Shown: positions 1 through 64,000, numbered from the stretch's first letter. The stretch is DNA of 64,000 nucleotides from Methanobacteriota archaeon (GCA_963787255.1 CAWBCJ010000001.1:64001-128000); one strand, 5' to 3'. Program-made: numbers and translations. Notes: generated from the sequence alone by a model not told the origin.

Positions 1-43
1 AAAAAAATGAAAATGGTTAGTTTTAAGTTCAAATGTAATCCTA

Positions 44-916
44 TTATTGCTTTAAAAGCATTAATATTTTGTTAGATACTATATCTGCTCTTTCCATGCC
101 CATTATCGGATATGATGGTTGAATATTATCTATTAATGTTATTCTATTTTCTAATAGATATTCTGCAGGTTCATTAAGCCCTTCAAATGATCCTGGCGAG
201 AATTCATCATCGTATGACCGGGGTAAATAAGAACAATTTGTTAATATTGTGTCTGGAGACACATTAACATAGATTATTCCATTTAAATCCTTTGCATATT
301 CATATAAATATCCTTTATCTGTTTTCCCATTTGTTTGCGGCCCACTAATACCAACAGTAAGGTCTTTTATAGTTCCAGCGCAATTATAATTAATTACAAC
401 AATAGCACTATCCTTTGGAGCATTTTTTATTGCCCTCGGTACTTGATTGGGATTAGGAGCATAAGGATCCATTATAACATTGATTCCATTGCTTTTTAGA
501 TTAGATGCTACCCTTTTTAAAAATTTCATATCTGTATTTTTATCAATTATATTATCTGAAGTTAAATAGACAGTTTTTGTACCATTTAAATTCCATTTTA
601 TTGTTGATGAATCATTTAATTGATTCTTTCTGGGGATGGTAATGTTGTTTTCTGAAATATTGTCTGGTGCAGCTAGAACTACTTTAGGATAATTATTTTT
701 AATATCGGATTTATTTGTAGTCTTTAAAGATTGGTTCTCGTTTTTATTGTCAATTATTTTAATTGAATATAGAAAATTATTGTTATCTTCTAAATTAGAA
801 TTTAAATTAGGGTTTGTTTCGTTTATTGGTGTGTTTAAGGCCATGCTTCCCATAATTGTTGTTATTGAAAATATTACAATGGGAAGAAGCAAAAATAAGT
901 GCTTGTCATTCATCAT
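44..916 (-). CDS. Secreted/surface hypothetical protein (Methanobacteriales adhesin-like/pseudomurein-associated domain)
   Basis: 290 aa ORF with hydrophobic N-terminal signal/anchor, Asn-rich linker and globular C-terminal domain (VYLTSDNI...NCAGTIKDL...YLPRSYDD) that I recall from Methanobacteriales surface proteins. Confidence 0.6.
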   Translation of the reverse strand: MMNDKHLFLLLPIVIFSITTIMGSMALNTPINETNPNLNSNLEDNNNFLYSIKIIDNKNENQSLKTTNKSDIKNNYPKVVLAAPDNISENNITIPRKNQLNDSSTIKWNLNGTKTVYLTSDNIIDKNTDMKFLKRVASNLKSNGINVIMDPYAPNPNQVPRAIKNAPKDSAIVVINYNCAGTIKDLTVGISGPQTNGKTDKGYLYEYAKDLNGIIYVNVSPDTILTNCSYLPRSYDDEFSPGSFEGLNEPAEYLLENRITLIDNIQPSYPIMGMERADIVSNKILMLLKQ

Positions 917-1565
917 CTTCTAACATCTTTTATGTCTCCTATCTAAAACAGGCCTCTAATTTTTTAATATCCGCTGAATTAATCCACCCGATTAATACTC
1001 TTTTATATTATTTTATTCAAATGTGTTATATAAATATGTCTATTTAATCGCGCCCCATTAAGTATATAAAGGAGAATTAAGAACCTAAACTGGAAAACAC
1101 ACCCTAATGCATCGAATTTAAAAAGCAGAAAATAAGCCTTTTATTCCTATTATTCCAATTGAAACAACTAAATTTAAAATAAAATAAGAGTTAGTACTAA
1201 TTTCAAATTATACACCAATTTTCTATTACAAAGTAATAATAAAACGATTTACAGAATTATTATTTTTATTAAAATTTAAAAATAACTTTCAGTAATTCAA
1301 ACAAGATAATTTTAAAAAATACCATAAATTATTCTAAAATTAATTAAAAGAAATTAAAAATAAAACACTTCAAAATTAAAAATAAAAAAAACAAAGAAAA
1401 GAATCCAAAGTCTTCCTCTCACAACTTAATAATACAAAAAAAATATCATTTATAACTTCACCTTAAATTCCACAAAAAAAATAATATGAAAATAGAGGAA
1501 CTAATTATAGTAAATACAATTGATTGGTTTACATATATATAGTTCATCCAAAATAATGTTTTATT

Positions 1566-2528
1566 TTATAAACCAAATGACTTCATAAGAAGCTCAGTGT
1601 TTACATATCCTGCCCGGAACATTTCTCCAGTTCTTAAATCGTTAATAACAACTTCAGCAGGTGCAAACATTCCCTTATCAATTTTGTAGAAATCATATTC
1701 AGCTTCTTTAAACACATCATAAAACGGCTTACCATACCCTGCAGAAGCAGAAGATGGTAACTTATTTGCAATTTCTTCTAAATCATCACCCTCTGCTGAC
1801 TCAATGTAATAATAAGTCCTACCACCAAATAAAACAGCATCATTTGTTTTACCCATAGCTTTAAGCCCATCAGGGTCAACAGGCGCTATTGGAGCAATTC
1901 CAGCTGCATATTTAACCTTATTAACATCAAAACCTAAAGCTTCCATCATTTTATAGGTACCATTTTCCACAACCCTTCCCGCAATTTGAATGGAACCAAC
2001 AATTGATGATGTCGGTGCAACAAGAACAAACACATTCTCTGATGAAACACCACATTCTTTAGCGATTGAATCAGTTACATCAGCACCAGGAAGTTTATCA
2101 GCTTCAAGAGTTAAAATAGCAATATCCGCATCGTCTTCATACCCTATCACTTCATAAGTATGGGCCGGTTTTAAAGCTAATGCCCTTGCAGGTCCGGAAC
2201 CAAGTGCAAAGAAATCCCCAACACTTACAGACCAACCAGCTTTTTGCGCTCCCAGAGTTGAAATTGCTGGAGAATCAGTTTTAATCTTTACAGAAGGTAA
2301 TGCGAATTTTTCTGAGAGATCTCCAGGAATTGAGATTCCAACTTCTGCAAGTCCTCCAAGACATACCTTTGTATAAAGTTCACCTGCTTTTAAGCTTCCG
2401 GGAACGTTTACACCAGCATCTATTACTGTTGAACCGTTTTCAAGCTTCTCAACCATTAAATTTAATCCAGCTGAGTTTTCTATCATTAAGTCTACTGTCT
2501 TTTTTGCTTCAAGATTGACACTTACCAT
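1566..2528 (-). CDS. mch: Methenyltetrahydromethanopterin cyclohydrolase
   Basis: MVSVNLEAK start, GSGPARALA, GSIQIAGRVVE, MGKTNDAVLFGG, FYKIDKGMFAPAEV motifs; 320 aa; GAGGTG RBS. Confidence 0.97.
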   Translation of the reverse strand: MVSVNLEAKKTVDLMIENSAGLNLMVEKLENGSTVIDAGVNVPGSLKAGELYTKVCLGGLAEVGISIPGDLSEKFALPSVKIKTDSPAISTLGAQKAGWSVSVGDFFALGSGPARALALKPAHTYEVIGYEDDADIAILTLEADKLPGADVTDSIAKECGVSSENVFVLVAPTSSIVGSIQIAGRVVENGTYKMMEALGFDVNKVKYAAGIAPIAPVDPDGLKAMGKTNDAVLFGGRTYYYIESAEGDDLEEIANKLPSSASAGYGKPFYDVFKEAEYDFYKIDKGMFAPAEVVINDLRTGEMFRAGYVNTELLMKSFGL

Positions 2529-2665
2529 TATTAATTCACCTCAAAAAATGTGTAATATAACTAATATGAATCCAAAATCATGTTATGCTAATATGATTTT
2601 TAGCTTTATTATCATTTAATTAATTTACTATTTTAATTTCTCATATTTTTTACATATAGATTATT

Positions 2666-3343
2666 TTATAATCCTAAAATCTGCTTAGCATCATCAAAAT
2701 TAACTTCATAAATATGCGCGCTTATAGAATGAATAGTAACAGTTCCCACATCTACATTAAGCTTATCTGCAGCATACTTAGCCAAATGGGTCAATCCCAC
2801 AGCGTTCGGGAACCAGGCACCGTATATGTCGTGACTGCGCCATAATGCTGTTGTATGGAGTTTTTCATCCCTTATTTTGAAGTCTACAAGGATCATGCAG
2901 GGCACTTCTTCGGTTTTTGTGTCAATTGTTGGATCCCATGTTACTGATATCGCTCTTCTGGATTCATAGCAATTTTTTAATCTGTCAATAGCTATTTGAA
3001 TTTGATCAATGTCCTCGAAATGCTGTCTCAAACGATTACCGTAGGTGTAAACAAATCCCTGTTTATCTTTGCTTAAAAATTGCTCAGAATAGACTTCAAG
3101 CTTATCACCGCTCCAGAAATATCCTTCAGGCACTCTGATTTCCTGTATTTTGGCTATTTTGTTTAAATAAAATCCTTCAGACATTTTATTTCCAAGTGGA
3201 TTTGTAACTGTAACCAATGTGTTCAATATTTCACGGGTTAATGAGCCTCTTTCGTCCTTAATTTCCTTGCCTTCTTTCATGATCTTTTTTACGAGTGTTT
3301 CCCAGCCGTCTGCTATTTCCTTTACTTCAATTTGAAATGCCAT
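2666..3343 (-). CDS. thyA: Archaeal thymidylate synthase (dUMP methylase)
   Basis: YTYGNRL, SRRAISVTWDP, catalytic VPC, RSHDIYGAWFPN, SAHIY. Confidence 0.93.
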   Translation of the reverse strand: MAFQIEVKEIADGWETLVKKIMKEGKEIKDERGSLTREILNTLVTVTNPLGNKMSEGFYLNKIAKIQEIRVPEGYFWSGDKLEVYSEQFLSKDKQGFVYTYGNRLRQHFEDIDQIQIAIDRLKNCYESRRAISVTWDPTIDTKTEEVPCMILVDFKIRDEKLHTTALWRSHDIYGAWFPNAVGLTHLAKYAADKLNVDVGTVTIHSISAHIYEVNFDDAKQILGL

Positions 3344-3393
3344 TTTATATACTCCACCAAATATTCTATAAGTTCTACTTTAATTTTAATTTT

Positions 3394-4350
3394 TTATAAG
3401 TTTTTTACTGCCATAGTCATTGACTTCAATTTTGAAAACGCCGCATCTCTTGATCGCATCCGCATTCCACAGTCTGGATCTGCAAGCATGTTTTCAGCAC
3501 CTATTAACTCAATTCCACGCTTTATAAGGTTTTCTATTTCTTCTTTAGTTTCAATTTTATCTGTTTTTGTATCTAAACATCCGAATCCTATTTTTTTACC
3601 GTTTAAATTATGGTTTTCAAGTAAATCCATATTTTTAGGGATTCCTGCAAATTCACAGTCAATAATGTCCACTTTGAATTTTATAATCTCCTCAAAAATA
3701 TTTCCTACATCTCCGCAAACATGCATTGCTGTAGGAATAGATAAATCTCGGGTTATAATTTCCACTGCTTTTTTAGCGTTTTTTACGTCGACCATACCGG
3801 TAGATAGGAATGGCTCGTCAATTTGGATGTAAACAGCGCCTGCTTTCTCCAAGAATTCTGCTTCTTTTTTTAATGCAGCTGCTAAATCGAGTACTGCATC
3901 TTCTTTTTTATTGTAGAATCCTTCCATTCTTGATGAAAAAACAAGAGTTGATGGTCCTGTAATGATTCCTTTAACGCCTTTAACATTTTCTTCAAGTGTT
4001 TTTTTAGAATTTCCTTTGTAATCTTTGGAAATGCCCTCTGCAACTTTAATTGCGTATTTAAGATCATCAGCACTTATGGATTCATAACTGGGCATTATTT
4101 TTCCCACAACCTTGGTGGTTTTATCTTCAACAGCCATGCCTGGAATCGATTTAGCAAAGATTTCAACCATTCCAGCCCTTACCTGTCCATCGGATATGAT
4201 ATCAATTCCTGCTTCTATTTGATCACGCACTGCAAGTGCTATTGCTGGTTTATATTCATCATAAGTTCCAAAAATGTTGGAAAGTTTTTGAGATAGTGAT
4301 GATGGTCCTTGGGGTAATGCAGGATAGCTTCCGACTACTGTTGTTAACAT
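3394..4350 (-). CDS. metE: Core methionine synthase (methylcobalamin:homocysteine methyltransferase, MetE C-terminal-like)
   Basis: TTVVGSYP, DIISDGQVR, IQIDEP, Zn ligands HVCG and DPDCG; 318 aa single barrel. Confidence 0.9.
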   Translation of the reverse strand: MLTTVVGSYPALPQGPSSLSQKLSNIFGTYDEYKPAIALAVRDQIEAGIDIISDGQVRAGMVEIFAKSIPGMAVEDKTTKVVGKIMPSYESISADDLKYAIKVAEGISKDYKGNSKKTLEENVKGVKGIITGPSTLVFSSRMEGFYNKKEDAVLDLAAALKKEAEFLEKAGAVYIQIDEPFLSTGMVDVKNAKKAVEIITRDLSIPTAMHVCGDVGNIFEEIIKFKVDIIDCEFAGIPKNMDLLENHNLNGKKIGFGCLDTKTDKIETKEEIENLIKRGIELIGAENMLADPDCGMRMRSRDAAFSKLKSMTMAVKNL

Positions 4351-4445
4351 AATTGACCTCTAAATGATTATATTCACATGTTTTTTTGTTAATTAATTTT
4401 CTATTCTAAATTTTAATAAAAAAAAATTTTAATTTTATAAACCTT

Positions 4446-5045
4446 TTACATTTTGAATTTCCTTTCGTAATTGGAAACCACAGTTTCATCCTTTTCACGC
4501 TTTTTGGAGGGTTTTTGGAATTCAATATCTCCTTCAATAGCTCGATTTAACAAATTTTCGACTTTACTGGGATGGGGAACATCATAGAGCAGCATTGTGG
4601 TGAAATCATGTCCACTGTATATTTCTATGTCTCCACTTGCTATAATTCTCTCAGTTATGCTCTGTGAAACTTTAATATCTTGAATTTTATCAAAATGGAT
4701 GAAGGATTTATTTTTACGTAGTATACCTTTTTTAGAGATTATTCTAGTATTTGTAATGGTATATGATGTATATTTCCATGAAAGTAAATCCCAGATTGTC
4801 CAGAGGAACAGAATTAGGATAAGTAGCAGTAAAATAATGGTTGCTGCTTCAACAAGTGGAATTTGGATGTAGTTAATTATAAAATTTTGAGCTGTAGCGG
4901 TTAAAGATATTATTGTTCTAAAAAAGTATATAATTAGAAGTATTACAATTAATTTGATGAAAGCTGACTTTAAGTACATTAAAAAGCGTGGTTTCGTTTC
5001 AAAAACCACTTCATCTCCTGAACGAATTTCTTTGGTATTTCTCAT
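4446..5045 (-). CDS. Membrane-flanked bacterial-type PH domain protein (bPH_2)
   Basis: Two TM helices followed by YTITNTRIISKKGIL...IQDIKVSQSITERI...GDIEI. Confidence 0.8.
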   Translation of the reverse strand: MRNTKEIRSGDEVVFETKPRFLMYLKSAFIKLIVILLIIYFFRTIISLTATAQNFIINYIQIPLVEAATIILLLLILILFLWTIWDLLSWKYTSYTITNTRIISKKGILRKNKSFIHFDKIQDIKVSQSITERIIASGDIEIYSGHDFTTMLLYDVPHPSKVENLLNRAIEGDIEFQKPSKKREKDETVVSNYERKFKM

Positions 5046-5123
5046 TTAAACTTCCTCACAATCTATAATATATTTTAATAATCTAAATATTTTTTGTACA
5101 TTAAAAAAAAGGATTAGAATGTT

Positions 5124-5849
5124 ATGATTACAGAAAGAATAAGGATTGATGAAACCAATATTCTGCTTAAAACGGATTTAATAAATCATGAACTGGGTAG
5201 ATTTATTTTAAAACAGCGTATGGAACTTATAAATTATATACGTAAAAATAGGGAATTTTTAATATCTTTTGAGCCTGTAGAAGTAGATGAAGCACCGTTT
5301 ATTGTTAAAATAATGGCAAGGGCAGGTAAAATTGCTGATGTAGGTCCCATGGCAGCAGTTGCAGGGACAATATCTGAGCTTTCAATGAAATATTTATTGA
5401 ATAAGGAAGCAAAATATGCAATAGTAGAAAATGGGGGAGATATTGCACTTAAAACCAATAAAGACGTTGTGATGGGTCTTTATGCTGGTATGTCATCACT
5501 TTCGGGGCAAATTGGATTTAAAATAAAGCATGAAAAAACTCCAATGGGAATATGCACATCTTCTGGAACCGTAGGTCATTCCATAAGTCTTGGAAAGGCA
5601 GATTCTGTTACGGTATTTGCTGATGAAGCCAGTATTGCAGATGCACTTGCAACCAGCATTGCAAATGAGGCTAAAGGTGATACAGAACAAGATGCTGTAC
5701 AAAATTGTCTTGATAAAGCTGATGATTTTAAATCATATTTTAGGGGAGTTATGATAGTCGTAGGTGAAGCTGCAGGGACTGTGGGGAAAATTCCAAAGCT
5801 TGTAAAAACTGATAAAAAAGTAGTATTGGGCGATTTATTCGACCTATAA
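5124..5849 (+). CDS. UPF0280 family (ApbE-like) protein
   Basis: [39 protein letters not shown] motifs. Confidence 0.9.
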
Positions 5850-5953
5850 TTAATCTCCATCTAATTTGCACCTATCTAAAAAAATGAATAAACTTTTCCG
5901 AGTATTTTTTTTTAAAAAGGTTTATATAAATGATTTATTAAAAATACAATTCT

Positions 5954-6505
5954 ATGGATTTTATTTCAATATTATTTCTGGCAGTTGCTCTTTCAATGGA
6001 CGCATTCAGCGTTTCTATAACTAGAGGATTGACTTTAAAATGTAATATTAAGTATGCATTGATAATTGCCATCTTTTTTGGGGGATTCCAGGCATTAATG
6101 CCCGTTTTAGGCTGGTTTTCAGGCATGCAGCTGCAGGGCCTTATTTCAACTCTGGCTCCATGGATCGCTTTCATTCTTTTAGCTGCAATTGGATTAAAAA
6201 TGATTTATGAAAGTTTCTCTATAGAAGAAGATGTTTGTAAAGTTTTTTCTCTAAAAGAGTTGTTAATTCTTTCTATTGCTACTAGTATTGATGCATTTGC
6301 GGTTGGTGTAACTTTTGCAATATTAAATACGCCCATAATAACTCCAATTATTGTAATTGGTTTGGTAACTTTTATACTCTCATTTATAGGTGTTTATATT
6401 GGTAAAAATGTGGGACATCTATTTGAAAATAAAATTGAGATATTTGGAGGTTTAATTTTAATAGGAATCGGATTAAAAATACTATTAGAAAACTTATTTA
6501 TTTAA
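5954..6505 (+). CDS. mntP: Manganese efflux pump MntP family
   Basis: ALSMDAFSVS and ATSIDAFAVG duplicated motifs, six TM segments. Confidence 0.88.
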   Translation: MDFISILFLAVALSMDAFSVSITRGLTLKCNIKYALIIAIFFGGFQALMPVLGWFSGMQLQGLISTLAPWIAFILLAAIGLKMIYESFSIEEDVCKVFSLKELLILSIATSIDAFAVGVTFAILNTPIITPIIVIGLVTFILSFIGVYIGKNVGHLFENKIEIFGGLILIGIGLKILLENLFI

Positions 6506-6528
6506 AAAGAAAGAATCTCCCCTTTTTT

Positions 6529-7130
6529 TTATCCTCGTATCTTTGAAAAGAAAAATCTAATTAAAATATTGATTAACCCTCCCAAAAGTCCGAATAAAGC
6601 AAGTATTAATATAGGAGCAATCATTTCAAATACAAAAACATTGAAATAAGAAATTTCACTGCTAAACGTTATATTACTCCTAAAAATCAGGAGTATCAAA
6701 CCAGCAATTAAACCTACAATTATCCCATTAAAAACCCTTTCTTCATCACTGCTAGCAACAAGAGATGCTACCAGACCCCCGATTACAATGAGTACTAAAG
6801 CATAATTTTGATCAATTAAAAATAATGGGAATTAGAACTATTAAAATTCCTGTAATTATGGCCAATATTCTTATAATATCCTTTTGAGTGTTTGATTCCT
6901 TTAAATTTTCTTCTTTGGAATTTGAATTACTTTTTTGGTGGAGTTTCTGTATCGCAGTCGGGGCATATGTTTATCTCATTTAAAGGGTCCATTTCTTCAT
7001 CAATATGCGAATTGAAGTTTTGAACGTATCTTAAATTGCCTCCACATTTACAGGATTTAAAATCTTCTGGAGATTCTCCTTCCTTTAGTTTATAGTAACC
7101 GCCGCATTTTTCGCATTTAAGACGAGACAT
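6529..7130 (-). pseudogene. Frameshifted Zn-ribbon plus membrane (DUF5518-like) protein
   Basis: ORF 6927-7130 (CEKCGG..CKCGG..CPDC) continues after shifts near 6933 and 6820 into DIIRILAIITGILIVLIP and ...IGGLVASL...NGIIVGLIAG...FGLLGGLI...KIRG* ending TAA at 6529-6531. Confidence 0.65.
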
Positions 7131-7263
7131 TCATACACCATTATTATTAAATTATGTATTATATTATTATTTAGACTTCAAATCTAATATAGTTTAAAGC
7201 GATTAATAATTGAAAACGAGGATGAAAAAAAACTAGTTGATTAAAAAAAAGTAGTAATTATTA

Positions 7264-7325
7264 TTAGCCTCAGCTCGCCCATCATTCATCACCAATCAGA
7301 GCTCATAGGGTTCATCATCGGCTAA
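7264..7325 (-). ncRNA. Box C/D 2'-O-methylation guide sRNA (probable sR-tMet homolog)
   Basis: Minus strand: TTAGCC-G-ATGATGA(C)-ACCCTATGAGCT-CTGA(D')-TTG-GTGATGA(C')-ATGATGGGCGAG-CTGA(D)-GGCTAA; four consensus boxes, two 12-nt guides and a 6-bp terminal stem. Confidence 0.92.
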
Positions 7326-7384
7326 AAAAAATATAATTCGATTTAATAGAATAAAAATATTTGGAAAAAAATAAGGAAATGAGA

Positions 7385-8614
7385 TTAACCGAACATTACG
7401 CCGGCTTCTCTTCCAACTTCTTCGTCTTTTTCAAGTCCTATAATCTTATCAATTGCGTCCATGAAGTCGTTCATTGTAACAATGGATCTTTCTTCCCTTA
7501 TTGCAAACATACCTGATTCTGTACATATTGCTTTAAGGTCAGCACCTGAAGCACCTTCTGCAAGTGATGCAACAAGTCTAAGGTCCACTTCCTCTTCTAA
7601 TGACATGTTTCTAGTGTGGATTTTTAAGATTTCCATTCTACCATCTTCGTTGGGTATTGGTACTTCAATGAACCTGTCGAATCTTCCAGGTCTTAAAAGA
7701 GCTGGATCCAGTATATCTGGCCTGTTAGTTGCTGCAACAATTCCAACATCCCCTCTAGCCTCAAAACCGTCCATTTCCGCTAGAAGCTGCATGAGTGTTC
7801 TTTGAACTTCTCTGTCACCGCTGGTGGAACTTTTAAGTCTCTTTGCTGCAATTGCATCTATTTCATCGATGAAGATTATACTTGGTGCTTTTTCTTTTGC
7901 AAGTTCGAATACACCTCTAACAAGTCTTGCACCTTCACCTATGTATTTTTTAACGAATTCGGATGCTACAATTTTTATAAAAGTTGCATTGGTTTCGTTT
8001 GCAACTGCCTTTGCAAGAAGTGTTTTACCTGTTCCAGGTGGACCATAAAGAAGCACTCCTTTTGGAGGTTCGATTCCAATATTTATAAACAACTCTGGTT
8101 TTTTAAGTGGGAGTTCTACTGTTTCTTTAATTTCAACTACCTGATCTTCAAGCCCGCCTATTCCTTCATAGTTTACTTCAGGCTTTTCTTCAACTTCCAT
8201 ACCTGTTATTAGTGGGTCTTTTTCAGATGGTAAAACATTTACAATGCTAAATGTTTGTTGATTTAAAGCAACCCTTGCACCGGGTTCAAGTGAATTTGTA
8301 TCTAATAAACGTGAATATCCAATTACGAAATGAGGGCCTGTGCTGCTTTTTACTACAAGTTTTCCATCTTCTAACACTTCTGTAATGGTGGCTACTACAA
8401 GTGGTGGAGATTTAAATCGCTCAATTTCTCCTCTAAGGGACTTTACTTCTCTGTCAAGCCTCATCTTTTCATTTTCTACTAAAACTTTGTCTTTTTCTAA
8501 TTTTCTTACTTTCCACATTAGATTTCTTTTTGTTTTAGTATTTTCTTCTTTGAGGAGTTTTATTTCCTTTTTAAGATCTTCAGTTTTCATTATATTTTTG
8601 GACATGTCTTCCAT
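7385..8614 (-). CDS. pan: Proteasome-activating nucleotidase
   Basis: N-terminal coiled coil, [37 protein letters not shown]-terminal MFG tail. Confidence 0.97.
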
Positions 8615-8880
8615 GATCCTTGCTCACTCCTAAAAAATTTTTTTTTTATAACTTTTTTTTTATTTGTAATATTTGATTAATATATAAATAGATCAGTCAT
8701 TATTTTAGTTTTAATAATATTTAAATATTGAGGATATAAATATAATGAAAAAGAATTAATATAACTATTTTAATTTAAAAAAAGATTTATTAAAACAATT
8801 ATATATTCATTAAAAGAGTACTTTTTCTGCAAGTGAAAAAAATTCAATTTATTTATAATGACTAAGTCAAAGGGATTAAC

Positions 8881-9339
8881 ATGAGATGCGAGATATGTGG
8901 AAAGAAAATAATTGGAGATCCAATGAGAACAAAGATAGAAAGCTCTATTATGCTTACCTGTAACGAATGCGCTAAGTTTGGGAAAATACAAAGAGAACCA
9001 CCAAAACCAAAACCCCGCAGACCAATAAATAGAACTCAAAGAAGGAGAGAACCATCAGAAGAAGTTGTTGAAGATTATACTAAATTAATAAGAGATTCCC
9101 GAGAAAAGAAGGGATGGTCTCGTGAAGAACTAGCCGAAAAATTGTATGAAAAGGCTTCTGTTATAAACAGAGTTGAATCTGGAAAAATGGTTCCGGACAT
9201 TAAACTTGCAAGAAAATTGGAAAGAACGCTTCATATAACACTAATTGAAAAATTGGAAGACATTAGCCAGAAGGATATGGATTCTTCTTCTGCTAGAGGC
9301 GCTACTATTGGAGATATAGCTCGAATTAAAAGACATTAA
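8881..9339 (+). CDS. Archaeal multiprotein bridging factor aMBF1 (Zn ribbon + HTH)
   Basis: CEICG..CNEC Zn ribbon, REKKGWSREELA HTH, TIGD tail; divergent from pan as is typical. Confidence 0.9.
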   Translation: MRCEICGKKIIGDPMRTKIESSIMLTCNECAKFGKIQREPPKPKPRRPINRTQRRREPSEEVVEDYTKLIRDSREKKGWSREELAEKLYEKASVINRVESGKMVPDIKLARKLERTLHITLIEKLEDISQKDMDSSSARGATIGDIARIKRH

Positions 9340-9416
9340 AAATAGAACTAATTATTTTTTTTTGGGGGAATAAAAAAAAGGTGATATGAATTTTCGGCTT
9401 TGAAATTCATTACATT

Positions 9417-9773
9417 TTATTTTGATTGTTTATGTGAATAATAACCTTTAAGTGGTGGTGATTGGGTATATATTTGTTTTATTTCCCCGAATTCTTTATA
9501 TTCATCACTTATAACCACTAGATGGGCTGGTGGATGTATTTTTTTTACGTGCATTATACTTTTTGTTGTATCTTCTAAAACTTTTACAATAACCGCTATT
9601 TTACTTTCGGTCCTTATATTTTGTTTAAGAATTCTTTTAGCAAAGTTATCTGCCTGTTTAGGGTTAATTAATTTGGGTTTGCCTGCTATTTTTAAATTAG
9701 CATGCCTTTCTATATCTGCAAGTGCATTTAAAAGTTTTTCTTGTGTGTCTGCACGAATTAAGATTAAAGCCAT
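9417..9773 (-). CDS. DUF356 family protein
   Basis: LIRAD...NALADIERHA...IHPPAH. Confidence 0.8.
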   Translation of the reverse strand: MALILIRADTQEKLLNALADIERHANLKIAGKPKLINPKQADNFAKRILKQNIRTESKIAVIVKVLEDTTKSIMHVKKIHPPAHLVVISDEYKEFGEIKQIYTQSPPLKGYYSHKQSK

Positions 9774-9846
9774 TTTTTATCACATTTTTATATTATAAAT
9801 TATATTATATCTTTTTTAAAAAAAATAGTTGAATTATTTTTATAGT

Positions 9847-11101
9847 CTATTTTTTAAATGATTTCATCAAACTGCTTCTAAATAATACAAGCAATATTAA
9901 AATTAGACCTATTGCAGTTTGTATATTCCCAAGTAAGTCCAGAATCGATGAGCTTACTGGTAAATTCCATGGGGGTGCTGATCTACCATTAGGAAGTGGC
10001 TTGAAATATACTCCCACCGCTTTTGAACTTTCTTTAACATTAATATCCTTCGGTTCTACGTAATTAACACCTACCAAAAGCCCATTATCAATTGCATTAT
10101 TGATACTATTTGCTATTTCTACATTACTGTAGCCTTTTTTCCTAACGGATAATGCAACAATTTCTTGAGTTGTTTCTCTAATACCAAGTTCATCAGAACC
10201 ATATACAGATACCTGTACCGATTGACCGGTTACTGTAATTGCACTAGACAGGGCGTCATAAGCGTAAATAGTTTTTAAAGCGGTTCCATCATTTGGACAA
10301 ACTTGATAATTGTCTGCTGCCGGGAAACCAATACTCCAACCGTCTGCAGGGCAGACTTTACTGTACGGAGTGTTCATGGGATAACCAGTTGTATTTAGCT
10401 TTTCAGGAGTGAACATATCCCCTGTAGTTATTCCTGAAGCTAGATTTGTACCCCCACCACCGTATTTTTCACCAGCATCATTGGATATTTCCTTAAAAGC
10501 CTGTCCAAGTATATAAGGGGCAGAATATCCATCTCTTATCATCTTACCTATGTTTACTGCAGTTTCTTGACGCACTTTAGTCGCTGTTCCATACTTAGGA
10601 TTACCATGAGTGTTTCTTAAGTGAATTATAGCTCCTTTTTTCCCTGCAGGTAAAACAGCTAATCCTCCAGAATAAGGAGTTACAGTAATGGTTCCATCGT
10701 TTTCTACTATTACTACATAAGCATCAAATGAACCACCGACTGCAGCTCCCTGGGTGGCACTTCCAACCATTACCCTGATTCCTTGAAATGAACTTGCAGA
10801 AGATGCAGCTGTTGAAGGGTTAGCTCCTGCCTTCAATCTTTTAGTAGTTTCCACAATAGCGCCTAATCGAGCTATGGAATCACCTTCACCTCCTGAAAGA
10901 ACAGCAAAATGGTTGTCTTTTGAAAGTAAAAATGTGGACTGGAACATGTTTTCAGCAAATGACATACTTCCTGCTGCAGCTCCATTAGGGTCTTTTCCTG
11001 TTGGATTCTGTAACAATAACAACGTTAGTTGTTGCTGCTACAGGTCCAATTAGCAGGGTAAGTATAATAATGAATAAAAGTAATTTTTTCATATTTTTCA
11101 T
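9847..11101 (-). CDS. Conserved secreted, C-terminally anchored protein of the pseudomurein cluster (apparent +1 frameshift near 11006)
   Basis: Signal peptide MKKLLLFIIILTLLIGPVAA (ATG 11101 or 11092) joins ORF 9847-11022 if one base of ACA GAA TCC is removed (TTNVVIVTDPTGKDPNG); C-terminal TM helix. Confidence 0.7.
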
Positions 11102-11113
11102 CGCTATTTTCCT

Positions 11114-11566
11114 CTATACTTCAGTTGAAGGGTTTACTCCTATTGGAGTTACTTGTAAATTCGAGAAATCCTCTATAACATTTACTGTAACAATTCCCTG
11201 TTCTTTATCAACTTTAACATCTGCAGCCACTATCGGGGTTAATCTTGTACCTGGAATGGTTGTTAATGTTGCAAATTTCTTAGCGTTTTCTATTGCCTCA
11301 TTAAGGGGTAGTTCTCGCTTACCTGTTACAAGGGTGTCTCCTTTGATGTAGCTTCCTGATCTAAAACCTGCCTGTGCTATGTTACTCCTAATTGAATCTG
11401 TTGGAACTACGTCATTTCCTTTTATAATCACTCCAGATATGGGTACGCCCTGATCTGAGTCTACAGATGTGGCATAAGACATATAACCCATTGTTCTTCC
11501 TGAAACAATTAAAAGAAATGCTAGCATTAAAATGATTAATGTATCTCTTCTTATTTTTATGAACAT
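11114..11566 (-). CDS. Membrane-anchored FtsQ-type POTRA-domain protein
   Basis: N-terminal TM then ISGVIIKGNDVVPTDSIRS...VTVNVIED POTRA-like pattern; in operon with Mur ligase. Confidence 0.7.
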   Translation of the reverse strand: MFIKIRRDTLIILMLAFLLIVSGRTMGYMSYATSVDSDQGVPISGVIIKGNDVVPTDSIRSNIAQAGFRSGSYIKGDTLVTGKRELPLNEAIENAKKFATLTTIPGTRLTPIVAADVKVDKEQGIVTVNVIEDFSNLQVTPIGVNPSTEV

Positions 11567-11642
11567 TCTCTTATCTCACATATTAGTTAATGAATTAAAA
11601 TTACATTTGATATTATAACAATTTAAATATTTTTTATAAATA

Positions 11643-13061
11643 TTATAGAAACTCATTTAAAATCTTATTTGCAGGATCCATGCCCTGCGCGCCAATTAAT
11701 AAAATTGTATCTTGGCTTTTTGATAATTTAATTACCTTTTCCAATGCATCATATAGTCTTTTATAAAAGATATAGTTTATCCCTTTTTTTTGAAGTACAT
11801 CTATAAAAACTTTTTTCTCATTGTCATTAACTATGTTTAAATTATCCACAACATCGCTGCTGCTGGTTATAATAAGTTTATAATAGCTATTTTGAAGCCC
11901 TTCTGCAATGGCTTCTGCATTAACTTGATTAATAGCTTCGCCTCTTGAACCTCTAATAGCTGAAACAACGTAAAAATTTCCATTTCCTATTAAGGCAGCG
12001 TTTTTTATTGTGGCTTTTATTCCATCGGGATTATGTGCAAAATCATCTATGATACAAGGATTCTCATTAATTACAGTAAAACGTCTCTTTAAAGGTTTAT
12101 ATGATTTAACAGCCTTTTTAATCACTTCAATACTAACTTTTAAACTTAAAGCAGCCCCTACAGCCGCCATGGTGTTTTGAATGAAGTGATCGCTTTTAAA
12201 GGGAAGATTATCTCTCTTTATACAAATATTTCCTTTATATGAAATTCCTTCATTATTTATGATTATATCTGCATCTTTTCCAAAAAATAGAACTTCGTTA
12301 TCTTGTGATGTGAGATTTTCCATCTTTTTTACAAGTGAATCATCTGCATTTAAAATTAAATGGCCATCTTCTTTTTTTAGTGCTTTTACTGCCCCTGAAG
12401 TTTCTTGAAATGTTTCTTCAATGGAATTCACAAGACCTATATGGTCTAAAGCTACGTTAGTTATAACAACTGTATCTGGATCAATTGCAGATGTCATTAG
12501 GTAGGCATGATCCTTCATTATATTATTAAGCCATCCTTGGACTTCAGAAACTTCTATAACCATTGCTTCTATATTTCCTTTAAATTCGGCAATTTGTTTT
12601 GCGACCATGGGGTCAATTAGGGTGTTAAATTCAGATTTTGAGTCTGTATTGGTGTAGGTATTGTATCCTGCTTCCTTTAGAATGTTGTAAATCATGTGAG
12701 TTGTTGTTGACTTCCCGTTGGTTCCTGTTACCACAATACGCAGTGATTTTTGTGCAAATTTATTAATTGCCCATTTTATGGCAAATGCATTGGCTAGTTC
12801 TATTTTTTCAGTTATTATAAAGGGTAATCCCAATTTTTCTGCAGCTTCAATGGCTTTACCTTTGGGATTTTGAGTTATTATAATTGAAACGCCTTTTTTG
12901 GCTGCAATTTCTACTCCTTTTTCATCTATCCAGTGCCGGATTACTGCATCGTTGTGTTTTGCGTCTTTTAAGATGTTGAAAATACCTTTCATTACTTTAT
13001 CTGGTCCTTTGAGTTTTCCATCTATTTTTTCTGCAATTTCTGATGCTTTAGGTTCATTCAT
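11643..13061 (-). CDS. Pseudomurein Mur-family peptide ligase (MurE-like)
   Basis: VTGTNGKSTT, IEVSE, ITNVALDHIG, IDDFAHNPDG motifs. Confidence 0.92.
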   Translation of the reverse strand: MNEPKASEIAEKIDGKLKGPDKVMKGIFNILKDAKHNDAVIRHWIDEKGVEIAAKKGVSIIITQNPKGKAIEAAEKLGLPFIITEKIELANAFAIKWAINKFAQKSLRIVVTGTNGKSTTTHMIYNILKEAGYNTYTNTDSKSEFNTLIDPMVAKQIAEFKGNIEAMVIEVSEVQGWLNNIMKDHAYLMTSAIDPDTVVITNVALDHIGLVNSIEETFQETSGAVKALKKEDGHLILNADDSLVKKMENLTSQDNEVLFFGKDADIIINNEGISYKGNICIKRDNLPFKSDHFIQNTMAAVGAALSLKVSIEVIKKAVKSYKPLKRRFTVINENPCIIDDFAHNPDGIKATIKNAALIGNGNFYVVSAIRGSRGEAINQVNAEAIAEGLQNSYYKLIITSSSDVVDNLNIVNDNEKKVFIDVLQKKGINYIFYKRLYDALEKVIKLSKSQDTILLIGAQGMDPANKILNEFL

Positions 13062-13090
13062 TTTCTTTCACATAGACATTATTTGTTAGA

Positions 13091-14164
13091 TTAAAGTAGT
13101 GGGTAGAAATAGAGTGCTAATGCGCATATTATAATGGTGATAAACCAGTATAGGAGTATGATTTTCTTTTCAGAAAGCCCTTTATAATGTAAAGTATGAT
13201 GCAATGGTTCTACAGGTAATTTAATGATGTGTGCGCGATGTAAAAGACTTACAATAACTGAGAGGATGGGAATAGTAAGTGCAATTACTGCAAAGTAAAT
13301 AATATCACCTAAAAATGCTGCTGTGATGTAACCTGCGCCTAATGCAAATGATCCGGTATCTCCCATGAATATTGATGCCGGATACCGGTTTAATGCTAGG
13401 AATCCGAATGAAATACCTGCAAGTGCAATGAAGGGTATTGATCCATCAATATTTCCAACAGAAATAGAGAAAATTGCACATGCAGTGGATGCTATTGCTA
13501 GTATTCCTGCTGCAAGGCCGTCCATACCATCAATCAAGTTTACAGAGTTTATTGCACCAATTATACCAAATATTATTACCGGAATTATAAAAATACCTAG
13601 TTCAAATCCGAGTACAGCTGAACTGACCGCTCCTGTACCAATTAAAAATAGGGAAATTAGAAATTGGGCGAATATCTTTTCACTTTCTTTAACTTCGCTT
13701 TTTATAGGTGCTTCTCCGATTATTTCAACATTATTTTCTTTTAAATGTTTTTCAAGGTCTTCTTTAGCTTTAGGGGTTGCAATTCGTGCTTCTTCTCCCG
13801 GTTTAAGCATTAATCTGCCTATTTCTATTGTGGTGGAAGATAAGTTTTTGACTTTTTTTTGGATTTCCTTGGTTTTTAGACCTATTAAATCATCCATGAG
13901 GCCAATTATGCCTGCAGTCATCATCAACATTGCTGTGATGATTAAATTAGAATTATTAAAATATATGCATGCAGTAAGAAGAATTCCTAGAAGTATTGCA
14001 AGTCCTCCCATTGTTGGAGTTCCTGCTTTATGGCTGTGTTCTGTTACAATTGGTTTATCAGTTATATTAGCATCCTTCAGTATCTTTCTTACAAATAATG
14101 TGAAAAATAACGTTGATAGGAATGCCAGAAGAAATATAAAAATGTCTGTCTGTGAAATGTTCAA
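13091..14164 (-). CDS. MraY-like glycosyltransferase family 4 (polyprenyl-phosphate transferase)
   Basis: HKAGTPTMGG, GLMDD, NLIDGMDGLA, FMGDTGS, PLHH; likely TTG start at 14164 after GGTGG (ORF open to 14227). Confidence 0.9.
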   Translation of the reverse strand: MNISQTDIFIFLLAFLSTLFFTLFVRKILKDANITDKPIVTEHSHKAGTPTMGGLAILLGILLTACIYFNNSNLIITAMLMMTAGIIGLMDDLIGLKTKEIQKKVKNLSSTTIEIGRLMLKPGEEARIATPKAKEDLEKHLKENNVEIIGEAPIKSEVKESEKIFAQFLISLFLIGTGAVSSAVLGFELGIFIIPVIIFGIIGAINSVNLIDGMDGLAAGILAIASTACAIFSISVGNIDGSIPFIALAGISFGFLALNRYPASIFMGDTGSFALGAGYITAAFLGDIIYFAVIALTIPILSVIVSLLHRAHIIKLPVEPLHHTLHYKGLSEKKIILLYWFITIIICALALYFYPLL

Positions 14165-14294
14165 CTTACCACCTGATTTCATATAATAATATTTATTATT
14201 TAATTTGTATGGTTCTTTTTTTTTCAATTTGATTAATAGTAAATAATTTATGTTATTTTATTGAATTTTTATATTATGGTGTATATAATGCTTT

Positions 14295-15425
14295 TCAAGT
14301 TATATGAAACTTTTTATAATCAATATTTAACTTTCTTGCATTATTAAATGCTTTTTCCAGGGTTTCAGCACGGATTGTGATGCGTTGGAAATTTTCGGGG
14401 CCGTGAATTATATATGAATCGCTGCCTTTAAACACTCTGAAATTAAAATTATTTTTTTCTGTTTTATAGTTGCCGACAGGTAGCTCAAGCGCACAGTAAT
14501 TTTCAATTCGTTTTTCTACTTCTTTATTATTCCATTTACCTGCGGCCATATCCACGAGTTCATGCATCGGGCTTATGTTTGTGGACGCTGCAGTTAAGTA
14601 TCTAGTGCCACTAGGACGAGTATTTATTTCTATAAAATAACTAACAGCTTCATTTTCATCAAATATAATATCGATGTCAATTACACCTTCGGCACCTAAA
14701 GAATCGGCAATTATACCTGCTTGTTTCATTATTCCTTGATTATTCAGACTGTCTATATTTAATGGGGCTGTTTTTAGTTTATCTAGGGGGTGAATACCTT
14801 CATTAGTTGTTTTTCCTTTAAATACGGGTACAAGAGGAACAGTTTTTCCGTTATATCTTAATACCTCAATAGATATTTCTGTACCTTCAATAAATTTTTC
14901 TGCAAAAGCACCTTCAAAATCTGGTATTATATTATTATAATCTTCTTCATTCCAGACAATTTTTATTCCACTTCCACCTTGACCTTCCAATTTTTTAAAT
15001 ACAGCAGGTAAACTAGGTTTTTGTCCATTTTTTGAAATTTTACAAAAAGGTGGAGTATTTATTCCACTTTTAACGAAGAATTCTTTGGTTTTAAGTTTGT
15101 CTCTAGCAGTAATAACTGCTTCTAAAGGAGATGCTACTACCGGAATCCCGTAATCGTTTTCAAGTTCTTCTTTTAGTTTTGCGACTTCAATAAGGGGTTT
15201 ATCTATTCCAATTAGAGGTAAGACTGCGTCTACATCTTCTTTAATTGCGATTTCTTTAGGTGCTTCCATTCCCCTTGGAACGATGTAATGGCTGTCTGAT
15301 AACTTTAAGTTTGGTGAATCAGGGTTAGATTCAGTTAATATGGAGGTGATTCCTTCGTTTTTTGTATATATTGCTATATCGTCGAAAAGTCTTGCTCCGA
15401 TAAATAGTATCTTCATTTTTATCAC
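14295..15425 (-). CDS. ATP-grasp domain protein of the pseudomurein cluster
   Basis: DKLKTKEFF, GQGGSGI, EKFIEGTEISIE, FIEINTRPSG. Confidence 0.85.
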   Translation of the reverse strand: MIKMKILFIGARLFDDIAIYTKNEGITSILTESNPDSPNLKLSDSHYIVPRGMEAPKEIAIKEDVDAVLPLIGIDKPLIEVAKLKEELENDYGIPVVASPLEAVITARDKLKTKEFFVKSGINTPPFCKISKNGQKPSLPAVFKKLEGQGGSGIKIVWNEEDYNNIIPDFEGAFAEKFIEGTEISIEVLRYNGKTVPLVPVFKGKTTNEGIHPLDKLKTAPLNIDSLNNQGIMKQAGIIADSLGAEGVIDIDIIFDENEAVSYFIEINTRPSGTRYLTAASTNISPMHELVDMAAGKWNNKEVEKRIENYCALELPVGNYKTEKNNFNFRVFKGSDSYIIHGPENFQRITIRAETLEKAFNNARKLNIDYKKFHIT

Positions 15426-15644
15426 TGGAAATCAATTAAATAAAAATATTTAGTAATATTGATTTGTTTTAAGTTATTAAATACGTTAAGAAGTTTATTT
15501 TTATTATACTTAAATAATATTGAATTTTATTGGTTTCTTATCTTGATTTTTAGATATTTAAAGTCGAATGGTAATAATCATAGTATGATGAATTTCAATA
15601 AATTTATTAAAATTAAAAGTTAACATTATAATTGGTGATTAATA

Positions 15645-16001
15645 ATGGAACAAAAACACGGAGCTATTAAACAAGCTAGAAAACTAATGGGATTTTCTCC
15701 CGATGTATTAGACATGTATGAAGAACTAAACCCCGAACTATTAGAAATAATTGGAAAGTTTGATAAAATAATCCTAAAAGACGGAGCTTTACCCACTAAA
15801 ACCAAAAGATTAATTGCATTAGGCATCATAATCTCAAACCAATGCGGATACTGTGTTGAACAACAACTTAGAGCTGCGATTAATGCTGGAGCTACAAAAG
15901 AAGAAATAGTAGATTTAATGGGTGTTGTACTACTCACCTCTGGAGCGCCTGCACTGGCTTCATGCCGAGATACAATAGCAGAAATAATTAAAGAACTTTA
16001 G
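15645..16001 (+). CDS. Carboxymuconolactone decarboxylase/AhpD-like protein
   Basis: GALPTKTKRLIALG..QCGYC..AINAGATKEEI. Confidence 0.85.
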   Translation: MEQKHGAIKQARKLMGFSPDVLDMYEELNPELLEIIGKFDKIILKDGALPTKTKRLIALGIIISNQCGYCVEQQLRAAINAGATKEEIVDLMGVVLLTSGAPALASCRDTIAEIIKEL

Positions 16002-16006
16002 AAGAA

Positions 16007-16468
16007 TTATATCAACTCAAAAAGAGTATTTACAACAATTTCAATACTCTTTTCAACTTCCTTAGATATTCCTTCAGCAAGCTCCATGTTCTTAGGTTGC
16101 ATTCCAACTAGAATGATCCGAGCACCAATTGTAGTTTCCATAAACTTAATTAAAAACGAAATAGGCATTGCATGGGTTGAAATGTTATACTTAGCTATTT
16201 CATCTTTTTGAACTACCCTAATATGTCCTGGTTCCTTCTTCATTTCCACCGCATCAACCAATATTATGTGGGTGGGCTCTTCATTCCTTATAAGACTCGT
16301 ATAATTTTCAGGAACAGTACCACCATCAAAAACAATAACATCATCATTTTTCTCAAATAGATCATTTAGTTTCCATACTATATTGGGACCCAGACCATCA
16401 TCGCCTTTTATTTCATTTCCTATACCTAAAATAACAATTTTCCCATGATTTTTAAGAAACTTTTTCAA
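16007..16468 (-). CDS. hycI: Hydrogenase maturation protease
   Basis: GIGNEIKGDDGLG, GGTVPEN, ILVDA, STHAMP. Confidence 0.9.
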   Translation of the reverse strand: MKKFLKNHGKIVILGIGNEIKGDDGLGPNIVWKLNDLFEKNDDVIVFDGGTVPENYTSLIRNEEPTHIILVDAVEMKKEPGHIRVVQKDEIAKYNISTHAMPISFLIKFMETTIGARIILVGMQPKNMELAEGISKEVEKSIEIVVNTLFELI

Positions 16469-17282
16469 CTCTTGTTTTAATACTATTTAATCCACCACCC
16501 ATCACATAACTGAGTTTGATCTCTATTTGATCTCCCATATCTACATTAATCCTTTTTATAGGAACAAGTAAGGGAGGATTCAACATGGGAGTTGGCCCGC
16601 AAATTATTTCTTCAGTAAGCAAAGTGAATGTTGTGATCTTAATTCCTGAGATAATTCCTTCTTTTAAAACTTTAAACTTAATATTAGCCTCTAACTCTTC
16701 TTCAATTTTATTTTTAAAATTAATTTCGTTATAAATTACTAGATCACTCATTACTTCATAATTAGGCTTTTGATTGGCTTCAGGGTCTTCATAACAGATG
16801 TAATCTCTATCCATGCTGATGATCTCAGCTCCATTTAGAATCTTGCATGGAATGATATCTCCATCTTTTTTAAGGTATTTTAAAATAGAATTGATTACCG
16901 GGATCTGTTCCTCGTCAATTAAAGCGGTGTCTAACATTTCACAGATAATTAAATCGGCCTTATCTTGAAAAATAACTTCTTTTGCATCTTTATTGATTAA
17001 AATAATATTATTGAATGGTTTAAAATTATATTCGGCAAATTTTGCTGCTTTAGTATCGATTTCAATAGAATAAACAAAGTTAGAATGAAAAGAGGCTAAA
17101 ATAGATAAAATTCCGCAGCCTGCACCAATATCATAAACTATTCCATTGGCTTTTTGTGTTATTGCTTCGTGGAAGGCTGTTAGTCTTTCTTCATCAGATA
17201 AAAGATTAAAATGATAAGGTGTTGTGCGCATTTTAGTTTTTAGTGACTTTAAGTCTACTATAGGCTGTTTTAAAGCGCACAT
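16452..17282 (-). CDS. SAM-dependent methyltransferase (protein-Arg-methyltransferase-like)
   Basis: VYDIGAGCGILS motif I, IICEMLDTALIDE. Confidence 0.8.
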   Translation of the reverse strand: MCALKQPIVDLKSLKTKMRTTPYHFNLLSDEERLTAFHEAITQKANGIVYDIGAGCGILSILASFHSNFVYSIEIDTKAAKFAEYNFKPFNNIILINKDAKEVIFQDKADLIICEMLDTALIDEEQIPVINSILKYLKKDGDIIPCKILNGAEIISMDRDYICYEDPEANQKPNYEVMSDLVIYNEINFKNKIEEELEANIKFKVLKEGIISGIKITTFTLLTEEIICGPTPMLNPPLLVPIKRINVDMGDQIEIKLSYVMGGGLNSIKTRVEKVS

Positions 17283-17368
17283 ACTGGATTCTTTTACTTA
17301 TATATGATCAGACTACTATCTCTATTGTCTGATAAAATAATAAGTGAGTATTTAAAAAAAAATTAAAT

Positions 17369-17818
17369 TTATGGTGAAATTGTACTACTAGCACCGGATT
17401 TTTCTAGATCCATTTGTTTTCCGATTGCAGTACTGGTTAAACGTACGTGTTCTACACCTTTTAATCTCATTATTTTTTCTGAGAGTGTTCTGATGTATTT
17501 AACATCGCCTTTAACGACTACTACTTCAAGACAGTGTTTATCGGTCATGTGTACGTGCATTACTGCATTAATGAAATCTTTGTAATCGTGCTGGATTTCT
17601 GTAAGGTCTTCCATTACTCCTGTGTAGTGGTGGTCGTAGATTACGGCGATTATTCCGATTCTTTCTCCTTCCATCTCGTTCATCCATTGGTATCTTACAA
17701 TGTAGTCTTTTAATGCATCTCTGATACCTTTTGATCGGGATTGATATCCTCTATCTTTTAGAACTCCATCAAATTCATTTAACAATTTTTTTGGTAGTGA
17801 CATACTAATTCTCATCAC
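17369..17818 (-). CDS. nikR: Nickel-responsive regulator NikR
   Basis: RHH N-terminus RISMSLP..SRSKGIRD, YDHH, HVHM..HCLE Ni ligands. Confidence 0.95.
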   Translation of the reverse strand: MMRISMSLPKKLLNEFDGVLKDRGYQSRSKGIRDALKDYIVRYQWMNEMEGERIGIIAVIYDHHYTGVMEDLTEIQHDYKDFINAVMHVHMTDKHCLEVVVVKGDVKYIRTLSEKIMRLKGVEHVRLTSTAIGKQMDLEKSGASSTISP

Positions 17819-18039
17819 ATTTTCCCCTCCGTTATTACTTTATTATTATCATACTATTTTATAGTATTTAAATGTTGTTACTTTACAACAATATTGTGCA
17901 AGCACAACAATATTTATGCATATTATTTTCTTAAAACATATGATATAATACAGTTTCATTATCTTTGTACTATTTAAATATTGTCCTTTACAAGCAATAT
18001 TGTTCCATGATAACAACAAATATTGTTAATAATTTCCAA

Positions 18040-18077
18040 TAATAGTAATATATATTATGTTATAAGTATTACTATTA
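18040..18077. promoter_or_regulatory. Putative NikR operator
   Basis: Perfect inverted repeat TAATAGTAATA-N16-TATTACTATTA between divergent nikR and CBS gene; same geometry as E. coli GTATGA-N16-TCATAC. Confidence 0.65.
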
Positions 18078-18165
18078 ACATTTTTTGAAAAACACTCTAA
18101 TTCCCACAATAGCAATATAAACTTGAAAAAACAATACTATATGTATACCAAAAAGGAGTGATAGA

Positions 18166-18564
18166 ATGGAAGTTAGAGAAGCAATGAATCAAGGCATAAT
18201 ATCAATCAGTCCAGATACCAGCCCGCTTGAAGCATTTGAAAAAATGTACAAAGAAGGAGTAAGAAGACTATTCGTTATGGATGATGGAAAAGCTGTTGGC
18301 GTAATATCCTACCTTGATCTTGTAGGTGTACTAGGAACATTAACACCCCGCATTAAAGAATCTGGAGACTTAAAAATCAGTAAAATAATGTCAGAAGATA
18401 TAATGACTATTGATGCAGGAGATAAAATTCAAGATGCAGCAAATTTAATGCTAAGAGCTGACATATCAGGCCTACTAGTCTTAGAAAGCGAAAAACCTAT
18501 AGGAGTAATTACAAAAACCGATATTTGCAGGTTAGTAGCAGCAGAAATCTTAGTTCCACAATAA
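18166..18564 (+). CDS. Tandem CBS domain protein
   Basis: Two CBS repeats (VREAM...GVISYLDL; ISKIM...GVITKTDI); GGAGTG RBS. Confidence 0.9.
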   Translation: MEVREAMNQGIISISPDTSPLEAFEKMYKEGVRRLFVMDDGKAVGVISYLDLVGVLGTLTPRIKESGDLKISKIMSEDIMTIDAGDKIQDAANLMLRADISGLLVLESEKPIGVITKTDICRLVAAEILVPQ

Positions 18565-18695
18565 ATACTACCAATAATAATTACAATAATTTATTTAATA
18601 AAATTACAAATATTCCGTTATACAAAAATCATTAATTTTAATTATTTATTACAATTTTTTAAAATAAGCAAAAAAAAATATATCCACATATTAAA

Positions 18696-18769
<74 letters not shown>

Positions 18770-18771
18770 GA

Positions 18772-18845
18772 TGCGGCGTCCGGGATTTGAACCCGGGTCA
18801 CTGACGTGGCAGGCCAGAGTCTTAACCAGACTGGACTAACGCCGC
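18772..18845 (-). tRNA. tRNA-Gly(GCC)
   Basis: GCGGCGTTAGTCCAGTCTGGTTAAGACTCTGGCCTGCCACGTCAGTGACCCGGGTTCAAATCCCGGACGCCGCA; 2 nt from tRNA-Gly(TCC). Confidence 0.96.
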
Positions 18846-18869
18846 ATACCCCTAATTTTAGGCTCATAG

Positions 18870-18877
18870 TATATAAA
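18870..18877 (-). promoter_or_regulatory. TATA box of the tRNA-Gly dicistron
   Basis: TTTATATA on the minus strand ~25 nt upstream of tRNA-Gly(GCC). Confidence 0.6.
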
Positions 18878-18956
18878 CATTTAGGTAAATGGAAATCAAA
18901 TATCAAATTAAACTTAAAAATATGTTTCTAATTCATACTATTATAATTTCATATAT

Positions 18957-20003
18957 TTATATCCACTTTTTCCTTCTAAAGTAAATCAACATGAAAACAG
19001 CGAGTATAAACATGACTAATAAAACAATAGGATATGAAAGAGGATGCTCAATTTCAGGCATAAATCTAAAATTCATCCCATAAAGACCAACAATAAAAGT
19101 TAAAGGAACAAAAATAGTTGATATAATTGTTAAAACCCTTACAATTTCATTTAATCTATTACTGGTACTTGAAAGATAAATATCAAGCATTTCAGAAATT
19201 CTATCTCTAAATGATTCCAGTGTTTCAAAAACATGCATTGAATGATCATAAACGTCACGAATGTAAAAGTTGGTTGATTCCTCAATTAGAGAATAGTCCT
19301 TTGATTCAAGGTCGCTTAACATTTCTCGAAGGGGCCAGATCGCTTTTCTTAAAGTAATAATGTCTATTTTGATATGATGAATAAGCTGGAGAACATTGGA
19401 ATTTACATTTTTAATTAATTCTTCTTCTATTAACTCTATTCTATCTTCAAGCTCTTCTAAATCTAAGAAATAACTATCAATTACAGTATCAATAAGAGAA
19501 TATAGCAAATAGTCTGCCCCTCTTTTTCTTATTGGATTGTCCTTCGATTTCAACCGTTTTAAAACCATGTCAAATATTTTATCATTATCATCCTGGAAAC
19601 TGATTACAAGATTATTTTCAAGGATAAAGCTAATTTGTTTAGTGGTTATACGGTCTTCTTTGTCAGTATCAAATAATTTCAAAACAAGATATAGATAATC
19701 ATTATAATCTTCAATTTTAGGTCTTTGATTGGTATTTAAAATGTCTTCCACCACTAATAGGTGTAAATTAAAACATTTACCTATTTCTTTTAATTTTTCT
19801 ATCCCTGAAAAGCCATTTATCTTTATCCATTTGATTGTATCTTTATTTTTAAATTCAGGGCATTTTTCAATTGTTTTCTGGTGAAAAGTTTCTTTATCGA
19901 ATTCAATAAAGGTTATTGTAGTTTCTATATCCTTTTTACCTGTGTAAATTAAAGATCCTGGTGGAAGGCCTGGTTTTTTGGATAGTCGCTTAATATTCAA
20001 CAT
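18957..20003 (-). CDS. corA: Magnesium/cobalt transporter CorA
   Basis: GLPPGSLIYTG, QRPKIE, YGMNF motif, two C-terminal TMs. Confidence 0.95.
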   Translation of the reverse strand: MLNIKRLSKKPGLPPGSLIYTGKKDIETTITFIEFDKETFHQKTIEKCPEFKNKDTIKWIKINGFSGIEKLKEIGKCFNLHLLVVEDILNTNQRPKIEDYNDYLYLVLKLFDTDKEDRITTKQISFILENNLVISFQDDNDKIFDMVLKRLKSKDNPIRKRGADYLLYSLIDTVIDSYFLDLEELEDRIELIEEELIKNVNSNVLQLIHHIKIDIITLRKAIWPLREMLSDLESKDYSLIEESTNFYIRDVYDHSMHVFETLESFRDRISEMLDIYLSSTSNRLNEIVRVLTIISTIFVPLTFIVGLYGMNFRFMPEIEHPLSYPIVLLVMFILAVFMLIYFRRKKWI

Positions 20004-20339
20004 TTTTTCACTATTATTACATTATTCATTTTATTTGTAATAACAGTATAACATTTTTATATATATTTTATGTTCTTATTTCATATTTTTAAAGCATCAA
20101 AATCATTGTATTGCTGAATAGCATATAATAATCAATTAAACTAAGAAATATAGGCTGACTTAATCTTTTAATCACTTAAAGTATCTTAAATAATGAAAAC
20201 ATTTATATATTAAGTAATTGAAAATGTCTTTCGATTTAAATACATAGATATTTTCAACTATAAACTATTTTAAAAAAAATAGAACCTTTATTGTCGTTAG
20301 TATCATAAAAATTGTGATAATAAAACAGGAGGCTTAAAA

Positions 20340-21713
20340 ACGGACATAAATTTTAAGAAATATGGACTACCAGTGGCTATACTTGCTTTTATAGTCGTAA
20401 TGCTAATTCCTATGAATGGTTTAAGTTATCCTGGTCAAGCAGCAATCGCATTACTTGTATTCGCCATAATAATGTGGGCGACAGAAGCCGTACACCTAGC
20501 TGTTACTTCTTTAATAATATTGTTTATACAGCCCATAATTGGAGTTGAGAGTTTTAACGATGCTGTAATTGGTTTTGCCAATCCTATCATCTTCCTTATG
20601 ATCGGTGGTTTTATTATTGCTGAGGCAATTCGTAAAAGCGGATTAGCTACACGTTTAACCTATGTAATGCTTAATAAGTTTGGTACCAGTCCAGATAGAA
20701 GCATTTTTGTTGCAGTATTTTCAACAGGACTATTATCTGCATGGATTGAAAACGTTGTAGCCTTTGCAATGCTACTTCCCATCATCAAAAGTATCATACC
20801 ACTTATGGGAGTTAAAGATCCCGAAAAAGGTAAAAGTAACTTCGCAAAAGCCATGATTCTTGGAGCATCCTACGGTTCTCTTGCCGGAGGATTCGGAACA
20901 GAAATAGGAACCGCCCCTAACTTAATGGCAGCAGCATACACAGGAATACCATTTGCAACCTGGATGGTCTTCGGATTCCCACTAGCAATTATAATGATGC
21001 TTATAATCTGGAAATTACTCGGAAGAATATACAAACCAGAAGTAAGCGGAATAGTAGGCGGAATGGACACTATCACCTCCAAAATCGAATCATTAGGATC
21101 CATGAGTAAAACAGAAAAACTCACACTAATTATACTCCTATTCACAATTGGACTATGGGTTACAACAAGTATCACAGGGCTAAACAGTTACTCAGTTGCT
21201 TTAATTGGTGCAGTACTCTTTTTCATATTCAAAGTTATCGACTGGCATGATGCTCAAAATGGTGTTGACTGGGGTTTAATAATCTTCTTCGGAGGAGCAC
21301 TATCTCTTGGAGCAGCATTATTAAATACTGGAGCAGCAGCATGGCTCATAAACGACCTACTAGGATTACTAGGTAACAACGTATCAACACTTGCAATAAC
21401 AATAGTTCTGATGATTATTGCAGTCAGCATAACACAAGTAATGTCTAACATTGCATTAGCAGCAATATTAATACCACTATCAGTCACACTCGCAGCAGCA
21501 CAGGGACAACCAGTAGGAACATACGCAGTACCAGTAGCAATCGCCTGCAGTCTCTCATTCGCACTTCCAATGGCAGACCCAACAGTCGCCATGGCTTACG
21601 GAACAGGATACGTGAAAATAACGGAAATACTAAAAGCAGGAATACCACTAATAGTGATAGGCATTATAATAGCCATTATAGTCCTAACCCTTGCAAAACC
21701 ATTACTTGGATAA
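20340..21713 (+). CDS. DASS/SLC13 sodium:sulfate or dicarboxylate symporter
   Basis: [25 protein letters not shown] motifs and many TMs; first canonical start GTG 20373, but GGAGG points to in-frame ACG at 20340. Confidence 0.85.
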
Positions 21714-21721
21714 TAAGTTAT

Positions 21722-21747
21722 TAGAAAATGTAGAATCACATTTTCTA
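21722..21747 (+). terminator. Stem-loop after DASS transporter
   Basis: TAGAAAATGT/ACATTTTCTA perfect 10-bp stem followed by T tracts. Confidence 0.55.
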
Positions 21748-21924
21748 CACTCTTTTTTATTTAAATCTATTGTCCTTTATTTTCTTTTTTTATTAATCAG
21801 AAAAATTTATTACTAATATTATGCTATTTTTAAAGGGTAAATAATATTATATAAAATATTAAATAGTCTATACATTCGATACATTTATATAGAGATGAAA
21901 GGCAACATTCTTCCGGTGAGCTAA

Positions 21925-22956
21925 ATGGACATATTTTTAATAGAGTTAATAGTGATTTTAATTGTTTCTTTAATCATAGTAATAAAATCAGCTGATATAT
22001 TTGTAGACAATTTAGTGGAAATAGGCGCTCTAGTTGGAATATCACAAATAATATTGGGTGTAACGGCATCAGCTATTGGGACATCTCTACCCGAATTTGG
22101 TTCTGCAATGATAGCTACTTTCACTGGTAGTGCAGATATAGGGGTTGGTGTTGTAATTGGATCAAATATATGGAACATTGCAGGTATATTAGGTATTACA
22201 GCAGCATTTACAGGAGTAATTAAGACCAGTCCTAAAGGATTATCTCGAGATGGGGCAGTAACACTTGCTACAGCATTAATTCTTATATTTTTCATGTTCT
22301 TCGGCGATATTGGTAAAATAGCAGCTATTGTTTTCATAATAGTCTATGCAATTTATCTAAGAGCATTAATAAAATCTCAAAAAGAAGAAACTGCTGAAAA
22401 TAACGAAAAACAGATTGAAAATGAACTCGAAAACAGTGAAAAACAAATTGAAAATGAGTCTAAAGTTAAAGAAGGTTCATTTCTATCTAAACTTAAAACT
22501 ATCAGTCCTAAAACCCTAATATGGACTTTAATAGGGCTTGCAGGGTTGATAGTTGGATGTAGACTATTAGTTTATAGTGGAGTAGAACTTGGAAAAATTT
22601 TGGGTATTCCTGAAATGATTATGGGACTCTTTACACTTGCAATAGGAACAAGCATACCTGAACTTGTTGTTACCTTTTCATCTGCTAGGAAAGGATTGCA
22701 CGATTTATCAATAGGAACTATATTAGGAAGTAACACCTTTAATATCATGATAGGTATTGGATTACCTGCTCTCTTTCTAAATATACCTGTAGAACCTCTT
22801 TCACTTGCATTTGATGCTCCAGTAATGATTTTTGTCACAATACTAGTGCTTCTACTAATAAAAAGAGGCATGAAACTTACTAGAGTTGATGGAATCATAT
22901 TAATGGCAACTTATGTTGCATATGCGGTTATAAGAATAGGATTTTTAGGGGGATAA
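21925..22956 (+). CDS. Calcium/sodium antiporter (CaCA family)
   Basis: Alpha repeats GTSLPE...GSNIWN and GTSIPE...GSNTFN. Confidence 0.93.
   Translation: MDIFLIELIVILIVSLIIVIKSADIFVDNLVEIGALVGISQIILGVTASAIGTSLPEFGSAMIATFTGSADIGVGVVIGSNIWNIAGILGITAAFTGVIKTSPKGLSRDGAVTLATALILIFFMFFGDIGKIAAIVFIIVYAIYLRALIKSQKEETAENNEKQIENELENSEKQIENESKVKEGSFLSKLKTISPKTLIWTLIGLAGLIVGCRLLVYSGVELGKILGIPEMIMGLFTLAIGTSIPELVVTFSSARKGLHDLSIGTILGSNTFNIMIGIGLPALFLNIPVEPLSLAFDAPVMIFVTILVLLLIKRGMKLTRVDGIILMATYVAYAVIRIGFLGG
22396..22461 (+). repeat. 33-bp in-frame tandem duplication in the CaCA central loop
   Basis: ENNEKQIENEL / ENSEKQIENES. Confidence 0.8.
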
Positions 22957-22960
22957 CTAG

Positions 22961-23416
22961 ATGTATGAGAAAATTTTAGTACCAACTACTGGCGAATATC
23001 TTGATGAAATAATTGAACATACTCTTGATTTAGTACATGGAAGACCAATGGAAGTTATTGGTCTTTATGTAGTAGATAATTCTGCACCTTTTTTAACTCC
23101 AAGTAAAGTAAAAGAAATGATGGTTACTGAGCTAAAAGAGAGAGGAAAAAAAGTTTTAGAAAGCATGGAACAGGAATTCCAAAAGATAAATAATAATGCT
23201 ATCAAGTTTAGACCAATGCTTGTTGAAGGGAATCCTGCTCATAAAATTGTTAAAATTGCTGAAAAAGAAAATATAGACGTTATAGTTATGGGTACTGGAA
23301 AAAGCAAAATAGATAAGAATTTACTTGGAAGCGTATCAGAAAAAGTAGTACATGCTGCTCCGTGTACAATACTATTGATAAGGTCAAAACACAAACCTTT
23401 AGAAGATATTGAATAG
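22961..23416 (+). CDS. Universal stress protein
   Basis: [32 protein letters not shown]. Confidence 0.92.
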
Positions 23417-23419
23417 GTT

Positions 23420-23439
23420 TGTAGAATTAATATTCTACA
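23420..23439. terminator. Hairpin between convergent usp and cobQ
   Basis: TGTAGAAT-taat-ATTCTACA followed by T tracts. Confidence 0.5.
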
Positions 23440-23460
23440 TTTTCTTTTATTTTAAAAATT

Positions 23461-24979
23461 TTATTCAATAGATTTTTCAATAACCGATAAATCAACGTTA
23501 TCTTCAACTATTTCTGCCAGTCTATCAATTGAAAACTTCTTCAATGTTTCAAAGTTATCCTCACCGAATCCAAGAGCATCAAGACCATTTTGAACCCTTA
23601 AATAATCTGTAAACACTCTTCTAAACTTGAAATTATGGAATATGCCGTGTAAGTAAGTTCCTGAATTTAATCCATTCACTGCACCATCATATCCTGAGGC
23701 ATTATTTCCGCATCCTTTAATGATTTTAAATAGATGGTTTAGAATTTCCAAGAGTTGTTAAACCTTCATGAAGTTCGTATCCTTTAACAGAATCTCCTTT
23801 TAGAGTTTCGAACATTCCATTACCTAAAATTTCTGCTTTACTTTGAGTCACAATTTTTTCTATTTTTTCAAACTTTGTTTTAGTATCTAAAATGCCAATT
23901 CCTTCGACACTACCGTGTTTAGATTCTTTAAATGTTTTATCAATAATTTTAGTTCCAAGTATCTGGTATCCTCCGCAGATTCCAAAAATTGGGATTTCTT
24001 TTGATAATTGAAGGATTTCATCTGTAAATCCAGCTTCATTTAAAGCTATCATGTCGTTAACTGTATTTCTGGTTCCGGGAATCACTAAAGCATCCAATTT
24101 ACCCATCTCGTCTCCCATTTCAATTAGATTAATGCCCACGTCTGGTTCATATTCTAGAGGATCAATATCGGTGAAATTGGATATTCTGGGAAGTCTCATT
24201 ACTCCAATATTTATTTTCTCGTTTTTACTGTATTTTCGCTCTGAAAGAGATGCTGAATCTTCTTCAGGAAGCTTAAGGCTTTGGTCATAGGGCATGACAC
24301 CGAGAACAGGCACACCTACAATTTCTTCAATTTGACGAATTCCTGGAATTAATATGTCCAGATTTCCCCTGAATTTGTTGATTATAATTCCTTTTATCCT
24401 TTTTCTGTCCTTTTCATCTAACAATGCAAATGTACCGGCTATAGAAGCAAAAACACCGCCTCTGTCAATATCGGCCACTAAAATAACATCTGCGTCAGCT
24501 AAATGCGCTATTTTCATGTTGGCAAGGTCTTTATCCTTCATGTTAATTTCTGCGGGGGATCCTGCTCCTTCAATTACAATAATATCATATTCACTTTTTA
24601 AAGTATCTAAAGATTCTTTTATAGCTTTTAAAGCTTTTTCTCTAAAAGAAGTTTGATAATCATAGAAATTCATGTCATTAACGGGTTTTCCATGCACTAT
24701 CACCTGAGATATGAAGTCTTCTTTGGGTTTAAGTAAAATGGGATTCATGTGATAAGAAGGTTCGACCCCTGCTGCTTCTGCTTGTAAAACCTGAGCTATG
24801 GCAATTTCTGCGTTTTCATAAGTTGTATAAGAGTTCAAGGACATGTTTTGAGATTTAAAGGGTGCAACTTTATATCCTCTTTTTGAAAATATTCTGCAAA
24901 GTGCAGCAACAACAACACTCTTTCCAGCGTTTGATGATGTCCCTTGTACCATTATACATCTATTATTGTTAGAACTCAC
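23461..24979 (-). CDS. cobQ: Cobyric acid synthase (split by +1 frameshift near 23735)
   Basis: QGTSSNAGKS, PFKSQNMS, IEGAGSPAEIN, GICGGYQ, GYELH in 23726-24979; C-terminus GTYLHGIF...IDRLA in 23461-23751. Confidence 0.92.
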
Positions 24980-25226
24980 TGATTTGCCTCCGCTAAAATA
25001 AACAGTATTAGTTTCACTTAATCATTTACCTGAAATTAATGCTTAGATAATATATCTGTTACTATTCTTTAACTTAATAGATATTTTCATAAATTATAAC
25101 TAACATAATAAAAAAAATAGTGAATTATTATAATTCATTCAATGAAAAGATCCAGTAAAATTTATAGGCATACTGTAAAAATGATGTAATATTAACCATA
25201 ATTGAATCATTTTATGGAGGATTATC

Positions 25227-25481
25227 ATGATAAATAAAAAAGGTGAATTGCCAAAAACTGTTTTAAAGACAGAAAGCTTGTTTTATAACGAACTTAAAGA
25301 TTTTAAAGGTGAAAACGTTACAATTACAATGCTTAGCGGACATTTAATACATGCAAAGGTACTTGCCATCGAATTTAATGACTTAAATTTCATTATAGAA
25401 TATGCTGATGGAATTAAAGAAATGATAAGGGGCGGTTCAATTCAAAGTGTTAGGTTAGGATCTAAAATTGAAAAAGAATAA
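25227..25481 (+). CDS. Small Sm/LSm-fold-like protein
   Basis: GGAGG RBS; GENVTITMLSGHLIHAKVLAIEFNDLNFII (Sm1-like) and MIRGGSIQSV (Sm2-like). Confidence 0.55.
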   Translation: MINKKGELPKTVLKTESLFYNELKDFKGENVTITMLSGHLIHAKVLAIEFNDLNFIIEYADGIKEMIRGGSIQSVRLGSKIEKE

Positions 25482-25934
25482 TATAATACACTGCACTTAA
25501 TTTGGTAATATGGAATTACAGAGAATAGTAATGTCTACTGAAAATAAGTTATTTCATTTGCAAATTATTATTATAGCAGTTGAAAGATAAAAAACCAATA
25601 TTTTAGCCTAAGCTTCTAATTTTAAATCAATTTATCCTTTTTTATTTTTAAATTAAATTCTGCAGGTGTTTTTTACTAAAAAAAGTTATATAAATAATTC
25701 CACATCAAAAAATATTGATTTATAAAAGTATAAATATGCTATTAGTCATAATAATTAACTGAATAAAAATTTAAAATATTAAATTCATTTAATTTTAAGA
25801 AAAATATTTTTTAAAGAAGAAATAGAAAAGTAGATATTTATATATACCAATAGTATATATTAATAAATTTAATATTAAAAATAAAATGTTGATTTTTATT
25901 ACAAAAATGAATAAATAGGAGGTTGTCATGAATC

Positions 25935-27827
25935 ATGGCAAATCTAAATTCAGACTCAAATTCATTTAAATTAAGAACTTATGCGAGTTCAGGGGATATT
26001 AAAGTCCCAGAAAGAATAATTGACCAGATAATTGGCCAGGAAGAAGCAGTTGAAACCGTGAAAAAGGCTGCTGAACAAAGAAGAAATGTTCTATTAATTG
26101 GAGAGCCAGGTATTGGTAAATCAATGCTTGCAAAGGGAATGGCAGAACTGTTACCAGGAGAAGAACTTCAGGACATTCTTGTTTATCCTAACATAGAAGA
26201 TAATCACAATCCATTAATTGGAGTCATGCCTTGTGGCGAAGGTAAAAAAATAGTTGCAAACTATAAAGCTAAGGCGAAAGGGCAGGAAGAAAAGAAAAAT
26301 ATGTTCACAATGATCATTATAGCCGCTATTTTGATCGTTGGATTTGTAGTAAATCAAATATTAGCAGCTATTATAGCTGCAGGAATAGTCTTCCTTGCAC
26401 TTCAACAGATGAAGCCCCGAACTTCAATTATGGTTCCAAAACTTCTTGTAAATAACGAAAATAAAGTTATTGCTCCTTTTGTTGATGCAACAGGATCTCA
26501 TGCAGGTGCTCTTTTAGGTGATGTTAGACATGACCCTTACCAGTCAGGAGGACTAGGAACTCCTGCACACGAACGTGTTGAAGCTGGAATGATTCACAAG
26601 GCCAGTAAAGGTGTTTTATACGTCGATGAAATTGGTACCATGAAAATGAAGACCCAGCAGGAACTTTTAACAGCCATGCAGGAGAAAAAATACTCCATTA
26701 CAGGACAAAGCGAAACCAGCAGCGGTGCAATGGTAAGATCTCAAGAAGTTCCATGCGATTTCGTGCTTGTAGCTTCAGGAAACCTGCAAGTGCTTGAAGG
26801 AATGCACATTGCACTTAGATCTAGAATAAGAGGATACGGTTACGAAGTTTTCATGAAAGATTCAATGCCAGATACTCCTGAAAACAGAGATAAACTGGTC
26901 CAGTTCGTAGCTCAAGAAGTCAAAAAAGACGGTAGAATACCTCATTTTAGTAAAGAAGCCGTTGGTGAGATTATAAGAGAAGCTCAACGAAGATCTGGTA
27001 AAAAAGATTCATTAACATTAAAATTAAGAGATTTAGGCGGTCTTGTAAGGGCTGCTGGTGATATAGCTAAAGGTGAAGGTATTGAATCAGTTTCATTAGC
27101 GCATGTAATCAGCGCTAAAAAACTTGCAAGAACCTTAGAACAACAAATAGCAGATCGATACATCGGACAGAGAAAATTATACAAAGTATTTAAATCTGAA
27201 GGTGGCGAAGTAGGTACAGTAAACGGTCTTGCAATAATTGGAGATAGAAGCGGTATAATACTCCCAATAGTAGCCGAAGCTGCTCCCGCACAAAGTAAAG
27301 AAGAAGGTAGAATTATTGCTACTGGAAAACTGGGAGATATAGCTAAAGAAGCTGTTCAAAACGTCAGTGCTTTAATTAAAAAACACACTGGAACAGACAT
27401 ATCAAGTTACGACATACACATACAGTTCTTGCAATCATATGAAGGCGTTGAAGGAGATAGTGCAAGTGTTTCAGTTGCAACAGCAGTTGTTTCATCACTT
27501 GAAAACATCCCTGTTGACCAGTCAGTAGCACTTACAGGTTCGTTAAGCGTTAGAGGTGACGTTCTTCCGGTTGGAGGAGTTACAGGTAAAATTGAAGCTG
27601 CTGCAGAGTCAGGGATTAAAAAGGTTCTGATACCTGAATCAAACATGAACGACGTTTTAATAGAAGAGCGCTACAAAAATAAGATTGAAATTATTCCTGT
27701 AGCAACATTAAGTGACGTTCTTGAACATGCACTTGTGGGAAAAGGCAAAAAAAGTCTCATGAACAAGATGAAGAAGATCAGCGACATTGTACCAACAGGT
27801 ATTTTACAAACCCCTACAACTCACTAA
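25935..27827 (+). CDS. lonB: Archaeal ATP-dependent protease LonB
   Basis: [10 protein letters not shown] insertion, [22 protein letters not shown] catalytic Ser, [10 protein letters not shown]. Confidence 0.96.
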
Positions 27828-27841
27828 TAGAAATTCAGTTT

Positions 27842-27867
27842 TTGAAAGGATTACTAATTCCTTTCAA
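27842..27867 (+). terminator. Stem-loop terminator after lonB
   Basis: TTGAAAGGA/TCCTTTCAA 9-bp stem followed by T-rich run. Confidence 0.55.
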
Positions 27868-28016
27868 TTTAATTTATTTTTGCTAATACTGTTTTATCAA
27901 AAATTTTTTAAATGTTTTAAATCTAATATGATACTATAATGACATTTTTTATATTATCATTATTCATTTCTTTAAAATTATAAATTTATATTATAAAATT
28001 AAAATAGGAAGATAAG

Positions 28017-29609
28017 ATGAAAAAATTAAAATTTTTTGAATTAGATCTCTCTGAAGAGATCAAAAAGGCCATTGCAGATATGGGTTTTGAAGAGGCAACC
28101 CCAATTCAATCACTAACCATTCCCCATATTTTAGATGGAAAAGACGTTACCGGACAGGCCCAAACAGGAACCGGAAAAACTGCAGCATTTGGAATTCCCA
28201 TTTTAGAAATGGTTGATCCTGAAAACAAAAAGCTACAGGCTGTTATTTTATGCCCAACAAGAGAGCTGGCCATTCAGGTGGCTGAAGAAATAAGAAAGCT
28301 TTCAAAATACATGAAAAAAATTAATGTTTTACCTATTTATGGTGGACAGCCTATAGAAAGACAGTTTAAGGCTCTTAAAAAAGGAGTTCAAATTATTATA
28401 GGTACTCCCGGCCGTGTGATGGATCACATGAGGCGAGGGACACTTAAAATGAATAATGTGAATATTATTGTTCTAGATGAAGCTGACGAAATGCTAGATA
28501 TGGGTTTCCGTGAAGATATAGAATTTGTACTTGAAGATATGCCTGAAGAAAGACAAACACTTCTTTTTTCTGCTACAATGTCTAAGCCCATTTTAAACTT
28601 AACCAAAAGATTCCAGGAAAATCCTGAATTTGTAAAAGTCGCTCCTCAGAAAATGAATGTACCTACTGAAATTCAGCAAATTTACTTTGAAGTTAAAGAA
28701 AAGACAAAGTTAGAGCTTCTTTCACGCGTAGTGGACATATATAACCCTAAATTATCCCTAGTATTTTGTAACACCAAACGTAGAGTTGATACCTTGGTAA
28801 CACATCTCCAGGTACGAGGATATCTTGCAGATGGACTTCATGGTGATATGACCCAAAAGCAGAGAGATCGGGTCATGGGAAAGTTCAGAAAAGCACAAAT
28901 AGAAATTCTTGTTGCAACTGATGTTGCTGCACGTGGAATAGACGTGGAGGACATTGAAGCAGTTTTTAATTACGATGTACCTAACGATGATGAATATTAC
29001 GTGCACAGAATAGGTAGAACAGGACGTGCCGGTAGAAAAGGACGTGCTTTCACATTTGTTTCAGGTAGGGAAATTTATCAACTTAGAGATATACAGAAAT
29101 TCACTAAAACAAAAATTGAACAGCACAGAATTCCTTCAATTGCAGACGTTGAAGAAATTAAGACAGATATATTCTTAGAAAAAATTAAATCCATAGTAAA
29201 TAACGCGGAATTAGGTAAATATATTCATCTAATTGAACAATTGATGGAAGAAGATTATACCTCAGTTGAAACTGCTGCAGCTCTTTTAAAAATAGTTATG
29301 AATAAAGAAACCCAAATAGAAAGTTCAAGTTCTGGTGCGGACTTTGGAGATACAGGAGCCAGCTCAGGAATGGTAAGGTTCTTTATGAATGTTGGAAGAA
29401 AACAAAGAATAAAGGCAAAAGACATAATTATAGCGGTTGATCAAAATACAGGGCTTTCAAGTCAGGTAATCGGTAAAATAGATGTTTTTGACAAGTTTTC
29501 TTTTATTGAAGTTCCTGAAGAAAGTGCTCAGAATTTCCTTTCCCGTATGGATAAAGGAAAAGTCAAGGGTAAAAGTGTTAATGTAGAGCCTGCAAACAAA
29601 AGGGAATAA
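28017..29609 (+). CDS. deaD: DEAD-box RNA helicase (DeaD/CshA type with DbpA RNA-binding domain)
   Basis: Q motif, AQTGTGKT, PTRELA, DEAD, SAT, HRIGRTGRAG and C-terminal RRM-like domain. Confidence 0.93.
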   Translation: MKKLKFFELDLSEEIKKAIADMGFEEATPIQSLTIPHILDGKDVTGQAQTGTGKTAAFGIPILEMVDPENKKLQAVILCPTRELAIQVAEEIRKLSKYMKKINVLPIYGGQPIERQFKALKKGVQIIIGTPGRVMDHMRRGTLKMNNVNIIVLDEADEMLDMGFREDIEFVLEDMPEERQTLLFSATMSKPILNLTKRFQENPEFVKVAPQKMNVPTEIQQIYFEVKEKTKLELLSRVVDIYNPKLSLVFCNTKRRVDTLVTHLQVRGYLADGLHGDMTQKQRDRVMGKFRKAQIEILVATDVAARGIDVEDIEAVFNYDVPNDDEYYVHRIGRTGRAGRKGRAFTFVSGREIYQLRDIQKFTKTKIEQHRIPSIADVEEIKTDIFLEKIKSIVNNAELGKYIHLIEQLMEEDYTSVETAAALLKIVMNKETQIESSSSGADFGDTGASSGMVRFFMNVGRKQRIKAKDIIIAVDQNTGLSSQVIGKIDVFDKFSFIEVPEESAQNFLSRMDKGKVKGKSVNVEPANKRE

Positions 29610-29675
29610 TTAATATTTCCTTTTTTTCTCATTATCTTTTTTTTTGAATTAATGATTTTTAGTAAATATTTTTTT

Positions 29676-30383
29676 TTATTTTGCTTTTCCATTTTGACAG
29701 AAATAAATACCCGGTTGCCCGGAATTCAGATTATTTTCTTTCCATACATCACAATTTATACATTTACATGTTTTGTCGGGATCAAGGTCGCTGCAAATAG
29801 CTTTTCCATTTGCACAGTACATTCCAGGGAAATCTGAAGGCTCAGGACTCATTCCCTTCATTGATATCTGCAGCATTTTCATCTTATTTTGAGCACATTC
29901 ACTTTCTTTTTGAACAGGACACTGCGGACAGAGACATCTCACCATGTTTTCTCTTTCAAACTTAATATCTGGACCAGTTTCTATTTTAGAATCTTTTGAA
30001 GACTTCTTTTGGGGAAGAAGTTCTTTATTTCGTTTGGTTATTAAAGTGCCGAGTGCGCCTCCGATAGTTCCAAGGATTCCCCAAATAATTATTGTTAGTA
30101 TGATTGCATTTAATCCTCCAACAGCTATTAATGCTTCTATTGTTCCACCAATAGATATAACCGTGATTATAGTTATAATTGCAAGTATGATGCTGCTGAT
30201 TATGCCAATAATGGCTCCATGGATGGCGCCGTTTTGAATATCTTCATTAACCATGTAGCCTACTACAATGCCTGCTAAGATTACTCCTAAATAGGAACCT
30301 ATTGTTCCTGTGATTGTTCCAAGCAGTATACCTAGTATAATTGCTAAAATAACGCCTAAAATTGTTGCTTTCCAGTTAAACAT
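29676..30383 (-). CDS. DUF5518 membrane domain fused to Cys-rich DUF2769 domain
   Basis: Gly-rich TMs (NGAIHGAIIG) then CLCPQCPV..C..YCANGK..CKCINC..YFC. Confidence 0.75.
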   Translation of the reverse strand: MFNWKATILGVILAIILGILLGTITGTIGSYLGVILAGIVVGYMVNEDIQNGAIHGAIIGIISSIILAIITIITVISIGGTIEALIAVGGLNAIILTIIIWGILGTIGGALGTLITKRNKELLPQKKSSKDSKIETGPDIKFERENMVRCLCPQCPVQKESECAQNKMKMLQISMKGMSPEPSDFPGMYCANGKAICSDLDPDKTCKCINCDVWKENNLNSGQPGIYFCQNGKAK

Positions 30384-30520
30384 GATATTTCACCATTTAA
30401 AAATATTTAGTATTCCTTTTTTTATAATTTTATTTTTTTTATTATTTAGTTGTTTTTTTAAATGCAATGGAATATGTTACTTAGGAATTTATTAATAGTA
30501 TTATTATTAATATTATTAAT

Positions 30521-31330
30521 ATGGAAAAGTACAAGGTAACTTGCGTAGAAGATAATAAAAATTTTGTAGCCACCGATGCATTTTTAAAGCTTAAAAAATC
30601 ATTTAAACAATTAAAAAACCGGAAAGGAAGAATAATACACGTAATAGGAGCTCCAGGAACTGGAAAATCAGCAAATATTTATCAAGCACAACAAGTTCTA
30701 GATTTAAACATATATAACACTAAAATGACACTAAAAAATAAAAAAATAAATCCAGAAGAAGTTTATACAGCACTTATAAATACAATGGAGCAAGATTTCG
30801 GCGTGAAAACAGAAGAAGAAGTATACAAAGAAATTTCAAAGTATGACACTATTTTATTTGCAGATGAACTACTCGATCCAGAAACATTAAACAAAGAAAA
30901 AATAGGACTAGGCCAATGGATACATGAAAATCGTTTAAAATCTATTTTTTTCTATTTTATACTCGTTTATAAATATTTAAAATATTTAAAAGAATTTAAA
31001 AAGGTAAATATTGTATTTCATACAACATGGACATTCATATTAAAAGAAACCAAATATGATTTATTAACTGATTTCAGTTTACTATCTTTAATATTTAAAA
31101 GTGTCTTAAAGCTATTTTTTGAAGTAATAGAAGTATCATACACCCCTTCAGAAACGATTAAAATAGTTAAAAGCTATTTTAAAGATATTAACGAAGAACA
31201 AATCAAAAGTTACATTAAAAAATATGGAAATAAGCCAAGATTAATACTTAATGCCCTAGAAAGCGATTTAAAACCATTAAAATCATATAATACCAATCTA
31301 ATTATCACAAACACTATCTTAAAAGTCTAA
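30521..31330 (+). CDS. Uncharacterised P-loop NTPase, paralog 1
   Basis: IIHVIGAPGTGKS Walker A, ILFADELLD Walker-B-like. Confidence 0.75.
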   Translation: MEKYKVTCVEDNKNFVATDAFLKLKKSFKQLKNRKGRIIHVIGAPGTGKSANIYQAQQVLDLNIYNTKMTLKNKKINPEEVYTALINTMEQDFGVKTEEEVYKEISKYDTILFADELLDPETLNKEKIGLGQWIHENRLKSIFFYFILVYKYLKYLKEFKKVNIVFHTTWTFILKETKYDLLTDFSLLSLIFKSVLKLFFEVIEVSYTPSETIKIVKSYFKDINEEQIKSYIKKYGNKPRLILNALESDLKPLKSYNTNLIITNTILKV

Positions 31331-31479
31331 AAAAAATAATAATATTACTCTAAGGTCATAGCCCCAAAACTTTTTTTTCTACATCTTTAATGCCCCAAAA
31401 AAAGGAGTTATAATCTCTTATTATTCAAAAAAAATAGTGAGAAAAAAATTAACATAATGTTAATCTTATAAATAATACT

Positions 31480-32292
31480 ATGGAAAATCAGGACCATAAA
31501 ATAATATCTTTAAAAGCCGATGAAGGTTTTGTTGTTACTGATTCATTTTTAAAACTTTTAAAAAAATTAAAAAGCCTAAAAAACACTAAAGGAAGAATAA
31601 TTTTAGTTATAGGTGCACCTGGAACTGGTAAATCATCTAATATTTATCATGCTCTCGATATTATTGATTTAAATTATTATGAACCAATTTTACTTTTAGA
31701 TAGTGTAAATAAAAGTTCAAAAGAAGTTTATATGGAGATTTATAATGTTCTAGGAAAAGATCTTCATGTGGAAAAAGAAGAGGAAGTATATAGAAAACTT
31801 TCAAATTTTGATGCGGTATTAGTTGCGGATAAATTTCTTGATTCCGAGTTTTTAGACAACAGTAAAGTAGGGCTTGCTGAATGGACCAACCATAAAACTA
31901 TATTAACTATTCCTTTCTTTTTTCTGTGGATAATTGAAGCTATAAGGCACCGAAAATTATTAAAAAACATAAATCTAGTTTTTCAAACTGCTTGGAGCAT
32001 CCAAATAAGGGGATTCAAATACGACTTAATAACAGACTTTGGTTTATTCTCTAAATTGATTTTAGGGATTTTAAAGAGGATATTTGAAGTTGTAGAAATA
32101 GCATACACCGAAGCTGAGATTATAGAAATAGTAAAAAGTCACAATAAAAATATTGATGAAAAAGAAATCAAAAGTTATATTAAAAAATATGGAAATAAAC
32201 CTAGATTTATTCTTGATGATTTAGAAAATAAATCATTAACATCAAAAACAAAAAAAATCAGTGATATGAACTTTAAATCACCAAATAAATAA
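31480..32292 (+). CDS. Uncharacterised P-loop NTPase, paralog 2
   Basis: IILVIGAPGTGKS, VLVADKFLD; colinear with paralog 1. Confidence 0.75.
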   Translation: MENQDHKIISLKADEGFVVTDSFLKLLKKLKSLKNTKGRIILVIGAPGTGKSSNIYHALDIIDLNYYEPILLLDSVNKSSKEVYMEIYNVLGKDLHVEKEEEVYRKLSNFDAVLVADKFLDSEFLDNSKVGLAEWTNHKTILTIPFFFLWIIEAIRHRKLLKNINLVFQTAWSIQIRGFKYDLITDFGLFSKLILGILKRIFEVVEIAYTEAEIIEIVKSHNKNIDEKEIKSYIKKYGNKPRFILDDLENKSLTSKTKKISDMNFKSPNK

Positions 32293-32328
32293 AAAAAGGT
32301 AAAGATCAGTATAAAAAATTTTTCAATT

Positions 32329-33195
32329 TTATTTGCTCTTTTTAAGTGCTTCAGCAACTAAGGGTGCCACCGAAATCATGCTAACATCGGATAGGAGTGT
32401 ATCAGTTGACACTACGTCATCTACGCCGGATGCAAATATTTTAAGCAGTGCATCCTCAACTAGTACTGGGTGGATGCATGATACAATTACCTTGGAAGCA
32501 CCGAGTTCATTTAAAATTCCTACAGCATTTATTATTGTACCGCCAGTGCTGATAATATCATCAATTATTACAGCTTCTTTTCCATTAACGTCTATATTTT
32601 TTGGTTTGGTTTCTACTATTTCCGGTGAAATTCTGGTTTTTTCAAGATAGTCATATTCACACCCCAAAATTTCAGCAATTTCTCTTGCAAATCCAAGTGC
32701 TCCTTTATCTGGAGCGACAATCACTGGATTATCCAGTGTTTTTTTGATGTGATTGGCAATAAGAGGCATGGCAGATAAGTTGTGTACTGGAATCTTAAAA
32801 AATTCGGTTATATTTTCTTCATGTAGATTTATGCAGAATATTTCATCTGCTCCTGAAACTTCCAGAAGTTCAGAAATTATAACAGCAGAAACTGCTTCAC
32901 CACTTTTAAAACGTCGTTCTTGCCGACCATAACCAAAATAAGGAATTACTACCTTAATTTTTTCAATGCCCATACTTTTTAAATTTTTAAGGATTAAAAA
33001 AAGTTCCATTAAGTTTTCATCTTGAGGATACCCTGTTGATTGAACAACAATTGCCTCGTTGTCAAGTTTACCCTTTATTCTGATGTATCTTTCGCCGTCA
33101 GGAAATCTTCTAGTTTCTATTGGGATTAAAGGACATTGCAGTTCTTTTGAAATCTTTGCAGCTAATTTTTGCGAAGCAGATCCACCTATTATCAA
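32329..33195 (-). CDS. prs: Ribose-phosphate pyrophosphokinase
   Basis: FPDGERYIR, PYFGYGRQE, APDKG, IIDDIISTGGT. Confidence 0.96.
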   Translation of the reverse strand: MIIGGSASQKLAAKISKELQCPLIPIETRRFPDGERYIRIKGKLDNEAIVVQSTGYPQDENLMELFLILKNLKSMGIEKIKVVIPYFGYGRQERRFKSGEAVSAVIISELLEVSGADEIFCINLHEENITEFFKIPVHNLSAMPLIANHIKKTLDNPVIVAPDKGALGFAREIAEILGCEYDYLEKTRISPEIVETKPKNIDVNGKEAVIIDDIISTGGTIINAVGILNELGASKVIVSCIHPVLVEDALLKIFASGVDDVVSTDTLLSDVSMISVAPLVAEALKKSK

Positions 33196-33516
33196 ATATA
33201 ATCACCTTTTAATTATTAACGTTATGAAAAATATATTTTTTTTATTAAATTTGAAATTAGTATAATAATAAGTTATAAAAGGACGCTGTGGTGCTTTATA
33301 ACCTATATTAATATGTTTTTATTTCAATATCTACTCCAATATTATATAATTCTATGTATTAATCCAATTTAATTACAAAATATTAATACACCCGTACCAA
33401 CAAGTTTGCTTCCCAAAAAAAACATATTTAATATATTATATAAAAATGGAACCAAGCAGCTTAATTTATATTCCATTCTATTATTGTATATTTTAACGGT
33501 ATTAACGTTCTCTTTT

Positions 33517-33765
33517 CTATGATTTTTTCCCTTTCTCTGCTTTTTTTTGTACTTCATCTGATACAGAAGCCAGCATTATATATCCTTCGCCTTCTATATT
33601 TGCAGTCAAGCTTTCAGGATATATTTTCCACCCTTTACGTTCAAAAATATTTAATCTTTTTTCTATATCCAGTATTCTATCTAATTCATCCCTGATAGGA
33701 TTTCCATCAGAATTTACATCTCCAAACGATATAACTTTCCACTCTTTAGCCATTGAAAAAATCAC
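33517..33765 (-). CDS. Hypothetical protein
   Basis: 82 aa ORF with protein-like composition; GGAG precedes, probable start at M-AKEW. Confidence 0.5.
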   Translation of the reverse strand: MIFSMAKEWKVISFGDVNSDGNPIRDELDRILDIEKRLNIFERKGWKIYPESLTANIEGEGYIMLASVSDEVQKKAEKGKKS

Positions 33766-34022
33766 TCCAAAACATAGTTTTCTGCTATTATTTTTATTTT
33801 AAAATATAAATAAATCTTTGTGGACATTTTTGTGGGGGGGCGAAACCATTAAATGGGAGGGTGGGATGTGGTTAGAGTATCAGAGCCATTTAGGGATATT
33901 ATAAACTGCTGAAAAAGTATAAAAAAGTTTATTTTTTATCAATATTAGTTATCTTTTTATTTCTTTGAAAACAAATAAAATGTATAATACACTAATTTTT
34001 TTTATGGGGAAGTGATGTTCTT

Positions 34023-34436
34023 ATGGAAAATAAAGGAAAAAACAGAAAAGGCGAGTATGTTGCTGCAATAATTTTTGGCCTGATTTTCTTGTACATTGTG
34101 AACAATTTACTCAATTGGAATATCTATTTTATTACTAATGCTCTTAATGAAGTGTTATGGATTGTAAATCTGTCAATAATAGCTACAATTATTGGAAATA
34201 TCTTTCTCCTCGTATATGATCCAGATTGGTTCCGCCATATAATTAAAATAATTATAAATATTATCACCCTCATCAGCACATACTTCGTCTACATTGTATT
34301 TCCATTTAATTTCTATAGTTCCTTCCTAAATTGGGGTCTAAGTATATTTTTGATATTGATTATGATCGGTATTGTAATAGCGATTATAGTAGAATTTTAT
34401 TTATTAGTAACTGGAAGAGCAGATATTAGAGATTAA
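34023..34436 (+). CDS. Hypothetical four-TM membrane protein
   Basis: 137 aa, four hydrophobic helices, VFPFNF motif. Confidence 0.7.
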   Translation: MENKGKNRKGEYVAAIIFGLIFLYIVNNLLNWNIYFITNALNEVLWIVNLSIIATIIGNIFLLVYDPDWFRHIIKIIINIITLISTYFVYIVFPFNFYSSFLNWGLSIFLILIMIGIVIAIIVEFYLLVTGRADIRD

Positions 34437-34721
34437 TCCTAAAAAATATGGCTTTCCATGTCTACTAGACTTGTTAATAATGCTTGATAATGTAAAATCT
34501 TTTAGTTATTAAAAATCAAACTTTTATGTATAATTGTATACTCAAAGAAGAGTATATACTGTTGGAGTATTCAATACATTATAATATAATAATGTTAATC
34601 TATTTCTTAAATTACTTTTAACATAATGATATTCTTAATACTTATAAAAAAAAACTATTATATTTCATAAATACTAGTGTATTATAATAAATGTCTTTAT
34701 ATAATTTTGAGGTGGAGATTT

Positions 34722-35102
34722 ATGCATGAACTTTCAATGGCAGATGCCATAGTAAAGACTGCAGTTGACGTTGCAGAAAAAAATGATGCTCAAGAAATTA
34801 TTGAAGTTACCATAGAAATTGGAAAATTAACTTTACTAAATCCTGAACAGCTTAAATTCATGATTGATGTTTTAAGCGAGAATACACTCCTTGAAGGAGC
34901 TGAAATTGTTATAGAAGATATTCCAATAGAAATAAAATGTAAATCATGTGATTTTATAGGACTTGCTCCTTCTGATGATCTTGATCATTTTGTACCTATT
35001 GTAAATTGTCCCGAATGTGAAGGGCAAAATTTAGAGATAACTAAAGGCAGAGAATGTAATGTTAAAAGTATTAAAATAGAAAAGGAGGATGACGATGCAT
35101 AA
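34722..35102 (+). CDS. hypA: Hydrogenase nickel chaperone HypA
   Basis: MHELSMA start after GAGGTGGAG, CKSC/CPEC. Confidence 0.95.
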   Translation: MHELSMADAIVKTAVDVAEKNDAQEIIEVTIEIGKLTLLNPEQLKFMIDVLSENTLLEGAEIVIEDIPIEIKCKSCDFIGLAPSDDLDHFVPIVNCPECEGQNLEITKGRECNVKSIKIEKEDDDA

Positions 35103-35754
35103 AATTGCTGAAGTAGAGATACAGCACGATATTATGGTTGCAAATAAAAAGCTGGCCCAAAGAAATCAGAGAATATTTGACAAGGCAGGAGTATTTGCAA
35201 TTGATGTTTTAGGAGCAATAGGTTCTGGAAAAACTTCCCTTATAGAAAATCTCATAGATAAAATGGATTACAAAATAGGAGTCATAGCTGGTGACGTTAT
35301 AAGTAAATTCGACGCAGGCAGATTTGAAAATCATGACGTTCCTGTTGTTGGACTTAATACTGGAAGAGAGTGTCATTTAGATGCTCATCTTGTAGAACAT
35401 GCACTGGGTGATCTTCCACTTGAAGATTTAGAAATTCTTTTTATTGAAAATGTGGGAAATCTTATTTGTCCTGTTGATTTTGACCTTGGATCCCACATAA
35501 GAATGGTTGTTATTAGTGTAAGTGAAGGAGATGACACTGTAGAAAAACATCCTTTGATTTTTAAGGATGCTGACATTGTGGTTATTAACAAGGTAGATAT
35601 CGCTGAAGCTGTTGGTGCTGACGAAAATAAAATGGTTGACGATGTTTTAAAACTTAATCCTGGTGTTGTGGTTATTAAAAGCAGTTTAAAAACTGGTGAA
35701 GGGCTTGATGAAATAATAAATAACATTCAGAACTTCATAGACGAAATGAAATAA
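35095..35754 (+). CDS. hypB: Hydrogenase nickel incorporation GTPase HypB
   Basis: GAIGSGKT, ECHLDAH, ENVGNLICPVDFDLG, EGDD, NKVD. Confidence 0.96.
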   Translation: MHKIAEVEIQHDIMVANKKLAQRNQRIFDKAGVFAIDVLGAIGSGKTSLIENLIDKMDYKIGVIAGDVISKFDAGRFENHDVPVVGLNTGRECHLDAHLVEHALGDLPLEDLEILFIENVGNLICPVDFDLGSHIRMVVISVSEGDDTVEKHPLIFKDADIVVINKVDIAEAVGADENKMVDDVLKLNPGVVVIKSSLKTGEGLDEIINNIQNFIDEMK

Positions 35755-35919
35755 TACGTCCAACACTTATTATTTTTTTTTATTTTATTAAAACGAGTTA
35801 AAAACAGTTAATTCATTTTTTTTATGTCTGTGGTTTAGTCAAAAAAATATATTTTAATTTTAATAGTAAGCTTTTACGGCTTGAAAATTAGAGATTTCGA
35901 CAGTTTTGTTATAAAAGAG

Positions 35920-35993
<74 letters not shown>

Positions 35994-36112
35994 TCATTTT
36001 TTGTACCATGAATACTTTTTTTAGATATAAAAGATTCAAGTATATTAACAATTAAATATCTTGATATTTAAATTTAATGTATCTACTTATATTTTTTTAA
36101 GAGGGATGTATA

Positions 36113-36637
36113 ATGGAAGATTTAGTTATTAGAAATACTTTAGAAAAAGATTTTATTAAAATAGCAGAAGTTGCAGAAGAATGTAAACCCATGGAAACAG
36201 AAAGAAATTCCATTTATCATATTTTCACAAAATACTTTAATAGCACATGCTTTGTTGCAGAATTACCTTCCGGAGTGATTGGTGGGTTTCTGTTAGGATT
36301 CATATCCCCGGAAAACCCTGAAGAAGCTTATATCCACCTCTTGTGTGTTGATCCAAAGATAAGGGGGCGGGATATTGGCAGGAAACTGGTAGAATTGTTT
36401 ATAGAAAAGGTTGCTTTAAAAGGTTGTAAAAAAGTGATTTTAATTACAAAACCTATTAACTGGAATTCAATATCGTTTTATAAAAAATTAGGTTTTATTG
36501 AAGAAAAAAGTGGAGAAACCATGAATGTTCTAGGTACAACCGCCATTAAAAATTATGATGGTGATGGAGAGCACATGGTAGTTTTTTATAAGTTTATAGA
36601 ACCCCTAACCCTTAATCTTACTTCTTTTTTGGAATAA
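36113..36637 (+). CDS. GNAT family N-acetyltransferase
   Basis: CVDPKIRGRDIG acetyl-CoA motif, SISFYKKLGF. Confidence 0.88.
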   Translation: MEDLVIRNTLEKDFIKIAEVAEECKPMETERNSIYHIFTKYFNSTCFVAELPSGVIGGFLLGFISPENPEEAYIHLLCVDPKIRGRDIGRKLVELFIEKVALKGCKKVILITKPINWNSISFYKKLGFIEEKSGETMNVLGTTAIKNYDGDGEHMVVFYKFIEPLTLNLTSFLE

Positions 36638-36672
36638 TACCAAGTAAATATCAGTTAAAAATTAAAAAAATA

Positions 36673-36706
36673 TAAAGGAATAATGAAATATTATATTATT
36701 CCTTTA
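36673..36706. terminator. Hairpin between convergent GNAT and PepSY genes
   Basis: TAAAGGAATAAT/ATTATTCCTTTA perfect 12-bp stem. Confidence 0.6.
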
Positions 36707-36730
36707 AAGTGAATTTGGAGAATAATAGAA

Positions 36731-37108
36731 CTATGGAGCTCCTCCAGCACCGCCCAGATTTTTACCGGTTTGTGCATCTAATTCTATTTCCCCTACTTGT
36801 TCCCCGTTAAGCATAACAGGTACAACGTAAACCTTTTTACCATTTACATTGATCATTTTTGGTGTGCCTGCTTTTGCTCCAGGCTCTTCAATATATTTTT
36901 GAGCTATTTCCTGCGCCTTTAAAGCAGATATTACTGTTGTTGTGCTTGTAGTTAAATTGCTGCTATTGTTAATTTGGTTATTTTGCTGTTTTTGTTGATC
37001 AACAGAATTGTTTGTGGAATTATCATTTCCATCACCACCATAAGCAGCAAATACAATACCAACTGCAGCAACTATTGCCAATATAGCAATTATTGATTTT
37101 TTCATCAT
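36731..37108 (-). CDS. Secreted PepSY-domain protein
   Basis: Signal peptide, N/Q/T-rich linker, ISALKAQEIA...VYVV...GEIELDAQTGK. Confidence 0.8.
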   Translation of the reverse strand: MMKKSIIAILAIVAAVGIVFAAYGGDGNDNSTNNSVDQQKQQNNQINNSSNLTTSTTTVISALKAQEIAQKYIEEPGAKAGTPKMINVNGKKVYVVPVMLNGEQVGEIELDAQTGKNLGGAGGAP

Positions 37109-37886
37109 CTTAGTTACCTCATTTTCATTTTATATTCAAAGTATTCCTTATTAGAAAGGCAAAGATGTGCATATATACCTTTTATTATTACATTACTGTT
37201 ATCAACAGTACTGTATTTTGGCAGTTTTTGCATCTGCTGTGCTTATGCCCGCTATACCAGTCAATGATAGACCGGATATTAATAGAACTGCAAAAAGCAA
37301 TTTTTTTGTAATATATACCGCCTCCGATTCCCAATCATAAAAAAACCCATATTAGAGTTTTCCTCAAGGTAGGCAATAATTACATGATTATAACATATAA
37401 AACTTCTGGTTTTAATTCCTGAAAAAGACACTTATTGAACTCTTTTATTGATTTAGGACACGCTAAATGGTTATATAAACAAGTCTAATAGAGGGAACTA
37501 TCTCCATTAGTCTTTTTAATAAATCCTGCTATTTTTAAACCTTATTTAAAAAAAAGGGCACGTTACTATACTTTTACAATGCCCTCATTTTTGTTTTCTA
37601 CAATTTTCAAGTGTTCTAGGTGAAAATAGCAAGCTAAAGCCTATAAATTTTAAGAATATATAAATACATTTTAAAAAAAAAGTAAAAAAAAAATATTTCA
37701 AAATAATATAATTCCTACCATATTGATAACACAAAAAAATTTTTAAAAGGTTATATTTAATAGTAAAGTGAAGATATGTATAAAAATATAAATATTAACA
37801 AAATATACTTGATTAATTATTTTTCTAGGATCAATATTTTTATAAAATATCATAATTTTACTTAATCAGAATAATCTAATGCTATT

Positions 37887-37903
37887 AAGTCCACAGTGGA
37901 CTT
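37887..37903. promoter_or_regulatory. Perfect palindrome abutting an RBS
   Basis: AAGTCCAC-A-GTGGACTT immediately followed by GGAGG of the 37916 gene. Confidence 0.45.
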
Positions 37904-37915
37904 GGAGGAATAAAA

Positions 37916-38992
37916 TTGGCTTTAATTGCTGAAAATCATCTTCAGTTTATAATAGAACTACTAGTTATCATGCAAATAGGCGTAATGTTCATATTTAATT
38001 TAATACCCCTTTCATTAAGTCTCGTGCTTTTTATTGCACTTATAGGCAGTTTAGGATTTTTAATAATGTTTGGTATTGACGCAACATTCCTATTTTTACC
38101 TATGGGACATTATGAATTTGCCCATCCATACGGGCCGCTGGCTCTTTTTGCAATTATAACTTCCTTGGCTGCATTACCAATGATGAAAGAAGTTGGAATT
38201 AAAGTAACCCATTTAAGGCTGTTTATATTCATCGTAATAGCCTTAATTACCATTTTTGGAGGAATAATGCACAGATCTTTCTTAATCTTATGGTTTTTAG
38301 GTCTGCTGCTTGGTTTCTTCATCATTTCTAAATCATTCCGTCAAAAATCGGTATTTACAGTAAAAAGAATGATTTCTGTAGCTGCTGTAGTGCTTTTAGG
38401 TTTTGGATCCCTCGAAGTACTGGCCAGTGCCCTACAGATGCCTGTTTTAAGCCCGCTTTTAAGAATTTCCAGAATTGAAGATTACGCTCTTCCAAGCCTT
38501 AGCATGGTAATAAAGAACTCTGCAATGTTTGGACATGTACAGGGAGCCTGTTATTGGGGTCCTACTTGTAGTGGAGGATCAGAGGGTTATGTAACATTGC
38601 CCATGTCCTTAATCACATTATTTGGTCTGCCTTTCCCCGTATTTTACGGAATTTTGGTAAGTAAAAAAGATGTAATAGATTACATGCTGCCGGGAATATT
38701 TGGATACACTTTTGATTTTGGATACGCTACTTTAATCCTTCTTTTACTTTGGTGCGTAGGAGTAACTATATTAGGTTTTAAAATGCTTAAAATGTACCGT
38801 TTTAAAAGGGAAAGTGGAAATAAGAAATATCTTGGAAGGGAAGCATTGCTTATTGGAGCCCTCGCTGCATTTATAGCGCAGGCATTGGTGGGATTATTCG
38901 TAATGAACCGATCCATTAACGGAACAGCACTATTAACATTCCTATTCATAGGTACTTTTATTGTAAGTCATATACTGATCATTAGGAAGTAA
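37916..38992 (+). CDS. Conserved polytopic membrane protein
   Basis: 358 aa, ~10 TM segments, GGAGG RBS, TTG start. Confidence 0.75.
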   Translation: MALIAENHLQFIIELLVIMQIGVMFIFNLIPLSLSLVLFIALIGSLGFLIMFGIDATFLFLPMGHYEFAHPYGPLALFAIITSLAALPMMKEVGIKVTHLRLFIFIVIALITIFGGIMHRSFLILWFLGLLLGFFIISKSFRQKSVFTVKRMISVAAVVLLGFGSLEVLASALQMPVLSPLLRISRIEDYALPSLSMVIKNSAMFGHVQGACYWGPTCSGGSEGYVTLPMSLITLFGLPFPVFYGILVSKKDVIDYMLPGIFGYTFDFGYATLILLLLWCVGVTILGFKMLKMYRFKRESGNKKYLGREALLIGALAAFIAQALVGLFVMNRSINGTALLTFLFIGTFIVSHILIIRK

Positions 38993-39039
38993 CAAAAGAA
39001 ATTCTTAATTATACTAGAATATAAAGGAGAAAATAGAAT

Positions 39040-39513
39040 ATGAAAAAAGCTCTAATATTGTTAGGATGTCCTGAATCACCATCACAGACTCCGATGGCAG
39101 TTTATGTAACCTACAAACTTAAACAGATGGGTTATGATGTTACAACCGCAAGTACCCCATCAGCAATGAAACTTTTAGAAGTAGGAGATCCAGAAGGACA
39201 CTATATCGAAAATAAAATTGATATAGACTCCTGTATCAATGATCTTCATGAAGGAATGTTCGATGTTCTAATAGGATTTATTCACAAAGATGCTGCAGTT
39301 TCATACTTTGTAACATTTAACAGTATACTTGAAACAACATCAATTGCCATTATCTTTGAAAAAGACGCTGAAAAACTGGAAGAATTCCAAAATATGGTTT
39401 CAGAAAGTACTAACGCAACAATTGTATCTGCAAGAGCTTACCACAATCCAACTCCCCTAAGGGTCAGATTCGATAAAACAATTAAAAAATTAAATGAATC
39501 AGGTAAAATTTGA
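39040..39513 (+). CDS. DUF1890 family protein
   Basis: KALILLGCPESPSQTP, DPEGHY, AYHNPTPL. Confidence 0.85.
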   Translation: MKKALILLGCPESPSQTPMAVYVTYKLKQMGYDVTTASTPSAMKLLEVGDPEGHYIENKIDIDSCINDLHEGMFDVLIGFIHKDAAVSYFVTFNSILETTSIAIIFEKDAEKLEEFQNMVSESTNATIVSARAYHNPTPLRVRFDKTIKKLNESGKI

Positions 39514-39569
39514 GTTAAATAACCTCAAATATAAATAATATAATGAAATAATTGGAGGAGTTTATATAA

Positions 39570-39872
39570 ATGTTTTGTCTAGAAACATATTTACAGGAAT
39601 CAGAAGATTATGAAGTATTGATATCCCGTGCAGGCTTTAAAGACTGTGCCCGGGTAATTGATGAGCATGCTCCTGAAGTAATTCACGTTAAGCCTGGCGA
39701 AAAAATTTTAGGTGCAAGAATTATTGGAATACCTCCAGTTCCCGTTGGAATCAATAAAGAAAAGGGCACTATACTTTTTCCTTACACCAAACCCTGCTAT
39801 GGAACTGCAGTAGTTGAAATACCCGTTGGAGAAGAAGAAATTTCCAATGTAAGAGAACTAAACATCGATTAA
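39570..39872 (+). CDS. DUF1894 family protein
   Basis: MFCLE..YEVL..FKDC..PYTKPCYGT; typical partner of DUF1890. Confidence 0.85.
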   Translation: MFCLETYLQESEDYEVLISRAGFKDCARVIDEHAPEVIHVKPGEKILGARIIGIPPVPVGINKEKGTILFPYTKPCYGTAVVEIPVGEEEISNVRELNID

Positions 39873-39974
39873 TACATCTAATATTATTTTTTTTCATCAT
39901 AAAAAACTAAATTTTTTAATTATATTTTTTTTTGATGCCAATACTAAATCACAAAAAGAAACAAATTGAAGGGA

Positions 39975-40325
39975 TTAGTGGTGTTGAATTAGCGCTATTC
40001 GGACTCCATTTGGGTCTTCTATAAATGCAAGAAGTCCAACTGTTATTTGCATGGGTTCCATTGTGACTTTAGCACCTTTAGATTTAAGTTCTTTAATTGT
40101 AGTGTTTAAGTCTTCAACATCCATTCCTATTGAAAATAATCCAGGTTCATCTACTGGATTTTTAATGATTTCCACCATAGTTTCTCCTTCACCTTTCAAT
40201 AGTGTAATTTTTCCTGCTGGTCCTAGATCGTATTGACTATCTATTTCAAATCCCATAACTTCTGTATAGAATTTAATTGACTCATCCATATCATTAACTA
40301 TCATGGTAGCGTATTTAATTTTCAT
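39975..40325 (-). CDS. VOC/glyoxalase family protein
   Basis: [17 protein letters not shown]...[12 protein letters not shown] (ORF open to 40343). Confidence 0.88.
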
Positions 40326-40506
40326 ATTCTTTTCACCATCCATTGATTCTATTTTTTTTCCAATCTTTTATAAAAATGGAAGCTTGTTCATTATAGCTCA
40401 TTTAAATCAAATCCCATAATCAACTTTTATTTTCTATTTAATAATAAAAGAAGCAATATAATTAAATTTTTCTAATTTTTCATGAAAAATGAGTAATCCA
40501 AATAAT

Positions 40507-40546
40507 TATAGCGACCTTATGGCTAAAAATAGTCGAGTTTAAGGAG
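40507..40546 (+). repeat. Dispersed intergenic imperfect palindrome, copy 1
   Basis: TATAGCGACCTTATGGCTAAAAATAGTCGAGTTTAAGGAG. Confidence 0.85.
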
Positions 40547-40567
40547 TAAAAATAACAAAATTAAATT

Positions 40568-41209
40568 CTATTTTTTCTTCCTTCTTTTCTTTATAATATA
40601 ATACAACACTAAGAAGATAATAGTTAAAGTTACAATATTGCCCAACGTGGATAACTGACCCTCAAGTTCCAGATAAATGTTTCCAAAAAACCACGACAGA
40701 AGGCCCCATGCAAATATCTGCACCATAGAACCGAAAAATGTGGTGAGAAGGTACTTTTTCAGGTCGTATTTTATTAAGCCGCAGAAGAGGTTGATGGCAA
40801 TGCTAGGAATAATGGGAATGCATCGGGCCAGAAAGATGGATAGATCATCAAAGCGGCTTTTTTTGAATCTTTTTTCGATATTAGCCACATCCTCCATTGA
40901 TACCCCCATATATTTCCCGGTTCTTTCTATGAATGGTTTTTCTAATTTATAGGCCAAATAATAGTAAAATAGAGAACCTATGGTGGTTCCTAGAGAAGCA
41001 GGAATGACAATTTTTATTAAAAGAATCCCTAATGAATTGAGAGATAGGGAAACTCCTTGTAAGGTGATGAGGCTAGTTGTTATTACAATTATGCTGGCGG
41101 GGATAGGGACAATGATCTGCTCCAAAATACACCCCAAAAAGACAGCCCAAGCACCATTATTAATTATAAATGATTCTAAACCACTTAATACAGAATATAA
41201 CATTATCAA
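40568..41209 (-). CDS. DedA/VTT family membrane protein
   Basis: LEQIIVPIPA, GTTIGS, FLARCIPIIP. Confidence 0.88.
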   Translation of the reverse strand: MIMLYSVLSGLESFIINNGAWAVFLGCILEQIIVPIPASIIVITTSLITLQGVSLSLNSLGILLIKIVIPASLGTTIGSLFYYYLAYKLEKPFIERTGKYMGVSMEDVANIEKRFKKSRFDDLSIFLARCIPIIPSIAINLFCGLIKYDLKKYLLTTFFGSMVQIFAWGLLSWFFGNIYLELEGQLSTLGNIVTLTIIFLVLYYIIKKRRKKK

Positions 41210-41470
41210 ACCTCTAAATATAGATTAATTTCTTTTTATAGATTATCCCTTGTTTTTAGTTCGTTTTATAAAGCAATAAAGTTTTTCTTCACTGGAGTTC
41301 TCTGAAAACTCTATATCATCATCTTATAATTAGGAGTGATCCTATAATTTTTTTTTATGAATCTCCGTTTTTATTCATTAATAGATTAATGAACTTAATT
41401 TTAAGCATATCATTTTCCCTTCTTCAATCATATTATACATAGTTTTAATTCTATATTAAATATTATATAT

Positions 41471-41895
41471 TTAAATTGAATTTAACTCTTTTAATCCATT
41501 AAAAAGGAAATATACGCCTATTATGAAAATTAAGCCTGCTGTTAAGTATTGCCCATTCTTTTGAATCCACTTATTTAATTTAGAAAGAATATCATCGGCC
41601 TTTTGGGGAACAAAAAAATACAATAATTAAAGGTATTTCCACTAATAAAAGAGTTATTATCACCAGTACTATTAATGAAATCATTTTACTAGTCCATATT
41701 GCATCAGATAATGCTATTTCATTACTTGCAAAAAATACCAAAACAGTAGTGATTAAATTTAAAGAAAAAAGACCCATTGCCAATAAAGCGCTGCTCCAAA
41801 ATCCCAAAGCATTTCTCTCTTTTATCTGATTTTCTATTTTCTCCTTATCATAACCATAATCCTTCTTAATGACAGTTTTAATTCCAAAATAAAAA
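41471..41895 (-). pseudogene. 5'-truncated, frameshifted GAP (Sap-like) family membrane protein remnant
   Basis: YFGIKTVIKK...NLITTVLVF..EIPLIIVFF then shift in a T7 run (41612-41618) to VPQKADDILSKLNKWIQKNG...GLKELNSI*; no start. Confidence 0.6.
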
Positions 41896-42029
41896 ATATA
41901 TTAATTTTCTATAATTTTTTTGAAAATTAAATGTGGTTATCTTTTTTCAATTGTAATAAATAACATCAAAAAGTTATTATTATAATTTAAACATATGATG
42001 TTATAATCTAGTGAGAGGTGAAAAAAATC

Positions 42030-42314
42030 ATGAAATATATTGTTTTGGGGAAATGGACAGATCAGGGAAGGAAAACTACTAAAGATGCTAAAAAAAGAAT
42101 TGAAACCGCACAAAATTTAGTAAAAGAACAAAATGGGAATATGAGCATTTGCTTCACCATGGGCAAATACGATTTTGTCGCAATTGTAGACATGCCCAAC
42201 GAAGAGGGCATGGTAAAAGTTCTCATGAAACTTAACATTATGAACAATGTTATAACTGAAACTCTTAAAGCTTGGACCGATTCTGAGTTCGTAAAAATAG
42301 TTTCTGAACTTTAA
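42030..42314 (+). CDS. GYD domain-containing protein
   Basis: YIVLGKWTDQG...TMGKYDFVAIVDMP...TETLKA. Confidence 0.85.
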   Translation: MKYIVLGKWTDQGRKTTKDAKKRIETAQNLVKEQNGNMSICFTMGKYDFVAIVDMPNEEGMVKVLMKLNIMNNVITETLKAWTDSEFVKIVSEL

Positions 42315-43321
42315 TTAACAAATTTAGCACAAAATAAAAATTACTAGCAGAGGATCATTAAATTAATAAAAGTAAGCAAAAATTAAAAATAATTGTAGGT
42401 TAAGAGTTGAATCTGAATTTGTCTAATTTAAAATCAAATTCACTCATTTTAACAATGAAATGTGCCTAATCTGGAACATTTAAATTTAATATTTTCCTTT
42501 ATAAAAATGTTCTTTCAAGTCTTTAGAGTTATATTGGACAGAAGATATAATGGTCTTCTGAGTGTCTAACAAAAATCAATATCTCCAAATCCTACTATTT
42601 GGAATACCATTTTTTTTAACTCCTTATTTTTTTAAATTTCAAACTATAAACCAACAACATCCCCGCAACAAATGATAAATAATATCCCCACAATTCAAAC
42701 ATTTTTAACCGCCCCTCTTGAAAATAACCAATGCTTTTCAATTATCTATTATGTCCAATTTGCATTAGCAAGTAGATTATGCTACTATTGGTTTTGTTCT
42801 ATTACATATTCTTTTCGTTTTTTCATTTTGCAATTAATATCCTGGTTTCTATGAAAGCATTTTTAATTCTTCCATTTTAAAAATATATAAAAAATGAGCA
42901 TAAGTTTCTGGTTTCATCTACATTTGTAGCAAGACTTAAACCTGAAAGTGGCATTCCGCCCAGTTTTTCAAAGTCAGCTTTACTAATAATTTTAACTTGT
43001 TCATCCTATTCCGAAGGGATTGTTTTCGTCTAACATTATAAATGTATTTGTAGTGTTCTATTCTGCGTTCCCGCATCTTTTTATCAATTAATATGGATAC
43101 ATTCTTACATTTACGTACTGTTGCATCTGTCATGTTCATTTTTAACACCGGTAATCTATAAGTGCTGTTATTTTTAATGGGTTTGGTGTAAGAGCAGGAA
43201 AGTAAAATTTTTTTTAATATTTTTTTATGAGAATTAAATATTACTTTTAATAAATTATTTATTAATTAGTTTATATAACTAATCAGTAAATATATGCAAA
43301 AAAAATAAGAGGAGAAAGAAA

Positions 43322-43774
43322 ATGCAGAAATTAAATCATTCAATTATTATTAATGCGCCAAAAGATAAGGTTTGGCATACCATGCTCGATAATGACACCT
43401 ACAGAGAATGGACAGAAGTATTTCATGTTGGTTCACACTATGTCGGTGACTGGAGTGAAGGTAGCAAAATACTCTTCCTTGGACCTGACGAAAATGACAA
43501 GATGTCTGGAATGGTGAGCAAAATAAAAGAGAATAGGCCGTATGAATACATCTCAATTGAGCACATTGGCATCGTAGCAGATGGAAAAGAGGATACTTCG
43601 AGTAAAGAAGCTAAGGACTGGGCTGGAGCACTTGAAAATTACACATTTAAAGAAATGGATGGTAAAACTGAAGTGATGGTAGATGTGGATACAGATGATG
43701 AGTTCGTTGAGATGTTCCAGGAAATGTGGCCGAAAGCACTGCAAAAACTCAAAGAACTGGCGGAAAAAACATGA
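43322..43774 (+). CDS. SRPBCC (AHSA1-like) domain protein
   Basis: IIINAPKDKVW..YREWT..GDWSEGSKI..WPKALQKLKEL. Confidence 0.85.
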   Translation: MQKLNHSIIINAPKDKVWHTMLDNDTYREWTEVFHVGSHYVGDWSEGSKILFLGPDENDKMSGMVSKIKENRPYEYISIEHIGIVADGKEDTSSKEAKDWAGALENYTFKEMDGKTEVMVDVDTDDEFVEMFQEMWPKALQKLKELAEKT

Positions 43775-44238
43775 GTGAAAATTTACAACAATCCCCAGAA
43801 CCAAACCCTGCACTAAAGCGCCTAAATATATTGGTAGGTACATGGAGTATAAAAGGCCGTACACTTGATTCTACGGAAGATAATGTTTCTGCAAGGACTA
43901 CTTTTGAGTGGTTACCTGGTGGATTCTTTCTAAAACAGACTTTTGAGGCTGATTTTGCAGGCGTAAAAATTCAGAGCTTGGAAATAATTGGTTATGACCC
44001 CTCAAGTGATACTTTCCCTTCCACTGTCTATTCCAATCTGAGTGGAGATCCGATTCCATATCGATATGATATTAAAGGCAAAGACCTAACAATCACAACA
44101 GATCTCGCTGGTGGGGCTAAAAGTACTGGGAAAATTAGTGAAGACGGGAATACATTCACCGGAGGGTGGAGACCAAAGCCCGGTAAGGAAGGCTCCGGAA
44201 ATGTGGCTTATGACTATGTGGGCAAACGGGTGAAGTAG
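43771..44238 (+). CDS. DUF1579-like beta-barrel protein
   Basis: PNPALKRLNILVGTW...EWLPGGFFL...EIIGYD; ATGA overlap with upstream stop. Confidence 0.7.
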   Translation: MSENLQQSPEPNPALKRLNILVGTWSIKGRTLDSTEDNVSARTTFEWLPGGFFLKQTFEADFAGVKIQSLEIIGYDPSSDTFPSTVYSNLSGDPIPYRYDIKGKDLTITTDLAGGAKSTGKISEDGNTFTGGWRPKPGKEGSGNVAYDYVGKRVK

Positions 44239-44308
44239 AGGTCATATTTGGCTGAATGTGCGACTTAATGGATAAAAAATAGAATAAAGTAGAATAGGAG
44301 AAATTTTA

Positions 44309-45112
44309 ATTAAAAACAAAAGTAGTTATGCTAAAGTAAACGGCCTTAATATGTATTATGAGGTCCATGGTAATGGTAAGCCATTAGTCCTGCTTCACGG
44401 CTCTTTTATGACAATTGCTCTCAACTTCGGGAAGATGATACCGGCTTTTGCCAGAGACCGGAAAGTTATCGCTATCGAGCAGCAGGGACACGGACACACT
44501 GAAGACATTGATCGTCCAGTGAGCTATGAGCAAATGGCAGATGACACGGCAGAGCTTCTTCGACAATTGGGGATCGAAAAGGCTGATATCTTGGGATACA
44601 GTCTTGGCGGCACTACTGCCATAGAGCTTGCCATCCGCCATCCGGATCGCGTACGTAAATTGGTGATTATTTCGGCACCGTATAAGAGGGAGGGTTGGTA
44701 TCCGGAATACTATCCAACGATGGAGAGTCTCACTCCCGAGATGCTTATAGGTTCAGGACTTCCGGAAGCATATGCAGACGTAGCTCCAAATCCAGATAAT
44801 TGGGCAAAACTAGTTGAAAAATTCAAAAAACTTGGCGTAGAATTCATCGGTAGAACGCCTGAGGAATTTCAATCGATCAAAGCTCCAACTCTGATTATGA
44901 TTGGGGATTCAGATAGCGTTCCTCCCGAAAAAGCTGTTGAAATGTTTAAATTGCTTGGGGGTGGGGTATTCGGAGATATCGTTGGGCTCCCACGTTCTCA
45001 ACTTGCAGTTATCCCCGGTACTAATCACGTTGGCGTAATGGAACGGGCTGATTGGTGGATTCCAATGATTAAAGAGTTTCTTGATAAGCCTATGGAATCA
45101 GAGGGCTCCTAA
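44309..45112 (+). CDS. Alpha/beta hydrolase
   Basis: LLHG, GHGHT, GYSLGG nucleophile, GDSD, PGTNH; first ATG 44351, homology extends to ATT 44309 after GGAG. Confidence 0.88.
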   Translation: MKNKSSYAKVNGLNMYYEVHGNGKPLVLLHGSFMTIALNFGKMIPAFARDRKVIAIEQQGHGHTEDIDRPVSYEQMADDTAELLRQLGIEKADILGYSLGGTTAIELAIRHPDRVRKLVIISAPYKREGWYPEYYPTMESLTPEMLIGSGLPEAYADVAPNPDNWAKLVEKFKKLGVEFIGRTPEEFQSIKAPTLIMIGDSDSVPPEKAVEMFKLLGGGVFGDIVGLPRSQLAVIPGTNHVGVMERADWWIPMIKEFLDKPMESEGS

Positions 45113-45378
45113 GTAATGCCTGAAACCTGAAATAAATTACAAAATTTAGAATTAATAGAATCTCATGAAAGTGTTTATAGTATTTCAGAACCTATTTTTG
45201 AAAGCTTGGCTTAAAAAAAGAATACGATGAAAAAATTGTTTTTCCAAGGAAATAACCACCCCGAACATGGAAAACAGTTGGTAGAATTTATAAAAAGACT
45301 AAATGAACTCTAGTGGACTTATATTTCATTTACCCAATAGCTAAACGATTTTTTACTTGTTAATATAATATGAAATAA

Positions 45379-46198
45379 ATGAGGAATAAAATTATGATTG
45401 AAAGAAAAGGTAAATACGCCAACGTGAATGGAATGAAAATGTATTATGAAGTTTCCGGCAAGGGCGATCCACTAATCGTATTGCACGGTGCTTACATGAA
45501 CATAATATCAATGGGAGAAATAATCCCCAGGCTCGCTAGGACCCACAAGGTCTATGCGCTCGAATTCCAGGGCCATGGTCGGACCACTGACATTGACCGC
45601 CCCATCACCTATCCGAACCTGGCAGACGATGTAGCTGCTTTTATGGACGCGGTAGGTCTTAAGAAAGCTGATGTATTCGGTTATTCCGTGGGTGCTGAGG
45701 TCGGATTGCAACTCGCCATCCGCTACCCAGAGAAGGTGAGCAGACTTATCGCAGCCTGAGGCGCCTACGATCTTGAAGGTTGGCAGCCGGAGTTCAAGGC
45801 AGCTATCCCGCAAATGACCGTTGAGATGATTGTCAATCTGCCATTCGCTGAAGACTATCGTAAGCTTGCGCCTGATCCAGATGGTTTCCCCGCTCCTTGT
45901 GGAGAAGCTGATAGCTCTCGAGAAGGAGCCGATGGCATGGGAAGACGGATATCAGGGCTTTGAAGACCCCGGTACTGATTATCGCTGGAGATGCAGATGG
46001 GTAACGCTCGAACATTCGATCGCCCTGTTTCGGTTGCTCGGTGGAGGCATTATGGGTGATATGGGAAAACCCTTACCTGATTCACGTCTTGCAATTATGC
46101 CGGCAACATCGCATACGGCTGTCATTACTCAGACCGATCTTTTAATCGCTTTCATTGAACCTTTCCTGAAAGGAGAAACGCCAAAGGGATTTTTTTAA
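45379..46198 (+). pseudogene. Alpha/beta hydrolase pseudogene
   Basis: GYSVG, in-frame TGA at 45757-45759 and further frameshifts ~45895-46000; paralogous to 44351 gene (GGGIMGD..LP.S.LA.MP.T.H). Confidence 0.85.
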
Positions 46199-46418
46199 AA
46201 TAGACTTTGGGGAAGGCAGATATTAATGGATTTCATGGAAGCAACACAAATTAGGTGCTAAATGCAGTAAATAAACATTAAATGTAGAAGAAACCTTTTA
46301 TTCATTTAGACAATTTGAAGCTAAAGGATTAGCAGTTTTAACAAAAGGATCCCAGCTGAAAAAAAATAAGATTCGTTATGAGAACATAGGTTTAATATGA
46401 ATTATTGAATTTCTTCTC

Positions 46419-46459
46419 TATAACGACCATGTGGCTAAAGATAGTCGAGTTTAAAGAAG
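46419..46459 (+). repeat. Dispersed intergenic imperfect palindrome, copy 2
   Basis: TATAACGACCATGTGGCTAAAGATAGTCGAGTTTAAAGAAG. Confidence 0.85.
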
Positions 46460-46577
46460 TGATTAATTCTTCAAAATAGCATGGAAATTTATCTCAAATA
46501 ATATAATAAAAAATATAAATTTATTATTACTAGTTTTAACATAACCAATATTACAATATTTTATGTGAGGTGAAAAC

Positions 46578-46856
46578 ATGATTTATTTAATTGGAGAGCT
46601 AAAAGTCGAAAATTATGATAAATGGAAGCCCATTTTTAATGAAAGAGCAACTGCACGTAAAGAAAGCGGCGAAGAAGAAGCTCATCTCTTCCGTAACTCC
46701 GACGACCCCCATGACGTTGAGATTATATTTAAGTGGGACAATAAGGAAAATGCAAAAAAGTACATGGAATCAAAATCCGTACAAAAAGTTCTAAACAATG
46801 TAGGCGCCAAAATAGAAAGAGTTACTTACCTTGATGAAATAGAAAAAACAATTTAA
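46578..46856 (+). CDS. Small dimeric alpha/beta barrel (ABM/cyclase-like) protein
   Basis: KVENYDKWKPIF...LFRNSDDP..V.IIFKWD...AKKYM; GAGGTG RBS. Confidence 0.7.
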   Translation: MIYLIGELKVENYDKWKPIFNERATARKESGEEEAHLFRNSDDPHDVEIIFKWDNKENAKKYMESKSVQKVLNNVGAKIERVTYLDEIEKTI

Positions 46857-46865
46857 TATAAATTC

Positions 46866-46914
46866 TATGGATGAATATTATTTCTAAAGGAATATAGAAA
46901 CCTATTCATCTATA
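46866..46914. terminator. Long interrupted hairpin between convergent genes
   Basis: GATGAATA..TTTCTA-loop-TAGAAA..TATTCATC. Confidence 0.5.
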
Positions 46915-46943
46915 ATCCTTTATTTTAATTAATTACAGAAAAC

Positions 46944-46987
46944 TATAAACGACCAATACGGCTAAAAAATAGTCGAGTTTAGCGAAG
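46944..46987 (+). repeat. Dispersed intergenic imperfect palindrome, copy 3
   Basis: TATAAACGACCAATACGGCTAAAAAATAGTCGAGTTTAGCGAAG. Confidence 0.85.
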
Positions 46988-47026
46988 CAAATAAACATAA
47001 AAACTAAAGAAAGATTTATATATTTT

Positions 47027-47898
47027 TTAATCTGCTGAAAAAAATCTTCGCAGTTCTTGTGCGATGATTTCCGGCTTGCCATAGTCTTGTGCTGATCCAT
47101 GATCAAGACCTTCTAATTCAATGCGATTAGAGTTGGGCAAGACTTTTTCCAGGGCATCAAGAGTGTCTTTAAATGCATCCCGACTTTTACTTCCCATCAT
47201 TAATAAAACCTCTGCAGATACATCTTTGTAATCTTCAATTGTTCCTTCGGTTTTTCTAACAAGTTCTATTTCAGAGGGCATTGTAGGAATAAGATCTCGA
47301 AGCGGTACATCATCGCCTTTAACGTTCCTGGCATCCAATATTAATGCAATTTTGGAAAATGATGTCAATAAGAAACGCGGCAACCAGTAAATAGATTTAG
47401 GCGACTGTGCACCTTTTATACCAGTTACCATGGCATCAGCCACTTTACCTTCAGCCACTTCCCGGCCAAAACGATGCATGGTAGATTCTAATAGATCCAG
47501 TTCTGGTTGGCCAAGATAAAAGAGCGGCTCATAAGCAGCAACCTTCCAGATAGCCAGATTAGAGATTGCAGCATGCAGTGCAAATAATGCACCGTCCGCT
47601 GTTCCAAAGACATAGTGCGCCCCTGTTTTTTTAAGAGTGCATCCAGGTCTTCATCTTCCCTTTCTATACCGTAGTCCTCGCCAATTGGTCCACTTAAACC
47701 ACGGCCACGGCGATCTGGAATATAAACTGTAAATGCATCTGAAAGTAAGGTACCGAGCTTCATAAGATGTTGTGATGCATTTATACCTCCATGCAGGAGA
47801 ATAACACCTTGACCATTGCCCATTTGCCTGTATCCAATGGTAGTTCCATCTTTTGAAGTTACAGAATCTGTTGTGTATTTTTGTTTTGTATTACTCAT
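47027..47898 (-). pseudogene. Alpha/beta hydrolase-fold protein split by a 1-nt deletion in an A7 run
   Basis: SKDGTTIGYRQ.G.G..VILLHGG, PDRRGRGLS; one extra A at 47626-47632 fuses 47488-47898 with 47027-47479 via KKTGAHYVFGTADG...AYEP. Confidence 0.75.
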
Positions 47899-48759
47899 TC
47901 TAAATCCTCTTTTACCTGTTTAAATCATTTTAACAATCTATTCTGCAGCTCAAAAATTTTTTTTATTTTGAGCGAGGACTTTTTGATCAATCTATTTTTT
48001 TTACTTAAAAATTTATTATAAACTTATTCATCTTGGAAACTATTCTTTTCTTCTTTTTAGGTTTAACTTTTTTCATAAATTTTATTATGATGGGGAGATA
48101 TAGTTATATTGCTGGCATGGTTTTTTTAGGAGAGGATTTTAGAATATTACCTACCGAAAAAATATATAAATTCTTTCCCATTTTTTTTATCCATGCTGGC
48201 ATTAAAATTAATAATTTATAATTCTGGAAAAGCAAATTAAATTTCTATCTTTTTCATCTTTTACTTGAAATCTTAGACACCCCCAAACCACTAATCCTTA
48301 TTGTTTCTCCCTTGCGTCTTGCTCTTAAAAATTCCTTTGAGCTTCTTTAACAGCTTCCATTAAGTGCATATACTTTGTTTCAGGTGAAATTACAAATATT
48401 AAACCTGAAATGAGTCTTATCAATCATAATCCCATAATTTCTTTAAACCCTTTCTTTGATTCCTTCTCCAAGGTGGCAATATACTTCCTTTGGCGTTCTA
48501 GAAGTATTTTAAGTTCCTTAAACCCTTCTAAGCAGTAACAAATTAACTCAAAAACGCCATATATTTAACAAAAACGCAATACTAAATTACAAAATTTGTT
48601 AATACTTCCTATTTTAAGTTTATAATACTTTCCATTTATTACAAAAAGATTTTAACTTGTATTAAGCTCTTATTTAATCAAACATTCAATAGATAATTAT
48701 TTTATATATTAAGAGCCTAAAGATTTGTAATAATATATAAATAGCAGGTGTTGAAATAG

Positions 48760-50043
48760 TTGACAGAATCAGATCCAGTAATGAGTTTTCACCTAATGGC
48801 AAAGCCAAACGGAGCCCTATGTAATTTAAACTGTAAATATTGTTTTTATACTCCTAAAAAGGAATTATATCCAGATATCAAAATGGGAATGTCTGATGAA
48901 GTTTTGGAATCATACACGCGCCAATATATTAATGCAACACATATTCCGGAGATTACATTTTCCTGGCAGGGCGGTGAACCAACTCTCATTGGTATTGAAT
49001 TTTTTAAAAAAGCAGTAAAATATCAGGAAAAGTACAAAAAACCAGGAATGCAAATAAACAATAATATTCAAACCAATGGAATTCTCTTAGATGATGAATG
49101 GTGCCAATTTTTCAGGGAAAATAATTTTTTGGTAGGAATAAGTATTGATGGTCCCAAAGAATTTCATGATGCATATAGAAAGGATAAGGAAGGAAATCCT
49201 TCTTTTGATAAGGTAATGCAAGCTATAAGGCTCATGCAGAATCATGGAGTGGATTTTAATATTTTAGCCACTGTAAATAGGCTAAACGCTGATCATCCCC
49301 TGGAAGTTTACAAATTTTTCAAAGAAGAAATAGGTGCACAATTTATACAATTCATACCCATTGTAGAATTTGATAGTTCAGATGGAAATATTGATGTTTC
49401 AAGTGAATCAGTGCTTCCTGAACAGTATGGTGACTTTTTAATAGCTATTTTTGATGAATGGGTGAAAAATGATGTGGGGAATGTTTATGTACAGATCTTT
49501 GATGCCGCCTTGGCTTCATGGGTTGATTATCCTCCATCTGTGTGTTTATTTGCTCCAACTTGTGGAACTGCAATGATTATAGAACATAATGGTGATTTGT
49601 ATTCTTGTGATCATTTTGTAGATTCTGAGCATTTATTGGGCAATATTATGGAAACTACACTAGAAGAATTGGTATCATCTTCCCAACAGTTACATTTTGG
49701 ATTAGATAAGACAGATAAACTTCCAAAAAAATGCGTTCAATGCGATTATAAATTTGCTTGCTGGGGTGCCTGCCCAAAACATAGATTTTTGAAAGATGAA
49801 ACAGGTGAAGAAGGGTTAAATTATCTTTGTCAGGGTTATAAAAAGTTTTTTAGCCATATCAATTGGCCTATGCAGATTATGGCTTCAATATTTAACCAAG
49901 GAAGAGCTCCAGCTGAGATCATGACTATTCTAGATGGGAAAAACAGTAATTTAAAGGATGCATTTCCTAATATTGGCCGTAATGACCATTGTCCCTGTGG
50001 AAGCGGGCTAAAATTTAAGAAATGTCACGGAAAATCAAGATAG
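48760..50043 (+). CDS. Anaerobic sulfatase maturase (radical SAM/SPASM) with C-terminal SEC-C motif
   Basis: CNLNCKYCFY, WQGGEPT, YSCDHFV, SPASM Cys set, GRNDHCPCGSGLKFKKCHG. Confidence 0.93.
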   Translation: MTESDPVMSFHLMAKPNGALCNLNCKYCFYTPKKELYPDIKMGMSDEVLESYTRQYINATHIPEITFSWQGGEPTLIGIEFFKKAVKYQEKYKKPGMQINNNIQTNGILLDDEWCQFFRENNFLVGISIDGPKEFHDAYRKDKEGNPSFDKVMQAIRLMQNHGVDFNILATVNRLNADHPLEVYKFFKEEIGAQFIQFIPIVEFDSSDGNIDVSSESVLPEQYGDFLIAIFDEWVKNDVGNVYVQIFDAALASWVDYPPSVCLFAPTCGTAMIIEHNGDLYSCDHFVDSEHLLGNIMETTLEELVSSSQQLHFGLDKTDKLPKKCVQCDYKFACWGACPKHRFLKDETGEEGLNYLCQGYKKFFSHINWPMQIMASIFNQGRAPAEIMTILDGKNSNLKDAFPNIGRNDHCPCGSGLKFKKCHGKSR

Positions 50044-50153
50044 TTTCAGAATTTTTTTTTAATTGAAATATTAAATCGCTTATTTAAAAAATATAATTAT
50101 TTATCAAACTTTTAATAAATATATGATAAGTATTATTAAAAGGAGAATGTTGA

Positions 50154-53063
50154 ATGAGCAAGGAAGATAAGAATGATGGAAACAACATCGTTATCATGGC
50201 CGGCTATCAGGCCATCGAACCGGCTGAGAAAGACTTCGATCAGCTTACACAACTAGCAAAGGACAAAAAAATTAAGACTGAAGGTATGATCCTTGTCCAG
50301 AATGACATGGAAGGTAAAGTGAGTGTCACAGAGACTGGGGACCATCTCGGTCGTAAAGGAATGGGCTGGGGTGGTGGTGTCGGACTTTTAGTAGGTTTAG
50401 CCGCGCCACCACTTTTAGGCGCGGTTGCAGTGGGCGCTGCAGCCGGTGGCCTTATTGGCAAATTCACCAGGAAAAAGATGAAAAGTGGGATTGAGGAAGG
50501 ACTTGGTGATAAGCTCAAGCCAGGAACAGCAGCTATCATCACCATAATCGAGGAAAAGGATAAATTAGCAGCTGAACAGGCACTTTCAGGCTCACCTGCA
50601 AAATCTGTTGCCCCGATAAAGGGTCTTAAGGGGCTTAAAGAAGCCCTGGCAGAGGCAGGAGGTAAATTCAACCCTGACCGTACTATATTACCAATTCCTG
50701 ACCGTAGTTTTGGTGGGACAATGGGTCGTACCATAGATAAATCAGTTCCTGACTGGACCATCATCCCTCATGTCCAGCCTCCCGAGGATGCCCCTAATGT
50801 CCTAGTTATTCTCATTGATGATGCGGGTTTTGGAAATCCAGATACATTTGGTGGGCCAATTAGGACTCCCAGCCTCAACCGGGTGCAAGAAATGGGTGTT
50901 ACATACAATAGATTCCATGTGACAGCAGTATGCTCCCCAACACGTGCTGCATTGCTCACTGGTCGCAATCAGCACAGGGTAGGATTTGGCATGGTAGCCG
51001 AGTTTCCTGGTCCTTTCCCTGGCTACTCAACAGCCAGACCAAGAAGCTGCACACCATTCCCCCGTATCTTACAGGAGAACGGTTACGTTACAAGCGGATT
51101 CGGAAAATGGCACCTCACACCAGATAATGTCCAAGGTGCAGCAGGATCTTTCGATCACTGGCCACTATCATGGGGATTCGACCACTATTGGGGTTTCTTG
51201 AGTGGTGCAGCCGGCCAGTATGATCCCATCATCACGCAAGACAACTACACATTAGGCGTACCGGAATGTGAGGACAAACAGTACTACTTCCCAGATGACT
51301 TGTCTGATAAAGCTATAGAATGGTTACACGCAGTACGTGCCCAAGATGCGAGCAAACCATGGATGATGTACTACTCCACTGGATGTGCACATGCACCACA
51401 TCATGTAGCGAAAGAATGGGCAGATAAATATAAAGGTAAGTTCGATGAAGGCTGGGATAAACACCGTGAAGAAGTTTTTGAGCGGCAAAAAAAGATGGGT
51501 ATCATACCCCCAGACACAGAACTGACCGAGCGACCTGATCTATTCCCTGCATGGGACTCTCTAAGCGATGCAGAGAAGGAACTCTTCGCAAGGCAAATGG
51601 AAGTTTATGCAGGATTTTCAGAGAATGCTGACTGGAATGTAGGCAGACTTCTAGATGCTATTGAAGAAATGGGCGACCTTGACAACACTCTCATTTTCTA
51701 CATTTGGGGTGACAACGGTGCCAGTATGGAGGGTACACTTACTGGTTCTTTCAACGAGATGACTTTCCTTAATGGTATTCCCCTCGATGCCGAACAGCAA
51801 TTAAAACTCATCGACAAATACGGAGGGATCGAAGCCCTCGGCGGTATTAATTCTGCACCCCATTATGCAGCAGCATGGGCCCATGCCGGAAACACTCCAT
51901 TCCAGTGGGGTAAACAGATGGCTAGCCACCTGGGAGGAACACGAAACCCCATGGTCGTGGCATGGCCTGATAAAATCAAACCAAGTAGTAATATTCGATC
52001 TCAGTTCACCCATTGCAATGATATTGGCCCCACTATTCTCGAAGCAGTAGGAATACCTGAACCCAAGATGGTTGACGGCATCGAACAGGAACCTATGGAC
52101 GGCACCAGCTTTTTGTATACCTTCGACGATAGCAGTGCGGATGAACGTCATAACGTACAGTACTTCGAGGCTATAGGCAGCCGGGCCATTTATAAAGATG
52201 GCTGGTGGGCATGTACTCGACTGGATAAAGCTCCATGGGATTTATCTCCCGAAACACTTCGAAAATTCGCTCCAGGGGTTTATGACCCAGAAAAGGATGT
52301 TTGGGAATTATACAATCTTCATGATGACTTTTCACAGGCGAATGATCTGGCATCCAAGTATCCCGATAAGCTCAAGGAGCTACAAGACCTTTGGTGGGAA
52401 GAAGCTGAAAGAAACAAAGTATTACCGCTTTTAGGGGGCTTATCTGTCTTTTTCGATATTTTACCGCCCATGCCTACTATCACCCGATTCAACTTCGCTG
52501 GCGATGTCCAGAATGTGCAACGCGGTATGATCCCGCGAATCCAGGGACGTTCGTACGCTATCGAAGCCGAACTTCAAGTACCTGATGAAGGTGCAGAAGG
52601 TGTGATTCTAGCTAATGCAGACTTCATCGGTGGTTTTGGACTATGGGTAAACGACAAGGGTATTTTAAACCACACATATTCATTCCTTGGTGTGGAAACA
52701 TATAGACAGGAATCCACCGAGAAAATCCCAACAGGTGATGTTAATATAAAAATGTTGTTCGAGGCTGACAAGCCCCAACCCGGTACCGGAGGGCATGTAA
52801 CCTTGTTTGCTAATGGTAAGAAGATTGGTGAGGGCAAGATTCCAAGGACCGTGCCTATAATGTTTACAAGCTATGGGGGCATGGATGTGGGCCGTGACAA
52901 CGGTCTGGTCGTTGACAGGGATTATGAGGATAAGGCACCTTATGCTTTTACAGGTACAGTCAAGAAAGTGGTTTTCGACCTCAAACCCAACACATACGAG
53001 GATGAAAAAGAACTGCATAAGATAGAATCACAGGCAAATATTGGCCACGGAGCCGCCGGTTGA
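50154..53063 (+). CDS. Cys-type arylsulfatase with N-terminal DUF1269-like domain
   Basis: PNVLVILIDDAG, CSPTRAALLTGR (formylglycine motif), GKWHL, HAPH, GDNG; Gly-zipper N-terminal domain. Confidence 0.93.
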   Translation: MSKEDKNDGNNIVIMAGYQAIEPAEKDFDQLTQLAKDKKIKTEGMILVQNDMEGKVSVTETGDHLGRKGMGWGGGVGLLVGLAAPPLLGAVAVGAAAGGLIGKFTRKKMKSGIEEGLGDKLKPGTAAIITIIEEKDKLAAEQALSGSPAKSVAPIKGLKGLKEALAEAGGKFNPDRTILPIPDRSFGGTMGRTIDKSVPDWTIIPHVQPPEDAPNVLVILIDDAGFGNPDTFGGPIRTPSLNRVQEMGVTYNRFHVTAVCSPTRAALLTGRNQHRVGFGMVAEFPGPFPGYSTARPRSCTPFPRILQENGYVTSGFGKWHLTPDNVQGAAGSFDHWPLSWGFDHYWGFLSGAAGQYDPIITQDNYTLGVPECEDKQYYFPDDLSDKAIEWLHAVRAQDASKPWMMYYSTGCAHAPHHVAKEWADKYKGKFDEGWDKHREEVFERQKKMGIIPPDTELTERPDLFPAWDSLSDAEKELFARQMEVYAGFSENADWNVGRLLDAIEEMGDLDNTLIFYIWGDNGASMEGTLTGSFNEMTFLNGIPLDAEQQLKLIDKYGGIEALGGINSAPHYAAAWAHAGNTPFQWGKQMASHLGGTRNPMVVAWPDKIKPSSNIRSQFTHCNDIGPTILEAVGIPEPKMVDGIEQEPMDGTSFLYTFDDSSADERHNVQYFEAIGSRAIYKDGWWACTRLDKAPWDLSPETLRKFAPGVYDPEKDVWELYNLHDDFSQANDLASKYPDKLKELQDLWWEEAERNKVLPLLGGLSVFFDILPPMPTITRFNFAGDVQNVQRGMIPRIQGRSYAIEAELQVPDEGAEGVILANADFIGGFGLWVNDKGILNHTYSFLGVETYRQESTEKIPTGDVNIKMLFEADKPQPGTGGHVTLFANGKKIGEGKIPRTVPIMFTSYGGMDVGRDNGLVVDRDYEDKAPYAFTGTVKKVVFDLKPNTYEDEKELHKIESQANIGHGAAG

Positions 53064-53134
53064 ATTAAGGTTATTCAAGTGATCCCGATTAATGGGTTTG
53101 CATCCCATACCATACATTGATGAGGATAGTCTCA

Positions 53135-54814
53135 TCATTCTTTTATTTTTTTTGAGCTCCAATTTTTTATACAATCTCCAATGTTTATGCAAACGTTAAT
53201 TTCGCCGATTTCTAGTTCTGTTTTCATGAAAGCATCCCTTACTGGATTTGAGATGTTGGCTGCTTTGATGATGATGCCTCTACTTTTCAATTCTTTGATG
53301 AGTTCATCTAACATTTCAATACCGGTTATATCAATAAATGATGTAAACTCTAAATCTAATACAAGGAGTTTCGTATCTCTATATTCATGATCTAATAGAT
53401 TTAGCATTTTGTTTTTTATACTATCTGCATTTAGGAATATTTGAGAGCCATCTAGCTTAATGATGAGCACGGCTGGAATTTGGATGTTTTTAGGGTGGCT
53501 TTTTATGTCTTTATAGTTATCTGTGCCTGGAACTTGGCCTAATATAGCTATATGTGGTTTTTTAATTTTGTTAATGAGTACCAAGATGGATAATATAATG
53601 CCGATTATTAATCCTTGTATAGTTCCAAAAATAAGAACGGATAATAAAGTTAAAATGGCAATGGCAAACTCTATACGACTAAAATTATATATAAGTCGAA
53701 AATGGGGAATATCAATGAGTCCTCTTATGGCAAAAATTACTATTGCTGCCAGTATGGTCTCTGGTAGATTGAAAAATAAACTTGTTAAGAAAACTAAAAC
53801 TACCAAAATGAATAATCCTGATATTCCTCCCGCAAGCGGCGTTTTAGCTCCACTCTCATTGTTTACTGCGGTTCTAGAGACGCTCCCTCCAACGGGAAAT
53901 CCATGGAACAGGCCTACAGCAACATTAGATGCTCCTAAAGCTAACAATTCTCTATTGGCATCAATTTTGTACCGATTTTTTATAGCGTAGTTAGTAGCTA
54001 CACCATAACCCTCACTGTAACTTAAAATAAAAACTGCCACTGCTAAAGTTATAAGTGTATTGACATCAATTAAACTTGTTTCTGGAAAAACTAGTGCAGG
54101 TAATCCTTGAGGTATTGTTCCCACCACATTAATCCCTAAATTAGTCAGATTGGTGACTGTTAGGAGTATTATTGATCCTAATATTAAAATTAGGGTGTTG
54201 GGTAGTTTAGGAAACTTTTTCGTTGCAATAATTAAAAATAAGAGCCCTCCCACTCCAAAGACCAGTGTGGCAAAGTTAGTTTGATCAATATGCAATATCA
54301 AATATGAGATACGCTGGAAAAAATTACCAGAAGCTCCACTTATCCCAAATAGTATGGGCAGCTGCCCTGAAGCGATAAATAAAGCTAAACCCGCTACAAA
54401 ACCAATCAAAACAGTTTTTGATATATATCTAATAATAAATCCCAAACGTAACATCCAGGAGATGAGGGCAAAAACACCTACCATAACTGCTATTAAAGAT
54501 GCAATAAGAGCATATTGTCCAGCATTTACTATCAAAAGTGACCCTAATGTGGAGCCAATCAATATGGAAAGAGCTGAGGTAGGTCCCATTGATAATTGAC
54601 GAGAAGTTCCAAAAATAACATAAACTAATAAGCCAATCATTGCTGAATACAAACCTGCTTCAGGGGGTAAACCAGCTAAAGATGCATATGCAATGGCTTC
54701 AGGAATGGTGAAAGCAACTACTGTAATACCAGCTAAAATATCAGGACGAAGCCATTCTTTATTATAAGAACGGGCCCATTTGACTACAGGCAAGATAGAT
54801 GAAACATTTAACAT
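53135..54814 (-). CDS. SulP family anion transporter with STAS domain
   Basis: DILAGITV..IPEAIAYASLAGLPP..GLYS, GTSRQLSMGPT, SRTAVN, FIDITG. Confidence 0.93.
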   Translation of the reverse strand: MLNVSSILPVVKWARSYNKEWLRPDILAGITVVAFTIPEAIAYASLAGLPPEAGLYSAMIGLLVYVIFGTSRQLSMGPTSALSILIGSTLGSLLIVNAGQYALIASLIAVMVGVFALISWMLRLGFIIRYISKTVLIGFVAGLALFIASGQLPILFGISGASGNFFQRISYLILHIDQTNFATLVFGVGGLLFLIIATKKFPKLPNTLILILGSIILLTVTNLTNLGINVVGTIPQGLPALVFPETSLIDVNTLITLAVAVFILSYSEGYGVATNYAIKNRYKIDANRELLALGASNVAVGLFHGFPVGGSVSRTAVNNESGAKTPLAGGISGLFILVVLVFLTSLFFNLPETILAAIVIFAIRGLIDIPHFRLIYNFSRIEFAIAILTLLSVLIFGTIQGLIIGIILSILVLINKIKKPHIAILGQVPGTDNYKDIKSHPKNIQIPAVLIIKLDGSQIFLNADSIKNKMLNLLDHEYRDTKLLVLDLEFTSFIDITGIEMLDELIKELKSRGIIIKAANISNPVRDAFMKTELEIGEINVCINIGDCIKNWSSKKIKE

Positions 54815-54876
54815 ACAATCTCCTAATATTTACAAGTTATATAAGTGCCCAAAAAAAAGAATTGAAAAAAGATTAT

Positions 54877-55092
54877 TTAGTCAAATAGCAAATCATACTC
54901 TTCTTCGGTAATTACTCCCTTATTCCTTAATAGTTTTGCTAATTGCTTTAATTTATCTGAATTATCTGGTGCAATAAGAGTTTCAGTTTCTCCAGATGGT
55001 TCTTCTGGCTTATTCATTTCATTCATTGCACCCATCCTTCTTCTTGTTCTTCTTCGAGCTCCTCCTCTTCCTCCAGGTCCTAAATCTGGCAT
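54877..55092 (-). CDS. Small SHOCT-domain protein
   Basis: DKLKQLAKLLRNKGVITEEEY; GGAGTG RBS. Confidence 0.6.
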   Translation of the reverse strand: MPDLGPGGRGGARRRTRRRMGAMNEMNKPEEPSGETETLIAPDNSDKLKQLAKLLRNKGVITEEEYDLLFD

Positions 55093-55154
55093 AATATCAC
55101 TCCTTATTAAGTAAATTATATTACATAAATGGGTTTAACTTGTCAATTATAGAA

Positions 55155-55313
55155 TTATCCTCCTGACATTAGGGAAACAATACCTCCAATGATCAGTAAT
55201 ATTGCTGCTAACCAAGCATATATGTAGATGAACGCTGGAAGTACCAAGATAACGATTGCGATAATAATACCAAGCACTAACATCGCACCACCACTCATTT
55301 GTGCATTTTGCAT
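55155..55313 (-). CDS. 52-aa two-helix membrane microprotein (below ORF-track cutoff)
   Basis: GGGGAGGTG RBS; MQNAQMSGGAMLVLGIIIAIVILVLPAFIYIYAWLAAILLIIGGIVSLMSGG*. Confidence 0.7.
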   Translation of the reverse strand: MQNAQMSGGAMLVLGIIIAIVILVLPAFIYIYAWLAAILLIIGGIVSLMSGG

Positions 55314-55380
55314 TTATATTCACCTCCCCTATACTTTAATCCTCTAATTATTTTTTTTAATCAAAGAAAAAAATAATTTT

Positions 55381-55743
55381 TTATTCGAGTTCTAATTTAA
55401 TACCGCCAATTCTGGGCGCTAAGTAGTTGTACAGTAAGAATGCTATAGCTGTTGCTATAAATGTTCCAATGAATGCCATAATAGGCCAAACTATGATTAA
55501 ATATAAAGCCCCCATACCAGTAATTGAAGCAGCGACTGAATTCACGACAGCAGCAGTTTCAGGTTTTAAACTGATAATAATGGTACTTATTTGGTATATT
55601 GTTGCATATCCGACAATGAAGTATAGGATTCCCGCTATGAATGATAAAATCAAAGCAATCACTGACACTATCAATGAAAAATCAAATACTGGTACAGATT
55701 TCACAGTTTTAACCATGGATTTTACTTCTTTAGTTTCTTCCAT
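55381..55743 (-). CDS. DUF3566-like membrane protein
   Basis: Two TMs, C-terminal LYNYLAPRIGGIKLELE; GGAGGTG RBS. Confidence 0.7.
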   Translation of the reverse strand: MEETKEVKSMVKTVKSVPVFDFSLIVSVIALILSFIAGILYFIVGYATIYQISTIIISLKPETAAVVNSVAASITGMGALYLIIVWPIMAFIGTFIATAIAFLLYNYLAPRIGGIKLELE

Positions 55744-55953
55744 TTGTTTCACCTCCTTTTTTTATGAATCATAAAAATTCCATACTTATTTATATCTTTA
55801 ATTGTATATATAATTAATAATTTATTAACTGAACTGTAATATAATTGATAAAAAGAATTTTAATAGGGTGAAAAAATTGACCCTAAACATAATTATCATT
55901 TAATGGATATGAAACCCCTTAAAATTGTGTTGAGGAGGATAATGGTGATAAAA

Positions 55954-56199
55954 ATGAGAATAAATGAACAAATAAAAGGAAAAGAAGTTGTAGACAGTTC
56001 TGGAATGCTAGTTGGTAAAGTAAAGGACATTGAAGTAAACTGGGCCAATAACGAAATTGAAGCAATTGTATTAGGAAAAGGAGGCATTTCTGAAAGTTTA
56101 GGTTTATCCAAAGAAGAAAATATCATTCCCTACGACATGATTAAACAAATCGGAGACAAAATACTCCTAAAAGAAAATATAAACGAACCAGAAATATAA
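55954..56199 (+). CDS. PRC-barrel domain protein
   Basis: IKGKEVVDSSGMLVGKVKDIEV...IPYDMIKQIGDKILL (alternative start 55942). Confidence 0.88.
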   Translation: MRINEQIKGKEVVDSSGMLVGKVKDIEVNWANNEIEAIVLGKGGISESLGLSKEENIIPYDMIKQIGDKILLKENINEPEI

Positions 56200-56257
56200 T
56201 TTCTTAAATAAATAACCATTTTAAGTTTTAAAAAAAATAATAAAAAGGGGAATAAGT

Positions 56258-56689
56258 ATGGCTGATGCAGCTACCGCAATTTCAGAAAACATTGTTCCAA
56301 TAATAATGGCAGTACTAGCAGCTATAGTAATCATAATCGTTGTATTACAATGGAAAAAAGTAAGAGAAACCCAAAACAATGTAGCATTAGTTGATAAACA
56401 GGTGGAACTTAAAAAAATATCCCTAGTAGAAAAAGACATTGAAACAAAAAGAATAATGGAAAATGTTATACCTCTACCTAAGGAACAGCAGGAAGAACTT
56501 GCTAATATAAGAAGGAATACTTCGGATATCATGCACAAAGTTGGGTTTCTCCACAGTGAAATAGGCGAAAGAGTTGCTCGCCTGGAAGCTAAAGCAGAAT
56601 ACGGGAAACTTCAAAAATTAATGAAGGATTTAGAAAAAAAAGAAAAAGATATAGATAAAAAATTTGAAAACACCTCAAGGAGGAAATAA
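56258..56689 (+). CDS. Single-pass membrane coiled-coil protein
   Basis: N-terminal TM then charged heptad-rich helix. Confidence 0.75.
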
Positions 56690-56692
56690 ATT

Positions 56693-57328
56693 ATGACAGC
56701 TCTGGAACTATTTGCAATTATAGTCCTAGCAGGCGCAGTAATTGTACTATTTTACTATTACCTGAGGCAAATGAATAAAACAGGCAATGCTGGCTTCGAT
56801 ACATTCAAATCAAGCTTTACTGAAGCAAAAAAAGGAGTTTCAGATGCCGGAACCCGTGTCAGCGGAGGAATTTCCCAGCCAAGCGTTGAATCAGCAAAAT
56901 CAGGAGTTAGTGATGTAGGAACCAAGGTTTCAGGAGCAGCAAGCAGTGTTAGTGAAGGAATCTCTAAACAATTCAGCGGCAATAATGTTGAAGGAGAAAG
57001 CAAAAAATCAGGAATAAGTGAAAAAATATCAGGAATCAGTGGAAGCCTAAAGGGAAAAGTTAAAGGAGTGCCTATAAGTACAGATGACCTCTCTGGACGA
57101 ATTGACGAATTCTTAAATGATCAAAGTGATCGGCTTATTAAAGACTGGGAATTAGCCACAAAATCTGATGTAGGCGAGCTTGAAAAGAAATACAGCAAAG
57201 TAGCAAGGGACATAGATGAAGTGGAAAGACGCTTCAATGAATACAGAGGACATGCAAATAAAAAATTTGAACACATTGAAAATAGATTAGATGCTTTAGA
57301 GGGTGAAGAAACAGAAACACCCAAATAA
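56693..57328 (+). CDS. Single-pass membrane protein with G/S-rich repeats and coiled-coil tail
   Basis: TM, repeats AKKGVSDAGTRVSG/AKSGVSDVGTKVSG, WELATKSDV...IENRLDALE. Confidence 0.75.
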   Translation: MTALELFAIIVLAGAVIVLFYYYLRQMNKTGNAGFDTFKSSFTEAKKGVSDAGTRVSGGISQPSVESAKSGVSDVGTKVSGAASSVSEGISKQFSGNNVEGESKKSGISEKISGISGSLKGKVKGVPISTDDLSGRIDEFLNDQSDRLIKDWELATKSDVGELEKKYSKVARDIDEVERRFNEYRGHANKKFEHIENRLDALEGEETETPK

Positions 57329-57381
57329 CCTTTTTTCAACATTAAAAAGAAAAAGTATCAAAGTATACTGAATGTGCTTTT

Positions 57382-57414
57382 TTGTGAGTAAAATTTATAT
57401 ACTCCTTTCAAAAC
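57382..57414 (+). repeat. 33-bp direct repeat, copy A
   Basis: TTGTGAGTAAAATTTATATACTCCTTTCAAAAC. Confidence 0.8.
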
Positions 57415-57545
57415 TATGATATTAATATAATGTATGTTACTAAATTGTAGAATATTTTAATAAAATATAGAAAACAAAATTAATACTCTCTAATCAAAAA
57501 TATGTTATGAGTAAAAACTAGCCTTAAGAGCTTATCTTATCTATT

Positions 57546-57625
57546 TTAACTGGAGTTCAGACAAACATCTGCACATTCACCACAATCTACACCGTCACAA
57601 TTTTCATGATCAATTATTTTATGGT
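57546..57625 (-). pseudogene. Truncated 4Fe-4S ferredoxin remnant
   Basis: AAGGAG RBS then KIIDHENCDGVDCGECADVCLNSS*; no start codon, second cluster motif missing. Confidence 0.55.
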
Positions 57626-58105
57626 CTATCTCCTTATTTTACTTTATAGCCAAGTTTTCAGCTACTCCTACTTTTTTAAGTATGATTTGATCAGCCGATC
57701 ACAGACTTACACTTTAATATGTATTAATAAATTAATGTTAATTTTTGCTAGACTAAGTTGAACTGATAAAAAAAAAGAAAGATATATCTTTGCTCATAGC
57801 CTAACCATAACACACCACAATCCATTTTCTTTGCTCCTCTAACTACCCTATTTCACAGGATTTTGATAGCTCTCCAGATATTCAATGTTAATGTAACTGA
57901 GCATGTGCTCAGTTTTAACAAACATCCAAACAGTCATTGCAAACACAACTTAAATATTGTATGCGATGAATCAATGGAGTATAAAAAATTGGATAAAACC
58001 AGTATTGGTTATATTATGGGACAATATGGATGAATTAACAAATTTTAGAATAAATTCTCAAAACTTGAATAAATAGTATATAAAAGGTTTTTTAGAGGTG
58101 GGAAC

Positions 58106-59014
58106 ATGTCTATAATCGAAATTAAAGATTTAACCAAATTTTATGGGAAATTTCAGGCCTTGGATAAAATTAATCTTACGATTGAAAAGGGTGAAGTGTA
58201 TGGATTCATTGGCCCAAATGGTGCGGGTAAATCCACCACGTTACGTATTCTTCTTGGATTGCTTAAAAAAGATGGTGGCGATGTCATTATTATGGGTAAA
58301 GATCCATGGCATGATGCAGTGAAACTTCATCGTAAATTGGCTTATGTTCCCGGAGAAGTGAATTTATGGCCAAATTTAACTGGTGGAGAAGTTATTGATC
58401 TTCTAGGCAGACTTAGGGGTGGATTCAAATCTAAACGCCGTGAAGAACTCTTGAAGCGGTTTAAACTAGATCCAACAAAGAAATGCAGTGCATATTCTAC
58501 AGGTAACAGGCAGAAAGTTGCTCTTATATCTGCATTAGTTTCTGATGTGGAATTATACATTTTCGACGAACCTACAATAGGCCTTGATCCTCTAATGGAA
58601 GAAATATTCCGTCAATGTGTGAAGGAACTCAAAAAGGCAGGTAAAACCATATTATTGTCAAGCCACATACTTGCAGAAGTGGAAGCACTTTGTGATAGGG
58701 TTAGTGTTATTAAAGAAGGTAAAATAATCGAAACAGGCACTTTTTCTAAATTAAGGCATCTGACTCGTACCTCCATAACTGTAGATACCATTCATCCTAT
58801 CACTGGACTTGAAAGTCTGGCAGGCGTGCATAATCTGAATATTGAAGGTACTCATGCTCATTTTAATGTAGATGCTGAACAAATAGACCCTGTAATACGG
58901 CATTTGGCTCAATTCAGTGTTCAATCACTTTTAAGCTCTCCCCCTACACTTGAAGAGTTATTTATACGTTATTATGGTGATGAATATGCAACACCGGAAC
59001 AAAGAGATGTCTGA
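58106..59014 (+). CDS. ABC-2 type exporter ATP-binding subunit
   Basis: GPNGAGKST, YSTGNRQK signature, IFDEPT, SSH. Confidence 0.93.
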   Translation: MSIIEIKDLTKFYGKFQALDKINLTIEKGEVYGFIGPNGAGKSTTLRILLGLLKKDGGDVIIMGKDPWHDAVKLHRKLAYVPGEVNLWPNLTGGEVIDLLGRLRGGFKSKRREELLKRFKLDPTKKCSAYSTGNRQKVALISALVSDVELYIFDEPTIGLDPLMEEIFRQCVKELKKAGKTILLSSHILAEVEALCDRVSVIKEGKIIETGTFSKLRHLTRTSITVDTIHPITGLESLAGVHNLNIEGTHAHFNVDAEQIDPVIRHLAQFSVQSLLSSPPTLEELFIRYYGDEYATPEQRDV

Positions 59015-59027
59015 GGAGTGATTTTAA

Positions 59028-60632
59028 ATGCAGATTAAAATTGATGACTTTACAGGCACTGCAACCCTAACTAAGCTAATTTTACGTAGAGATCGGATAA
59101 TTTTACCACTCTTCATCATTTTCATGGCCCTAATAATGATTGGTATTGCAGCCAGCTTTGTTAATCTCTATTCTGATACTGCAGCACGTCAAGCATTTTT
59201 TATACAAATACAAAATAACCCTTCCATTGTAGCGCTCTTAGGTTCAGTGCTTGATTCATCCATTGGCGGCTTAACCGCATGGAGAACTAGTGTAGCGGGC
59301 CCACTAATCATGGGGCTAATAAGTATCTTTCTCATGATTCGGCATACACGTAGCGAGGAAAGAAAAGGGCGCATGGAACTCCTGGACTCTACAGTCGTGG
59401 GTAGACAAGCAATGCTTACATCTGCATTCATTACTACCTTCGGAACAAATATAATCATAGCTGTTATAATCAGCTTAGGTTTAATTGGATTAGGTCTTCC
59501 AGCAACAAGCTCTATTGTTCTCAGTTTAACCATAGCAGCTTTTGGATGTTTGTTTGCTGCAATTACAGGAGTTTGTGTACAGTTAACAGAAAGTTCTGGA
59601 GATGCCAGATATTTAACCATAGGACTTTTAGTTGGTTTTTATATGCTGCGTATCTTAGGATGGGATAATGGAGGAAATTCAGAGATATCATGGCTGTCGC
59701 CACTTGGTTGGGTGCATTATGTCCGTCCTTTTGCCGGTGATGAATTATGGGTTTTTGGAATATTCCTAATTTTTATCCTCGGCTTGACTATCACAGCCTA
59801 CTGGCTTTCTTCAGTGCGTGATGTTGGTGCGGGAATTATAGGTCAACGACCAGGCCCTGCAAGAGCGTCTAAGAATTTCAAAAGTTCATTTGCACTTGCA
59901 TGGAGACTGCATCGTGGTTTGTTGCTCTTCTGGATATTAATATCTGCATTAATAGGCATAATTCTTGGATTTACCGCACAAACAGTTACTGATATTATTT
60001 CAACCAATCCTCAATTCCTGAGTGTGATTATGCAGTTAGGTGGCGATGCAGGTCCTGCTGATAGTTATTTTGCCTTGGTTTTAGCATTTTTAGGGGAAAT
60101 ATTTGCAGTTTATGCAATCTTAGCCACTTTAAAACTTCAATCTGAGGAGTCAAAGAAACATCTAGAACTAGTGCTTTCAAATTCTGTAAGCAGGAGCGGT
60201 TGGGCTTTAGGTAACCTATTTTTTGCAATTTTAGGCCCTGCAGTGGTGATGATAATATTTGCCTTATGTTCTGGCATAATCTATGGTTTAAATACAGATA
60301 ATTTATCCCATGATCTTCCACGCATATTAAGTGCAGCTATTGTGTATTTACCAGCAATATGGGTATTTACAGGAATTTCAATGGCAATATTTGGACTAAT
60401 ACCTCGCTTGGCATCTTTAAGCTGGGCAGCGCTGGGATTAGTCGTGATTATTGAGTTACTAGGTGAATTTTTTGATATCAGCCCATGGATACTAAATATA
60501 TCCCCATTTACTAATGTGCCCAAGTTATTTGCTGGAGATACTGTAGGATGGTCTCTAGTTTTGGTTTTTGTTGTGGCAGTAGTACTTGTATTCATTGGTA
60601 TAGTTGGTTTTAGGAGACGCGATATCGCTTAA
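59028..60632 (+). CDS. ABC-2 type exporter permease (polyketide-antibiotic exporter family)
   Basis: LRRDR, RHTRSEE..GRMEL, WLSPLGW, ISPF, GFRRRDI; ~12 TMs. Confidence 0.88.
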   Translation: MQIKIDDFTGTATLTKLILRRDRIILPLFIIFMALIMIGIAASFVNLYSDTAARQAFFIQIQNNPSIVALLGSVLDSSIGGLTAWRTSVAGPLIMGLISIFLMIRHTRSEERKGRMELLDSTVVGRQAMLTSAFITTFGTNIIIAVIISLGLIGLGLPATSSIVLSLTIAAFGCLFAAITGVCVQLTESSGDARYLTIGLLVGFYMLRILGWDNGGNSEISWLSPLGWVHYVRPFAGDELWVFGIFLIFILGLTITAYWLSSVRDVGAGIIGQRPGPARASKNFKSSFALAWRLHRGLLLFWILISALIGIILGFTAQTVTDIISTNPQFLSVIMQLGGDAGPADSYFALVLAFLGEIFAVYAILATLKLQSEESKKHLELVLSNSVSRSGWALGNLFFAILGPAVVMIIFALCSGIIYGLNTDNLSHDLPRILSAAIVYLPAIWVFTGISMAIFGLIPRLASLSWAALGLVVIIELLGEFFDISPWILNISPFTNVPKLFAGDTVGWSLVLVFVVAVVLVFIGIVGFRRRDIA

Positions 60633-60874
60633 AATCATATTCGTTATATAATAATCATAACCAATAAAAATAGTGAATTTAAAATAAGTCAAGAGGGGTT
60701 TAAATGATTTTATTGAAATATTACATTTTTTTTTATTAGTTTCCCTGCACTTTTCTATTTCTGAACCTTTATAACCTCAAGAATGAATTCTACATGCTTT
60801 TACAGCCGTTCCCAAACCGTTTCCATGAGTTTTTCATCAGTTTCTTCGAAAAAAAATAATTGTAAATTTCTATT

Positions 60875-62062
60875 TTAGATTTTTGTTGTAAGAACTGGTT
60901 TAAACCTCATTAAAATCGCTAAAGCTACCAAAAGCAGAATTGCACCGCCCAAATATGGTGCTTCTGGATTAATATGGTCAAAAAGTATTCCAGCTGCTAA
61001 AGGGCCAAAAATAGTTGTTAAACTGTTAAGTGATGTGCTTACACCAAAAATTTCCCCTATTTCTTGTGGATGTACCATTTTAGAAAGCTGTGAGTTTACA
61101 CTGGGAGTAATTAAGCCTACGCCTAAACTTATAATACCAAGAACAGGATATAACATCCAGAATGAGTTTACCAATGCAAATAGTATCAATCCCACAGTTA
61201 AAATAATGGTTCCCATCATTAAAAGGTTTTTATCCCCAAAAATTTTGTACAGTTTCCCTATTAAACCTCCCTGGACAATGGCTATGACTATTCCGCTTAC
61301 AAAAAGTAATCCTCCGATATTTAATGTATCAATATTGAATTTATCAATAATAAATACGGGAAAAGTTACCGTAAACCCATTAAAAGTGAAATTTACTATT
61401 AAAAAAACTATAAGCAACATACCCAACATTGAACGAGTTATAAACTTCCCAATTGATGCAACAGGGTTTAAATCTTTCAATAATAATTTGGAAGAATCTC
61501 TTTTATCTTTAGGAAGTGATTCTGGAAGTATGAAAAACCCAACAACAGTTGCGGCCAATGAAAAAATTCCAGCAGCATAAGCAGGGGCAGAAAGACTTAT
61601 CTGACTCAATAAACCCCCAATAACAGGGCCAATAATGAAACCTAAACCAAAAGCCGCGCCTATAACACCAAGGTTTTTTGTTCGATCCTTAGGCGATGAT
61701 ATATCACTAATTATTGCTGAAGCCACAGATACATTACCTCCAGTAAATCCATCAATGATTCTGGAAATATAAAGTATCCACAATGCTCCTCCAATTCCAA
61801 AAATAAAGTATCCAATTGCAGAACCCAATAAACAGACCAGGAGGACAGGACGACGCCCAAAACGGTCTGATATTCTGCCTAAGATAGGGGCGCCTATAAA
61901 TTGAAAAACAGCATAGAAAACTGTGAGTAAACTTACTGCTAGGGCGGTAGTATTATATTCCCTAACTATAAATGCCTGAACCGTTATTAGTAGTGTTAAG
62001 CCGATGAAATTAAATAAAACTATAGTAAATAGAAATGCTAAGATTTTTTTATTCATTTGCAT
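60875..62062 (-). CDS. MFS drug:H+ antiporter (TetA/DHA1-like)
   Basis: [12 protein letters not shown] motif [20 protein letters not shown] (ORF open to 62077). Confidence 0.9.
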
Positions 62063-62236
62063 TGTTTTTCCTGCCAAAATCTGATATTAATATGATTTCG
62101 TTGAATTTAAGTATTTAATTTTTAATCTAATAAATAGTTTATCAAAATATTTATTTGTAAGCTTGAACAACATATATTATAGATTATATTTTAAAATCTA
62201 AGATAAATTAAGGGTTTAAAGGAGGTTGGGACTGAT

Positions 62237-62725
62237 ATGACAAGTTTTAATGTTAGGGAAATCCCTAAATTGATTATTTCGATACTTATAGTATTTTTAG
62301 CAGGTGCTGTGGGAACAGTTTTTACTCTGTCCGAAATAACAACTTGGTATGCCGCACTAGCCAAACCAAGCTTGACACCACCAAACTGGGCATTTGGGCC
62401 AGTATGGAGCACATTATATGTTCTAATGGGAATAGCGTTGTTTTTAGTTTGGAGAGAAGGTTTAGAAAGAAAAGAAGTTAAAGTAGCTATCCTTATATTT
62501 GCTGTTCAACTGGCTATAAATGTAATGTGGTCTTTAGTGTTTTTCGGAGGGCACAACATATTTGGCGGTTTAGTTTTAATAGTAATTCTCTGGATAGCCA
62601 TATTAATAAACATCATTGTTTTCTACCGTATTTCAAAAGCAGCAGGACTAATACTTATCCCTTACTTAATCTGGGTGAGCATAGCAACCTACTTAAACTA
62701 CAGCGTTTTCATATTAAATCCATAA
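62237..62725 (+). CDS. tspO: TspO/MBR family tryptophan-rich sensory protein
   Basis: WYAALAKPSLTPPNWAFGPVWSTLY, PYLIWVSIATYLN. Confidence 0.92.
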   Translation: MTSFNVREIPKLIISILIVFLAGAVGTVFTLSEITTWYAALAKPSLTPPNWAFGPVWSTLYVLMGIALFLVWREGLERKEVKVAILIFAVQLAINVMWSLVFFGGHNIFGGLVLIVILWIAILINIIVFYRISKAAGLILIPYLIWVSIATYLNYSVFILNP

Positions 62726-62894
62726 AATATTTCCTATTTATTCTTTTTTTTTAGCATTTTGTTAATTATATAAATGATTTTAACCTGATTATAGTTTCAA
62801 TAAAATATTTATTGGCATCTGAAAAGTTTAAAAAGTCTTTCTACCATATTGATAAAATAATTGTTATTAGAGGAAAATGTTAGGGGCAGTATTT

Positions 62895-63740
62895 ATGGAT
62901 GTTATTCTTCAACAGTTTGCTAATTTGAGTGTTTTAATTTATATTGTTTCAACCATGTTATCTATGGGGCTTAGTTTTTTCCCAAAACAATTTATTGAAC
63001 CTCTAAAAGATAAAAAACTTATATTAAAGTCATTAGCTGCAAATTTCATACTTGTACCCATCATAACTTATATTATACTGCAAATAATACCTCTACAACC
63101 AGGTCTTGCTATTGGGCTGGTTTTAATGGCTGCAGGAGCAGGATCACCCTTTATGCTAAAATTAGTTCAATTTATGAAAGCAAATATTGCATTTGCTGTA
63201 GGACTAATGCTAATATTATCAATAGTAACTTTAATCTACATGCCCCTTGTACTTTCTTTCCTTTTACCTGGTGTTTCAGTAAATCCTTTATCTATAGCCG
63301 TTTCCTTATTGATTTTAATATTTTTACCATTAATCATTGGAACATCAGTAAAATGGAGATATAACAATATTGCTGAAAAAATTAAACCCACATTTAATCA
63401 AATATCCAACATATTCATATTTGTTGTAGTAATTCTTTATCTTGTTCTCAACTATAGAGACTTTTTAACAGTATTCGGTACAGGAGCCTTAATAGCGGCC
63501 ATAATATTCGTTTTAACATCCTTCTCAATAGGGTATTTATTAGGAGGCCCTTCAAAAGATACAAAAACAGTACTTGGCCTTGGAACCACTATAAGAAACT
63601 CATCTGCCGCTTTTGTAGTGGCCGTTGCCAACTTCAGTGCAGAATACGATGTTATGGCCATGATAATCGTAGTATATTTAATCAGCATAATCATGATGAT
63701 GATAATCTCCGGAGAAATCAACAAAAGAACAAAAGAATAA
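62895..63740 (+). CDS. Bile acid:sodium symporter (BASS) family transporter
   Basis: MLSMGL, LAANFILVP, GAGSP, GTTIRN (ORF open to 62877). Confidence 0.85.
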   Translation: MDVILQQFANLSVLIYIVSTMLSMGLSFFPKQFIEPLKDKKLILKSLAANFILVPIITYIILQIIPLQPGLAIGLVLMAAGAGSPFMLKLVQFMKANIAFAVGLMLILSIVTLIYMPLVLSFLLPGVSVNPLSIAVSLLILIFLPLIIGTSVKWRYNNIAEKIKPTFNQISNIFIFVVVILYLVLNYRDFLTVFGTGALIAAIIFVLTSFSIGYLLGGPSKDTKTVLGLGTTIRNSSAAFVVAVANFSAEYDVMAMIIVVYLISIIMMMIISGEINKRTKE

Positions 63741-63861
63741 GAATGCCAACATAGACGAATCTGGGTCAAATCAGAATATGGAGTTGGTTCTACTTTTTAT
63801 TTTACTATTTCATTAAAATAAGTTAATTTTATATTTTTTTTCTTATTTTGTTAAGTGCTTA

Positions 63862-63894
63862 TTGTGAGTAAATTTTATATAGTCCTTTCAAAAC
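63862..63894 (+). repeat. 33-bp direct repeat, copy B
   Basis: TTGTGAGTAAATTTTATATAGTCCTTTCAAAAC; 31/33 identical to copy A. Confidence 0.8.
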
Positions 63895-64000
63895 AGAATA
63901 CTCTAAGAAAGCCTGCAGGATAAAATCAAGTTTGAAAAGGAAATAAATCCATAGGGCAGTTATAAAACCAACTTTAATTTGATGGATAATGAATTTTTAA

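Follow-up and report, generated by a model that had tools for sequence, protein, structure and literature searches.

The repeat of about 44 bp that separates small accessory gene modules in a Methanobacteriota archaeon is probably the recombination site of a Methanobacterium-specific gene-cassette system, integron-like in organisation but built on dif-like sites. It was studied in a stretch of 64,000 nucleotides (GCA_963787255.1, CAWBCJ010000001.1:64001-128000), here called the window, and in the genomes of relatives. Its sequence resembles that of a double-stranded Xer/dif core site with one canonical arm. The initial annotation had suggested an undescribed site of cassette capture or shuffling with an attC-like structure; the arrays, the assortment of flanks at a 6-bp centre and the re-use of cassettes in several species uphold the former part, while the attC-like structure is not supported.

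Anatomy and distribution of the repeat

The unit consists of a 26-bp left part of the general form CTATAACGACC-ATGT-GGCTAAAAATA, a 6-bp centre, GTCGAG, and a right arm, TTTAACGAA (general form TTTAACGAAAT). Of 77 sites, 34 have exactly GTCGAG as the centre, and most of the others differ from it by a single change. Three copies of the motif lie in the window, all on the plus strand (40507-40546, 46418-46458 and 46944-46986; Table 1), and its 21-mer core, with up to three mismatches allowed, is matched three times in the window and never in 100 shuffles. The left part of site 3 has one additional A and a variant spacer, AATAC. The whole-genome profile search added no copy within the window's part of contig C1, in agreement with the initial annotation, which had described three co-oriented plus-strand copies and none in the core at 1-39 kb. 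It had also placed copies 1 and 3 at 20-40 nt past the stops of minus-strand genes; the measured distances are 23 nt from the end of copy 1 to the stop of the VTT/DedA gene (40568) and 42 nt from the end of copy 3 to the stop of ORF 47027-47479. The neighbouring genes are those it had named (VOC, VTT/DedA, GYD, SRPBCC, DUF1579 and alpha/beta hydrolases), and the plus-strand ABM-like gene begins 120 nt downstream of copy 2. Its two weak copies are present, but both are degenerate relics; the relic at 60640-60690 consists, in this order, of the canonical left arm TTCGTTATA, TAATAA, a box-like TCATAACC, AATAAAAATA, GTGAAT and TTAAAATAA, with AAAAATA and TTAAAA directly on either side of GTGAAT.

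Table 1. Repeat sites, relics and accessory modules in the window
Feature	Position	Strand	Remarks
VOC/glyoxalase gene	39975..40343	-	left of site 1; first gene beyond the conserved synteny block
Site 1	40506..40546	+	left part 40506-40531 (box TATAGCGACC 40507-40516, then TTATGGCTAAAAATA); centre GTCGAG 40532-40537; right arm TTTAAGGAG 40538-40546
Module block	40538..46449	+	5.9 kb, between sites 1 and 2
VTT/DedA	40568-41209	-	within 5.9-kb block
Small membrane ORF	41592-41807	-	within 5.9-kb block
GYD	42018-42314		within 5.9-kb block
SRPBCC	43322-43774		within 5.9-kb block
DUF1579	43726-44238		within 5.9-kb block
Left-part relic	44260..44283	+	GCGACTTAATGGATAAAAAATAG; centre and right arm missing; lies between DUF1579 and hydrolase
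Alpha/beta hydrolase	44351-45112		within 5.9-kb block
Split hydrolase	45379-46198		within 5.9-kb block
Site 2	46418..46458	+	left part 46418-46443 (box TATAACGACC 46419-46428); centre GTCGAG 46444-46449; right arm TTTAAAGAA 46450-46458
ABM-like cassette	46450..46977	+	right arm of site 2 through centre of site 3; gene 46578-46856
Site 3	46944..46986	+	left part 46944-46971; centre GTCGAG 46972-46977; right arm TTTAGCGAA 46978-46986
Alpha/beta hydrolase split into two ORFs	47027..47898	-	right of site 3
Degenerate composite relic	60640..60690	+	between convergent genes

The conserved synteny block ends at about position 39870 of the window. Its syntenic core is 70-83% identical between species, and the VOC/glyoxalase gene is 84-93% identical to copies dispersed among relatives. 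The 5.9-kb block that separates sites 1 and 2 is probably a fusion of several cassettes whose sites have decayed.

The profile scan of this and other Methanobacterium genomes, which the initial annotation had put forward as a check, gives 22 matches at E<0.5 (about 22 copies) in this genome (G000), with arrays on contigs C9 (four +), C22 (five +) and C1 (three +). The core, with up to two mismatches, is found in 13 of 22 other genomes of the same genus and in 0 of 18 outside it (reversed control, 0). An exact-pattern scan of the genomes of 185,579 species yields 23 stretches, of which 15 come from records with Methanobacterium, Methanobacteriaceae or Methanobacteriota in the title, one is the same contig binned elsewhere, and seven are single bacterial matches, roughly the chance expectation. 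As judged from these scans, the motif family is Methanobacterium-specific. The longest array described here, in G017, has 19 matches across 26.5 kb, all in plus orientation, and other co-oriented arrays occur in G022 (eight +), G015 (seven +) and G020 (five -). The single orientation proposed at the outset thus holds for these arrays, with the exceptions of two G018 sites that run the opposite way and one partial plus match beside the five minus matches of G005. The last site of the G017 array is without the canonical right arm.

The arrays set apart accessory modules of one to five genes with mixed directions. Around 74 sites, the left neighbour has its stop facing the site in 37 cases and its start in 37, and the right neighbour has its start facing the site in 28 and its stop in 46; these orientations do not fit a plain promoter or terminator. 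Many cassettes encode regulators of the MarR, TetR, HxlR or TrmB type, often a regulator together with its target.

Reassortment of flanks and re-use of cassettes

Flanks were compared for 77 sites from 10 genomes. Left and right flanks assort independently of each other: where sites of different genomes have a flank in common, 18 pairs share the left one only, 26 the right one only and one both. Excess identity extends from -45 to -4 in left-sharing pairs and from about +12 onwards in right-sharing pairs. Each half of the site is co-inherited with the flank on its own side, the left part on the left and the right arm on the right, which places the exchange at or near the centre. A left-part variant, ATATAGCAACCGTACGGTTAAAACAA, accompanied by its own upstream flank, is joined to five different right arms and flanks, and an identical right arm with its flank is found behind either this variant or the canonical left part.

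Whole cassettes recur in different surroundings. The ABM-like unit (window 46419-46986) can be aligned over its full length with its counterparts in G017 (84.5%) and G020 (83%), the alignments stopping at the sites; it is flanked by two sites in both of these genomes and starts at a site in G018, and its neighbours differ each time. In each of G017, G015 and G022, an MFS cassette has a site on either side. Cassette genes are 83-93% identical between species, as against 70-83% for the adjacent syntenic core, and this higher identity is counted as evidence for horizontal movement. Ends of HSPs fall within 45 nt of a site in 23 of 136 cases, as against 6.9 expected (maximum 17 in 2000 trials). 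Most alignments terminate at gene borders, and only these 23 of the 136 ends lie at sites. Of the indels between contigs C9 and C22 of G000, one of 9.35 kb is bordered by a site on the right alone, and one of 2.1 kb starts at a half-site-like ATCGTTATAG, its other end being without a site. No circle, deletion junction or recombination event at a site was seen in assembled contigs of soil metagenomes, where the circular excision products envisaged in the initial annotation were sought.

Related core sites and the candidate recombinase

All six arrays seen are preceded, upstream of their first site, by a special site, TTCGTTATA-GTCGAG-TTTAACGAA, in array orientation. It is a 9-6-9 inverted repeat of the tyrosine-recombinase type. 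In G001, G005 and G020 it adjoins a conserved upstream flank, and the downstream cassettes differ or are absent; homologues of the split hydrolase at 47027-47898 (87-88% identity) sit just upstream of it in G005 and G020. The array sites retain the spacer and the right arm of the core design and have only one canonical arm: compared with the canonical arm, their right arms agree on average at 7.5 of 11 positions and their left arms at only 4.4 of 11.

The same arms are found family-wide in a core site, (A)CTTCGTTATA-N6-TTTAACGAAG(T), in which a 6-bp spacer separates inverted arms of about 11 bp, as in the Xer/dif type, where the spacer is 6-8 bp. Of 61 good genomes, 48 keep the arms and vary in the centre, as do 16 of 18 genera (controls, 0-1). 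Several to about a dozen such sites with differing centres occur per genome, a number that is unusual for dif. One of them, with the conserved centre GAATTG, is single-copy in many genera and is a candidate dif. The local cumulative GC-skew maximum is 6 kb away from this copy in G000 and 16 kb away in G019, and in a third genome, G115, the GC skew is without a clear turning point around it; the distance of this copy from the best Cdc6 gene is 171 degrees in G019 and 88-160 degrees in four other genomes. In G000 it lies on contig C25, and the arrays are on C1, C9 and C22. The relevant part of a study of archaeal dif sites gives TAA-N6-8-TTA, at the inner ends of the arms, as their most conserved trait (PMC11840125). 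This feature is not present in the candidate dif, the arms of which end in ...TTATA-N6-TTTAA..., and only 9 of 22 arm positions are in common with the Thermococcus kodakarensis (T. kodakarensis) dif. The G000 site that does fit TAA-N6-8-TTA (C25:230185) falls inside an open reading frame.

No tyrosine recombinase (PF00589) was found in or beside the arrays. This agrees with the view of the initial annotation that the recombinase is encoded elsewhere. The sole strong tyrosine recombinase scores 353 bits on the XerA model NF040815 (cut-off 220) and 128.8 bits on the integron-integrase model TIGR02249 (cut-off 265). XerA is present once per genome and is the only recombinase common to the array genomes; a serine recombinase occurs in just one of five array genomes, and the distribution of a second integrase family does not track the arrays. 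By elimination, XerA is the most likely candidate for the cassette enzyme. The missing TAA-N6-8-TTA and the low arm match of the candidate dif, the skew in G115, the Cdc6 distances of 88-160 degrees and the multiple same-arm sites count against it.

Alternative explanations and a model for cassette exchange

Ordinary homologous recombination between dispersed 40-bp repeats might shuffle the modules, the repeat itself having another job or none. It would likewise leave breakpoints inside the repeat, and the breakpoints map only to the 16-nt stretch from -4 to +12, which is also its most conserved part, a resolution that cannot separate the two processes; the lack of an array-linked recombinase and of excision products in the soil-metagenome contigs would also be expected. 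This reading is nevertheless unlikely, because it leaves unexplained why 44 bp are conserved where core genes are only 70-83% identical, why a complete 9-6-9 repeat sharing centre and right arm heads every array, and why arms are conserved family-wide around free centres. In addition, the variant left part is never chimeric with the canonical left part downstream of -4 among the eight copies listed. The exchange would be site-specific rather than homologous. It is also improbable that the repeat is a regulated archaeal promoter/operator travelling with the gene it drives, with the family-wide palindromes as operator sites for a single transcription factor. On the minus strand the repeat does read as a half-site TTCGTTAAA, CTCGAC, a TATA-like TATTTTTA and a half-site GTCGTTATA, the left part contains TATTTTTAGCC, and a start codon follows 10-70 nt on in several copies (GNAT genes of C9, C18 and C22; paralogues in G017); sites of dimeric regulators also typically have conserved half-sites and a free centre, and many cassettes encode regulators. 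The right arm is, however, inherited with the right flank and not with the supposed promoter, which would fire antisense at 37 of 74 sites, since the left gene points toward the site there. Convergent genes surround window copy 3 and the palindromic sites of L057 and L062, and no neighbour gene family is conserved across 15 palindromic sites. The TATA-like element may additionally serve as a cassette promoter.

The intergenic position of the sites, at a median of 65-69 nt behind stop codons on either side, and a T5 run on the minus strand would suit a small non-coding RNA gene, a terminator or an RNA-processing signal. This is very unlikely: a search of 40300-47200 against Rfam gives nothing at E up to 1, the Rfam matches at gathering score in the window are three tRNAs only, and the plus strand is without a T run though 37 of 74 left neighbours end there. 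Moreover, neither strand folds better than shuffles. Single-stranded DNA folds of the three copies on both strands have minimum free energies of -1.6 to -3.2 kcal/mol (z -1.08 to +0.12 against dinucleotide shuffles), so the unit is not a hairpin, and the imperfect palindrome of the initial annotation, with its AAC/GTT ends and extrahelical bases, is not supported. Pairing of the outer AAC/GTT is likewise not conserved among the 61 aligned sites, but the outer pair columns were out of register there, and the fold test alone counts. Integron attC sites are imperfect inverted repeats of about 55 bp or more that fold to a hairpin with extrahelical bases, and their consensus boxes are R' GTTRRRY and the complementary R'' RYYYAAC. 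The 61-site consensus reads GAG-TTTAAC and TATAAC, so that GTTTAAC and TATAAC misfit these boxes; a minority with A at +8 (17 of 61) reads GTTAAAC, which fits GTTRRRY. Co-oriented arrays between small accessory genes are likewise found here, and archaeal metagenome-assembled genomes with canonical-attC integrons have been reported (PMC9668308). A true attC recombined as a folded single strand by IntI is still extremely unlikely, given that there is no stable hairpin, that no IntI was found (the best recombinase being the one far below the integron-integrase cut-off), that genes run in both directions and that modules are often multi-gene. The repeat is short, dispersed, confined to one genus and clustered near contig ends, as might be the end or scar that a transposase-mobilised insertion sequence, MITE or REP-like element leaves. 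Such an element is a highly improbable source, since the flanks are unrelated right to the edge of the 44-bp unit, the unit is single and directional and without a palindromic fold, and ordinary accessory genes, not transposases, lie between copies. Neither inverted partners at IS or MITE distance nor target duplications were found, and a search of G000 (95% complete) revealed no Y1 (IS200/RAYT) transposase (PF01797); the scars of a tiny non-autonomous element considered initially are likewise not supported.

The sites resemble several known systems in part. The pdif sites that flank Acinetobacter dif modules alternate in orientation, and the sites of IMEX elements have one good arm and one degenerate arm. 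Unlike pdif sites, those of Methanobacterium are all direct and combine one canonical arm with a special 26-bp left part. In the relevant parts of the reports, Acinetobacter dif modules are accessory modules between dimer-resolution look-alikes, shuffled between replicons without a recombinase of their own, host Xer being presumed to act (PMC13141974; PMC6449649); these are plasmid-borne, whereas the Methanobacterium sites are on chromosomal contigs of an archaeon with a single XerA. IMEX elements, as partly described in PMC5357621, similarly integrate at a host core site, dif, via XerCD without their own recombinase and form tandem co-oriented copies, although the arrays here are not at the candidate dif, their landing site has a different 6-bp centre and each unit is a single gene instead of a phage or island. 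Integrons and CALINs, including archaeal integrons, share tandem co-oriented sites that separate small accessory units, a distinct site heading the array, as attI does, cassettes common to several species and, in CALINs, arrays without an adjacent integrase (Ghaly et al., 2022; PMC9668308, in the sections concerned). They differ from the Methanobacterium system in that its site is about 44 bp, non-folding and of double-stranded arm-6 bp-arm design instead of R''-L''/L'-R' boxes, IntI is not found here, genes run both ways and many modules have two to five genes. Archaeal XerA/dif, as far as covered in Cortez (2010; PMC2958812) and PMC11840125, has in common with it inverted arms around a 6-bp spacer, XerA once per genome and, as a candidate here, one conserved single copy near the GC-skew maximum (in two genomes, with no clear turning point in a third); the arms, the lack of TAA-N6-8-TTA and the multiple same-arm sites differ.

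For the cassette system favoured here, each site would comprise a cassette-borne left part, the exchange region GTCGAG and a right arm, the last two being those of the family-wide CTTCGTTATA-N6-TTTAACGAAG core, an arm-spacer-arm design used by tyrosine recombinases. The special site at the upstream end of the array would be the landing pad. The partner of a circular cassette (left part-GTCGAG-right arm) would be this site or any of the array sites, and the exchange would take place within the 6-bp centre, after which each cassette would begin with its own right arm and finish with its own left part, and recombination of two direct sites would re-excise the cassettes between them. Because one centre and one direction are common to all array sites, cassettes could be gained, lost and reordered; same-arm sites elsewhere have different centres and thus would not be partners. 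The enzyme would be encoded outside the arrays, the housekeeping XerA being the likeliest candidate. It is a tentative proposal that Methanobacterium thereby has an analogue of the integron, in which XerA acts on dif-like sites with a common 6-bp centre to take up, excise and rearrange cassettes of one or a few genes at a conserved landing site and to trade them between species. If it is true, the same-arm sites with other centres, one of them dif, would form a XerA network in which spacer incompatibility prevents cross-recombination. The shuffling of modules between species would resemble that of bacterial integrons, on a different type of site, one like those of chromosome resolution.

The motif in the window and its distribution

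The initial annotation had reported three co-oriented copies of an intergenic motif, and all three were recovered on the plus strand at the positions it gave. With up to 3 mismatches allowed, the 21-base core has 3 matches in the window and 0 across 100 shuffles, and the 6-bp centre GTCGAG is exact in 3/3 copies. The observation holds except for the palindrome: on both strands, the three copies fold no better than shuffles (z −1.08 to +0.12), and this single-stranded DNA folding rules out an attC-like hairpin. The two weaker copies proposed at the same time are degenerate relics. No match of the motif region to known RNA families was found. Two alpha/beta-hydrolase genes of the variable region are each divided into two ORFs, probably by frameshifts, which fits decaying cassette cargo.

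The genome-wide scan that had been proposed was performed with a profile made from ten copies, and yielded 22 matches at E<0.5 in the window genome (G000; 2.47 Mb, 29 contigs), a lower bound because many copies adjoin contig ends. The flanks of separate copies show no relatedness right up to the edge of the unit. At ≤2 mismatches, the core was found in 13/22 further congeneric genomes and in 0/18 from outside the genus, with 0 matches for a reversed-core control. An exact 18-base pattern, scanned over one genome per species (185,579 species, 596 Gb), occurs in 23 stretches: 15 are in records titled Methanobacterium, Methanobacteriaceae or Methanobacteriota, 7 are single bacterial matches, roughly the chance level for such a pattern in 596 Gb, and one is a 1466-bp contig that appears with one name and length under both a Methanobacteriaceae and a Patescibacteria bin (L103, L107), probably a binning duplicate. 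The motif had 0 matches in viral contigs.

Features and arrays (positions without a contig are those of the window, which is C1:64001–128000; C, contigs of the window genome; other G numbers, compared genomes; L, loci from these)
Feature	Location	Orientation	Remarks
Site 1	40506–40546	+	between start of minus-strand VOC gene and stop of minus-strand VTT/DedA gene
Site 2	46418–46458	+	plus-strand ABM-like gene begins 120 nt downstream
Site 3	46944–46986	+	between stop of ABM-like gene and stop of a minus-strand ORF
Relic	44260–44282		
Relic	~60657–60682		
Divided hydrolase gene	45379–46198		
Divided hydrolase gene	47027–47898		
567-bp indel	41342–41908		small membrane ORF 41592–41807
13-nt direct repeat	41333–41345, 41900–41912		
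Profile matches, G000	C1, C9, C22	all + within own contig	three (the window copies), four, five
AT-rich repeats	C9 10782–11179; C22 4658–5056; C18; C26; C25; L043:12500–12600		~300 nt
GAATTG site	C25:296821–296846		
Array, G017	L035 + L036	19 +	spans 26.5 kb
Array, G022	L039	8 +	
Array, G015	L042	7 +	
Array, G020	L037	5 −	
Array, G005	L034	5 −	and one partial +
Array, G018	L041	6 −, 2 +	

Records titled with Methanobacterium species, that is, cultured-type methanogens, also hold arrays, of up to 19 sites that follow a simple grammar. The expectation that copies keep one orientation is borne out in the arrays of G017, G022, G015 and G020, and fails in G018 and, by one partial copy, in G005. One to five genes lie between neighbouring sites, and the type of cargo matches that of the window: regulators (TetR, MarR, HxlR, TrmB), transporters (MFS, CorA, TauE, ABC), enzymes (VOC, ABM, metallo-beta-lactamase-fold, FMN-reductase), and GNAT, HEPN, DUF488, HXXEE and TRAM proteins. 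These genes run in both directions. At the 74 sites with ORFs on either side, the left neighbour faces the site with its stop in 37 cases and with its start in 37, and the right neighbour with its start 28 times and with its stop 46 times (binomial p 0.047); the median distance to the site is 65–69 nt for stops and 159–211 nt for starts.

Site anatomy and reassortment of flanks around the centre

An array site of about 44 bp consists of a 26-bp left part, the centre and a right arm, and the consensus of 61 such sites is AAATATAACGACCATGTGGCTAAAAATA / GTCGAG / TTTAACGAAATA, the least variable positions being TGGCTAAA..TA-GTC.A.-TT. The centre is exactly GTCGAG in 34/77 sites, and the remainder are mostly one change off. 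Each array also has one special site, ACTTCGTTATA-GTCGAG-TTTAACGAA, in which two inverted arms of 9–11 bp flank GTCGAG as in the array sites. In 6/6 arrays with a visible upstream edge, it precedes the first array site on the upstream side and points the same way; it is a candidate landing pad. Array sites retain its centre and right arm; on average, 7.5/11 positions of their right arm agree with the canonical arm, and 4.4/11 positions of their left arm, which is different. A box farther to the left, TATAACGAC, resembles the right arm in direct orientation. The left part includes a TATA-like element and may double as a promoter for minus-oriented cassettes. The inner stretch of the array left parts, −19 to −8, reads GACC-ATGT-GGCT. 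A variant left part has the perfect palindrome AACC-GTAC-GGTT there, with a paired change of G to A at −19 and C to T at −9 that is not used by any explanation so far; the palindrome may be a dimer binding site.

The flanks of 77 sites in ten genomes (G000 and nine relatives) were compared in all pairs over 120 nt past the motif on each side, overlapping double sites being excluded from the pair counts. The left flank alone is shared in 19 of all pairs (18 between genomes), the right flank alone in 28 (26 between genomes), and both flanks in 3 (1 between genomes); the counts without filtering are 18, 29 and 7. Pairs with a common left flank are more alike than unrelated pairs from −45 to −4, and those with a common right flank from about +12 on, which places the exchange point in the stretch from −4 to +12, where GTCGAG is located. 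The distinctive left part ATATAGCAACCGTACGGTTAAAACAA, which has its own upstream flank, precedes five different combinations of right arm and flank, and one right arm with its flank follows ATATAGCAACCGTACGGTTAAAACAA in G017 and G022 and a canonical left part in G005. These individual cases say the same as to an exchange point at the centre.

Whole cassettes recur in different surroundings. The segment from site 2 to site 3 (46419–46986) has end-to-end alignments with G017 (84.5%) and G020 (83%) that do not extend past the sites; in G018, the start of the ABM-like cassette is preceded by a variant left part, and its neighbours differ in all four genomes. An MFS cassette of G017 has a site on either end there, and also in G015 and G022. 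When the G017 array was aligned with other genomes (alignments ≥250 bp), 23/136 alignment ends were ≤45 nt from a site, against 6.9 expected from random placement (maximum 17 in 2000 trials), an enrichment that is real but modest because most ends are gene borders. Between species, cassette genes are 83–93% identical, and the syntenic core in the 16 kb left of the variable region is 70–83% identical in the same genomes.

Core synteny ends at about 39870, directly before the VOC gene. Homologous genes precede the special site in G001, G005 and G020; beyond it, G001 has no array site in the remaining 7 kb of its contig, and the arrays of G005 and G020 differ. Contigs C9 and C22 of G000 are 92–96% identical and differ in a block of 9.35 kb. 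On the right, this block ends precisely where a canonical left arm has its outer edge, and 6 bp connect that arm to an array site's box; the left edge of the block is without a site. A separate AT-rich repeat family with 18 matches in G000 usually lies 130–160 nt upstream of plus-strand genes and often ends in the canonical left arm AAGTCGTTATAG adjoining an array or palindromic site. It could act as an accessory element of the recombination site, as at cer or psi, or be a shared promoter region.

A search of public runs matched 20 DNA runs and no RNA run, and the best four DNA runs, soil metagenomes as contigs, were compared over 40000–47600. No joint was found at any site in the four contig sets, a result that is neutral on excision because rare circles cannot appear in contigs; loose contig ends at 40509/40542 and 46419/46453 are other motif copies. 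Near-identical contigs from 2/4 runs lack 567 bp, with the junction inside the direct repeat CTATAATTTTTTT; the indel is at strain level, and the 44-bp site is not involved in it.

Candidate enzyme and dif-like sites of the family

As the initial annotation had supposed for the recombinase, no tyrosine recombinase is encoded in or adjoining any array. A Y1 transposase was not found in G000. A serine recombinase is present in only 1/5 array genomes, and a second integrase family, represented by an ORF on C18 of G000, is absent from motif-rich genomes, and genomes that lack strict motif matches have close orthologues of it; both were rejected. XerA is present once per genome, and the ORF of G000 scores 353 bits on NF040815 (cut-off 220), its best solved relatives being the XerA structures of P. 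abyssi and T. acidophilum. Elimination and the design of the site make XerA the candidate for the enzyme that would act on array sites.

The arms are also found across the family. The pattern CTTCGTTATA-N6-T(T/A)TAACGAAG occurs at ≤2 mismatches in 48/61 genomes of ≥95% completeness and in 16/18 genera, with 2–25 matches per genome (both strands of a palindrome counted) and 0–1 in controls; when the full GTCGAG-centre pattern was searched with three mismatches allowed, these were located in the 6-bp centre. These sites are dispersed in long intergenic regions, some between convergent genes, and no conserved neighbour gene family was found at 15 palindromic ones. An orthologous palindromic site with the centre GTACAG lies between PAS and ferredoxin genes in G143 (L058) and G115 (L066), and what directly follows it differs: a stretch of about 620 nt with a DUF1801 gene in one of the species, unlike sequence of about 160 nt in the other, possibly a single-cassette insertion in another genus.

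One of the sites, CTTCGTTATA-GAATTG-TTTAACGAAG, is single-copy and identical or nearly so in at least 8 genera. In G000, 6 kb separate it from the cumulative GC-skew maximum of its contig; in G019, the skew maximum of a 400-kb sample is 16 kb away and the best Cdc6 gene 171 degrees away. The distance to Cdc6 is 88–160 degrees in four other genomes, and the skew of G115 has no clear turning point around the site. Single copy, conservation and these positions make it a candidate, not a proven, dif site of Methanobacteriaceae, unlike the Thermococcales type. It is without the TAA-N6-8-TTA feature of archaeal dif as described in the part of PMC11840125 consulted, and has 9/22 arm positions in common with the T. 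kodakarensis dif given there. A Thermococcales-like dif was also sought in G000, where the sole one of 59 TAA-N6-TTA candidates matched in G019 lies inside a conserved ORF; the family-wide scan with this AT-rich pattern is uninformative because controls scored equally high. The Methanosphaera dif in the supplement of Cortez 2010 (PMC2958812) could bear on the assignment.

Relation to known systems and meaning

Comparative evidence supports the reading of the motif as a putative cassette recombination site with its recombinase encoded elsewhere. The analogy drawn with attC is better replaced by one with a dif-like, double-stranded core site. No earlier description of the system was found in the literature searched, supplementary files being outside its scope. 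Among described systems, integrons (PMC9668308), Acinetobacter dif modules (PMC13141974, PMC6449649) and IMEX elements (PMC5357621) come closest. Cassette platforms of archaea have been reported only as canonical integrons, from metagenome bins (PMC9668308).

The assembly and exchange of small accessory genes in archaea are poorly understood, and here the cassettes are more alike between species than the core genome is. If the reading is true, the integron principle was invented independently, on a double-stranded dif-like site, and gene flow in methanogens becomes directly testable through circles and XerA. The sites would mark the variable gene pool of Methanobacterium, with its efflux pumps, detoxification enzymes and regulators, and the pair of site and enzyme may serve as a genetic tool for methanogens.
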